A stretch of 64,000 nucleotides of DNA from Octopus sinensis (lineage: Eukaryota). Positions 1-64,000 of the stretch are shown piece after piece; the first letter of the stretch is position 1, and each line of letters starts with the position of its first letter. The translations under genes were made by a program, and so were the position numbers. The stretch is taken from assembly GCF_006345805.1 (NCBI RefSeq), contig NC_043008.1:25544001-25608000 (forward strand), read 5' to 3'. The notes beneath the pieces are model-generated. The model saw only the letters and a list, made by a program, of their open reading frames with translations. It did not search any database and was not told the origin of the DNA.

Positions 1-674
1 TCTGGTAATTATTTTACTATTATTGAATGAATGAATAAAAATGTTGATGTCTGAGTAATGTGAATGTGGCAAAATGAAGAATCGCACTAGATAATGTAAA
101 ATATGAATCTTCATCTGTTTCATAAACTTATCTGCTTTAAAGGAATTGCTAACCAGTGAAGGAGTCTTAACATGGACTTGCTGAAAAGAGTTGTCCGATC
201 TCACTCAAATCAGACTATACTGTTTTAAAATCTGGCCATGAACATTGAATGGTGTTGTCACAGATTCACTCTCTGTAAGGAGAAAACAAGATAAATGCAC
301 TTTGAATGTTTTTGATCTCAGGTTTACTCAGTCAACACTACCATGAGGTTAAAAAATCAATAATGATAGCAAAAGCAAGACTGTAGTTAATAAAAAATTA
401 TTTCCAGCATAGGTAAAGGACCACATATACTACTAAAGCAAGTATAGTCAATTACATGAGCCTTCAGTATTTGAGAAGTACTTATTTTAGTGATCATTAA
501 AGAATGACAAACAAAAAAATTAAGAATTGCTTTTTCAAGCACATAATTTCAGATTCAGTGTCATATTTGACTTCAACATATAAAGCAACAGAACTAAATA
601 CTGATAGTCTAATGTTATATTGGTATCAGACTTGGGCTGACAGTTAAAATAAAATATTCATGGTCTGTGAAGTT

Positions 675-676
<2 letters not shown>

Positions 677-735
<59 letters not shown>
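677..735. repeat. (TA)n microsatellite
   Basis: Uninterrupted TA dinucleotide run. Confidence 0.95.
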
Positions 736-738
<3 letters not shown>

Positions 739-1289
739 GCATATTTGCTACATATTTGGTATATATATATATATATATATATATTTAGCAGCTCTCTTTA
801 TTTTACAAGGTATAATATGATACAAACCATACCAGATTTTGAAGATTTATATAATAATACTTTACTGGAAGGAGGGACATGTTTGTGGCTGCATGTGTGC
901 ATATGTATAGATGTGGTTTAGAATTTCCAAACAAGATAAACTTAATTATGTAGTTTGTAGGTACATGATTTATATTTATGAAAATAACATATAACATTCT
1001 ATTAGTTTACATATATAGGTGTGTGCGCCTACATGTAATATGTATGTATGTAAGTATATACAAATACATATAGAGAAATGTAGACAAATATGCATGTACA
1101 TATATATGTGTATATATAGTTGAAATTTGCAGAAAAACAAAAAAAGGAAGACAGGTGTATAACCAACATGTGTGTGTGTGTGTGAGTGTGTATATACATG
1201 TGTGTATATATGTGTATGTATATATTTATGTACATTCACATAATTCCCTTTTACATACACATACACTTACACACAAATACACACACACT

Positions 1290-1597
1290 CAGTTGAATAG
1301 GCTCGCCACTAATAACACTGTGACTAATATCGAAACTACATTGGAAAAGGCTAACCACTGGACTTGGTTAAAGAGAGATAATGAGCAATGGCAAAAGAAT
1401 ATTGAGCTTCATTTGATAACCAGTTGATCAAGCAAGCAGGTCTTCGTACCAGTGAGGGCAGCTGGTGCACATTGATGCCTTCGAGAGGTAGGCCCTGAAA
1501 CGGCACACTTGCTCTCTTGATGATCCGATACACTTGCTGGCTTCTGATATGCAGAATACTCAACTGGTAGCACTTACATGTGCAAGGTGTTTGCAAA
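1290..1597 (+). mobile_element. Possible 3' end (C-terminus + 3' UTR) of a Hero/NeSL-like RLE non-LTR retrotransposon
   Basis: Peptide ...NIETTLEKANHWTWLKRDNEQW resembles the 'AEKASxWLWxKR' C-terminal signature of Hero-type elements. It is followed by a GC-richer UTR-like stretch and sits between microsatellites. Judged by eye only. Confidence 0.45.
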
Positions 1598-1611
1598 GCA
1601 TGTATATATAT

Positions 1612-1925
1612 ATCACCGTGATCACCGTTATCGACCAGGCTATCAGATGTTGTTACACATCTCTGGTCACAATGCGCTTGTCATTGTTTTAGCCTTCAAA
1701 TGACACCACCCCGCTGGCAAGGCGAGCAGGCCAACAGAAGAAAGAGTGAGAGAAAGTTGTGGCAAAAGAGTACAGCGGGGATAGCCACCCCCCACCTGCC
1801 GGAGCCTCGTGGAGCTTTATAGGTGTTTTCGCTCAATAAATACTCACAACGCCTGGTCTGTGAATCGAAATCGCGATCCTACGACCGTGAGTCCTCTGCC
1901 CTAACCACTGGGCCATTGCGCCTCC
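1612..1925 (-). mobile_element. tRNA-derived SINE (family A, tRNA-Arg-like head)
   Basis: Reverse strand begins GGAGGCGCAATGGCCCAGTGGTTAGGGCAG (A box) ... TTTCGATTC (B box). Homologous along its length to 4864-5174. Confidence 0.85.
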
Positions 1926-1998
<73 letters not shown>

Positions 1999-2002
1999 AT
2001 AT

Positions 2003-2033
<31 letters not shown>

Positions 2034-2047
2034 TATTATATATATAT

Positions 2048-2099
<52 letters not shown>

Positions 2100-2229
2100 T
2101 ATATGTATCTATCTATCTATCTATATATAAATATATATATATTTACCTATATATATATATATACCTATATATATGTATATATATATATATTATATATTAT
2201 ATATTATATATTATATATGTGTGTGTGTA

Positions 2230-2271
<42 letters not shown>

Positions 2272-2272
2272 A

Positions 2273-2338
<66 letters not shown>

Positions 2339-2365
2339 CATATACATATGTATATAATGTATATA
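1926..2365. repeat. Compound (TA)n/(CTAT)n/(CT)n microsatellite
   Basis: Direct reading. Confidence 0.95.
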
Positions 2366-4494
2366 AGCTAGCCGAATTGACAGTACCTTGGTAGTTAAAG
2401 CAATCAAGAGTATGAAGGCAAGGAAAGCTGTCAGTCCATCAGGAATCACTGCAGAGATGCTCAAGATATCTGGCAGTGTCAGCTGTAGCCTAGTCACCCA
2501 TATAGTTAACCAGGTGATACACGAAGGAGTCAGACCCAATGACTGGTGTAGCAGCATAATAGTCAACTGCTACAAAGGTAAAGGTGACGCTCTAGATTCA
2601 AATAATTACAGATGTATCAAGTTGCTGGATCAAGTAATGAAGGTCACAGAGAGGGTCATAGCCCAACTAATTAGAGAGAGAATCAGTTTAGATGAGATAC
2701 AGTTTGGGTTCGTGCCAGGGAAAAGTACCACTGATGCTATATTCCTGGTAAGACAGCCAAAGATAAACCTCTGTACCTAGTTTTCATTGACATGCAGAAA
2801 GCCTTTGACAGGTTCCCCCCCGATCCCTTATCTGGTGGTCAGTGAGGAAACTAGGAATAGGTGAATTGTTAGTGAGAGCTGTGCGAGCCATGTACAGGGA
2901 GCTGTTAGTAATGTGAGGGTTGGCAACGAGTACAGTGAAGAATTCCAGGTAGAGGTATGGGGTCCACCAAGGTTCAGTTCTCAGCCCCCTTCTATATATA
3001 ATGGTTCTCCAGGCAATAACGGAGGAATTCAAGACAGGATGCCCCTGGGAGCTCCTCTATGCTGATGACCTTGCTCTAATTGCTGAGTCACTATCAGAAC
3101 TGGAGGAGAAGTTTCAGGCATGGAAGCAAGAATTAGAATCAAATGGCCTTAGAGTCAACTTAGCTAAAACCAAAGTCCTAATAAGTAGGAAGGTAGACAA
3201 ATCACAAACGCCTTCAGGTAGATGGCTCTGCTCGATCTGTAGAAAAGGTGTAGGTAGAAACTCTATAAGATGCACCAAGTGTAAGCTATGGACACATAAG
3301 AGGTGCAGCAATGTCAAAGGAAGGCTAACTAGGAAGATAGTTTTTGTATGTGGCAGATGCTCAGGACCACTAAACACTGAAAATGCGCAGAGACCAACTT
3401 TCGCCACATTCCAGGGAGAAAAACTAGAAGTAGTTGATAGCTTCCATTACCTAGGTGACCAAGTCAGTAGCAGGCGTGGCTGTGCTGAAAGTGTAACGGC
3501 TAAAGTAAGAATAGCCTGGGCAAAGTTCAGAGAGCTCTTACCTCTACAGGTGACAAAAGACCTCTCGGTCAGAGTAAAAGGCAGACTGTATGACGCATGT
3601 GTATGAACAGCCATGCTACATGGCAGTGAAACATGGGCCGTGACTGCTGAGGATATGCGTAAGCTCGCGAGAAATGAAGCCAGTATGATCCGATGGATGT
3701 GTAATGTCAGTGTTCATACTCGACAGAGTGTAAGTACCTTGAGAGAAAAGTTGGACCTAAGAAGCATCACTTGAGGTGTGCAAGAGAGACATTTGCACTG
3801 GTATGGTCATGTAGTGAGAATGGATGAAGATAGTTGTGTGAAAAAGTGCCACATCCTAGCGGTTGATGGAATCTCTGAAAGAGGTAGAACCAGGAAAACC
3901 TGGGACGAGGTGGTGAAGCATGACATTCGAACATTAGGTCTCACCGAGGCAATGACTAATGACCGAGACCTTTGGAAGTATGCTGTGCATGAGAAGACCC
4001 AGCAGGACAAGTGAGACCATAATCTGTGGCCTCTACCTGGGATGTAGCCAGTCCACTTATGCATATCTTTCCTTCTTGGGACACAAAACTCTACTTGTGA
4101 AGACCTGTTGAGACAAGTGAAATCAAAATCAAAATCGATCAAAATCAATGGAAATTGTAGTTGTGATACCAGTGCCGGTGGCTCGTAAGAGAACCATCCA
4201 AACATGGCCTTTGCCAGCGTCGCCCCGACTGGCCTCCATGCCGGTGGCATGTATAAAGCACCACCCAATCGTGGCCATTGCCGGCCCCATCTGGCACCTG
4301 TGCCGGTGGCATGTAAAAAGCACCCACTACACTCATGGAGTGGTTGGCATTAAGAAGAGCATCCAGCTGTAGAAACACTGCCGGATCAGACTGGGCCTGG
4401 TGCAGCCTTCTGGCTTTCCAGACCCCAGTTGAACCGTTCAACCCATGCTAGCATGGAAAGCGGACGTTAAACGATGATGATGATAATGATGATG
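2366..4494 (+). mobile_element. RTE-clade LINE, 5'-truncated, frameshifted
   Basis: RT motifs KAxxPSGI, QFGFVPGKSTTDAIF, GVHQGSVLSP-like, LLYADDL, FHYLG, and C-terminal RxxWYGHVVRM. The ORF ends at 4014, followed by a 3' UTR ending GGACGTTAAAC(GAT)n. Contains stops and frameshifts. Confidence 0.95.
3001..3606 (+). pseudogene. RTE reverse transcriptase fragment (YADD) with inserted PHD-type finger
   Basis: ELLYADDLAL; C-x2-C-x10-C-x2-C-x4-H-x2-C-x14-C-x2-C at about 3229-3360; premature TGA at 3604-3606. Confidence 0.9.
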
Positions 4495-4531
4495 TATTGA
4501 GTGTTAGAAGTGGTGTACAAATATATTCTCA

Positions 4532-4562
<31 letters not shown>

Positions 4563-4566
<4 letters not shown>

Positions 4567-4825
4567 CCGGTGGCACATAAAATACACCAATCCGACCGTG
4601 GCCGTTGCCAGCCTCGCCTGGCACCTGTGCAGGTGGCACGTAAAAAGCACCCACTACACTCACGGAGTGGTTGGCGTTAGGAAGGGCATCCAGCTGTAGA
4701 AACACTGCCAGATAAGACTGGAGCCTGGTGCAGCCTTCTGGCTTCCCAGATCCCCGGTCGAACCGTCCAACCCATGCTAGCATGGAGAACGGACGTTAAA
4801 CGATGATGATGATGATGATGATGAT
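4563..4825 (+). mobile_element. RTE LINE 3'-UTR-only insertion
   Basis: Matches 4240-4490 and ends GGACGTTAAAC(GAT)n. Confidence 0.9.
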
Positions 4826-4863
4826 ATATATATATATATACACTTATATACATACATACATGT

Positions 4864-5174
4864 GGAGGTGCAATGGCCCAGTGGTTAGGGCAGCGGACTC
4901 GCGGTTGTAGGATCGTGGTTTCAATTCCCAGACCGGGCGTTGTGAGTGTTTATTGAGCAAAAACACCTATTGCTCCATGAGGCTCTGGCGGAGGATGGTG
5001 GCAATCCCTGCTGTACTCTTTCGCCACAACTTTCTTTTACTCTTTCTTCTGTTGGCCTGCTCACTTAGCCAAGCAGGGTGGCATCATTTGAAGCCTAAAA
5101 CAATGCGAAGCGCATTGGGACCAGCGATGTGTACAAACATCTGATAGCCTGGTCAGTCACATGATCATGTGATA
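4864..5174 (+). mobile_element. tRNA-derived SINE (family A)
   Basis: GGAGGTGCAATGGCCCAGTGGTTAGGGCAGCGGACTCGCGG (anticodon-loop-like CTCGC, TCG=Arg) ... GGTTTCAATTCCC. Inverted relative to the 1612-1925 copy. Confidence 0.85.
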
Positions 5175-5229
5175 TACATACATATGTGTGTGTATGTGTG
5201 TGTGTATAATATATATGTCATGCTTTTGT

Positions 5230-5563
5230 GAAGGTGCATGGCTCAGTGGTTAGAGCATCGAGCTTCTCATTGTGTGGTTGTGAGTTCGAATCCTGGACCG
5301 GGCTGCGTGTTGTGTTCTTGAGCAAGACACTTTATTTCATGTTGCTCCAGTTTACCCAGCTCTAGAAATGAGTTGCGATGTGACAGTTGCCAAGTTGTAT
5401 CTGCTGTTACCTTTCCCTTGGATAACACAGGTGGCATGGAGAGAGGAGGCCGGTATGCATGGGCAACTGCTGGTCTTCCATAGACAAACTTGCCCGGACT
5501 TGTGCCTGGGACGGTAACTTTCTAGGTGCAATCCCATAGTCAGCCATGACTGAAGGGGGTCTC
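5230..5563 (+). mobile_element. tRNA-derived SINE (family B) with CORE/V/Meta-like central domain
   Basis: A box TGGCTCAGTGGTTAGAGC and B box GAGTTCGAATCC, then GTTGTGTTCTTGAGCAAGACACTTT...CCCAGCT, typical of conserved SINE central domains. Exact domain class not determined. Confidence 0.75.
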
Positions 5564-5564
5564 A

Positions 5565-5840
5565 ATGTCATGCTTAAGAAGAAGACCCATGATGCCAAGC
5601 AAAACCACAGTCATGGCAGATACTGATGTCATGCAAATGGGATCTGTGCCGGTGGCAAGTAAAAGCACCCATACACTCTCAGTCTGGTTAGCATTATGAA
5701 GGGCATTCAGCAGTAAAAAACCATGCCAAATCAGACACTGGAATCTGGTGCAGTCCTGCAGTGTGCCAGCCTGGTCAAACCGTCCAACCCATGCTAGCAT
5801 GGACAACAGACGTTAAATGATGATGATGATGATGATGATG
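5565..5840 (+). mobile_element. Diverged RTE 3' end
   Basis: AAGAAGACCC ORF end, ...ACCCATGCTAGCATGG...GACGTTAAAT(GAT)n. Confidence 0.85.
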
Positions 5841-6859
5841 AAAATGATATATATATTATATATATTTTATATATATATTACATATATTTTATATATATAT
5901 TACATATATTTTATATATATATATATATCTTACAATTCTTCTGAACTTAATAAATTATATATGCATATTTATGCACAACTCTTTAAACATGTTTGCAATG
6001 ATATGATACACACACACATATGCTTTTGTGTATATTTGCATGTGCTTGAACATGAAATATTTATTAGTTTGATGTATTTCTGACAATCTTCCAAACTGCT
6101 TTTCACATGCACAATCGGCATTTTAAAATTTTTATTTCATTCATGTTATTAGTTGTAATTGATAATTGCACATCTAAAAGATTGGTTCATCATAAATCAT
6201 TGTTTTATTTTATTTTTTAATATCAATTCAAACATGTAAAATGAATGGCATTAAGCACATAAAATACTCAGTGGAATTATTTCTCTCTTCAAAAATTATC
6301 TTTTGATGTTGGTTTTCAAATAAATCACTGAATTCTTACCAATATTTTTCATTTTCCTTTCATCTTATGCTTTCTTTAAAATACTGTACATCTCTTTGTG
6401 TTTGTTTGCTGAATTAAATACTTGAGACATCAAACAGAAATGCACTAGGGGGCATTATGTAAACTGGTTTAAAATATTCATTTGAATATGTTGTACTCTC
6501 ACTTTCCCCACTCTTCCACACTGAATATGAGGCTTCATGCTTCTGTAAGAAACTTATACTAATATATTTAAGAATACAGGGTTGTTAGTAACACTTTAAA
6601 ATTTTGAATTTTTTCCCTTAGATTAAATTCATTTTTAAAAAATTCTGTATTCAGTCTCAGTAAAATTCGGTGCATCGATTTTGATTTCTTTCCTCATTAT
6701 CAATGAATTAAGAATTATTTGTGGCAGTGAAGAAGCCTCTTCATAGTTATGTGATTTGGTAGGAAACAGCAACCAAATTTTCTCAAATCACACTCTACTG
6801 TCTTAAAATGGGAAGGCACACAAGATAACATCAGACAGAAAACAAATGAAACAGTCCTG

Positions 6860-7365
6860 GCTATAGGCCTTTCATAAAAGGTTTGATGAAGGCATAACAC
6901 CAATTGGAATACTTCCCAGCATGACCATTAAAGTCACTTACCATGAAGATATTGATATTGTCTTTTATTGTTTTATGGCAGTCTGTGGAAAGGATTCATG
7001 GAAACTGTCCTTCAGATCTCTATTAGTTTGATATGTGGAGCATATGCACAGATAAATGTCACTGTTGTATTAATCAAGATTATTTTTAGCTTAATAATTC
7101 TATCACAGACCCTGACTACACCAATCACCTTCTCCATATATTCTCTACCAGAACAATATGTACACCAACTATTCAGTCACTACTGCCCACCCAGAAGAAT
7201 TTGTATCTATGTTTCTTGCATACAAGTAGTCTAGCTGAGGTTCCCCACCATCATACTCCTTGCACACACCACACATCTACATGCTTCCACTTGAGCATTT
7301 CAACAATTTTGCCAGACTTAATTTTCGTTGTTCCAACGTTGATTGTGGCAGATCTTAGCTTGTGG
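6860..7365 (-). pseudogene. Decayed RTE apurinic endonuclease N-terminus
   Basis: LRSATINVGT...GKIVEMLKWKHVDVWCVQ resembles the RTE APE start LRxGTxNVGT...EIVEML..RxVDxCCVQE. DFNGHAG lies on the minus strand near 6915-6935. Confidence 0.75.
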
Positions 7366-8007
7366 ACCTGGTAAGCATAAGTTGGTACTTTGGGGGTTAT
7401 TTTCAGCATCTGGAAAAAAGATTTTTGGAATATCTTGTCTGGAAGCAGCAAGTCCTTATGTATAGTGAAAACGGGTATTGGTTGCAGCTTAAATGTCAAT
7501 TTTTTTCTGTCCCATAAAACCTTCATGGATACACAACTGCTTGTAGGGATACGTGATAAAATACAGCCAAGACATAGTATCTCTCTTAGGGGTACTAATA
7601 AGGGGCTCTCTATCCATCATATTTCTTTAACAATAATGTCCATTTCAAAGTAAAACTTAGAAGTTAATTATATTATCAAATTTTCAGTGACTGGACACCA
7701 GATTATGTTATGCTATTAACGTTAATAACTAGAGTTAAAATAGATAAAAGAAATTATTTAAAAACCAAGTGAAAAGAGCAGGGAATGTTTTCTTTCCACA
7801 ATAGAAATGGGAGCAAGCATTTTTTTGTTTTCATTGTGCCTGTGTGAATAAGATAATGGTGGTTGTCAAATATCAAAGCTCTTCACATTTTCTTAGTATT
7901 TGACAACTATCAAGCAATTGCCAGTCATATTCACCGACACATTGACCACTATCTCTCTCTCTCTCTCTCTCTCTCCACACACACACATACACATATCATA
8001 AATATAT

Positions 8008-8903
8008 ATATGGTGTCTGGACTAAATTTAATAGTTTGCATGAAAGGACAAGAAAATACAATCATCCAAAAATAAAAGTATTTCAAGAAATCAAAAGATG
8101 TTAACTAGTTTATGGTTGGGAGATAACAGTTTACTCCAAGTAGCCACCCTCAACTTCTACCATGGACTCAAGACAGCTCTGGAACCTGGTACACACATTC
8201 CTCACTGCATCTCTGTAAAGATCTCTTTGATCTTAGCCACCTTCTTGGCTTTGATGTTGTATGTAGAGTGCTTGGTGTCTTTATCAACCGTGCCCCACAC
8301 ATAGTAATCATGCGATTACAAATTCAGAAATTATGTGTCTAGAAATCAGAGGAGATGAAATTGTAGAAATTGTCTGACAATCACTTCTGATTCTTTCTGG
8401 AGGTATGCCAAAGAGCTGAATTCTACTGCCTCACATAAAACTTTTCAACAGCAACCTTCTCCAGCCAAGGACTGACTACAATCTCCACCAGCTTCAGATA
8501 GCTGTCTGAATTGGGCCATAGGCCCTGTTCATTAGTTGTTGGATGAATTCTGGCATGTAGACAGTCAGAACACCTGCTGTATCACTTCATGTTGACAACA
8601 GCTTAGTAATCTCCATTGTGGCTGTCACATCTTACATCTTACAGCCATTATGGTGTACACAGAACATTGAGCAGCAATCATGATTTCAGCATTTTGACAT
8701 GCAGTGTGAAACATCATGGTATAGGTTGCACTTTTCCAATATTCAGATGGCTTCCAGAGACCCATGTCAGCTACTTATACTTTTTCGTAACTACAACTTT
8801 AATCTTTATGCTTTCTAATGCTGTTCACTGTTCACCAATACATTAAGTAATTCCTGAAAAAAAAAAGACAAAAAAGTCATCAAATTAAACCCAAACACCC
8901 TGT
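8008..8903 (-). mobile_element. Decayed Tc1/mariner (maT/DD37D-like) transposon
   Basis: Minus-strand remnant of 'SDNFY.F...WPPNSPD.NP.DYYVWG' near 8295-8385. Right end reads CAGGGTGT on the minus strand followed by TA; the left TIR is degenerate. Confidence 0.65.
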
Positions 8904-8919
8904 ATATATATATATATAC

Positions 8920-9496
8920 AAATTAGTAATGCAATACTAGAGTATTGCTTTCCAGTAAAGAATAGCCCGTGAGGGAAAAATACACAAAGTAGTAAATATA
9001 TGGTACAACGAAGTACCGATATTTACTGGAAATAGCGAACGTAATAATACAACGCTAATGTATAGCTTCACCGCGTATGTATTAGCAAAAATGCGTGTGT
9101 GCAACAAACTAGAAAAAATTGCATTACTAATTTATTGAAGCTTCTTCACCGTTTTCGTGCTGTTGGCGTTTCGGCGTTTCAGTCGAGTGTAATGGCTTTA
9201 ATGTGGTAACATCTGAGATTTTGTCATGGTATATGCTTGGCTGATGAAGATAGAACAAGATTATGGGTGGCAGACATATCTTGTAAAATCTGAAACCTGC
9301 AGGTCCCACATTATCCTTTTCCAGGTATTTCATCTTTCAGATGTTCTCCCTGGAGGTAAGACAATTTTTTCTAGTTTGTTGCACACACGCATTTTTGCTA
9401 ATACATACGCGGTGAAGCTATACATTAGCGTCGTATTATTACGTTCGCTATTTCCAGTAAATATCGGTACTTCGTTGTGCCATATATTTACTACTT

Positions 9497-9497
<1 letters not shown>
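8920..9497. mobile_element. Penelope-like pseudo-LTR remnant with 136-bp inverted repeat
   Basis: 8986-9121 and 9362-9497 are near-perfect reverse complements. The spacer contains a hammerhead motif. Flanked by (TA)n. Confidence 0.7.
9238..9308 (+). ncRNA. Type I hammerhead ribozyme motif (palindromic stem III)
   Basis: tgg-CTGATGA-[AGAT..ACAAGAT.ATG loop CAT.ATCTTGT..ATCT]-GAAA-CCTGCAGG-TC-cca; GUC cleavage triplet; ACCTGCAGGT palindrome; stem I only 3 bp. Confidence 0.7.
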
Positions 9498-9538
<41 letters not shown>

Positions 9539-9879
9539 TATATATATATACATGCATGCATACATTTATATGTACAAGCACACACACACACAAACACACA
9601 CATATATATGTATGTTTGTATGTGTGTATTTTTATATACACATTACCAGATTACCAGTTGTGCTCAAAACACTGCTACACACCAGTATCATTCATGATTT
9701 GCTTTTTTGCAGACAGTGCTGTACTAGTAATAACTTTCTGAGAGGAATCTCAGGAACGTCTAGACCAGTTTTCTGCTGGATGTTAAACCTTTGGTTTGAC
9801 CATTAACATAAAAAAGATGGCAGTGATGTAACAATCTTGCCCTACTCTTAAGCAAATTCAGAGTATCAAGTAGAAGCCA

Positions 9880-10675
9880 TAGGTTCACAATTTTCCTGAC
9901 ACTTCTATATAGGTTGACAAGAAAAACCTAAAGTATGTGAAGTCATTTACATTCTTAGCAATAAACTGAATGTGAGCACTTCCCTTGATGATGAAATTGT
10001 CAACTGTCTTGCAAAAGCAACCAATACATTTGGCAAACCCTGTCATCTCTTATGGAATGAAAAGAGCATTAAAATTGACACTAAAGTACAGGTCTATAAA
10101 GTTGCCATTCTTACTGCTTTCTTGTATGGCTCAGAATTATAGACACCCTGCAGGTGGTACATTAACCAACTAGACGTCTTCCACAAAGCTGTCTCAGGAT
10201 AATCTACAGTTATTCACTAAAAAACAGAGTATCTAACGTCAACCTGTTTAGCAAATGTAACGTTGGTGGAATTGAGAGCTTCTTTATTGTTGTAAAGTGG
10301 TCTTTTTCCACTGTTGTATCTGTCTTTTGATGGTGGTTGTCACTGACAGGTATTGTTATATTCCAAAGTCGTTGGCAGAATGGTTCTATCTGGCACTGTA
10401 TGACCTCCAGTCGTACAGTGTTATTATCCTGAAAAGAGTGGATCATTATAACGTCCACTCACTATCACAGTATAATTACTATATCAGCACAGACACAACT
10501 ATCAACAGTCTACACATACTCCCGACTCTCCATCTTTTTCCTGTCGACTGGCTACTGGTCTGTTTGTAATGGCTGGCTACTACCACGTTTTACTGGTAGG
10601 TGTGTACAGTTATACTATACAACATCTCCCCTTTTAATTTTTTATTAACAATCAATTTTTTATTCACCTTGCCTC

Positions 10676-10727
<52 letters not shown>

Positions 10728-13330
10728 CTCAATATCTTTTCTTCTTAAGGTCTACTTCAAAATCGATATGCAATTGAGACCAAGGTTCATATTTTGTGTT
10801 AGGTAGTTTTACTGCCAGCACACATCCTCTGCTGCCTTTAACCAGGTTTTCAATTTCCTTGTCCATACTTGGCCAGTATACAAAACTTCACATCAGCGCC
10901 TTCATTCTTTTAGCATTCTCTTTCATAATGTCTGTGGTATGGCAACCCTCTGAGCATACACTATCATATATAGAGTACAAGTTCACATCTCGGTGGTTCT
11001 TTGCATTTAACCTTTCTTTATTTCCCTTTGTTGGTCACAGTTTTCATTAATAAATTTGTCATTTCTCGCATTTCTTTTTATTTCTTCCAAAGTTACTGGT
11101 AGTTCATGCACGATGTTCCACATCACTTCTTTTTGTCTCAGTTCATTGATCTCGTTTGATTATTTGACTGCTCCATTTACGCTATTGCACAAAGTGCTTA
11201 TAGATGTACCCCATAAATTAAATTTCTTCATGCATTCAGTGCCAAATAAATTCATGGATTTTTTTCAACACAAACATTCACTTTTTTTGTTCAACCTCTG
11301 AACATTATATTACAAACACGTTCACCCATAACATATAATTTTCTTCCCGTAACACCGAATGCTATTTTGTTTGAACTACATAATATTGGTTTATCCATTT
11401 GTTCCTATGTTTTCTCATTTATGATTGTGATACCACTTCCCATTTCTAATTGCATTCTAACACTAGTGTTTTCAATTCTCACATTCACAAATTTTCTGTT
11501 TGTTGTAGTCACAACTTTTCTTGCTGACAAACTATTTATTTTTTCTTGTTTGTTCCATTTTCTTTTCATTCTAGTTTTGCAGTGTAATTTTATATGTCCT
11601 GTAAACCCGTAGCAAAAACACTTTGCTTTTTTGATACGAACAACCTTTTTCCAGGTGCATCCCACCACATACCACACATGGGTCTACATCCTGATATTTT
11701 TTCTATTTTTCCTGCAGCACTTTATTTGTCTTCCGACATTTTTGCATTGATCTTATGTGGAAACACTCTTTCTGTTGAATTTCTTTCATGTCATGCCTTA
11801 ATTTTAATATCATGTCACACTCTTCTGACAGTTTCTACAATATCAAATCTTGGTTCATTTCCAGTTAAGCTATAATTTTCGTTCGGATTTCTGCACCCCT
11901 TTTATCTGTCAATCCTTGTGCAAAAATCAAACACTTGAAAAATCTGGAGTAAGCATAGCCAGCCTAAATCTCTCACATTCTTTGTTCACTCTGCCTATGT
12001 AAGTAGAGAAGTTCTCATCTTTGCCCTTTTCTATGTTTCAACATTTCTATCTAGTATTAAACAGTGAGCTCTTTTCACTAAACACTTTGCACAAAATGTC
12101 AACTGTGTTGGTGAAATTTATGTCAGATGCTTTTTTTTAGCAAGATGAAGTTACTATACTTCTCATGCTCTGCTGTTGCTAGTTTTCTTAAAACTAGATG
12201 CGTTTTCATTTCATCCATCCAATTCTGACATTCACTTTGAAAAATTTGTTGAAATCTTCGAAAGTAAGCCTTGAAGGTTATTCCTTCATCGGGGTCATAT
12301 TTGAATTCGCTTATGGAATTTGCTACATGGTCAAAATGTATTCTTTGGTTTGGTCATCAACCTCATTAGTTGCAACATTTGCTGTTGCAATCCTTGTTGT
12401 TCTAATTGTTTCTTCAGTTGTTGTTGTTGCTGTTTCTGCACCTCAACTATCCCAACAAACAACTCTTCCATATTTTACAATTTTCATAAGTTTGCACAAC
12501 AAGAATTTTGTTTCTTATTTGTTGAGATATTTAACTTTCTATATGAATTATTTTAAACTCACCATGTGAATGTTTTTTTTTCACTCCTCATAAATTTGTT
12601 TTTTCCCATCGCCACCATAGTAAAGTGGTGTTTCGCCATTGTTGTATCATCTGTCTCATGATGAGAGTTGTTGCTCTGACAGATATTATTATATTCTGAT
12701 TGTTGTTAATAGAAAGGTTCTATCGAGCACTGTATGATCTGCAGTCAAAAGGTTGGATTGTTATAATGTCCACTCAGTATCATAGTATAATTATTATATC
12801 AGCACAGACATGACTATCAACACAGTCTACACTTATTCTCAACCTACCTTCTTCCTGTCGACTGGCTACTGGTCTATTTGTAATGGCTGGTTACTTCCAC
12901 TTTTTACCGGGAGGGGTGTACAGTTTCACTATACAACACTTATCGAGTTGCAATTGTGCATGTCATCAGAATGAGTGACAAAAGAATATCCAAAGTCCTC
13001 ATGTACAGCCAGCTCAATAGTGGGCACAGAAATGTTGACTCACGATAGCTCAGATATAGGGACAAGCTGAAGAGTAACCTCTCTGCAGTCAATATAGCTC
13101 AAAACTCACTTTAAGCAAACAGCCTTGGAGCAAACAAAATGGAGACCATGTTGTAATGGTATAAAAGACTTTAGCATTAACAGGGTAAGAGATGCAAGGC
13201 AAAGGAGAAAAACTGCTGCAAATACACTGACTGCACAGACCCATAATCCTCATGCTAGTAATGTTTGTACGCTTCTTTTCAAATTGTTGGCTGGACTCAA
13301 ATTGTCATGTTCAACAGCATAAGCATTATG
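9880..13330 (+). mobile_element. Old RTE/BovB-type LINE 3' part, split by a Gypsy LTR insertion (9880-10287 and 12939-13330)
   Basis: SLDDEIVNCLAKATNTFGK..LWNEKSIKIDTKVQVYKVAILTAFLYGSE...GGIESF, resuming after the LTR element with HVIRMSDKRISKVLMYSQL...LRYRDKLKSNL, then a decayed C-terminal CxxC finger. Confidence 0.8.
10288..12938 (-). mobile_element. Internally deleted Ty3/Gypsy LTR retrotransposon with two LTRs
   Basis: LTRs at 10288-10624 (TGTTGTA...TACAACA) and about 12617-12938. PPT (rc AAAAGGGGAGA) at 10625-10635; PBS-like TGGCGATGGG next to the 5' LTR; TSD TTTAT/CTTAT. Remnants of a gag CCHC knuckle (CFCYGFTGHIKLHC), protease (MQLEMGSGITIINEKT) and integrase zinc region (RMKALM.SFVYWPSMDKEIE). 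No RT seen. Confidence 0.9.
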
Positions 13331-13405
13331 ATTGACAAAGTAAATGTAGTTTGTCGGTTCCTCATACATCAAAACCAATGGGAGTGCCCATCAAACATAT
13401 ATGTA

Positions 13406-13449
<44 letters not shown>

Positions 13450-13496
13450 ATACATATATATATATGTATGTATATGCACACATATTTATACACATT

Positions 13497-13549
<53 letters not shown>

Positions 13550-13690
13550 GGCTTTAAGAAGGGCATACAGTCATAGAAGCTTTGTCAAAACACCAGAATT
13601 TGGCATTGTCTTGTAGCTTGCCAGTTCCTGTTGAACTGTCCACCCAATACCAGCATGGAAAACAAATGTTAAATGATGATGATAATAATG
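13550..13690 (+). mobile_element. Diverged RTE 3' tail
   Basis: GAAGGGCAT...CAGCATGGAAAACAAATGTTAAAT(GAT)n. Confidence 0.7.
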
Positions 13691-13711
13691 TTAGGTGTGT
13701 ATGTCTGTTTG

Positions 13712-13738
13712 GTGTGTGTGTGCGCACGTGTGTGTGTG

Positions 13739-13793
<55 letters not shown>

Positions 13794-13816
13794 TGTGTGT
13801 GTGTGTGTGTGCGCGT
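13712..13816. repeat. (TG)n microsatellite
   Basis: Direct reading. Confidence 0.95.
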
Positions 13817-14203
13817 GCAGGTGTGGTCGTGTTTTTAAGAAGTTTGATTGCCAAACCCAAAGTTTCAGCTTCAGTCCCACTGCATGACATCTTGGACAAG
13901 ATGTCTTCTACTATATAGACCCAGGCCAACTACAGTTTTGTGAATGGATTTGCCAGTTGGAAATATCTGTGTGCATATATGTATCTGTGAGTGTGTGAGT
14001 GTTGATCTCTTTGTCTTAACATTGCATAACTGTTGTATATAAATATTGTTTATTTGCATTATTCTGCAAAAATGTGCCTGTTCTTGGGGAAATATTACCT
14101 TGCTCAAAAACAGATAAAAGTGGGAAACAGGCAGGTTATGCAGCCATAAAAATCTACCTCAATAAAATATAGAAGCATGGAGATGCAGATGTTAAAATGA
14201 TGA
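13817..14203 (+). mobile_element. SINE family C (degenerate tRNA-like head, RTE-like (GAT)n tail); other copies about 20265-20335(-), 37600-37770(-), 39270-39425, 41015-41150, 55055-55220, 57400-57530
   Basis: GCAGGTGTGGTCGTG..TAAGAAGTTTG...TTCAGTCCCACTGC...TTGGACAAG..TCTTCTACTAT...TTGTGAATGGATTTG recurs at the listed sites. Tail is GCATGG...GATGTTAAAATGATGAT. Confidence 0.7.
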
Positions 14204-14346
14204 TATATGATATACATAAAATAGTATATTCATTTATGTTTGTGTATTTGTTTTACAAGATTCTTGATGTGAAATTGTGTGATGAAACAAATATTGCTAT
14301 ACTTAGCCATGGGCCTCTTTTTCCAATTAAACACACATACTATATA

Positions 14347-14588
14347 TTTGGTCTCCTTTTCAGCTTTATTATTATCATTTTAGTTTCTTTGTCAAAGCTC
14401 TTTCATCACACATCCTGTGACCTCTTCAGTGACTCTCTATCCCATGTGACTCCTCTTGTTCTGCTTATTCCAGAACCAGAGGAGACACGTGGGATAAAGA
14501 GTCACTGTAAAGGTCATAGGATGTATGATGAAAGAGCTTTGACAAAGAAACTAAAATAATAATAATTAAGCTGAAGTTAAGACCAAAG
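14347..14588. repeat. ~240-bp imperfect palindrome (inverted pair of hammerhead-bearing Penelope-like repeats)
   Basis: Arms of about 115 bp are reverse-complementary around a 7-nt loop at about 14464-14470. Confidence 0.85.
14391..14433 (-). ncRNA. Minimal hammerhead ribozyme motif
   Basis: rc: GTCA-CTGAAGA-G-GTCAC-aggatgt-GTGAT-GAAA-GAGC-TT-TGAC. Stem I GTCA/TGAC; stem III very short. The mirror copy at 14501-14543 has a mutated core (CTGTAAA). Confidence 0.55.
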
Positions 14589-14775
14589 TTATAGTGCGTC
14601 AGTTTAATCGGTAAAACATGACCATCTCCAAGTATAGCAATAAATGCATATACTCATATTATATTTATATGGTAGGTAGCCCATTGATGTCTGATGATGA
14701 GAAAGTCTGTGTATATAGCATTTGTTCAGGAACTTTTTGATACCACCTTGCGTGTGTGTATCTGCATGTATATAT

Positions 14776-14995
14776 TTCTTTACTTCCCACAAGGGGCTAA
14801 ACACAGAGAGGACAAACAAGGACAAACGGATTAAGTCAATTATATCGACCCCAGTGCGCAACTGGTACTTATTTAATCGACCCCAAAAGGATGAAAGGCA
14901 AAGTTGACCTCGGCGGAATTTGAACTCAGAAAGTAGCGGCAGACGAAATACGGCTACGCATTTCGCCTGGCGTGCTAACGTTTCTGCCAGCTCAC
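14776..14995 (-). mobile_element. tRNA-derived SINE (family D) with Deu/Nin-like domain; older copies about 16060-16180, 29910-30047+31459-31532, 37345-37560, 51480-51655, 53830-54030
   Basis: rc: GAGCTGGCAGAAACGTTAGCACGCC...GAGTTCAAATTCCGCCGAGGTCAACTTTGCCTTTCATCCTTTTGGGGTCGATTAAATAAGTACCAG. Confidence 0.8.
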
Positions 14996-15035
14996 GTGTA
15001 TCTGCATGTATATATGGATGTAGTACATACATATA

Positions 15036-15922
15036 TATGGTCTGATCAATAAGTATCCGGATTGTTGTCATAATAACGATGCTAAAGTACATAGAGTGAA
15101 GCCAATTTGCAAAGATTGACCTTGAACTCTGCTGTGCATATGCACTAAGTTTTAACATTCTAGCTCACTGCCACTGTTTACAGCAGTGCTTGGAAAGAAT
15201 GTGTGAAGTGTGTGATCATCACATTGAGCATGACAGAGAAAGTTAAGCAGAGAATCTGCATCAAATTTTGCCAAAAGCTTGGCCATGCCTGCCCAGAGGC
15301 CTACGCATAGTTTTCTAAAAGTTTTCATTGTTCTTGACTCGATCCAGGAGATCTTTTGCAACTGAAACCCAGGTGTCTTTTTGGTCACCTGAAAGCAGTT
15401 TTGGCAGAAGCTTGGCGGACATGTGTCTCATACCCAAATCTTCCGTGATAATGGACTAAACTGAATCACAATTAATCTACACATACTCTGACAACTCACG
15501 AAGGGGGATTTGACAATTTTCCCTCACAGCTGCATACACATCTGCTATGTTTTTCTCAGTTCTGCTGGTTGTGGGTTACCCAGAACATTCGCCAATAGTG
15601 ACATATTTTCGGCCATCTTAGAAACATCTGAACCACTTGTACTCTTGTGTGTGACTCATACGCTCCCCTCCATACACTTTCTGTAACTTTATGTTGGCCT
15701 CTGAGCAGGTATTGCCATGACAAATTCCTCTGTCATAGTCAATGCATCAATCACACACTACACACCTTCCTTCCAAGCACTGCTGTAAACAGTAGAAGTG
15801 GTTTAGAACTTAGTGTACATGCACAGCAGAGTTCAAGGTCAATCTTTGCCAAGCATTTGGACTCTGTGTACTTTAGCTTTGTTGCTATGACCACAGTCCG
15901 GATACTTGTTAATTAGACCTCG
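15036..15922. mobile_element. Rearranged mariner element with an inverted-duplicated 5' end (~270-bp arms)
   Basis: TA-flanked ends GGTCTGATCAATAAGTATCCGGA / TCCGGATACTTGTTAATTAGACC. The left arm encodes the transposase start MTEKVKQRICIKFCQKLG. The minus strand from the right end continues to IITEDLGMRHMSAKLLPKLLSGDQK. Confidence 0.85.
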
Positions 15923-16242
15923 TATGAGCATAAAATCTATGTATGTACGTATCTATCTATCTATCTGTATGTATGTCTGTCTATACACGTGTGTGTGTGT
16001 GCGTATTTATATGTTTATATGTGCGTGCATATATATGCATATATGTAATGGTCCAGCAACAGAAACCAATAAAATAAGTACTAGATTTAAGAAATAAGTC
16101 CCGGAGTCAATTTGTTTGACTAAAATGCCTTCAAGACAGTACTCTAGTATGACCACAGTTTATTGACTGAAACAAGAAAAAGTAAAGTAAAAGAATATAT
16201 TTATATTTACTATACATACACACAAACATACATGTATATGTG

Positions 16243-16960
16243 TGTAGGGAAGGAATCATGACAGATGAACAGTAGACAGGAAATTTGCTGTGGCTAGCTA
16301 GTGAGTTGGCCTGCGGCGAAGTGGACTTCCAGACAAAGAGAGACAAAATAATGTTAGCAGTGAGAGTTAAATGAATCTGAATTAACTAAACAGTAATAAC
16401 TGGTGGCTTAAGCCCTGATGTACATAAAGCAATAAACCTTTGATAAATATATTCTCGTCTCCACTAATTTGTTTGTGTATAGCCTAACAAAGCTATAACT
16501 GGTGAGCCCGACGATAGAACAGCAGCTCTCTCAATCGAAACAAATATGGCAAGTGGCAAAGCAACACATATGCTTCCATGTCTCTGGCAACATCTGCACA
16601 TGTCACCCTCACATAGCAACCATCTCACAGACTGAGAACAAATTCTCAAATCTTCTTGCAAGTCACCCAAATCTCACCATTCCGACATTCTCCAAACTTA
16701 CAGCCCATCATGGGGTCACACACCACATCTCCACCACCACCCCTCCCCCAGTGCACAGCCGTGCACGTCATCTATCACCAGACAAACTTGCAATTGCAAA
16801 GGCCGAGTTCAACAATATGGAGGCATTGGGCATACTTTGCCAATTAAGTAGTCCCTAGTCATCACCCCTGCATGTGGTCCCCAAATCCAGTGGAAGTTAT
16901 CAACCTTGTAGAGATTAATGCAATCTCAATACAGATATGACACCTAACTGCTACCCCATT
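16243..16960 (+). mobile_element. Gypsy LTR remnant: LTR, PBS and deleted pol fragment
   Basis: TGTAGGG.. LTR-like segment with AATAAA; PBS TGGTGAGCCCGACG at 16500. Then HGVTHHISTTTPPPVHSRARHLSPDKLAIAKAEFNNMEALGI..SSP*SSPLHVVPK (Ty3/Gypsy RT N-terminus). Confidence 0.85.
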
Positions 16961-17276
16961 GCCCCCGCAAAAACAGACACAATCACTTCCATAAAGGAAG
17001 AAATACTGAAAGAACTCAAGAAAATCAAAACAAATCTGTCAACATTTTTGAACAAATTCGACTCAACACATCAACCCAATCAAGAGGACAATGAGGAAAC
17101 CGATACGAAAAATACAACCTCCAAAATCGTCGAAAACCTTCGAAACTTATGCAAAACAAAAAAACACATTTTTCTCTAACAATGCGACTGAAATGTTTTT
17201 TATAAAATTATTTTAGCATTTTCTATCTTGACTTTTTTTCCATATATATCAACTCGTGTTTTCCTCTTCAACCTTC

Positions 17277-17333
<57 letters not shown>

Positions 17334-17354
17334 GTAGATATATAAACACCACAG

Positions 17355-17388
<34 letters not shown>

Positions 17389-17937
17389 CAGTGTGTATGT
17401 GAAAATGAATTAAAATCATTGATTTAGCTGTCAAATAGGATAAAAATATAGTAAAAGTTATTTTGCAGGGCCCTTTGAAATCTGATAGCCACCATTAACA
17501 CAGACACAATGAAGATAATAAATTCTTATTACTTTCAGTTCTGCTATGATAAGTAATATTCTCTACCTTTTCACTTGGTACATAAATTCTTCAAATCTTT
17601 TTAACAGTAGTTATGACTGTTAATAACATAAATACTGTTTAATGTCCATTATAAATCATAAAGGTTATTTATATCTGTTATTCAATCTCTGAGGATATGA
17701 CAATGTAATCTGCTTATAAGTTTTTAGCAAAACAAATATTATTGCTATTGAAACCTGTGTAAGATAACATAACAAAAACAATAGCTATGAAGAGCAGTGT
17801 AAGGAAACTTGCACTATAATGCAAGTTCTCTTCTGAGTTTCATCTTTTGATATACAAAGCATGCAAAGCAATTCTAAATATTGTTTTATATGCAATTTAA
17901 GCTTAGATAATATTAGATAATTGTTTGTTTGTTTGTT

Positions 17938-18056
17938 TGTATGTATGTATTTACACACATATGAATGTATTATGCATGTATGTATGTATGTATGTATGTA
18001 TGTATGTATGTATGTATGTATGTATGTATGTATGTATGTATGTATAATGTATGTAT
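17938..18056. repeat. (TATG)n microsatellite
   Basis: Direct reading. Confidence 0.9.
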
Positions 18057-18779
18057 GAGTTTTTGACATTCTGGGTGCTGGGTCATAGAAATTCATCTGG
18101 TTGGTGTCAGGGTGCATAATAAAACCACTGAGAGTGAGGAACCCTAGCTGTCCTCACAGCATCCTTCTACGAAAAGGACACACTGATATAAAACCTATGA
18201 TTTCCTGTGGTTACTGGTCATCATGCTTCAGCCTGTCACTAGTACTAATCATAGAGTCTCAGAAAGTGGGATTCATGTTGTACAAGGGTTAACACTATAA
18301 TTCAATGATGTACAGATGTCTCTTTATGGTGACCTCATTTGTAATTCAATTGACTAAAAGTCCTGTGGTGATAGAAGAGTGGTGATATGGGCAGACCTAA
18401 CCAGCTGGAAATGCACAGTAAGTTACAGCTTGTCACCTCTGCTTCAAACCATGCAAATCTACAACAGGACTGAATAGTCACCTGAGATGTCATGGATGGA
18501 AAGTTAGAATACCATTGATGATGAGGAAGTACAAAGAGACAGCATGTATGTGCTTTATTACACATGTTGCTTGTGTGCCTTTACTTATGCATGTCACTTC
18601 AAATGTCTGACACATTTTATTGATCATTTTGGTCATGGTTCATCCATGAAAAGTGGAATAAATAGCAAGCGACCATCTAGGCAAATCACATTTGAATGAT
18701 TACCAAGAAAAGAAAAAGAAAAATCTGCTCAGGCACCACTGGAAATCCCTCTTCCCCACTTTTCTTATCAAGTTCAGAA

Positions 18780-20100
18780 CTGCAAAGCTGTGGTGGAATT
18801 GGTATTCTGTTTTCAGAAACATGAATGGATAAGGTAACTCAGAAAGTAAGGTTATGCAATAGAATTATTAAATTAGACATAAGAAAAACAACTATGCCAA
18901 TTCCTCCACATATGTACCACATTCAAAACTGGTAGGTGAACAGAAGGGTTATTTTTATGGGTTACTATAAAAATAAAGATAACACATCTCTTAATAACAG
19001 ATAATTATAACTTTACTGTCACAACTGGAAATTTTAAGGGACATATTGAGCAATATCATGAAAACTGGAGTACATGCTGATTATCAGTTTAGTACAAATA
19101 ATGAAGAGGGATCAAAGCTCCTGGAGTTCTATGATGCAAATGATGTCATGATCTTCAACATGAATCTACAGAAAGCTTTGGGCCACCTTATCACACACCA
19201 ATCAGGTGAACACACGAGAAATATATTATAATCTTACTGGATCTTACTGGAAATTGCGATTGGTGGCTGATTGTGAAAAGCACAGTGTTTTCCACATGAA
19301 GAATACACTTCTCAAAACTGACTAATAGTTAGTAACTTCAAAATAAGGAATAATCTGAGATACAAAAGATTTGAAGGAAGAAAACCTGGTTGCCAAGGGA
19401 ATATTCTGCTAGCCATAGATTCAAAAAGGGATTGACTAATGCTTAGTAAGAGTGGGGAGATAGAGTTATAACAGAGAAGAACTGGCAGTTTTTATGAAAC
19501 ACTCTACTAAGTCAACACATCAGACATGTGAGTGATGCAATTCCAAAGCAAATACAAAGTAGTGGAACAATGTTGTAGATATTGACGTTACAGCAGAAGT
19601 ACAGTCTTAAAAAAGACTGTGAGAGAGGCACAACAGAAAAACAAAACCAAATGACTAAAGTAAAGCTAGGTGAGAGGTATTTCTAGCAAAGGGAGAAGCA
19701 GAAAAGAAGTTTGCACATGGTTTTTGACATGAGGATCAATAACATGTTCTGTTCCACATTGCCAACATTGCAGAAAATTACAGAAAGTGTTATTGCAAAA
19801 CTGATTGAGGACACGGTTAGTCTGCATAAGACATCTCAACCAGTTTGCCTTTGACCCAGTAAGAAGTTCCACTGATGCCATATTCCTTGTAAGACAACTA
19901 AAAGAGAAGTATGTGACTAGACGTAAGCCACTATACCCGGCACTCATAGATCTATAGACCTTTCATAGGATCCACTACGTCAGGATTTGGTAGCTCTAGA
20001 GTAAAAGCTAGGAGTAAATGTATGGGTCATACAAGCTTTGTAACAAGGGGCTGTAAGCAAAGTGAGAATCAGAAATGAAAGAATTTAGTGTGGAAGCAGG
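18780..20100 (+). pseudogene. Heavily decayed RTE ORF (APE to RT)
   Basis: Remnants GGIGILFSE, NEEGSKLLEFYDAND, WNNVVD, SSTDAIFLVRQLKEKY, colinear with the RTE at 20340-23705. Confidence 0.8.
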
Positions 20101-20137
20101 TTAGATCATCATCATCCCCATCACTGTCATCATCACC

Positions 20138-20169
<32 letters not shown>

Positions 20170-20338
20170 TTAGCATCATTTAGCATCATTTAGCATCTGT
20201 TTTCCGTGCTGGTATAGGTAAGAAAGTTTGATTAGGGGTGATAAGTTGGAGAGATGCACCAAGCTACAGCCCCAGGTCAACTAAAGTCTTGTGAATGGAT
20301 TTTGTAGACAAAAGTGGAAAGAAGCTGATTGTATAGAT

Positions 20339-23300
20339 ATCATCATCATCATCATCATCGTTTAGCGTCTGCTTTCCATGCAGGCATGGGTTGGACGGTG
20401 CAACTGGGGTCTGGGAAGCCAGAAGGCTGCACCAGTCCCAGTCTGATCTGGCAATGTTTCTACGGCTGGATGCCCTTCCTAACGCCAACCACTCCATGAG
20501 TGTAGTGGGTGCTTTTTACGTGCCACCGGCACGGAGGCGAGGCGAGGCTGGCAAACGGCCACGGTCGGATGGTGCTTTCTACGTGCCACCAGTACTTAGG
20601 CCAGGCGAGGCTGGCAACGGCCACGATCGAATGGTGCTTTTTACGTGCCACCGGCACGGAAGCCAGTCACGGCGGCACTGGCAACGGCCACGTTCAGTTG
20701 GTTCTCTTATGTGCCACCAGCACTGATATCACAGCGACAATTTCCATTCATATTGATCAATTTTGATTTTTGGTTTTTTCATTTTTGATTTTTTGATTTT
20801 CACTTGCCTCAACAGGTTTTCACAAGTAGGGTTTTGTGTCCCAAGAAGGAAAGGTATGCATAAGTGGACTGAGGCCATGGGTGATGGTCTCACTTGTCCT
20901 GCCGGGTCTTCTCACGCACAGCATACTTCCAAAGGTATCGGTCTCTAGTCATTTCCTTGGTGAGACCTAAAGTTCGAAGGTCGTGCTTCATCCCAAGTTT
21001 TCGTGGATCAGCCTCTTCCACAGATTCCCTCAACAGCTAGGGTATGGCACTTTTTCACACAACTATCTTCATCCATTCTCGCCACATGGCCATACCAGCG
21101 CAAACATTTCTCTTGCACACTGCAACTGATGCTTCTTAGGTCCAACTCCTCTCTGAAAGTACTTACACTCTATCGAGTATGAACACTGACATTACACATC
21201 CATCGGAGCATACTGGCTTCATTTCTAGCGAGCTTACGCATATCCTCAGCAGTCACGGCCCATGTTTCACTGCCATGTAGCATGGCTGTTCGTACACAAG
21301 CATCATACAGTCTACCTTATACTCTGACCAAGAGGCCTTTTGTTCCCAACAGAGGTAAGAGCTCTCTGAACTTTGCCCAAGCTATTCTTACTCTAGCAGT
21401 TACACTTTCAACACACCCGCCCCCGCTACTGACTTGGTCACCTAGGTAACAGAAGCTATCAACTATTTCTAGTTTTTCTCCTTGGAAAGTGACGGAAGTT
21501 GGTCTCAGAGCATTTTCAGTGTTTATTGCTTCTGAGCATCTGCCACATACAAAAACTATCTTCCTAGTTAGCCTTCCCTTGACATTGCTGCACCTCTTGT
21601 GTGTCCATAGCTTATACTTGGTGCATCTTATAGAGTTTCTACACACGCCTTTCCTACAGATCGAGCAAGGCTATCTACCTGAAGGCGTTTGTGACTTGTC
21701 TACCTTCCTACTTATTAGGACTTTGGTTTTAGCTAGGTTGACTCTAAGGCCCTTCGATTCTAATCCTTGCTTCCACACCTGAAACTTCTCCAGTTCTGAT
21801 AGTGACTCAGCAATTAGAGCAAGGTCATCAGCATAGAGGAGCTCCCAGGGGCAACCTGTCTTGAATTCCTCCGTTATTGCCTGGAGGACTACAATAAATA
21901 GGAGGGGGATGAGAACTGAACCTTGGTGGACCCCTACCTCTACCCGGAATTCTTCACTGTACTCGTAGCCAACCCTCACCTTACTAGCAGCGTCCCTGTA
22001 CATGGCTTGCATAGCTCTCACTAACCATTCATCTATCCCTAGTTTCCTCATTGACCACCAGATAAGATATCGGGGGACCCTGTCGAAAGTTTTCTCCATG
22101 TCAACCAAAGCCTGGTACAGGGGCTTATCTTTGGCTAGATATTTCTCCTGCAGCTCTCTTACCAGGAATATAGCATCAGTGGTGCTTTTCCCTGGCATGA
22201 ATCCAAACTGCATCTCATCTAAACTAACTCTCTCTCTAATTAGTTGGGCTATGACCCTCTCTGTAACCTTCATTACCTGATCCAACAGCTTGATACCTCT
22301 GTAATTATTTGTATCTAGGGCGTCACCTTTACCTTTGTAGCAGTTGACTATTATGCTGCTACACCAGTCATTGGGTATGACTCCTTCGTGTATCACCTGA
22401 TTAACTATATGGGTGAGTAGGCTATAGCCGACACTACCAGATATTTTGAGCATCTCTGCATTGATTCCTGATGGGCCTGGGGCTTTCCCTGTCTTCATGC
22501 TTCTAATTGCCTTAACTACCAAGGAACTGTCAACTCGGATAGCTGGTCCCTCTGTTGGGACAACATTCGGCAGACTCTCTTTATCCCATTCATTTTCTTC
22601 ATTCAGCAACCTTTCATAGTGGCATCTCCACACCTCTCTCTTTGCATCCTCATTTAGCGCAAGTGAACCATCATCCATGCGAACACATTTCTCTCCTACC
22701 ACATCACGATTCTCTCTCACACACTGTCTCGCAACGCGAAATACCTCAAGTCTTTGGTCCTCATGGTGCAGAACATTGGCAAATTTTTTCTTATCTGCTT
22801 CCCCTCTGGCTAAATAAACCTGTCTCCTAGCTTCTCTTTTGGCAGTCTGATACAATTCCCTGCTACCCCCATTTTTCCAGTCCTTCCAAGCCTGTCTCTT
22901 TTCTCTAATAGCCCTGTCTACAACATTGTTCCACCACCACGTTATTCTAGGTCGAGAGGGGACTTTGCACCAGCCACAGATCTGGTCAGTGGCTCTCAGC
23001 AGGTTGTCTCTTAGAAACGTCCAGTTGTCTTCTACCCCCTGTGATGCTCTATCCCCTTCTACTTCGTCAAAGGCTTCAAGTAATATGTCCCTAAATCTCT
23101 GTCCATTTGCAGGATCTTTAAGCTTCCAGATCCTTCTTCTCCATGTTGGTTGTCTTTCTTGTCGTCCTCTTAATCCTGATCCTAAAGTCACTAACTACCA
23201 GTCTATGTTGTGGGGTACATTCTTTGCCTGGGAAGGTTTTGGCATTTATAAGCAGCCATCTTTCCCTTTTCCTGGCAAGGATGTAGTCAATTTGGCTGGT

Positions 23301-23705
23301 ATGTCGACCCGATTGGTAGGTGACTAGGTGGCTGGTAGGTTTCCTGAAGTTAGCGTTGCAAACCATGAGATCATTTGCGTCACAGAACTCCAGGAGCCTG
23401 GTTCCCTCCTCGTTGCGGGAACCATAGCCATAGCCTCCATGTACACCATAGAAGCCCCCAGCATGTTTTCCAACATGCCCATTGAAATCACCAGCCACAA
23501 AGAGAAGGTCTCTGTCGTTCGTCAACGAGGTAGTCTGCAGTAAGGTGTCATAGAATTGGTCTTTCTGTCCATCAGGTAGCCCTGGCTGAGGGGCATAGGC
23601 CGATATAATGGTTGCTAATCCATGATGAAGCACTATTCTAATCTTAGGTATTCTGTCACTTACTCTGATTACCTCAAGTACCTTATCTACCAATTTTTCA
23701 GCGAG
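20339..23705 (-). mobile_element. RTE-clade LINE, near-complete (5'-truncated in APE), frameshifted
   Basis: APE (SAYAPQ, GDFNGHVG, SQIDYIL, QHRLVV) at 23118-23693; RT (QFGFMPGKSTTDAIF, GVHQGSVL, YADD) at 21671-23191; PHD-type finger and C-terminus to about 20890; 3' UTR with (GAT)n tail at 20339. Confidence 0.97.
21671..23191 (-). pseudogene. RTE reverse transcriptase, 506-aa open segment ending at a premature TAG (W codon in the other copy)
   Basis: Full RT motif set. The stop corresponds to TGG in the copy at 3223. Confidence 0.92.
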
Positions 23706-24101
23706 AAAATATGTATATATAAATGTATGAATATGAGTGGGAGTATTTATGTCAGTTCCTGTCTCTTTACCACGATGTTATACGATACATGTAAACAGAT
23801 ATCACTTTTATTTCTATTCTTCCCTGAAAACACATCTGGTTATGGAGAATGTTAACTTACTTGAAACTGTTAAAGTTTGGTGACAGGAAGAGTATCTGTC
23901 TGTAGGAAATCAGCTTCAACGAATTCTGTCCAAACCCATGCAAGCATGAAACAGTAACATGAAATGATGAGTATGATGATGATGAAATATATATATATAT
24001 ATATATATAAGACTTTCTCTATTACTGAGTGTTATACTAATACATCTGTTTGTTTTGTACACCTCCTGTCTTTGTCTTTTGTTTTTTTCGTAAACTCTCC
24101 C

Positions 24102-24162
<61 letters not shown>

Positions 24163-24185
24163 ATGTATGTGTATATGTATGTATG

Positions 24186-24232
<47 letters not shown>

Positions 24233-24726
24233 GTATGTATATATATATATATGTATGCATGTGTATGTGTGTATGTATGTGTGTGTGTATTCACACACAC
24301 ACACACACACACTAGTACACATACATAGATGTACATACAGATATGTAGCATAGAAAATATATAGGTGAAATGAAGAGATAGTTGGCAAAGTAAATTCACA
24401 TTATTTTCATTTCTAAGTTTAAATTGTTCCACTTATTTTGTTAATATGCTTAGGGGAAAATGAATACCACAAATTAACTATTTCTCACAGCTATAGGTTT
24501 TCATGTACCTGGTGTTTATTTGTTAGTCATTGGACAATATTTTAAATAGAAATCATTGATGCTGGAAATAAGTGGAAAGAAATAAAAAGATAGAAAAAGT
24601 TTTAATGCTAAAAATCATGGATAGAAGTATAAACATATTCATATTGAATGGAAGCGGCTGGAAAATCTGAAAATATTATGTGAAAAGGAAAAGAACTAAA
24701 AAAGAAGGGAAAAACCTGAAAAGATT

Positions 24727-24765
24727 CCATCACCACTATCACCATTGTCACCATCACAGTCGTCG

Positions 24766-24796
<31 letters not shown>

Positions 24797-24812
24797 ATAA
24801 TGATGATAATGG

Positions 24813-24858
<46 letters not shown>

Positions 24859-24921
24859 AATGATGATGATGATGATGATAATGATGATGATGATGATGAT
24901 AATAATAATAATAATAATAAA
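24727..24921. repeat. Compound (CAT)n/(GAT)n/(AAT)n microsatellite
   Basis: Direct reading. Confidence 0.95.
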
Positions 24922-24922
24922 T

Positions 24923-25476
24923 GCCCTGATGCAGTACCAGGCAGCGGCTCTCATGGCTTCTGATCTTAACTGATTGGAAGTGTTATCATGTACATTGTTT
25001 TGTCTTGGTATAAAAGATGGACTACAGCAAATATTCTGCTTAATACCACAGATTTGCTTGTCAGTTGTTTGACCGTAACCAGTTGAGCATGTCCTTAGTA
25101 GCTGACGATATGTGCATCTCTGATCACGTGTAGAAGTAGTGGGGGAGCATCATAGCCATGTGTTGAGAGGGATTCTTTGGGGTTTGAATGATTCACCTCT
25201 GGAAACATGGGTGTTTCATTCAACTTCCATAAACAACCCTTAATCAGGGACATTTTGAGTGGGATGGGTTACCCAACCAGAAGAAAATTCTAACTGGGCC
25301 CCACCCACAAAGTCATGCGCTGTTTATCTTGTTATGAGATCACCATGTAGAGCACATATGGTTGTGATGCATGTGCCTGGTGTACCCTTATCAGATGGGT
25401 AGTCATGATGGGTATACTGGGCTTCGTATATTTGTACCCCAGTGTCACTTTGATGGTATGCACTGCTCTCTCACTC
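24923..25476 (+). mobile_element. ~555-bp (AAT)n-associated non-autonomous retroelement, copy A (candidate 5S-derived SINE)
   Basis: Starts GCCCTGATGCAGTACC and ends GCACTGCTCTCTCACTC-(AAT)n. Six copies in the window; no conserved ORF. Confidence 0.85.
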
Positions 25477-25488
25477 AATAATAATGAT

Positions 25489-25936
25489 AAATATTCTGCT
25501 CAATACCACAGATTTGCTTGTCAGTTGTTTGATCTTAACCAGTTGAGCATGTTCCTTAGTGGCTGATAATATGTGCATCTCTGATCATGAGCAGAAGTAG
25601 TTGCGGGGCATCATAGTCATGTGTTGAGAGGGACTCTTTGGGGTTTGAATAATTCACCTCTGGAAACATGGGTGTTTTGTTCAATATCCTTAAACAACCT
25701 TTATTCAGTGACCTTTTGAGTAGGATGGGCTACTCAACCAGAAGAAAATTCTAACGGGGCCCCACCTGCAAGGTCATGTGCTGTTTGTCTTGATATGAGA
25801 TCACAATGTTGTGCACATATGTTTGTGATGCATGTGCCTAATGTACCCTTATCAGACAAGTAGTCATGATGGGTATACTGGGGTCTGTATATTTTCCCCC
25901 AGTGTCACTTTGATGGCATGCACTGCTCTCTCACTC
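25489..25936 (+). mobile_element. 555-bp element copy B (5'-truncated, tandem)
   Basis: Begins internally at AAATATTCTGCTCAATACC; same 3' end plus (AAT)n. Confidence 0.85.
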
Positions 25937-25952
25937 AATAATAATAATAATA

Positions 25953-26044
25953 AGAGCACCACAACAAACCACAGCACATACCTAAGGCACACAAAGCTGC
26001 ACTCAGTAGTGCAGTGAAAGTATGTGATAAAAATATGACTACTG
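25953..26044 (+). mobile_element. Dong/R4 3'-UTR stub
   Basis: Matches 50435-50526; flanked by (AAT)n. Confidence 0.85.
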
Positions 26045-26104
26045 AATAATAATAATAATAATGGTTTCAAATTTTGGGACAAGCAATTGGGGCATGTGGG
26101 TAAT

Positions 26105-28740
26105 CCAATCTGAACCTGTCAGCCAGCTGGAAACGACTGAGCAGGTTTGCGAGGGTTGCACACACGTTTTCTTTCCGCTAGCTCCACCAAATCCACACGT
26201 GCATCCTAGATGGCGTTGCTGTCACCCACTAACACTGAAGAACAAGACGTCCCTAGAAAGACCTCCAAACGTCTGGAGAAATCCAGCTGCTCCAATCCAG
26301 CCGAAGCATACAGAGTGACCAGTCTAAAAGCACTGCCTTCATTATCGTTCATGTCAAAGACCACCGACTTACCTTCCAGGTCCAGGAAGACCAACCGTAT
26401 CTCGAGATCCAGGCTTTTTCTGAACAACACTGCCACCCCACCCATCTTTCCCGGTTGACTAAAATCCTCAAAAATAGGTGCTAAGGTACGTGTGTCTGCG
26501 ATCCTGGTCTCACTGATGTCTATTATCTCCAAATTCAGTCATCTGAGGTCATTGAGCAAGCAACCTTGCTTCCAGGATGACCACAGGCCTCATACATTTA
26601 TGCAGCCTGCTCTTAGCACCGCCATATTTGCCTCAAAGGAAGGAAAGAAAGGAGTGTTACTTATCCTTCCTGTACCGTTGGAGATCAGGTGGTCCCACCT
26701 CCATTTCTTCGTTGGGTTCCTTTGAGAACCCTTGTAGAAGTCTTGCATTGGTATTTACTTGAGGGATCCCGACATTGTCTGGAAAGGCATCCCTAATTGT
26801 TTAGAAAGTGTCCCTTCATGATAAGAGGGTCATCAGCTTTTGTTGGCTCTCCTTACTAACACAAAGTTAGCTGCTTGCTTCATTGTTTTTTGCTGTTCTT
26901 GTTGCATTTGTGGTGTGTATTTCTTTTGGGGATTTTTTTTTTGCCTGCAGTGGGGGTTTTGGTGCTTGTGGTGCTTTAGTTGATGACTGTGGTGCTGCAG
27001 GAATTGTCTGAGTGTCTGCGTTTGTTGTGGGTGTGGGTGTAGTTTCCTTGTTATCTTGTTTTGGTCCAGGACAAGATGTCTTGCCTCTGTGATTTCTTTT
27101 AGTTTTTTTTTATTTACTCTGTTCCCCCTCATCATCAGTTTCCAATATCGTAGAACCAGTGTTTGTTGCAACCTCCTCCTCTCTGTGTGGAAGTGAATTC
27201 GTGTTTGTGTGTGTATCTTTTCTACGTGTTTGTTTGCAGGAGGGGAAGTTGTCGAGCTTGGTTGCAAGATGTTGGTTTCATGGTTGACCTCCTCGGCGGT
27301 TTTCTTGCTGGTGCTGTTGTTATGTCTGTCACCACCACCACCATTGTTACTTGTTTTTGCTGCTTTCCCTGTTGGTGGTGGTGATCTTTCTACAACTGGT
27401 GCTGTTTTTGTTTTCCCAGACTTGGTGTTGGTGTCAATGGAGGCCTACGCTGAGGGTAGCGTGCTTGAGGCTGACATAGTCTGGGATGTTCAACTCTTGT
27501 AATTTTATTTGAATTATCATTTCAAAATCCATCTCCTCCCAGTCTTCTCTTTGTGTTCATTGGACTTTTAGGAGGAGAGTGTTGCTGCCTTCCCCAATGA
27601 CACATCCCACGAGCCACTATATGATACCTGATGTTATTCGAACTTTCATTGTTCTTTTGCCCATGTAGGATGGGTACATTATAAGCTGGTCAGTTTTACG
27701 GGATCCCACCCAATGCTTCATAGCCAGCTCTTCTGTTTTAAAAAGGACTGAGATGGTACCAAAACTCCAGGCCCTTTGAATAAATTTGACCTTGTCTCTG
27801 ATTGATCTCAGTGTCATCTCCACATGAAGGTGGGAGGGTTGTTCTGCTCTCCAAGACTGCACCGAGATGTGTATATACTTTACTGTACTCTTCTCAATTT
27901 CTACTTCCACTTTAGTTGGGATTACAAGGTTCGCCCAGGTTTTTCTCTTTTTATGAGTTTGTGAGCCAGGGCCCACATCTCTTTTTGTTGGAGATGTCTA
28001 TCACTTAGTACTCTTGTTGGCATTTCGCAGCTGCTGCTGCAAAAGTGATTGTTCCACTCTCACTGTTGTTACTGCTATTGTTATTTCCAAATACACCTGC
28101 CTCTCTGCTGCTGGTATCAACGTTGGTATCGGTTGTGTTCTCATCGATGTTTTTGTTGTCGTTATTTGTTCTGTTATTGTTTTCTGTTTAGATTCTCTGC
28201 TCTGTGTTGTTGGAGTTGTTATTTTCTATCTTGTTATCAATTATCATAGTATTTTCCACATAATTTCTGTTTTGGGAGTTGGCAGTTACATTTTTGTTGT
28301 CTTTTCAACTACTGAGTGATCGCGTGGTTTCCATTGTGTCGCTTTTCTCAGTCAAAACATTTCTTTGTTCTTTGTGGTTAATTTTATTGCTGTCCATAGA
28401 GTCTTTGGTGGTTTGGGATTCATTATCAATTTTGTCCCCGAAATTGTTTCTTGAGTCAGCAAAAATTACATTTCCATGACTTTTCCTGCGATCACAAACT
28501 GGTTTGTTTTGTATTAAAAAGTTATGTCCCTCCACGCCATTTCTTGCTTGTGAACATGTAAACATTTTGCAAATACTTATATTTGGGTACAAGGCCCAAA
28601 TATTATTTAGTTCTTTTTTTCTGGGGACAAAGACTATTGTTTTATGCTCCTTTTTAAACAATAATATCAACGAAGACAGTAATTTTAATAACAAAAATAT
28701 TTGTCAAGTTTCCACTGACATTCTACCCTTCCAACTGGAA
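26105..28740 (-). mobile_element. L1/Tx1-clade LINE, 5' half (ORF1 + APE), decayed
   Basis: APE motifs ISET, GGVAVLF, EGKSVV, RLVTLYA, LVGDSNAI (26206-26532). Upstream ORF1-like segments (27617-27976; K/Q/T-rich linker 26833-27500). No RT retained. Confidence 0.75.
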
Positions 28741-28745
28741 GTATG

Positions 28746-28806
<61 letters not shown>

Positions 28807-28895
28807 TAATGATAATAATAATAACAATAATAATAATAATAACAATAATAATAATAATAATATTCAGACAAATACATATAATAATATAATAATAA

Positions 28896-29106
28896 TATTC
28901 AGACAAATACATAACAAAAACACCAGGACTTACAAACACATATAACATACAGAAAATTGCACTACTAGGCACTGCACACATCCTACGCAGAACACTTTCC
29001 ATACAATAACCATCAGAGCATCACAACAAATCACAGCACATACCCAAGGCACACAGAGCTGCGCTCGGTAGTGAAGTGAAAGCACGCTATAAAAATAAAA
29101 CTACTG
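28896..29106 (+). mobile_element. Dong/R4 3' fragment
   Basis: Near-identical to 50316-50526 (QKIALLGTAHILRRTL* + UTR); lies inside (AAT)n. Confidence 0.93.
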
Positions 29107-29149
29107 AATAATAATAATAATAATAATATTCTTAAAAAAAAAAAAAAAT

Positions 29150-29268
29150 GAACGAACTACTGAGTTTGGTTTAATGGCCTACCAATGTATACTATGAGTT
29201 TCTTTGCCCTAGGAGTCGGGAAGACACTCGGCAAGAAATGGAAGCAAATTTGAAAGAAGAAAAAAAAA

Positions 29269-29270
<2 letters not shown>
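29150..29270 (+). mobile_element. Probable 3' UTR stub of another Dong/R4 family
   Basis: CCCTAGGAGTCGGGAAGACACTCGGC.. followed by an A-rich end and (AAT)n; same context as the other Dong ends. Confidence 0.45.
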
Positions 29271-29309
<39 letters not shown>

Positions 29310-29310
29310 T

Positions 29311-29864
29311 GCCCTGATGCAGTACCAGTCAGTGGCTCTCATGGTTTTTTATCTTAAATGATTGGAAGTGTTATCATGTACATTGTTTTGTCTTGGTATA
29401 AAAGATGAGCTACAGCATATATTCTCCTCAATACCACAGATTTGCTTGTCAGTTGTTTGATCTTAACCAGTTGAGTATGTCCCTTAGTGGCTGACGACAG
29501 GTGCATCTCTGAACACAAGCAGAAGTAGTGGGTGAGCATCATAGCCGTTTGTTGAAAGGAATTCTTAGAGGTTTGAATAATTCACCTTTGGAAACAGGGG
29601 TGGTTTGTTCAACATCCTTAAACAATCCTTATTCAGGGACCTTCTTAGTGGGATGGGCTACTCGACCAGAAGTAAATTCTAACTGGGCCCCACCTGCAAA
29701 GTCATGCAGGTTTTATCTTGATATGCGATCACCATGTCGCGCACATATACTTGTGATGTGTGTGCCTGGTGTATCCTTATCAGACGGGTAGTCATGATGG
29801 GTATACAGGGCTTTGTATATTTTCCCCCAGTGTCACTTTGATGGCATGCACTGCTCTTTCACTC
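29311..29864 (+). mobile_element. 555-bp element copy C
   Basis: Same 5' and 3' ends; inside (AAT)n. Confidence 0.85.
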
Positions 29865-30047
29865 AATTATAATAATAATAATAATAAGAAGAAGAAGAAG
29901 AAGAATAAAGCTCCTTTCAACTATAAACACATAACCTGAAAATTTGGAGGAAGGTGCTAGTTGATTTCATCATCTCCAGTGCACAAATTGTAATTATTTT
30001 ACTGACCCTGAAAGAATGAGAGCAAAGTTGACCTTAGCAGAATCTGA

Positions 30048-31458
30048 TCAATATCTATAAAGCTAAAATGCGAAAAATTTGTTTGTCTCATTTTGGGATG
30101 GGAACGGTTTAAGGGCCTGTAGATGGGGTCGGATTAGTGCCAAAATTTACAGGGACATGTAAAAGCCCTAGACATTAGTGACGGTAATCTTAATATATTA
30201 TTGTCATCAACCCCTAGACATTAGTGATGGTAATATTATCGCCATTAACCCCTCGACATTAGTGATGTAATCTTAATATATTATCGTCATCAATCCCTAG
30301 ATATTAGTGACAGTAATCAATATCTATAAAGCTGAAATGTAAAAAAGTTGTTTGATTTATTGGCTATTTGTCTCATTTTGGGATGGGAACGGTAGATGGG
30401 GTTGGATTGGCATCACAATTTACACTGGGGGGTAAAATTGGGGTGGGCAATGGTGTGAGGAGGTCTGCAAGTCGCTCGGGGCTACTGTTTGGTTGCCATG
30501 GTGAGGAAAATTGGAAAAATTGAGTTTTATGGGATAGACAGGTTGCGCTGTTTGAATAACGGTGGCTTTTCGTGTTGCTTCCGGGGTTTAGAGGTGGTTA
30601 TCTTTAATCTAATCTATAAAATGAAGAAGGCAAACATTGATACAAATTGGATTTTTATGTAAAAAGGGGTCTAACTGGGGCTGGAAGGGGATTAAAATTT
30701 ACAGGAGTGGGTAACTTGAGGTGAGAAATTGATGGGGAGACATTCTGGGGCGCTACAGTGGTTGCTTTGCTGTGAAAACAGGGATTTTATTGATTTTTGG
30801 GGATACTTGGGGGTCTAGATTGGACATCTTTTGCTCGATTTTAATCAAATTTTCAACATGGTAAAGTGGAAGCGGATTTGTAATTTAAGTGTGGAAAATG
30901 GGTTCAAAATTTTGAAAATTAAGGCAAGATTTTTGAAGTTGAAAAAAATTTCTCATTTTTACGTATTTTTGCCTTTTATTTTTTGTTGTTTACAGTTTTC
31001 ATTTGTTCTGAAAGAAATTTACAGCTGCATGTAGCCTGTGTTTAGAGCTTTCATTTGCATAGTCAATTGACAAAAAATTCCCAAAATAATTACTAAATTT
31101 AACAAAGAAATCTTTTTTTCCCTTATATTTAATCTCTCAAATAGTGACACGTACAAAAGGCAAGTGTGCTTTCCATTGTCACTGCCTGATATTTATGAGT
31201 GATCTTTCAAAATATTTTCTTTCTCAACTTACTCAAGATCTTTTGTTTTTTATTAATGTGAGAGAGATAGATAAAGATAGAGAGTAAGAGAAAGCGAGGG
31301 AGAGTCCGAGAGAAAGGAAGAGTAAGAGAGTGGGAAAGTGAGAGAGAAAGTAGAGAGAAACAAAGAGGGACAAATGTGGTGATAAGAAACAGAAAGGAAG
31401 CAACAGAAAGGAACAACCACACCCTCACCCATGCGTAGAGTGGGCCACCTTAAACTAG
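30048..31458 (+). mobile_element. Non-autonomous Helitron
   Basis: 5' TC after host A; 3' hairpin CCCATGCGTAGAGTGGG then CTAG|T; no TSD. Removing it rejoins the split SINE D (…GCAGAATCTGA|TCTTAGAAC…). Confidence 0.85.
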
Positions 31459-31539
31459 TCTTAGAACATAAAGCTGGAAAAAGCTGTGAAGCATTTTGTC
31501 CAGTTCCTAATGATTTTGCCAGCTTACCACCTTAATAAT

Positions 31540-32245
31540 AAGGGAATTGACCACTTTGTTTCTGGTTGCTCTATACTAGTCACAAACGAATACATTATTT
31601 GAGAAAATAGACTTAGCCAATAAATGCACTGCCTCATCTGCTGAGGAAACCTGGTGGGAACACAAACCTGCCAAAATAGCAGAAAAGAAAAATATCCCCA
31701 TTCTTTGAAACTTTTGTATCCAAATTGATAGTGCCAATAGACTAGATATTATAGTAAAAAATCACATAGACAAAACATGTCTGCTCATAGATATGTCAAT
31801 CCCATCAGACAGCAATATCCCTGAAAAATTACTTGTTAAATTAAGTTAATACAAGAGTAAATATGTGGCATCCAGGAGCAGCAACTGTACCTTTAATCAT
31901 TGGAGCTGTGGGGACAGTATCAAAAGACACTCTTAAACACTATAGCCAAATATCAGGAAACCTCAAGGCATCAGATCTACAAAAAACTGCTCCCATGTGT
32001 ACTGCCCACATCTTAAGCAATATATTATCAACTTAAAAAACCCATTGATTCTCTTAAAACTCTATCAAAAATGAAATATTATAAATAAAACAGAATCTTA
32101 GTTCTCAGATTCTGACCTCTTTCAAATACACTGTATTATTGCTAATTATGAATAACACCCATGGTAAAATATTTAACTTGCAGTTACTTGAAGTCTCTGG
32201 ATGAAATTTGGAACAGCTACTATAAAACAAAGCAAGAATAATGAA
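31540..32245 (+). pseudogene. Decayed Dong/R4 RLE domain and 3' UTR (separate family)
   Basis: Remnants NRLDIIV..KTCLLIDMSIPSD, PLIIGAVG, QKTAPMCTAHIL; ends in an AAT/GAT tract. Confidence 0.75.
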
Positions 32246-32329
32246 AATATAATAACAGTAATAATAATGATGATGATGATGATGATGATGATGCTGACAG
32301 CGACGACAATAATGTTAATAATAATAAAC

Positions 32330-33440
32330 TTCCTGAAGCACAACATGTCAGTGTGGAATACAAATCTCCAATTATACCACTATCATAGAATACTGACCAT
32401 GAAAAATATTAATATCAACTGTGGCATTTTCCAAAGTAACTCACTTTCACCTATAATTCTTTGCATAGCCCTAATACCCCTAACAAGTGAACTTAGCAGA
32501 ACAGAGTATGGATATAAAATTGACCACATGAAAATAAGTAATCTATCTTATATGGATGACTTAAAACTCTATGGCAAAGATGATAATGAGCTTGAAGGAC
32601 TGCTACGTACTGTGAAAACATTCAATGATGACATGGGATGGAATTTTGCCTTGATAAAGGTGCCAAGGCCACTTTCATGAAAGGGAAATTGAAGACCTCA
32701 CATTTAGTGGTGTTGGATATTGACAGAGTCATAAAAGAACTCAAGCAGGAACAAACTTACAAATACCTTGGAAAAAATTAGGGCTTTGGCATTCAGCGTG
32801 CACGTATGAAAAAGATCAGGAAGGAGTGTTACAGGAGAGTTCGAGCAGTCTTAAAATCTGAGTTAAATGAGTATAACAAGGTGTTAGCTATAAATTCCTT
32901 AGCTGTTCTGGTTGTTATTTACAGTTTCAATGTGTTGAACTAGAGTATGAGTGAAATAAGGAAGATTGATAGGAAATCCGTAAGCTGCTGACTTGCAATA
33001 TGATGCACCACCCAAAGGCAGACGCAAATCGTTTTTGCCTACTCAGAGCTCAAGGCGGTCAAGGCTGATCCAATTTGAAATCTCTTACAAAACCACCACA
33101 ATTGGACTGGCAAAATATTTTGAATGCTAAAGCACATTGAAAACTATGAAAGACATAAGAAGCTTCATTCTGTTATGAAGGAGAGCAAAAGATTTTCAAG
33201 TGAGTTCATGAATAATACCTATGTTGAACAGCAAGATGGAAGTGCAGTAACTGTAGTTGCAGAGAAGGTGAAATCAATAGCAAAGCAAAATGTGTTTGAA
33301 CAATTGACTGATAGATAGGAACAAAAACCTCTGTATGGCAATTATATAGCAAACAAGCTGATGCAGACCAGAAGCACGCCCATAGGTAGCTATGGAGCTC
33401 AGGGCTAAAGGTAGAGAGTGAGGGCTTTATCTTGACTAGT
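32330..33440 (+). pseudogene. Decayed Dong/R4 RT fragment
   Basis: GIFQSNSLSP, YMDDLKLY, YKYLG, MHHPKAD, LWSSGLKVESEGFI; begins directly after an (AAT)-rich tract. Confidence 0.88.
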
Positions 33441-35513
33441 TTTCATGTTACTATTAAAAATTCTTAGCTGAAAGCATCTGGACAGAACTGTTACCATTTA
33501 GATAGGCTTTCAGTAGGATCCTTTAATGGTCTAATGTTCCTATATTATACAGCATCTTTCAGACTTTTATCTTTCCATGGCTCATTGACTGTATTTAGTT
33601 TGGAGGCCTCTAATAGATGGAAAAGGGAAAGATTTAAAGTTTCCTATGATGAATGTTTAGGAGGATAAGAGAAATACAAGACAGGAGAAAATTACATAGT
33701 AGTTAAATAAAAGAACAAAGATCAAAAGAAGTTACCATAAGGAGCTTGTAAAGAAGCAGAGAAAGAGCACAAAAAAGACAATGTTGTACATTATCTCAAG
33801 TACTTTGGCTGGCAAACATCCAACATCCAAGTAAATTGAAACTAATGTAAGAGACATTAAAGATAAAATCAAAATAGAGAAAAATGATAGGCTGGGCATT
33901 TCCCTGAATTGTTTAACAGGCTTCCTTCTGCATGCAAACCTCATAAGAAAAAGAAAATTAAAAAGAAATCTGGAAAAGATGTTGAGAAAATGAAAACAGT
34001 AAATCTTCATTTCAAAATTATTAAAAATATCTTCTTTTAATTTGTGGTAAAAATATTTTTTCATAAGAAATAAAATTTATATGCTTTAGCACTACGAGGC
34101 TATATTTAATTTCTAATGAGATAAACATGAAATTATTTATATAAAGTAATAAAAAAAATTTTACTCACAAAAGACAAATAAAATTTCAATGAAGAAAAAA
34201 AAAGATTTCTTTAACAAAAAGGAAAAATATAATACTCTCCTTTTCCTCTTATCTTGAAGTAAATTATATGGGAAAAGTATTGAAGTCTTTTAAGAATGAA
34301 AATTAGAGTTCACTGAGGACAAAATCCAGACTCTAGAAAGAATTTAAGAAATGAAGTAAATAAAAGAATAAACAGCAAGTAAGAATGATGTTTACTGAAG
34401 AAATAGACGTCTGGGAGGAAGAAGTAGTTTGGAAATCATTGTGAGAATTTCAATCATCATCATCATCATCATTATTAGTTTGTAGTTCTATGCTGTTACA
34501 TCTATGGAGTTTTTTATTTACTAATGTGTTTTGTGGTTATTGTTGATCTCACTCTTTTACTCAATGTAAGTTTCCCACTGCTTTTTTTTGTTGTTTCTTT
34601 GTTTTTTCCTTTGTATTTCAGCATTATACATTCTGCAATGTCTTGGACCCTTGCAGCCAAAAAAAAAAAAGAAATCATTAATATTAATAGTATTTGCTTT
34701 TCATTTCTAAAAAAATAAAAGGTTGTGTAAAGAAGCACCAATTCTCAGAACTCTAATTGTTTAAAGAAGCACTGATACTCAGAACCCTAATAGTCTCCAG
34801 GGCATAGGTTTTTTTTTACAATTATTAATATACATGATAATGGGCTGTGACAAACCCAAACCCACATAAGAAGATACAATTTATTTATTTATTTATTTAT
34901 TTTGAGAAATAATAACGAGAATTTGTGGGACTGGGGGACAATTTTATACCAACATTTTCTATGTAATTCAGTGTGTTTTCAATGATTTGCATATGGTTTG
35001 ATATATTTGAAGTTCCTTAATCTTAAATAGAAACAAATTTGTAAAAAATGGTTCATTACAGGATGAGACTGATTGTGGTGTTTGCCTTGGAGTAATGTGT
35101 AGAGTATATTATTCCAATCAAAATTTGTAGTTCTTAATCTAGAACTTTGTCAAGTTTCGAGCTCAGAGTATCACATTCGAGATGGAACTCAATCAAATAA
35201 TAGATAAAAGGATAAAAATTAATGAGTTGGGATATAAGATAGGGTGCAATTAAATATTAATAATTCCTCTGGCATAACAGTCATAATATCTGAGTCACAA
35301 ACAGTGGAACAAAGCCAAAGTATTCCAGAAAATTCATTGAACAACTACATATATTCTTCAGTAATTTTTCTAATACTCTTTCAGAGTTACTTCTTTGAAA
35401 TGACAAATTATTACCATACGTACAGAATAAAAGAAGTTTGTAAGTAACTTTTGATTTTTATCTTTTAGGATTAATTTAACATTGTCTGCTGCCAATAAAA
35501 GGCAGCCACATAT

Positions 35514-35557
<44 letters not shown>

Positions 35558-36066
35558 GTAAACCAGATTTTACAAACTCTCAAAAATCAATGGTAGTAGT
35601 GAGACACAAGGGTTTTGGCAATACAAGTGAAATATATCTCAACAAAAAATAAACGTTAAATAACAATAATTATCTTTTTTTGCATAGGAATAGTAATTTC
35701 ATACCAAGTTAGGATGTTGAATAAAGGTGAATTTACTGGCTAGAGGCTCTAATATGTGAATGCTTTCCTCCAGTTTAATCATTGCACATGTAGATTTATT
35801 GGCACTTAACATAGTATATTTCACTAAAATATCTTCATAACTCGGAACAAAAGTCTTTTTAACCCATGAAAGTTAATTAGAGTGTAATGATTATTTGAAG
35901 AAAATAAAAACAGAAATGTGTCATAGTAAATCCAAAAATCTCAAACCTAGTCTCCAATGAGGCAATAAAAATTTCAATAATCTGTTTAGTTCTTTCACAT
36001 TTTGACGGTCATGAACTTAAAATTAAAGTTGCTTTCTCAAATGTCAGTGATAAATAAATAAATAAA

Positions 36067-36127
<61 letters not shown>

Positions 36128-36211
36128 TATATATATACATATACATACATGCATACATACATACATACATACATACATACATACATACATAAATATATAT
36201 ATAGATATAGA

Positions 36212-37088
36212 TATTGTGTTGACTCAAAAGTTTTGCAATATTTTGATAACTTATTTGCTTTAGTCATCAAGTTAAAACAAAAGCAGTCTAGCATTCAAAG
36301 TAGAGGCAATCATATTACACTATCTGAAGCCACCTTTCTGCCAGTTCTTTGATCCCATGCTGATTGCAGTTCTTGTTTTTTGAGGTGAAGAACTCCTTTG
36401 TTGAATCTTCCATGTCTTCTTGGTTGATGAAGCATTGCAAGTGCAGAAAGTGAGCAATGAATTGGAACAAGTAACAATCAAAGGGATCTACATAGGGACA
36501 GTATACTGGGTGTTGCATCAGTTTGATTTCCTCAAGTTCTTGGAGTTTATTCTGGGTTGTTCAAGTGTTATGAGATCTCGTGTTGTTTTGCTGCAGAAGA
36601 ACTTGCTGTCTGTTAGACAATGTTGAGTATTTTTGCCATACAAATGCATGTATCCACAAGTTGCCAAGCTTCTCTGATACTCTCTGAGTGTTACTTGCCT
36701 GGTTTGCCCTTATGAATCCAGAGTTTTAGGCCTACCTAAACTTTCATGATTATCGAGGTTCTTGCAACCCATGCACAATTTCTCAACCCATTTGGTTACT
36801 GTACTATGATCAACTGTGCTTTCACCTTACACACAACAAATATTTTTGGTTGCTTCCATGGCATTATGGCCAGTTTGAACTTACAGAGTTTAAGTTTCCA
36901 AATTAGACGATGTTGCATGTTTATATGTGCAGTTCACATATGGAGTGAAGAAATGTACAACGTGTCAATGCACCAACTACTATGATATTACCAGCTTTAG
37001 TGGGTACCTTGTATCACTTGAATCATGTAATATACATGACACAAAATAGCACGTATGCAAATATTCCAAAACTTTTGCTTTGCCTCAT
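36212..37088 (-). mobile_element. Decayed mariner transposon
   Basis: C-terminal KEFFTSKNKNCNQHGIKELAERWLQIV. Degenerate TIRs containing CAAAAGTTTTG.AATATTT at both ends. Confidence 0.75.
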
Positions 37089-37768
37089 TATATGTATATA
37101 ATTAGGAGCAAAAAGAAAGGGGTTAAAAAATCTTAGCAGATATAAATAAAACAATTTTAAAAGAATTTGGTTTACAGTATCCAGCAATCAGACACTGGTA
37201 AATATATGTAGAATACAGATCGCAGGTAAATCCTCATGTATGACAAGTAGATCCAAATATCGCTTAGAAGAATTTTGAGAAATTCAGAGCATTTAACAAT
37301 AAAACAGATACACACACAAACACACACACACACACACACCTTTTTATCTTTTTGTTTTTATTTTTTCAGTCATTAAACTTCAACTCTGCTAGAACACCAC
37401 CTTGAAGAAATTTTTGGTCAAACAAATTGAATCTAGTACTTATTTTTATTTAACCTGGTACTCATTCCATCACTCACTTTTGCTGAAGTGCTAAGTTATG
37501 GAGATATAAAATGCACTGAAACCAGTTGTCAAGCAGTGGTTGGGGATAAACAAAGACACACATACATTAATATATGTATGGATGTATATATATATATATA
37601 TATATATGATGGTCGTCTTTCAGTTTCTGTCAACCAAATCCACTCACAAGGCTTGGGTCAGCCCAAGGTTATAGTAGAAGACACCTTCCTAAAGTGTCAT
37701 TTAGTGGGACTGAATCTGGAATGATGTGGTTGGAGAGCAAGCTTCTTATCACACAACAATGCTAGTGC

Positions 37769-37810
<42 letters not shown>

Positions 37811-37839
37811 TGTGTGTGTGTGTGCATTTGTGTCTGTGT

Positions 37840-39097
37840 GTGTCTGTGTCAAAATTAAATCAACCACATCTTTTCAATTTTGCCAAACCAAAATATTGCT
37901 ATATTTTAGGTCTGAGCATTGCAATGCAATGGTAAATGAAACATAATTATGACACTACCACATTTATTCGATATGACCACCTCTGTTTCAATTCACAGCC
38001 TAAAGTCTCGGTGCAAATACTTCACACGTGGTATGCAGCTGTTCTTGTGGAATTGAAACCCATTCCTGGTGCAGTTTTGCCTTCAGAGCATTGAGCGAAG
38101 TATGAGGAGTGCTTGAGACCCTCACCTTCAAAATGGACCAAACAGAAAAATCCAGCAGGCTGAGATTTGGGCTTCTTGAGGGCCATATATCTTTGCCTAG
38201 GAATGACAGAATGTCTTTTCTGAATCCAGTGTCATCAGCGTAGTACTGAGTCCTTTTGGAGGCTCCAAGGTGTGTCTTGAAAGTGCTCAGTCACCCATGG
38301 AAGCAGTTCAGCTTCCAGAATGTCACTAATGTATTTGCTGGGTGTTAATTTTAACACCCAAGGGTACAAAAATGAAGGGAGACCCTCCAGTGGTTGTCAC
38401 AGCCATCCAAATCATAACCGACTGTGGGTTTTGACGTAAATTTATGAGTCTGCCTTTGATGGAGTCAGATATACTCCAAAGTCAGTCATTCTGGTGGTTT
38501 ACTGACTGTTCGATGCCAACTTCTTTTCATCGGGGAAGACAGTATGCATTCAGCAATCTGACATAGGATAAGATGACTTTTTTCCAGTCTCATGGCTTTA
38601 TAAACTTGTGCCTGATCGTCGGTCATCTTGTAGGGGTGGGTCCTGAGATCCTCCTTCAACACTCGATACATCGATGTTCAGCTTATTTTTGCTGTGGTAG
38701 CCAGTTTTCTGACAAAATGACAAGTATTTCACTGTATCTTTTCTCTGGTACTTTTGAGAAGCTGAGGGGTCTGCACACTTCTTTTTCAGCTATGTCCAGG
38801 TCGATCAGCAGTGGAACTAGTCTCTTGAAACTTTTTGATAACTTTCTATACTGTTGTTCAGTTAATTTTAAGCTTTTTTTGCTATAGCTGAATTATTTCA
38901 CCTTCTTTGTGGAAGGTTATGATTGTATTTTGGTGTATAGCCATTATCTATATTTATAAATCTGAATTTATTTAGTCTGAAACAAAAAGAAGACACACTA
39001 ATCTTTTATAATGATGTATAATTTTCATATCTTATCACATTTATTGACAGTTGTCAAAACCCAAAACTTCGGTTGCCTTAATTTCAAGAAACCCTGT
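37840..39097 (-). mobile_element. Decayed Tc1/mariner (DD37D-like) transposon
   Basis: DIWPSRSPNLSLLDFSVWSIL near 38130-38192; VLKEDLRTHPYKM; right end reads CAGGGT.. on the minus strand. Confidence 0.75.
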
Positions 39098-42000
39098 GTA
39101 TACATATAAATACATACATAAAACACACACACATACACACACGTATGTGTGTATATAAAATTAGTGTTTCTAATGAGCTTTTTATTAATTACTTTAACCA
39201 ACTGTATCTGGTGGAAACTTTCTTTTAACAAAATAAATGAAATTCTTGAATTTCTGTATTGGCAATGGATGCAGGCCTCACTGCATGGCTAAGACGTTCA
39301 CTTTACAACTATGTAGTTTTGTGTTGAAATCCTCTATGCGGCAGCGTAGTCAAGTATCTTCAACTATAGCTTTAGATCAACCAAATTTTTTGAGATGTAT
39401 TTCGTTGACAGAGACAGAATGAAACATACTAATTCTTGTGTGGTTGACTTAACCCATTCCCCAGTTTAACATTATCACAAACTCGTTGGTTGTGTTTAGA
39501 GAAGCGAACATGTTGTAAGCATTCATTTCAGATAAAATTAAGTTTGGAAAGAGTTTTGATGTGCGTGGGAATTTGGGAACAGAGGTGGTGGGGATAGAAA
39601 TAAATTATGAATATTGTGATATTTTCTAGTGGAGTGTTATTTCGAGTCATATTGGTTGTATAGTAGTAAGTAACCTGGAAACTCATCTGAAGAGAAGAGT
39701 ATGTGTTTTCTATGTTAGGCATTACACTGTATCCTTATATAAATGGTTTCTTTCTGCTACACTTCATTGAAATCTAAGCAGTGTCAAAAAAGAAAAATGT
39801 TGAATTGGAGGACCAAATTAACAAAAAATGAAATGTACTGTAGTAATACCAAGTCATTCCTATAGCATCTCTGCCATTAGACAGTGCTTGTTTTTATATT
39901 TCTTTTCCATTTCACTTGGTTTTCTTTCTTTTTGAACCAATCATATTTATAGAATTACATATTGATGCAACTTCTATTCAGATGCTCTGAATATGAGTGT
40001 CGTTGGTACTGAAGGATCTCATTTCTCTTTGAAAGGTTTCATTTAGTTTTTTCTTTTTACTTGTGCTGGTTCTCCTACACAACCACCTCATTGGTAAAAC
40101 TCAGTAGGGGTCCACTTTAGTCCCTGACACTCACTTATGTGCATCACTCAAATATTGTATCTATTTTATATTCAAACTAGTCAGATCCAGCTTTGCGCAC
40201 CTACCCTACAATGTCGTTCTAAAATCCCATCATTGAAATCTTAAAGCTACAAGATAATGAATAGTCAATTGAAAATAATATGAATAAATAAAACGTTACA
40301 TTTGACAGAGTAATCTGAATGCTAAAGGAGTAATATTACTGAAACTAAATCCCCCCCCCCTCCCAGTAGAAATACTAACGTCAGTGTTTACCATACAATG
40401 CATCAAATTTAGTCAGCACAATAATAACATAAAGATTAGTCTGTGCAGTTCAGTCTAGTCAGCAAAAGCCAAGGAAAAGATAGTCTCTATTTCACCAAAG
40501 AAAACATCAGTGTATACTTCAGTCTCCTTGTTACACTTGATCACTTCATGTAAGTCATAAAGCTGGTCATTTTGTATAATGATAGCCTGTGTTAACTTAG
40601 TAGTAATTGTGATACTGACCTTCGTTGTGCTAACAATCTCATTTCATAACAATTACCAAATAGTAAATAGTGGGTCATCTAGATTTATCTCAATAGGTTA
40701 GTGTACAGATTAATGTGCATAACATTTTCTGTAATAATAACGAATTCCCTTTGCAAATAACAACTTAGATTGAAGCAAAAATACAACAGAACTTCTAGAG
40801 TCTTGCATGGCTTCATGTTGCTGTTACTAGAGAAGAGAGACATCTTATGGTGGTTCAATCACTCAGAGAATATGCAGAACCAAACTTATTATCATATGGT
40901 TAATTTCTCAGCTGGGAAACATGCTTGTTACTATTGAATAAGAATAGTTTTGTGAGCTTGTTCAGATTTAGTTGTCACAGAAAGACATCAATGTGAAGCC
41001 ATATGCCTTATAAGGCATGGTTGAATGATTAAGAAGTTTATTGCATAGTCATAAGGTGTTGGGCTCCATTGTATTACATGGCATTTTGAGGAAGCACCTC
41101 AAGTTGACCCTAGTTTTTTGAGTGAAAGTGAACAGATAGAAACTGTGGAAGAGTGTTAAATGGAATCTGGATGTAATTCAGAGGACAAACTTTGTCACAC
41201 TGTGTAAAGCTGATTTCATCAAAAATTACATTAAGAATACACGTCTGTGGAATACTCAGTCACTTACATACAAATTCAAAGTGCAGGTAATTCAGTTGGT
41301 TGAACAACTGGATACATTCATCATCAAAACTGATTGAAAATTTGTTTGACATTTAAAGAGATCAAAAATGAATGTATCTTGGGATAATTGGTTGGGCTTT
41401 AGACTTGTTTGTGTTGTCTTTACTCGTTTAAGTCTGTTTCAGCAACAGGGGTGGAACATTGTTTACTAGTTACCTCAATTTTACCATGTTAGTATACAAT
41501 TTGCAAATTTAGACATTTGCAAAATCTAGGTGTAATTGAATATTCAGCCAAATTTCTCAGAGATATCAACTTAGAAAATTGATGTGGAACCTAGTTCCTT
41601 CTGTCAGGTGTATTGAACCATTTGAAATTTGTGTTTTGCTCAAGGGGTGAGACAATTAATAATAGTTATATTTAACTTCTAGTAATTATAATGTTAATGT
41701 TTGGAAATTTATACTAACAGTCATTAAATGAATTTGAACCTAATGTACAGTTTTGAATATCAGATCAATTTACAATATTTCGATAGAGAAGTTCATTCTT
41801 TTATTGCTTAAATACCAACTGTTTCTCAAGAATATTTATGAATAGTATAACTATTAAATATATAATGTTGCTGTAAGTTTGATAACAATTGTTTGTAAAG
41901 CTCAAGCATTATATTCTTTCATGTGTCTGTCTTGAATGTATTACATTACAAATTATTGCTATAGAATCTGCTAGTGCTATAGTTAATTTCACAAGATAAA

Positions 42001-44345
42001 CATGAATGAGAATATAAATATCAAACAGATAAAAGATATATTAATGAAAAACATTCATGCATTATATCTGAAAGACAAAGTTTCATCTCTTATGCTGAAA
42101 TATGTGCTTATATATTTGGCACTAAGCATCATTCAATTGTCTAGGTATAGCTACACCTTTTTATGTGTGCACATATAAATATTTAAATATATATATTGGA
42201 CATCACACTTAACAATGGATTTAGGCAATGAATTGTTACATCTTACAATATCTTTTAAACATATCATCATAAATAATTATGCACACATCTGGTTTATATA
42301 CATGTTTTTCTCTATTAAGATTTTAAATGATCTTAAAATCAATTTTTATTACCTTATGGCATATTACTGAACAAATACAAACTTTGGTGTATTCTGAAAG
42401 ATGCTTACTATTTACAAGTTATACTAACTTCCAAATAAGGTTAAGTTTCTGATTAAATATAAATTGGCATCAGTGATATATTGATATCTTAAATTAGTGT
42501 AAACTCACTTAATGTAGCAAGCATTCAAATTTGTAATAGAAATATTTAAGTGTTATGTAAATGATAGCATTGGCTCAAAAACTTTATCTTAAAGAAGCAA
42601 TTTACAAAATCTTGACAGGCTTATGAGATGTATGAATTAATAATGGATATTCTTTGGAAGTCCCATAGAGTGATCATAAATACAGTGATCAACTCTGGAT
42701 TCAATGACATTAAATAACTGGGAGATAATTAATTTCTTAGATTTGGTGTGAATAATTCTGGTGCTTTTTCTTGTCTCCTGTTATAATTTCATTCACATGT
42801 TAGATGCATTCAGGAATTAGCCCCTGCATTTGACTAGTTTATTTTTCTACCTACCCAGAATTGATGAAAGGTTGTGTTGGCTTTGAAAATATAAAGAGCT
42901 GTAAGTAAATACTTCAAGAATTTTGTGCAACACTCTAATGATTCTGCCAATCCTCCACAAGACAGAACATTTTAGAAAATAGGCCATTATCTTGAGGTAA
43001 GGAATTTTCATTTCTTGTCATTTCTAAATATCTGAACACAGATATAATGATAAAAAAAAGATACAAAGACAAAATTTAAATTACTACACATAACTGAATG
43101 CAGTTTTAATTGGAAAACATTTAGGACTGGTTATGTGTTGACTTTGCTGGTTAAGAAATTGATTTTTATCTATCTTTGAAATGTCTATGTCTTTATTCAA
43201 CACAAAATTTATTTCTGTGTCAATAGCTAAAGGCCTCATTGAATAGAGGTACAAATGTGAACCTGAAGATTGCTATACCTACAGGATTATTGTAAGTTTC
43301 TGCTTAGTTTTTTTTGACACTTTCATGAGTATTTTTGCTGAAATGTTTCTCTTCTAGACTAACTTTTGTGCATATCTTTTGTTTCTATTCTCAGGGAACA
43401 ACCTACTAGTTTCAAAAATTGCTTTAATATTTTAATCTGTTTGTTATTGTTGATATGAAATAGCTTGTCCATTTCATAATTTGCTCTAAACCATTTATTC
43501 CATGATATTGCATCTGACTATCAGACATCTCATTATCATTTTCAGACTGCTGTGAATTATGTGGATCATTTCTTATACATAATTCTATAACAACATCTCT
43601 TATCACAAGTAAATATTTTTGCCTGAATCTATGTTTTCTTTTTAGCATGAATTATATAATGCTTATGCTTTGTTCCCACATTGGAAAAATATATTTCTCA
43701 AAAGCAAGAAGTGAATTTAGCAGTTAACCAGTTTAACTAGGATAATTTATTCATCATTAACAGTAGTTTCAAGTTTATAAGCAGTATAGACATGCATACC
43801 TTTAGGCAGATATGCTGAAAGTCTTTGATCATGGAAACCAGGATAATTAAATGTTTTAAATGTTTTAACATTTCCTATCAGTTGAAAACAATGAAACTAT
43901 TGGCCAATGAATTTTCATATATATTTTCTATGTAAGCAAGGCTCTATGGTTAAAAAGTTAGTTTTGAAATTATGTGCTTTCAGGTTTGATCACATGTTGT
44001 GGCTCCATGGGCAGATATCTTTCATCATTGCTTCAGTTGACTGGTGTCATACAAGCAAAATTTGGAAGACAGAATTAACCATGTCTTTAACTCCTACTTT
44101 ATGTTGGATGTGATGTTTTGTCCTCTGGATCTAATGTCAACTTCATGCAGAATAGCCTCTGCATTCCAGTGACCAAGGAGTGGGCAAAAACAACCACTTC
44201 ATGGCCTGGGGTGGATTTTCTTGAAAAGATCTTTTCATATTGTGTGTGAAACTGAAGGAGGCACTCTGAAAAGTTTTCTGTCCCTGAGAAAAAGGCTTAT
44301 CAATTAATTTAAGGAATGTCTAACTTATGCTGGACTTGACATTAA

Positions 44346-44566
44346 CCTTTTAGCATTTAAACTAACCATATTCCTACCAAAATATTCAACTTTTTTATGT
44401 TCAGAGTGGCCAAATCTAGCCTCTTACTCTTACCCCACAGTGCCGTTCTTGAAAATAAGCAACCACATCATTGAAATGTTGAAGCTACAAGATAAAGCAT
44501 GATTAGTTGAAAACAATATGAATAGATAAGGATTACATTTGACAGAGTAATCAGAATGCTGAAGGG
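44346..44566. mobile_element. piggyBac-like MITE (partial second copy about 40165-40332)
   Basis: TTAA|CCTTTTAGCATT ... AATGCTGAAGGG|TTAA: TIRs with TTAA target duplication. Confidence 0.8.
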
Positions 44567-46195
44567 TTAAAGGAGAAAGGGATTGCAAAGATTATATTTT
44601 GGCAGTATTACCTTTTGGTGGGTGAGGAGGATGAGTGAGTAAATGATTTCTCCTTGAACTTGCATGTCACTAACATGTTGTTATAATGATAGGCTACCAA
44701 AGGATGTGGTTAGCAAAACATGATGTTAATGTAGGTGAAATTTTCTTTAGGCTTGTAATAAGATTTGTGTGAGTTAGTATGTAAATCAAATGACACATCC
44801 AAACAGTTGACTATGATTTGGCTGGTTTTATATTATTATAAAAAGCCCCAAAAAGTTGAAAAGCTGGGTGATATTTTTCCTTAGTTTATCTAGAGTGTGT
44901 CTGTTGACATCACTAAATTTTGACTATGTAATGTCTCTAAACAAATGCAGGAGACAGGAACCTCTAACTCAGTGCAATAATCAGTGACTAATGAGGTTGC
45001 AGTTGTTAGTGATGTAAAATGAATTCATTCACTAGTCACATGAAATACTTTTGGCTTCACTGTTTATATTTTAAGTTTGCAAGTCTGCAAGTCTGCCCTT
45101 GTATATTTCTGTGTGATTCTATTTCTTAAAAACTACTCATACATATTGTCTGCTTCATAGAAATGCTTAACTTTATCAGAGAACAATAGAACATTTTTTG
45201 AAGATATCAATTTATTTTGTCAGATCAAACCTTCTGAGAAGGATTAGAAGACTTATCAAAATTCAGCTTTAATGTCAGATTCAGGAGATCTCTAAGCTAT
45301 CTTGGTTCTTAATTCTAGGTGGGAAGTTTTGGGAATTACTGCCAAAGTGTTCTGTATCTTAGGGCTGTAGCACAGTGTTATAGAAGGTCTTCTGTCACAT
45401 CCTTCTCATGAGGTCAATAATCTCCCCCAGGAGTCTTGTTGTGAGTTGTTGTGGGAAGGTATTAGTATATCTTTTAGGTATTAGTATAGAAAATCGTAGT
45501 TAATGCGAATTTTATATAGATTTTTATCAGGATGGACCCTCTACTTTGTATCAGGTATCTGTTTAATACAAGCAGTAGAGAGAATTCTTGTAATGCACTA
45601 TATATGAATTGAAAGTATCTAACAGAATTGGTTGTTATTCTGAGTCAAACCACAAAGAGCACCCAGCTGTAAATATAAGGAGGGTTTCCACTTAAACAAT
45701 AAGTCACGGTTTCTGACTTAGCATTTAGATACATTCTGAGTGCAAGACAGCTCTTAAGAATCTGTCTGTAATGTGCAAAACACAAACCCAATTATCTATT
45801 ACTATTGGGATAAGTCCAGCATGTTTTAACAGCCTCTATTTCATGGTGTAGTCTGCAGCCTTCTTTAACTATCATATGTGTTTGGCCAGTGTAGCGATGA
45901 TTTGATGATCTGCTTCTTAAAGATACTGAAAGACGCAGTGTAGTGGTTAAGGGGTTTTTGTGAAGAGCTCTTTCATCAATATGATAAAGTACTTTAAAGA
46001 TTTTGTGTGTAGGACTTTCATAATAGCCAATTTTCTTTTGGCAGGGCTCATACCAGATCTATAACATGGAACTTTGAATGATGGTAATTGCTTTTCATAC
46101 AACTTCACTATATTCATAGTTGAGGGCACTTTGTTTTTTGACTAAGAAAGACAACTGATCATGTATGCATACAAATGTATATATGTGTGTGTATG

Positions 46196-46208
46196 AATAA
46201 TAATAATG

Positions 46209-46243
<35 letters not shown>

Positions 46244-46265
46244 TATAATAATGATGATAATAATA

Positions 46266-46320
<55 letters not shown>
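46196..46320. repeat. (AAT)n microsatellite
   Basis: Direct reading. Confidence 0.95.
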
Positions 46321-46321
<1 letters not shown>

Positions 46322-46929
46322 CCCTGATGCAGTACCATGCCCTGATGCAGTACCATGCCCTGATGCAGTACCTATGCCCTGATGCAGTACCAGGCAGTGG
46401 CTCTCATGGCTTCTGATCTTAACTGATTGGAAGTGTTATCATGTACATTGTTTTGTCTTGGTATAAAAGATGGGCTACAGCAAATATTCTGCTCAATACC
46501 ACAGATTTGCTTGTCAGTTGTTTGACCTTAACCAGTTGAGCATGTCCCTTAGTGGCTGACGATATGTGCATCTCTGATCACGAGCAGAAGTAGTGGGGGA
46601 GCATCATAGCCATGTGTTGAGAGGGATTCTTTGGGGTTTGAATAGTTCACCTCTGGAAACATGGGTGCTTCATTCAACATCCTTAAACAACCCTTATTCA
46701 GGGACCGTTTGAGCGGGATGGGCTACTCAACCTGAAGAAAATTCTAACTGGGCCCCACCTGCAAGGTCATGTGCTGTTTATCTTAATATGAGATCACCAT
46801 GTCGCGCACATATGGTTGTGATGCAGGTGCCTGGTGTACCTTTATCAGACGGGTAGTCATGATGGGTATATTGGGCTTCGTATATTTTACCCCAGTGTCA
46901 CTTTGATGGCATGAACTGCTTTCTCACTC
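46321..46929 (+). mobile_element. 555-bp element copy D with 4x stuttered 5' end
   Basis: GCCCTGATGCAGTACC at 46321, 46339, 46357 and 46376, then the full body. Confidence 0.88.
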
Positions 46930-46960
<31 letters not shown>

Positions 46961-46979
46961 CTGGTAATAATAGTAATAG

Positions 46980-47985
46980 ACCAAGCAACATCCCATCAGT
47001 AGCTGAGAAGTTCAGAACTGAAAGCAGAAACTGAAGATTTCTTATTGGTAGCATAAGATCAAAGCTTGCTTACCAGAAACTATCAGGCTGACATTCTTCA
47101 AAACAGTTCTGACTCTAAATGCAGATTCTGCAACATATTTGATGAAATGACAGACCATCTCATTTTGAGATGTGCTGACACCAAATGAATATGTAAACAC
47201 TACAAAATCAGCACTCCTGCATACTTGTACAAACATCATCCTGAGTCAGTTGTTGAAGGTAAAAATGTCACTATCCTCTGGGATTTTCCAGTCAACACCG
47301 ACAGAACAATCCAGTTTAATTGACCAAACATAGTTATTAAAGACATGGAAGAAATTACCTGTCACCTGATTGGCCCTCATACTGGTGGTATGTAAAAGCA
47401 CCCACTACACTCTTGGAGTGGTTGGCATTAGGAAGGGCATCCAGCTGTAGAAAATCTGCCAGATCAGATTGGAGCCTGGTGCCGCCATCTGGTTCACCAG
47501 TCCTCAGTCAAATCGTACAACCCATGGCAGCATAGAAAATGGACGTTAAATGATGATGATGATGATGTCCCCACTGATAAAAATATGTCTGTAAAGGAAT
47601 TTGACAAATTAAGCAAATATGTAAACATGGAAATTGAAATACAAAAGATATGACATCTTAATGCAAGAACTGTTCCTGTTATTGTAGGTGCCATAGATAT
47701 GATGAAAGAGGGATATCAGAAATCTCTAGGCAATATCACAGGAGAACCGTGTCTCAGAGAAATCCAAAAGATTGTGCTGATAAGTACTACCTATATCCTT
47801 AGAAAAAACCTTGTCAATTTAAATGTCTGTGTTGTATTATATGAAGATATTTTGCTATTGCCCCAGCCACTTTCCCTCCCCAACCTTTCAGTCATAATGT
47901 AACATCTCTTATCCTTCACTCACCCTAGGGTGCTGTGTGTGTCTTGACAAGTGATTGTAACAAACATGCAGATTAAAAGTAAATA
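46980..47985 (+). pseudogene. Decayed Dong/R4 3' part (another family) interrupted by an RTE 3' tail (about 47375-47566)
   Basis: LRSSELKAETEDFLL...DQSL.TRNY, TILWDFPVNTDRTI, VPTDKNMSVKEFDKLSKY, VPVIVGA, EIQKIVLISTTYILRK. An RTE (GAT)n tail is inserted between LI and VPTD. Confidence 0.85.
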
Positions 47986-48075
47986 ACAATAACAAGAACA
48001 AGAACAAGAACAACAACAACAACAACAACAACAATAATAATAATAATAATGATAATAATAATGATAATAATAATG

Positions 48076-48130
<55 letters not shown>

Positions 48131-50526
48131 GGTCACCCAGGCACTGCAAAGACTAAGCAACTGGAAGGCACCTGGGCATGACAAGATCCCCAACTTCTGG
48201 TTGAAATATCTAACAGGAATGCACAAAAAGCTGGCTGAAAACTTTAACAACATACTAGCAGAGCCAGAGACAATGCCTGAATGGCTCACGAAGGGGAAAA
48301 CCATCTTAATTCCCAAATCAAATGAAACAGAAAAACCAGAAAACTACAGACCAATAACCTGCCTCCCTACTATGTTCAAGACATTTACTGCAGTGATATC
48401 ACAAAGGCTGAACAAGCACCTGGACGAAAACAAACTGTTCCCAGAAGAGCAGAAAGGATGCCGCAAAGGCTCATATGGCTGTAAAGATCAACTAATGATT
48501 AATAAAGCCATAACTGAAGACAGCCACAGAAAGAAGAAAGGCCTCAGTATGGCCTGGATTGACTACAAAAAGGCATTTGATAGCATCCCCCACACATGGA
48601 TCCTCGAAACACTAGCCATTAACAAAGTAGCACCAACAATCATAAAATTCATAGAGCACTCTATGAATAAATGGCAAACAGTCCTACACCTCCAAACAAA
48701 AGAGGGACTCATGAAAACCAAAGATATCCCCATTAGAAGAGGAATATTCCAGGGAGACATGCTCTCTCCACTCCTTTTCTGCTTGGCACTGTCACCTCTA
48801 TCTGATATACTAAATAGAACTGGATGCGGATATAAATGTTACGGCAAAACGATCAGCCACCTTTTATATATGGATGACCTAAAACTATACGCTGCAAATG
48901 ACAAACAGCTGGAAACACTATTAAAGACAGTTCATGGATCTACCAAAAAAATAGATATGAAATTTGGATTAGAAAAATGCGCCAAAGTAACCATGAAAAG
49001 AGGAAAACTAGTTAAGAGTAACAACATCACACTAGATAAAACCAATGAAATAAAAGAATTAGACCAAAGCCAAACTTACAAATACTTAGGAATCCATGAA
49101 CTAGATAAGACACAACACACACAAATGAAAGAGAAAGTAAAGAAAGAATATTATAGACGAGTTAGATCAATACTAAAAACAAAACTCAATGCTAAAAACA
49201 AGATAATAGGTATCAACACTTTAGCTGTCCCAGTTATAAGTTACAGCTACAATATCTTTAACTGGACACGAAATGAACTGACCAAAATAGATAGGAAAAC
49301 AAGAAAAATAATGACAGGATCTAGGATGCATCACCCAAAATCTGACATAGAAAGACTATATATACAACGTATAGAAGGTGGTAGAGGCCTTATACAGCTG
49401 GAAAACTACTATAAAATAACCACCATAGGACTGCAAAAATATCTACTTCAGAAGGAAGGAAAACTGATCCAGATAGCGGCAAAACACGAGCAAAACAAAA
49501 AACTGTTCTCAGTATTTAAGGAAGCTGACAAATACAAACAAGAAATCATACCACCTAATAAACATGAAGAAGAAGAAGAAGAAGATGAAGAAACAACAAA
49601 AGCTATAAAACAAATGAAATCCAAACTAAAAATAGAACAGCAACGAACCATGATAAAACGATGGCAAGAAAAGCCCCTTCATGGTAAATACTGGACTAAA
49701 CTAAACGCAAAAGAAATAGACAAAGAAAAATCCCAGCAATGGTTGAGAAGCTCAGGACTCAAAGCAGAAACAGAGGGATTTTTAATTGCAGCACAAGACC
49801 AAAGCCTCCCCACCAGAAATTACCAAAAACATGTAATGAAAAGAAATATTACAAGTAACTGCAGAATATGTGGAGATGGACAAGAAACAATAAATCATAT
49901 TATCTCTAGCTGCCCAGTCCTGGCTAAGAAGGAATATATTCACAGACATGACAGAGTTGGAACCTACATACATTGGAAGCTATGCCAACATTATGGAATA
50001 ACAACAGAAAAAAGATGGTATAGGCACACACCAGAAAAGGTCACAAAAAACGAGAAAGCAACCATACTCTGGGATATGCCAATACACACAGATAGAGAAA
50101 TTAAGGCCAACAGACCAGATATAGTTGTCAGAGATCATGAAGAAAAAAAATGCTTTCTAATTGCTGTATCAATACCGGCAGATGACAACGTGTCTCTAAA
50201 AGAAATGGAAAAACTCTCATAATACAAAGACCTGGAAATAGAGGTAACTAGAATGTGGAATCTGAAAACAGAAACAATTCCTATCATAGTCGGTGCATTA
50301 GGCATGATAAAAAAATATTCAGACAAATACATAACAAACACACCAGGACTTACAAACACATATAACATACAGAAAATTGCACTACTAGGCACTGCACACA
50401 TCCTACGCAGAACACTTTCCATACAATAACCATCAGAGCATCACAACAAATCACAGCACATACCCAAGGCACACAGAGCTGCGCTCAGTAGTGAAGTGAA
50501 AGCACGCTATAAAAATAAAACTACTG
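48131..50526 (+). mobile_element. R4/Dong RLE non-LTR retrotransposon, 5'-truncated, inserted in (AAT)n
   Basis: Flanked by (AAT)n on both sides. RT, CCHC finger and RLE domain, then a short 3' UTR ending AAAACTACTG(AAT)n. Dong elements are established TAA-repeat-specific elements. Confidence 0.95.
48132..50429 (+). pseudogene. Dong/R4 RT-RLE polyprotein (one premature stop at 50220-50222)
   Basis: WKAPGHD, NYRPITCL, EEQKG, WIDYKKAFDS, GIFQGDMLSP, YMDD, YKYLG, CRIC..ETINHIISSC, RHD, RPDIVV. SKY is mutated to S*Y; the frame continues to ...HILRRTLSIQ*. Confidence 0.93.
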
Positions 50527-50536
50527 AATAATAATG

Positions 50537-50594
<58 letters not shown>

Positions 50595-50602
50595 TAATAA
50601 AC

Positions 50603-51463
50603 GCCCTGATGCAGTACCAGGCAGTAGCTCTCAAGACTTCTGACCTTAACTGAATGGAAGTGTTATCATGTACATTGTTTTGTCTTGGTACACAAGATGA
50701 ACTACAGCAAATATTTTGCTCAATACCACAGATTTGCTTGTCAGTTGTTTGACCGTAACCAGTTGAGCATGTCCTTTGGTGGTTGACGATATGTGCATCT
50801 CTGTTCATGAGCAGAAGTGGTGTGGGAGCATCATAGCCATTTGTTAAGAAGTGTTCTTTGGATTTGGATTATTCACCTCTAGAAACTTCAGTGTTTTGAG
50901 CAGGATGGGCTACTCAGCCTGAAGAAAATTCTAACTGGGTCTCACTTGCAAAGCCATGCAGTTTTTATCTTGATACAAGATCACTATGTTGCACACAAAT
51001 GGTTGTGATGCATGTGCCTAGTGTACCCTTATCTGATGGGTAGTCATGCTGGGTATACTGGGCTTTGTATATTTTTACCTCAGTGTTGCTTCAATGGCAT
51101 GTATTGCTCTCATTCAGGTATAAAAAGATGGGCTACAGCAAATAGTGTGGAAGCATCATAGCAATGTGTTCAGAGGGATTCTTTGGGGTTTGAATAATTC
51201 ACCTCTGGAAACATCCTTAAATAACTCTTATTCAGGGACCTTTTGAGTGGGAAGGGCTACTCAACTTGAAGAAAATTCTAACTGGGTGCTACCTGCAAGG
51301 TCATGTGCTGTTAATCTTGATATGAGATCACCATGTTGTGCACATATGATTGTGATGCATGTGCCTGGTGTACCCTTATCAGACGGGTAGTCATGATGGG
51401 TATACTGGGCTTTGTATAGTTTATCCCAGTGTCACTTTGATGACATGCACTGCTCTCTCACTC
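50603..51463 (+). mobile_element. 555-bp element copies E (50603-51115) and F (51117-51463), both with internal deletions
   Basis: Same 5' start after (AAT)n. F is fused directly behind E and ends CTCTCTCACTC(AAT). Confidence 0.85.
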
Positions 51464-52379
51464 AATAATAATAGTAATAATCCTTTCTATTATAGGCACA
51501 AGGACTGAAATTATAGAGGAGTATGTTAGTTGATACACTGACCCCAGCACTTGAGTGGTACTTATTTCATTGACCCCCCCCCCCAAAGGATAAAAGGCAA
51601 AGTTGACCTTAGCAGAGTTTAAACTCAGAATGTAAAGACACTTGAAATACTGTTTTGCATGCATGCATACATACAGGCATACATACATACATACATACAT
51701 ATATACATAGATACATACATACTTACATATATACATACATGCTCAGATGCATACACATGCAGAGAAACAGAGATAGATAGTTGGAGAGAGAGAGAGAGAG
51801 AGAGAGCAGGGACAGGAGTAGGTGAACAAATGAAGAAAGTTACACTCATCACATTCTCTTGGAGTTGTATTTAATAACAGCTTGACTCATATCTGCATTT
51901 TAAGTTTTCATGGATGTAGAACATGTCTGCATGGTCAGATGTGCAGAGTCAAATGTGTGTCTGTGTGTATGCGTGCATGTGAGTGTGTATAAAGAAAGAA
52001 AGAGAGAATCCAGTGTACATCATATGTATTAATGTGTGTGTGTGTGTATGTATATGTATATATATATATTTACATGTATATATATATGATGCTTATAATA
52101 TGGATGCATATATTTATGCTTATAATATGGATGTATATAAACTTTTAAATGCCATTAGTATACACATGTACTTACACGTGTTATATAGTTGCTTGTTTAT
52201 CTGATTATCTCAGTAAATCCAGTTAGGAAATGTTGTCAGAAATAATTGAATGAAAAGACCACAGGTCAGAGTTGGAGTGTTGTTATTGTTTATGTTGTTG
52301 TTGTGGTGGTGATAGTGTTGGTGGCAGTAGCTACCACTACTTCTCTTGCTCTTAATGCTGTTTAAGAAGTAACATCTAT

Positions 52380-52404
52380 AATAACAATGATGATGATAAT
52401 AATA

Positions 52405-52444
<40 letters not shown>

Positions 52445-52603
52445 TGATGATGATGATGATGATAATAATAATGATAATGATAATAAAAATAATAATAATA
52501 ATAATAATAGTAATAATAATAGTAATATTAATAACAACAACAATAACAACAACAACAACAACAACAACAACAACTACAACAACAACAACAACAACAATAA
52601 TAA
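52380..52603. repeat. Compound (AAT)n/(GAT)n/(AAC)n microsatellite
   Basis: Direct reading. Confidence 0.95.
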
Positions 52604-52905
52604 TGTTTGCATAAAGTTGGGATGTTTGTTTGCTGATTTTCCACCATTGATTGATACTTTGTTGTTCCTCTGAAATCAAAAATAATTTATTAGAGATATA
52701 AAGGTCAATGAATTATCTATTGTTTCAAATGTCAAATCCAGATATGAATGAATGTATGTATGTATACAAATAAACACACAGATATATACACAGGCACACA
52801 CACATATACATATACATATGCCTATATACACACACATATATATGTATATATATGTGTGTGTGTGTGTAATGTATATATGCATCTATAAAGTGTATATATA
52901 TATTC

Positions 52906-52936
<31 letters not shown>

Positions 52937-54040
52937 CATACATAATACACACACATATATACCTATATATATTAAGTATATATGATGTATGTACGCATGT
53001 GTGTGTGTGTGTATAATACCACATACATTCATCACTAGCGTTTCATTGTGATTACACCTAAGTAAACTAATTTAGAATGTTTAAAGGGAATCCTTATTCA
53101 AACTTTAAGGCTCTGTAATGATAATGCCTATCTTGAGCTTCTCTCTCTACACTGAATGTCAGTCTATAAGTATAAATATTCTCAATGGAAACTCTTTCTG
53201 ATTGTAATGTATATATATTGCTCTCTCATAGCATTTCATAAACTACCTGATTTTGTCATATATATAAATGATAAATGCTATACTATAAGAAACTGTAATA
53301 CTTTCAATTTAGCTGATGATAATAATATTCTTTAAATGTGATAATTATAAAGTTTACTCAGAATATGAAACGCACCCTAAAACACAGTTTTCAACCATTG
53401 AGGCAAATATCTCTAAATACTTTAAACACTGAGCTTGTAGGCAACCTCTGCATGGCCACTGGATAATGCATATACTTAAAGAATGGAAAAGAACTTCAGT
53501 CATAGATCTGTTTTATTCTGATCTGACCTGGGGCTAAACAATATCATCAAGGTCATCATCATCATTGTCATTGTTGTCGTCGTTGTCATCTTCGTCATCA
53601 TTGTCTTCATCATCATCAACATCATCTTCACCACCACCATGATCCCCACACTGCTGCTACTGCCACCTCCACCAAATATCATGTAAACGATCCATTCAAG
53701 CAGGGTTGATCTGGGACTTAGCAACGACAATAACAACTGTATCTTTGATGAGTCACTGTACAACACTGCTCACTGCAATTGGGTAATTAAAAATGTATAG
53801 TCTAAATTTTAAGTATAGGAAATGATCATGTATCTTTTTACTTGTTTCAGTCATTAGACTGCAGCCATGCAGAATCTTTAGTCAAATGGATCAACCCCAG
53901 TATTTAATTTTGTTAAGTCTGGTCCTTTTTCTATTGATCTCTTTTACTGAGCCTCAAAGTTATAGGAACCTAAACACACCAGTACCAATTGTCTAGCAGT
54001 GATGGGGGACAGACACAGAAACAAAGACACACAGACTCAT

Positions 54041-54086
<46 letters not shown>

Positions 54087-54456
54087 CAGTCCAGAAACCA
54101 ATCCATGTGAGTCCAAATATTTGCATGTATGCTGAGAGATTGTCTTAACCCGTTTGCCTTTGGACAGTTGATTTCTGTAGTTACTATCAGTGCATTTTGG
54201 CAATTTAAATATGTTTTGACTGTTATTTTCAGCAGGTAGACATACTTAGCATATATTTTGATTAATTGTGATCCTTCAGCTATTCAATGCTTTCTTTGGG
54301 GGCTTGCATGCAATCGTCTGTATTATTGATTCAGTTATCATTTTTAAATTGTTAGACTAGATAATAATTGAGTCAATGATGTCTTTGTAAATTATTTTCC
54401 TGTGAATTATTTTTTCTTATGAATTATTTGCTTATATATATAAATATATAAATGTA

Positions 54457-54569
54457 CAGTAGTAGTTTTGAACACCTCTGATCATGAATAAATCATGCAC
54501 ACACACACATATATATATAAAGTATGATTTATTTATGATAAGAGGCCTTCGTAAACTGAGGTACTACTG
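54457..54569. mobile_element. Small TA-flanked inverted-repeat element (Tigger/pogo-like MITE)
   Basis: TA|CAGTAGTA...ATCATGAATAAATCAT [CA/TA] ATGATTTATTTATGAT...TACTACTG|TA. Confidence 0.55.
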
Positions 54570-55930
54570 TATATGCAAATGGTTTTAAGCAGTGTTGAGT
54601 CTTACATTTCTGTAAATAATAATAATAGTATTTTATAAGCTAGCAATCACTGCCCAATGACTACTTTCCTTAGTCATTGCATGGTGATTGCTATAAGTTT
54701 TAAGCTTATAAAATACTATCATATATATATATATGACTGACTTCTTTCACTTTCTGTATACCACAGTCAACTGCAAGCATGAGAAAAATTTAATTTCTCC
54801 AAATAAATCTTTCAGGAGCATTTCATTCACTAAATTTAATAGCTGACTCAATTCACCACTTAGTTTAACACTACCACTTTGCCCTTGAGTACTGTTTAGC
54901 AACACTGACTCTGGTGCAAGTCTTCAGCCCAGCTCTTTAATTTGATAATAACTTTGCTGTTCTTCATACCTGTCACAGAGTTCTAAAAAGAGTCTTGGAT
55001 GATGCTTTTCCTCCTCACACTATAGCATGGAGAAAATCTATATATCAAGGTAAGTGCAGGCAGGGCTGTGTGGTAAGAAATTTGCTTCCCAACCACATGT
55101 TTCTGGGTTCGGTCTCACTGCATGGTGCCTAGGGCATGTGTTTTGTATTATAGTCTCATTCCAAACAAAACCTTTTGAGTAAATTTGGTGGATATAAACT
55201 GAAAGAAGTCCATCATATATATCATACACCATATAATCTCTAATGAGCTATTTTTAAAGAGCCCAAGGTATGATTTTAGAAGGTGTGTGTGTGTGTTTGT
55301 CCCTCACCACCACTTGACAACAGTTGAAGCATGACTAGTTTTATCCACCACACTGTAAAAACAACCAGAAACAATTTCAAGAGAATTTGGGCTCATTATA
55401 ACATTATGCAGCAAAAAACTGTTATATATTTTGTCTGGTGCTTTACCAATTCTGCTGTCTATTATTACCATCAATTCATTTACAATTCCGATAAATAATC
55501 AATTATTTTCTTAAAACCCAAATATATATTAAAAAAATAGATCTACAGCAAAAAATTTCTCCACCTACAACTTAGCTTTGCTCCATTTATAACTGAATCA
55601 GCCAATATTTTTGTATTCATAGATGTTCAGTGCAACACAACTTTTAGCAATACTGTCTATCGTGAAATATTTTACTTATTATTTAAGTAATTTATAAAGA
55701 GAATTTTTTATATATATATATTATCTGCTTTAGTGACTTATGTTGCTAATGTTCATAGGAAAGGCATGGACGTCACATGTTCTTTTTCTCAGTGTTAAGA
55801 ATATTGCTAGGCACCTAGGCTAATTAACAAAGAAAAACAAAAGCAGGAACTCACATTATAGAGTTCTTCTTGTCACACAGTGACAGTCATGGGAAGAAAA
55901 GTCTAGAAGCATATTGGCTTAAATATATAC

Positions 55931-55961
<31 letters not shown>

Positions 55962-55986
55962 CATGCACATACATACACACAGATAT

Positions 55987-56018
<32 letters not shown>

Positions 56019-56058
56019 GTATATATATATGTATGTGTGTATATATATGTATATATAT

Positions 56059-56092
<34 letters not shown>

Positions 56093-57053
56093 TTATGAAA
56101 TGTCTCCTAGCCCTGTATAGTGTATTTGTTTATATTTATATTGCTTCCTGAACATATGCAGAAGAGACAGAAAAGTTTGAAGCATGCAAGTATGGCTTCA
56201 TGGTTCCTGCCATATTGGAAAACCATAAATCATTTGCTATGATTGTGGACCAAACGAACTAATTCAGGATTTTTTTACTATGTATTTTTATGTATTTTTA
56301 GTTGGTCATATATTTTAGCTGACAGTCAAATATAAATTGGGTTTAGACACAGTGAAAACCTATTATATCATGAACAGCTACACTAGAAGGCATTTTACTT
56401 GACAAGTATAGTTGGTATATTTTAAAAGGCTGTAAAGAATGGCTGCATTTCTAAAGCTTTGTGAATATGCATGTGTGGTTATATGCCTGCATGTGTGTGT
56501 GTGCTACATTTCTATAAATGAGTGTATGTGTGTATGTAAGTATTTGAGTGCTATAATTATCAAATTTGCATGATTAACAATTCAGTAATTTGTTTTACAA
56601 TGGGAGACTACATGTTAAGTACAAGCATTGTGCAGTACACCACATGTACAATAGTTAGAGACAAACAGCAGTATTACATATATATAGTTGTGGGAGCCTA
56701 CAATTGCTGATAGTCATCTGTAAAGTTTTAGACAATGAATTTCTGAGAGAAATTAGTCAGAGATGTCATCTACATGAAACAAGATTTATCACATTTATTG
56801 CAGTAAGCATTAAATATGGTAATTATAAATAGATATGAAAGTGGTAAAATGCTATATAAGTTAAAATAACTAACAGATTTTCCATTATTCTGGCAAATTC
56901 AAGAAACACCTCCAGATTTTTTTCAGTTTTATTAGACTTCATCAGGGATATACAAACAATATTGCATTTGCTAAAAAAGGGAGAGGGAATCATTAAGTAA
57001 ATATGATGCATCACAGTGTATGGGTGGGTGTAAAACTGTTTAAGAAACATATA

Positions 57054-57364
57054 CACTTTTTTCTTGACTTATGACTTATGCAACTTACAACCATCTGTAC
57101 TTACAACTACAAAAAATAAATAAATAAATCGACTTTTGGACGTTGGGCAGCTGTGCATATGATAACTATGGCAGCATCTGACAATGCAGACCTCCCTGAG
57201 ACCCAAGCATCCACTGCCTACCACTTTATCTCACTAAATCACTTTTAAGCACCAGTTATGTTTGAATGAAAATAGTGCTGAAAAATATAAATCTGACATA
57301 TAACCAAGTCAACTTACAACCTATCAGTCAGAATGGAACTCACTTGTAAGTCAAGGAGAAGGTG
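57054..57364. mobile_element. Tigger/pogo-like MITE
   Basis: TA|CACTTTTTTCTTGACTTA ... GTAAGTCAAGGAGAAGGTG|TA, with internal ACTTAC(A/G)AC subrepeats. Confidence 0.7.
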
Positions 57365-57939
57365 TACTTACAAGTCAAAGATATGTATATACATATAGGA
57401 ACAATGATGCAGATAAGAACATTACTTAGCCGTCTTGTGATTTCAGGTTCAATCCCGCTATATGACACATTGAGTAAGTGCCTTCACTGAAGCCTTTTGT
57501 TGACCAACATTTAGTGAGTGAAGGTTTACAAACAGCACTTATACTGCACTCCATCATTTATGTTTCTTAGGGATTATTTGAAGGTTTTTACCTTTGCAGA
57601 CTCCAAGTCAGTTACTAACAAATTGGTAAGGCTTTTGCATGTTTGTGTGCATGTGGATAAATTTGCCCTTGTGAACGTGCATCTTACAATAGGATGCAAG
57701 TGCATTATGTTTAATTACTGTTTATGTGTGTTCATTTTAGCAAAGTGTTGAAATAATTACATAACAATAATAGAAAAATTATGCAATTGTGATTTTCACC
57801 TCATCAGTATCCAACCATAAGTACATACATAATACATACATACATACATATATATATACATACACACACACATATATATATATATGTATATGTATATATA
57901 AACATACATACATATGTGTATGTGTGTGTGTATATAACA

Positions 57940-58865
57940 AGGCTGTGATGCAAATGATCTGATGATTTGCAACAGTAATTTCAGGAAATCAGACTTCTAC
58001 ATGATCACCCATCAAAGGCCAGTTTAATTACAGCCTCACTGGTTAGTGACTTCAGAATTAAAGTTAGGACTTAGAGAAATTAACCAGTCTAGAAAAGGAG
58101 GTTATGGAAGCTCAAAGACCCAGCAAGCCAGCAGAAATATAGAGAGATTGTGATGGAAGCTTTTGAGGAAGAGGAGTTGGAGACGTATCACTTAGAGGAC
58201 AATTGGAAGTTCTTGTGGAACAACTTAGTGAAGGCTACAAATCAAATCTATGGCTGGGGCAAAATCCCACCTAGGCTGAAGGTGACATGGTGGTGGAACA
58301 AGGAGGTAGACCCTAGTATTAAAACAAAGAGACAAGCCTAGAAAGACTTGGAAAATGGTGGTAGCAGAAAATTTTATCAGGTAGCTTGAAGGGAAGCTAA
58401 ATGGGAGATTTAAATAGTGAAACAAAAAGCAGGAAGAGATTTTCCATCGTTTTACAGTGTATGGATCAGAGATGTGAGGTGTTCTAGATTGCAAAGTAGT
58501 GTATCAGAGAGAATAAAGATGTGGCAGGTGAGAAATGTTTGCAAACTAATAGTGTTATACTTGTACTTAGTGATTCAGAGAAGAAAGATGCATGGTTGCT
58601 AAGTGTGAGAAATGCAGAGAGTCTTTCAAATACTGAATCAACTAAGGGACCAGCCATCAAACTTGAAAGCAGTATGAAATATAAGACAATTAAAGATGTG
58701 AAGACATGGAAACCTCATGGACTATCAGGAATCACTGGTGAGATATTTAAAGTATCTGTAGGAGTAGGATACAGCCAAGACACTTCTATAGTTAATCAGG
58801 TTATTCAAGAAGGTGTCATCCCCACTGACTAGTGCAGTAGTGTTATAGTTAACTGCTATAAGAGT
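57940..58865 (+). pseudogene. Decayed RTE ORF fragment
   Basis: CDANDLMICN, LWKLKDP, EDNWKFL, VTWWWNKEVD, VNQVIQEGVIPTD. Confidence 0.85.
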
Positions 58866-58871
58866 ATATGT

Positions 58872-59077
58872 ATAAATAACGGGAAAGTTTACGAAAATAA
58901 ACAAAAGATGAAGGCAGGTGGCGTACAAACAAACAAATGTATTAGTATAGCGCTCAGGAATAGAAATAGAAAAAGTCTTTTATGTTTCGAGCCTACGCTA
59001 TCCGACAGACAGATACACAGAAACAAGGAGAGAAACAAGGAGAGAAAAAATACATGTAGGAGCTAACGATCTATCAC
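58872..59077 (-). mobile_element. Short Penelope-pLTR-like repeat (same family as 24009-24101 and 61010-61570)
   Basis: Shared AAAAGA..AAG.CAGGTG..TACAAAC...TATTAGT and a degenerate hammerhead-like rc CTGTCGGA-TAGC-GTAG-GCTC-GAAAC. Confidence 0.55.
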
Positions 59078-59086
59078 ATATATATA

Positions 59087-59120
<34 letters not shown>

Positions 59121-59122
<2 letters not shown>

Positions 59123-59774
59123 CCAATTAAGGACTGAACACGAAAAGTGGACAGTCAACATGCTAGATATAGACGTCAAATCGCCATTCACCACAAAAGA
59201 TTATGTTCTCAGATCAAACTCAACACAAAACCATAGCAATAAACAAGTGAAAAATATACGAAATAAAATAATTACCCATGTACTAAATTAGTTTCAGCTG
59301 TTATTTTCCGCAAGGAAAACTGCAGCCATCATCAGCATGGTCCGTTATAAATGTAATTTGCTGGACTAGATGCAAACACGATACCGAAATATCGCGTGCA
59401 TGGAGTTCAGCCTATTACATTTGAATATATCTTTCAAATGCCTTTACTTTGGCGCGTTGAAACCCGAGAAAACTAGCCTGCAGCTAATAATTAGCAGCAG
59501 TTAATTTATCGGTTAGAGAACATATTATTTATATAAAATTAATTAAGGGTAGAAATTGATATTTATCAATTAAGACCAGTGGTCTAGCATATTAAAAAGA
59601 ATCCGAAGATTAAAATATTTATATATACCAATTAAGGACTGAACACGAAAAGTGGACAGTCAACATGCTAGATATAGACGTCAAATCGCCATTCACCACA
59701 AAAGATTATGTTCTCAGATCAAACTCAACACAAAACCATAGCAATAAACAAGTGAAAAATATACGAAATAAAAT
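59121..59774 (-). mobile_element. Retrozyme/Penelope-pLTR-like element: 505-bp unit plus partial tandem copy
   Basis: 59121-59269 and 59626-59774 look identical by eye. The unit contains a hammerhead; flanked by (TA)n. Confidence 0.8.
59276..59340 (-). ncRNA. Type I hammerhead ribozyme motif
   Basis: rc: CCATG-CTGATGA-T-GGCTG.cag.TTTTCC-ttgc-GGAAAA.taa.CAGCT-GAAA-CTAAtTTAG-TA-CATGG. All core nucleotides present; GUA triplet; stems I-III pair. Confidence 0.8.
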
Positions 59775-59788
59775 ATATATATATATAT

Positions 59789-59821
<33 letters not shown>

Positions 59822-60237
59822 CATATATATATATATTATATATACACGTATATATATGTGTGTGTGGATATCTACTACATATGTGGGAAATTCTGTCTGT
59901 AGGTGTGTTTGTGGAGTTGTTAGCTAACACCTCCTATATTGCTTTATCACTTCTGATTAAACTTGACACACGAGTAGAACTCATGTGTGGAAGCCTCATG
60001 GCATACTCAGATTGTTGAAAAAAATCGATAATAGGGCTCCTGGAAGGTATCCTTATATATATTTAATATATTTTATTTTAAAATCCAAAGGAAATAACCC
60101 ATTCGCCCTGGAATGGGTCCTTATATGTAGCAACACACAAGACAAAATGTCAGAAATACAGGTCAGTTATTCTTCTGCAACTTTTTGTAAATTCTTAAAT
60201 ATATCTCCTTCTGTGTGTGTATATACATATATATATA

Positions 60238-60288
<51 letters not shown>

Positions 60289-60608
60289 TATACTACCAAG
60301 CAAACAATATTTTTATTGAACTCAAAATACATTTTAGACTCCCGTTCTGATTACTTTCTAAAATACTTTCTTGTAAACTGTTTTTAACATTTTCTTATTA
60401 TCAAAAAATGTATATCTGTATTTTAATACTTTTGTGATAACCAGTACTTAACACAACAAAGCTTTCACAAAGCTCTACATTTTACTTTTGACAATCTTAT
60501 TCTAAAAAAGTGAAACCGGTCAAGCGAATAAACATCTTAAAAATTGCATTTTCAAACCTTCTTTCATATATATTTCCACTCATGTGGTACCTTACAACTT
60601 TACTTTGT

Positions 60609-60609
60609 T

Positions 60610-60670
<61 letters not shown>

Positions 60671-60786
60671 CATAAAAAAAAATATGTATACATACTTATA
60701 TATGTATGTATATGTACATATATATGCATATATATACATGTATATATGTATATATGCATATATATATGTATATACACATATACATA

Positions 60787-60818
<32 letters not shown>

Positions 60819-61005
60819 CACACATATATATATACAGATATGTGTGTGTATGCATATATATATGTCTATATGTATATATATTTATATACATATATACGTA
60901 TATATACTTATGTGTATTTATATATACATATATATATACATGTATATTTATATATACACATGTATATTTATATATACACATGTATATAAGTATATATTTA
61001 CATAT
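60609..61005. repeat. Compound (CA)n/(TA)n/(TATG) microsatellite
   Basis: Direct reading. Confidence 0.95.
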
Positions 61006-61030
61006 TTAGTGAGAATTTATAAAAAAAACA

Positions 61031-61218
61031 AAAGACAAAGACAAGTGTGTAAACAACAAATAGAAGTATTAGTTTAACGGTCGGGAAGTGAGAAAATCTT
61101 TTACATTTCAAGCCTATACTCTCCAACAGGAATTAATAAGGAGAGAAAATAGAAAAAAGTATAGTGGCTAGCGATTTATCCTGGCAAATGCCGGACATAT
61201 ACATTATGTATGTATATT

Positions 61219-61292
<74 letters not shown>

Positions 61293-61293
61293 A

Positions 61294-61352
<59 letters not shown>

Positions 61353-61569
61353 CATATATACACATATATATATGCAAATATACATACATACATACATGTA
61401 TATGTCCGGCATTTGCCAGGATAGATCGCTAGCCACTATACTTTTTTCTATTTTCTCTCCTTATTTATTTCTGTTGGAGAGTATAGGCTTGAAATGTAAA
61501 AGATTTTCTCACTTCCCGACCGTTAAACTGATACATCTGTTTGTTGTTTACACACTCGTCTTTGTCTTT
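61031..61569. repeat. ~170-bp inverted repeat enclosing a ~200-bp (TA)/(TG) microsatellite (Penelope-pLTR-like)
   Basis: 61031-61201 and 61399-61569 are near reverse complements. Confidence 0.85.
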
Positions 61570-61593
61570 ATATATATATAATCTTTTTGCTAG

Positions 61594-62289
61594 TTTATTT
61601 TGTCCTTTTTGTCTTTTCTCCTGGTACTGTATGAACATTTAATGTGGCTTTAGAGTCAAGTTTTGGCTGCTATTTGGAGGTATCTCTTAGGTACCCTAAA
61701 TTATAATTTTAATAATAATTATTACCTTTGAAGGTTTTCATCCCCATGCTAGCCACTTGATAAGATCGATATTTAAATTAACGATTTTATCCTTATTTAT
61801 ATAAATTTTTAGATTTATTTCGTCATTGTATTTACTGCGGTGATGTTTTAACCATATCACATGAGGAGTTATAGGCAGGCAATTTAAACTGGTCATGTGC
61901 ACACATGCATATGTATATGTTCGTATATGTAAGTATTTGTATGTTATATGTATATATATATGTGTATTTATGTTACTATCTGCGTATATTCCACTGACGA
62001 GGCTAAGCATTTCTTATGCAAAGTCAGAAATTCAGGATCTGGAATTATCCAGTAATTTTTTGTTAATTTATTTTGTCCTTTTTGTCTTCTCTCCTGGTGC
62101 TGTATGAACATTTAATGGGGTTTTAGAGTCAAATTTTGGCTACTATTTCCAGCGTGGAGGTATCTCTTAGATACCCTAAATTATAATTTTAATAATAATT
62201 ATTACCTTTGAAGGTTTTCATCCCCATGCTAGCCACTTGATAAGATCGATATTTAAATTAACGATCTTATCCTTATTTATATAAATTTA
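61594..62289 (+). mobile_element. Retrozyme/Penelope-pLTR-like element: ~475-bp unit plus ~215-bp partial tandem copy
   Basis: 61594-61808 is repeated at 62067-62288 with a few substitutions and a 7-nt indel. A hammerhead motif lies at 61988-62045. Confidence 0.78.
61988..62045 (+). ncRNA. Type I hammerhead ribozyme motif (variant)
   Basis: ATTCCA-CTGACGA-GGCT.aa.GCAT-ttctt-ATGC.aa.AGTC-a-GAAA-TTCAGGA-TC-TGGAAT. 6-bp stem I; extra A before GAAA; AUC triplet. Confidence 0.65.
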
Positions 62290-62309
62290 TATATGTATGT
62301 ATGTATATT

Positions 62310-63035
62310 GAGAAAACAAAACAATCTCAAAGTGTTCTTTTCATTTGCAAAACAGCGAAAAAACAAAGATGCTGTTTCCACTGTTGGTCCCCTGGTTGAG
62401 GAGAAGAACACCCTACAGGATGATGCAAAATCCATGTGCGAGATATTGCAGAGACAATACTGCTTTGTTTCCATTAATGCTAATGCGGTTGATCTGGTTA
62501 GCATCAGTGATGCAAACCCTCAACTAACCATATCTAACATAACTTTTGATGCTCCTGATAGACTAACAGAAATGAATAAGATCAAGCACAGCTTGGCAGT
62601 TAATTCCAATAAGTTCCCGGCCACTGTCCTGAAGATGTGTCAACATCAAGTTGCACTCCCTCTAGCTGAGCTTTGGAGAAACTCACCTGATGCAGGCTAC
62701 ATACCTAATCGTTTTCTTTCCCAGTCTCTCGTTCCATTCTTCAAAAAGGAAAACAAACCTCTTGCAGTGAACTACCATCTGATTTCACTCACTTCTCATA
62801 TCATTAAAATATTTGAGAGGGTGGTGAGACTGTGAATAACTCACTTCTTCAAAAAGCAACAATGTGCTGAACCCCAACCAGCATGATCTCCATGATGGCA
62901 GGGACTGCCTGTTGCAGCTTCTGCACTATTTTAATAACATCTTAGAAACTCTGGGAGAAGGCTTCAACACTGATGTCATATACCTTGATTTCAGCAAGGC
63001 ATTTGACAGAATGGATCACAAAATCCTGCTGAAGA

Positions 63036-63037
<2 letters not shown>
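62310..63037 (+). pseudogene. CR1-clade LINE RT fragment
   Basis: VPFFKK...[47 protein letters not shown]; stop and frameshift near 62833-62865. Confidence 0.88.
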
Positions 63038-63094
<57 letters not shown>

Positions 63095-63175
63095 ATATAT
63101 TTGTATGTATATACATATCTATATATGTGTGTATATATAGTATGTATATATATATTTATATATATATATATATAT

Positions 63176-63985
63176 GAAAGAAAACAGAAATCGGAACAAG
63201 AACGTAACAAGTGACAACAAAACATCCAGACAGTTAGACAATACAAAAACACAGAGTAGAAAACAAGGATGAGTCATTCGGAGCTTCCTATCCTCAGTCA
63301 AGTTCCAGATCATTGTTGCAGTTTTGGCTGATTACACTCGAGACTGCTCCAATCTGGCTGGCCCTTAGAAAATCTAAGCTAAAGGCACTAGAGTCCTAGA
63401 GTCCACTAGTGCTAAGAGCACTAGAGCACGAGAGAAAGGAAGAGAATGTTTATGAAAACAAGGATGAAAAAATGAAGAAATGGTACACAATTACAAATAT
63501 AAACAGGACATTAACAACAGGTGTCTTTTGATTAAGGACAAATCAAATGAAGCTGGTGTGTGTGGTAACTCTTTCTTTTAGCCCCCTTCTTTTTTCTTTC
63601 CACTTTCTTTTCTTTGCCCCCCATCTCACATTTCTTGGCCTTCCCTTCATTCTCACTTTCCCTCCTCTTTTACCTCACTCTGTCCATTTCCTTTCTTTTT
63701 CTCTTGTTCTCATCCCTCCCTAATTCTTCAATCCCTCTGCCCTCTACTTCTCTCCTCTCCATCCGTGTGACCAATGTTCTGCCAAACCTGACCTTTCTTT
63801 CTTGGTTCGACAACCATCTCTGTAGCATCTCTTCCTTCCCATGATTTTCATCTCTTATGCTCCTGCCATAAGGCTTCACTTCCACACATGCCAGCTAAAT
63901 ATAATTCGCTCTTAGTCAAAAGACACCTTTTGTTAATGTCCTGCTGTTTGTATTTGTAATTGTGTACCATTTTTCTGTTTTTATA
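63176..63985. mobile_element. Unclassified repeat with ~70-bp inverted arms (Penelope-like arrangement)
   Basis: 63478-63540 (AAATGGTACACAATTACAAAT...GGTGTCTTTTGA) is inverted at 63910-63973. Confidence 0.45.
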
Positions 63986-64000
63986 TACATTAGCTTCCTT

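What the first reader, a model, noticed from the sequence alone, without database searches (positions are those of the whole stretch)
46321..46929. Candidate 5S-rRNA-derived SINE that targets (AAT)n microsatellites alongside Dong/R4 retrotransposons
Seen: a ~555-bp non-coding element in six copies (24923, 25489, 29311, 46321/46376, 50603, 51117). All lie on the + strand within (AAT)n nests that also hold Dong ends. Four copies share the 5' start GCCCTGATGCAGTACC, truncated copies lose only 5' sequence, and the 3' end CTCTCTCACTC runs into AAT (except E, fused to F). No tRNA A/B boxes seen. The first ~150 nt have motif blocks colinear with metazoan 5S rRNA: GCC..TACCA / GATCT..CTGAT.GGAAG..TTA.CA / GTA...GATGGG.TAC (C-box-like) / AATACC...TGCT.GT. 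The 5' CTGA can pair with TCAG at the end of the head, like helix I. Established: SINE3 elements use the 5S internal Pol III promoter, and Dong inserts in TAA repeats. Inference: a highly diverged SINE3 mobilised in trans by a sequence-specific RLE element, an unusual pairing. Its 3' end does not visibly match the Dong UTRs in this window, so the partner is unidentified.
Basis: partly seen in the sequence, partly recalled or inferred. Interest (0 to 1): 0.75.

Follow-up and report, generated by a model that had tools for sequence, protein, structure and literature searches.

The report
Non-coding hitchhiker of AAT-seeking retrotransposons
This is a real, very abundant 556-base non-coding repeat, in what is likely an octopus genome, that sits in AAT repeats facing the same way as Dong jumping genes and likely borrows their enzyme, but its front end shows no sign of coming from 5S ribosomal RNA.

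Summary
The element is real: six copies in the window, and at least 7,406 exact 3' ends and 6,152 exact 5' ends in the genome. It sits in (AAT)n in one orientation. 5,648 of 7,406 tails run straight into AATAAT and 3,257 of 6,152 heads follow an AAT-type run (background 0.13% and 0.5%).

The 5S head is not supported. Rfam finds nothing, the head scores at shuffle level against the host's own 5S, and boxes A and C are at chance level. A weak internal match at nt 100-213 (p about 0.01-0.06) is the only trace.

Mobilisation by Dong is likely. The element shares Dong's strand and 3' phase, and its tandem 5'-end duplications (11 of 84 copies; Dong1 3 of 5). Its tail fits a hairpin motif that covaries across Dong 3'UTRs, but only weakly (best E 0.015). 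No autonomous partner sharing its ends was found. A separate MITE carries nt 103-272.

Verdict: a Dong-dependent non-autonomous retroposon with a head of unknown origin, not a SINE3.

The parts
46196..46320 (+). (AAT)n run upstream of the copy; inferred pre-existing target
   Evidence: AAT-type 5' flank in 69 of 84 full-length and 28 of 55 5'-incomplete pieces
46319..46373 (+). three tandem copies of the element's first 18 nt; the same kind of duplication occurs at Dong1 5' ends
   Evidence: 11 of 84 element copies; 3 of 5 full-length Dong1 copies, with 4, 9 and 5 units
46374..46929 (+). reference copy (D) of the 556-nt non-coding element; 1.7% non-CpG divergence from the sample consensus
46374..46476 (+). 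head of unknown origin; predicted long hairpin closed by GCCC/GGGC; no 5S, tRNA or HDV-ribozyme match
46476..46645 (+). nt 103-272, shared (164 of 170 identical between consensuses) with a separate ~490-bp inverted-repeat MITE
46473..46586 (+). weak, non-significant colinear resemblance to the whole host 5S rRNA (nt 100-213)
46830..46892 (+). predicted 3' hairpin with a 5-nt GGGTA apical loop and a downstream TACCC that could pair with it; resembles the Dong 3'UTR motif (weak statistical support)
46930..46959 (+). (AAT)10 directly after the 3' end, in the same phase as at Dong 3' ends
24921..25476 (+). copy A, full length
25489..25936 (+). copy B, 5'-truncated, stacked behind A
29309..29864 (+). 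copy C, full length
50601..51116 (+). copy E, older, internal deletion, fused to F
51117..51463 (+). copy F, 5'-truncated with two internal deletions
48131..50526 (+). 5'-truncated Dong1 (R4-clade LINE: RT, zinc knuckle, PD-D-type C-terminus) between AAT runs; candidate enzyme donor
   Evidence: full-length relative L067 (1226 aa) has R2 proteins as its only PDB matches
46969..47981 (+). decayed 3' fragment of a second Dong family with another repeat inserted in it

Best explanation
It is a non-coding, non-autonomous retroposon whose RNA is likely reverse-transcribed into (AAT)n microsatellites by the enzyme of the resident Dong (R4-clade) LINEs, and whose head is of unknown origin rather than 5S rRNA. 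Shown: fixed 5' and 3' ends, variable 5' truncation, no homology to the Dong protein, thousands of copies, AAT on both sides in Dong's orientation and 3' phase, and Dong-like tandem 5'-end duplications. Inferred: the Dong endonuclease nicks the repeat and primes reverse transcription at the RNA's 3' end. Recognition would use the 3' hairpin, a diverged remnant or mimic of the Dong 3'UTR motif (about 0.55), plus pairing of read-through AAU repeats with the target. The duplications would arise when the enzyme re-primes near the 5' end of the template. Transcription is untested; an internal RNA polymerase II promoter, as proposed for LP-SINEs and bipartite LINEs, is my best guess (about 0.5), because the element has three T4 runs and no B box or 5S control region.
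For: Genome counts: 7,406 tails and 6,152 heads; 5,648 of 7,406 tails followed by exactly TCAATAAT and 3,257 of 6,152 heads preceded by an exact AAT-type 8-mer, against background 0.13% and 0.54%. In fetched loci, 119 of 125 3' ends were followed by AAT and 0 of 125 by ATT; an AAT-type 5' flank was seen in 69 of 84 full-length copies, background 3.7%. Many 5'-truncated copies also abut AAT at different break points, so the 5' run is target rather than part of the element. 60 Dong 3' ends in 15 clusters were collected by requiring a downstream (AAT)n or (AAC)n run on the coding strand. Tandem 5' duplications occur in both the element and Dong1. The Dong 3'UTR hairpin covaries across families: 13 of 15 pairs change on both sides, and 0 of 500 shuffles reach the covariation score. 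The element tail is the only site in the element consensus shown to fit a descriptor of it (12 of 500 shuffles) and aligns to a Dong-only model in the expected register (11.8 bits, E 0.015 in the best copy). The three common variants in the element's stem keep pairing. Dong targets TAA repeats (PMC3812793, PMC7998251, passages).
Against: No autonomous family sharing the tail was found. The best sequence match to a Dong UTR was 19 of 25 nt (12 of 300 shuffles; one of 193 flanks tested). No recurrent foreign loose end appeared among the 24 shown of 1,373 in four runs. A Dong-motif-plus-tail pattern gave one hit, an element fragment. The Dong-only model found none of the six window copies at E up to 10, scored copy D at 4.5 bits, and a model from the two most similar families found none either; the 11.8-bit copy was chosen as the best seen. 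The descriptor was written after I had seen the element, matches only 19 of 60 Dong UTRs, and allows a bulge. One common variant in run X19 (T>A at 46871, about a third of depth) breaks a predicted pair. Only 28 of 55 5'-incomplete pieces had an AAT-type flank (this set includes pieces split by later insertions and five MITE pieces). A control tRNA-like SINE also had AAT or ATT at the 5' flank in 19 of 81 copies in the same AAT-rich loci. No activity was tested.
Confidence: 0.75

Rival explanations
1. It is a short internally deleted (bipartite, SIDE-like) form of a Dong family that I did not sample or that is extinct: the head is that family's 5'UTR and the tail its 3'UTR. This is a special case of the best explanation with a defined origin.
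For: The tail resembles the Dong 3'UTR motif; no small-RNA head was found; at least 15 Dong 3'-end clusters exist and I saw 5' regions of only two. R2 SIDEs keep only the 5' ribozyme and 3'UTR (PMC3774820, passages).
Against: No similarity to the Dong1 5'UTR or to the 5' region of the family with the most similar tail; no protein remnant; all 30 head-pattern loci continue into element sequence; no recurrent foreign loose end among those shown.
Confidence: 0.3
2. It is a highly diverged SINE3, transcribed by RNA polymerase III from a 5S-derived control region; or it descends from one whose 5S part now lies at nt 100-213 behind a newer head.
For: The whole host 5S aligns colinearly to nt 100-213 at p about 0.01-0.04 in six of seven end-to-end schemes; the best hit of a host-5S model in the element falls in the same region (6.5 bits, E 0.1; 12.4 bits in copy C, E 0.096 in 28 kb); that region starts where the head hairpin ends.
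Against: The head is at chance level; no RF00001 hit at E up to 10; best 60-nt identity is 52% in the head and 58% internally, below the 60% SINEBase criterion (PMC3531059, passages); control-region boxes at chance level; T4 runs at nt 78, 334 and 512; simple repeats outscore it with the 5S model; the blast-like local schemes show nothing. Limit: the tRNA-like control SINE head also did not beat its shuffles against 22 host tRNAs (27 of 100), so these tests can miss old heads.
Confidence: 0.08
3. It makes its own AAT tail by slippage and is mobilised by a non-specific or different LINE (RTE, CR1, Tx1); the AAT on both sides comes from target duplication, later repeat growth and stacking.
For: Many SINEs and LINEs end in tandem repeats; a tRNA-like SINE in the same loci often has ATT/AAT at both ends (19 of 81 at the 5' side); earlier notes describe a Tx1 family in the same repeats (e1-9939279, unchecked).
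Against: Long 5' runs abut both full-length and truncated copies; orientation matches Dong, whereas the APE-type element in the window's AAT nest lies on the opposite strand; the tandem 5' duplication is shared with Dong1.
Confidence: 0.12

Closest known systems
EhSINE1 / EhLINE1 of Entamoeba histolytica (PMC2996970, passages; that EhLINE1 is an R4-clade, restriction-like-endonuclease LINE is recalled, not seen in a call)
   Same: 500-600 nt non-coding element with no identified small-RNA precursor and no canonical Pol III boxes, dependent on a LINE
   Different: EhSINE1 shares about 70 nt with its LINE and inserts without a fixed target; this element has a fixed microsatellite target and no clear shared sequence
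R2 SIDEs of Drosophila (PMC3774820, passages and section 16)
   Same: non-autonomous passenger of a sequence-specific R2-group LINE, same target and orientation as the helper
   Different: SIDEs keep the HDV-like ribozyme and recognisable R2 3'UTR and target 28S rDNA; here no HDV fold at the 5' end, no parent found, tens of thousands of dispersed copies
Dong elements (Bombyx Dong, DongAg, DongBg, ostracod Dong; 'Dong-R4' in octopus annotations; PMC3812793, PMC7998251, PMC13282606, PMC8967140, passages)
   Same: (TAA)n target, strand and 3' phase; tandem 5' duplications as in this genome's Dong1
   Different: no ORF homology; head unrelated to the two 5' regions seen; Bombyx Dong has a self-cleaving 5' ribozyme, not detected here
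LP-SINEs of gastropods and bivalves (PMC4758252, section 10 and passages)
   Same: molluscan SINE-like elements without a small-RNA head, possibly Pol II transcribed
   Different: their head is a recognisable LINE 5' segment and they have ordinary target duplications; homology to their head was not tested here
SINE3 (5S rRNA-derived SINEs; PMC5786205 and PMC3531059, passages)
   Same: length under 700 nt, non-coding, LINE-dependent
   Different: no 5S-derived head and no control-region boxes above chance

Membership tests
SINE3 | 5' head with at least 60% identity to 5S rRNA over at least 60 nt | tested here: not met
   52% best in the head, 58% internally; no Rfam hit; host-5S model E 0.38 in the head via a short hairpin only
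SINE3 | 5S internal control region (box A, intermediate element, box C) | tested here: not met
   best matches reached by 169, 187 and 83 of 300 shuffles
SINE3 / SINE | transcription by RNA polymerase III | not testable with these tools
   only assembled contigs were available; three T4 runs argue against
SINE2 (tRNA-derived) | tRNA-like head with A and B boxes | tested here: inconclusive
   no ARAGORN or Rfam hit; best B-box score -0.1 bits in the head versus 7.8 in a control SINE; alignment to 22 host tRNAs of few isotypes at chance for both element and control
SINE (SINEBase definition) | short, interspersed, at least 100 copies, non-coding | tested here: met
   556 nt; 7,406 exact tails; no ORF of 150 aa or more and no Dong protein homology
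Dong-dependent element | insertion in (TAA/AAT)n in the helper's orientation and phase | tested here: met
Dong-dependent element | 3' tail shared with the helper's 3'UTR | tested here: inconclusive
   structure-level resemblance only; no partner
Dong-dependent element | mobilisation by Dong protein shown experimentally | not testable with these tools
   needs an assay
SIDE / bipartite non-autonomous LINE | both ends homologous to one autonomous LINE | tested here: inconclusive
   no match to the two Dong 5' regions seen; the other families' 5' ends were not obtained
SIDE / Bombyx Dong | HDV-like ribozyme at the 5' end | tested here: inconclusive
   no fold with P1 at the 5' end in the element or in Dong1; the descriptor had no positive control and hit 12 of 40 shuffles; no Rfam ribozyme hit
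MITE / DNA transposon | terminal inverted repeats | tested here: not met
   ends are not inverted (sequence); the 3' end is fixed and 5' ends are variably truncated
LP-SINE | head homologous to the LP-SINE LINE-derived 70-bp segment | not tested

The most novel reading that the evidence does not exclude
An animal retroposon at roughly 20,000-50,000 copies parasitises a sequence-specific Dong/R4 enzyme with neither a small-RNA head nor a shared tail sequence. It presents a structural mimic of a newly noticed Dong 3'UTR recognition motif (stem, YYWAG bulge, 5-nt NGGNW loop) and uses its own unknown promoter or ribozyme. It would be a natural minimal cargo RNA for AAT-targeted insertion.
Probability: 0.35. 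Interest if true: 0.62.

Novelty: new variant of a known kind. Interest (0 to 1): 0.4.

Why it matters
Passengers of sequence-specific R2-group LINEs are rarely described: one survey lists only RTE, Ingi, Vingi and R2 as sources of bipartite non-autonomous LINEs (PMC5786205, passages). A Dong passenger this abundant, with copies under 1% from the consensus, would define which RNA features a Dong enzyme needs. The covarying Dong 3'UTR hairpin gives a directly testable recognition signal. The result also removes an unsupported SINE3 label.

Tried and rejected
5S head: Rfam, host-5S alignments, profile and covariance model all negative. In one search the row labelled '5S_rc' is the sense 5S, because the loci lie on the minus strand.

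Coding remnant of Dong: a frame resembling the Dong C-terminus at about nt 287-325 was not supported by tblastn or a 29-sequence profile.

Conserved SINE body domain: the segment shared with another family belongs to a MITE. The MITE carries CpG-decayed alleles at two sites and none of the element's ends, so capture from the element is the likelier direction (inferred).

HDV ribozyme: none found at the 5' end; no positive control.

Autonomous partner: not found by pattern, by 60-nt flanks of 30 tail loci read by eye, by 30 head loci, or in the loose ends shown.

A-to-G hyperedited copies: none among the non-MITE pieces.

Expression: no RNA holder listed; all runs laid were contigs, so start sites could not be seen.

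Literature: nine searches listed no paper describing this element. Repbase, Dfam and SINEBase could not be searched. The octopus genome paper PMC4795812 is not held. The supplement of PMC13282606 was listed but not read; that paper counts 893 unclassified active SINE families, so the element may already be in a repeat library without a description.

Full report
Observation. The six copies are at the stated places. The element is 556 nt and begins ATGCCC at 46374; 46319-46373 holds three tandem copies of its first 18 nt. Copies E and F have internal deletions, so loss is not only from the 5' end. The host is likely an octopus; this is inferred from the repeat content and earlier notes, not from a call that names it.

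Abundance and age. An exact 24-nt 3' motif occurs 7,406 times and an exact 24-nt 5' motif 6,152 times. Among copies met incidentally, 4 of 21 had the exact tail and 3 of 11 the exact head, giving about 39,000 (18,000-136,000) and 23,000 (10,000-102,000) copies. Four copies in 200 kb of evenly chosen stretches give about 54,000 (15,000-139,000). 80 near-full-length copies lie 0.4-12% from their consensus; the sample is biased to young copies. Runs from six coded organisms hold at least two thirds of its words, and run X19 has common variants that are rare in the other three runs laid.

Target. 5,648 of 7,406 tails are followed by exactly TCAATAAT and 3,257 of 6,152 heads are preceded by an exact AAT-type 8-mer; background is 0.13% and 0.54%. 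In fetched loci, 119 of 125 3' ends run into AAT and none into ATT. 69 of 84 full-length copies and 28 of 55 5'-incomplete pieces have an AAT-type 5' flank by regular expression; several failures are copies whose 5' duplication sits between them and the run, and five pieces are MITE fragments that my filter missed. Truncated copies breaking at different points still abut AAT, so the 5' run is target. A control tRNA-like SINE had AAT or ATT at its 5' flank in 19 of 81 copies in these AAT-rich loci, so some enrichment comes from the sample.

5S test. I took the host's 5S genes. The head scores at shuffle level in every scheme; nhmmer found nothing; Rfam gave no 5S hit at E up to 10. Best 60-nt identity in the head is 52%, and boxes A, IE and C match no better than shuffles. 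A host-5S covariance model hits the head only through a short hairpin (E 0.38). One weak signal remains: the whole 5S aligns to nt 100-213 (8-39 of 1000 shuffles in six of seven end-to-end schemes, 119 in the seventh; 30-66 in four local schemes and nothing in three; E 0.1). It misses the SINEBase criterion of 60% over 60 nt (PMC3531059, passages). No B box was found, and there are T4 runs at nt 78, 334 and 512. These tests can miss old heads: a control tRNA-like head did not beat its shuffles against the 22 host tRNAs obtained.

Helper. The window's long ORF encodes RT and a zinc knuckle; a full-length relative (1226 aa) has R2 proteins as its only PDB matches. At least 150 near-identical copies exist. 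The loci hold 60 Dong 3' ends in 15 clusters. Dong elements target TAA repeats (PMC3812793, PMC7998251, passages), and five Dong-R4 families are listed as recently active in O. vulgaris (PMC13282606, first third of the text and passages). Three of five full-length Dong1 copies carry 4-9 tandem copies of their first 22-23 nt, as do 11 of 84 element copies. I read this as a signature of the same enzyme (inferred).

Tail. No Dong UTR matches the tail significantly by sequence. The UTRs share a stem, a YYWAG bulge and a hairpin with a 5-nt NGGNW loop; in 25 sequences of nine families, 13 of 15 pairs change on both sides, and 0 of 500 shuffles reach the covariation score (the sequences are related, so this is not a probability). 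The element has a similar arrangement at 46830-46876, with a TACCC at 46888-46892 that could pair with the loop. A descriptor fits only this site among the hits shown and 12 of 500 shuffles, but I wrote it after seeing the element and it finds 19 of 60 Dong UTRs. A Dong-only model finds held-out Dong UTRs in the window, misses Dong1's own UTR and all six element copies at E up to 10, gives copy D 4.5 bits and the best copy 11.8 bits, E 0.015. Six of 18 weak hits in 30 further loci are element tails. A model of the two closest families found none. The tail is therefore suggestive, not shown.

Partner search. No autonomous element sharing the ends was found. I saw 5' regions of only two Dong families, so an internally deleted origin stays open. 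[quoted passage not shown]

MITE. Loose ends in three runs led to a ~490-bp element with CACTG..CAGTG inverted ends and TTA/TAA flanks. All 30 loci found by its right end carry part or all of nt 103-272; the consensuses are 164 of 170 identical. The MITE has A and T where the element keeps CpG, so capture from the element is likelier. No empty MITE was seen.

Comparison and verdict. It works like an R2 SIDE or EhSINE1 (PMC3774820, PMC2996970, passages) but fails SINE3 membership and has no demonstrated parent. Nine paper searches listed no description of it; repeat libraries were not searchable, and PMC8967140, PMC9115989, PMC4758252 and PMC5786205 were seen as passages (PMC4758252 also section 10). 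New variant of a known kind; interest 0.4.

Noticed in passing
L128-L146, L177-L206 (e.g. L133:1403-1900): A ~490-bp MITE with CACTG..CAGTG ends, long imperfect inner inverted arms and TTA/TAA flanks carries 170 nt of the element; 100 exact right ends in the genome. L179 is a chimera that also holds a full element head.
   Followed up: yes
Dong 3'UTRs, e.g. window 29195-29261, 32175-32239, 47911-47978; alignment A2: A stem-bulge-hairpin motif with a 5-nt NGGNW loop covaries across nine Dong families; in some the loop could pair with a downstream CCAG or TACC. I did not search the literature for this motif.
   Followed up: partly
L068, L071, L073 (Dong1 5' ends): Full-length Dong1 copies start with 4-9 tandem copies of their first 22-23 nt; no HDV-like fold was detected there, unlike Bombyx Dong.
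   Followed up: partly
window 26063-28745, minus strand: 5' part of an APE-type LINE (weak Exo_endo_phos match, E 0.004) lies between AAT runs in the orientation opposite to Dong; fits earlier notes on a Tx1-like family.
   Followed up: partly
L101:716-800, L106, L066, L219: An ~80-nt tRNA-like SINE ends in (AAT)n but its 5' flanks are not AAT, so it seems to carry the tail without seeking the repeat.
   Followed up: partly
window about 51480-51650 (minus strand); L229 and many loci: An abundant tRNA-like SINE with an (ATT)n tail often has ATT/AAT at its 5' flank too (19 of 81); its tails may supply Dong targets.
   Followed up: partly
L094 near 1475: The last ~52 nt of the element are joined directly behind a tRNA-like SINE head: a possible template-switch chimera.
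   Followed up: no
L010, L167: An internal piece of the element ending at about nt 230 sits directly before a full-length copy in two loci, which may reflect template jumps from a broken RNA.
   Followed up: no
window 21671-23777 (minus) and 2366-4324: LINE pieces with RT, AP-endonuclease and a PHD-like finger, likely CR1-type (label from recall).
   Followed up: no
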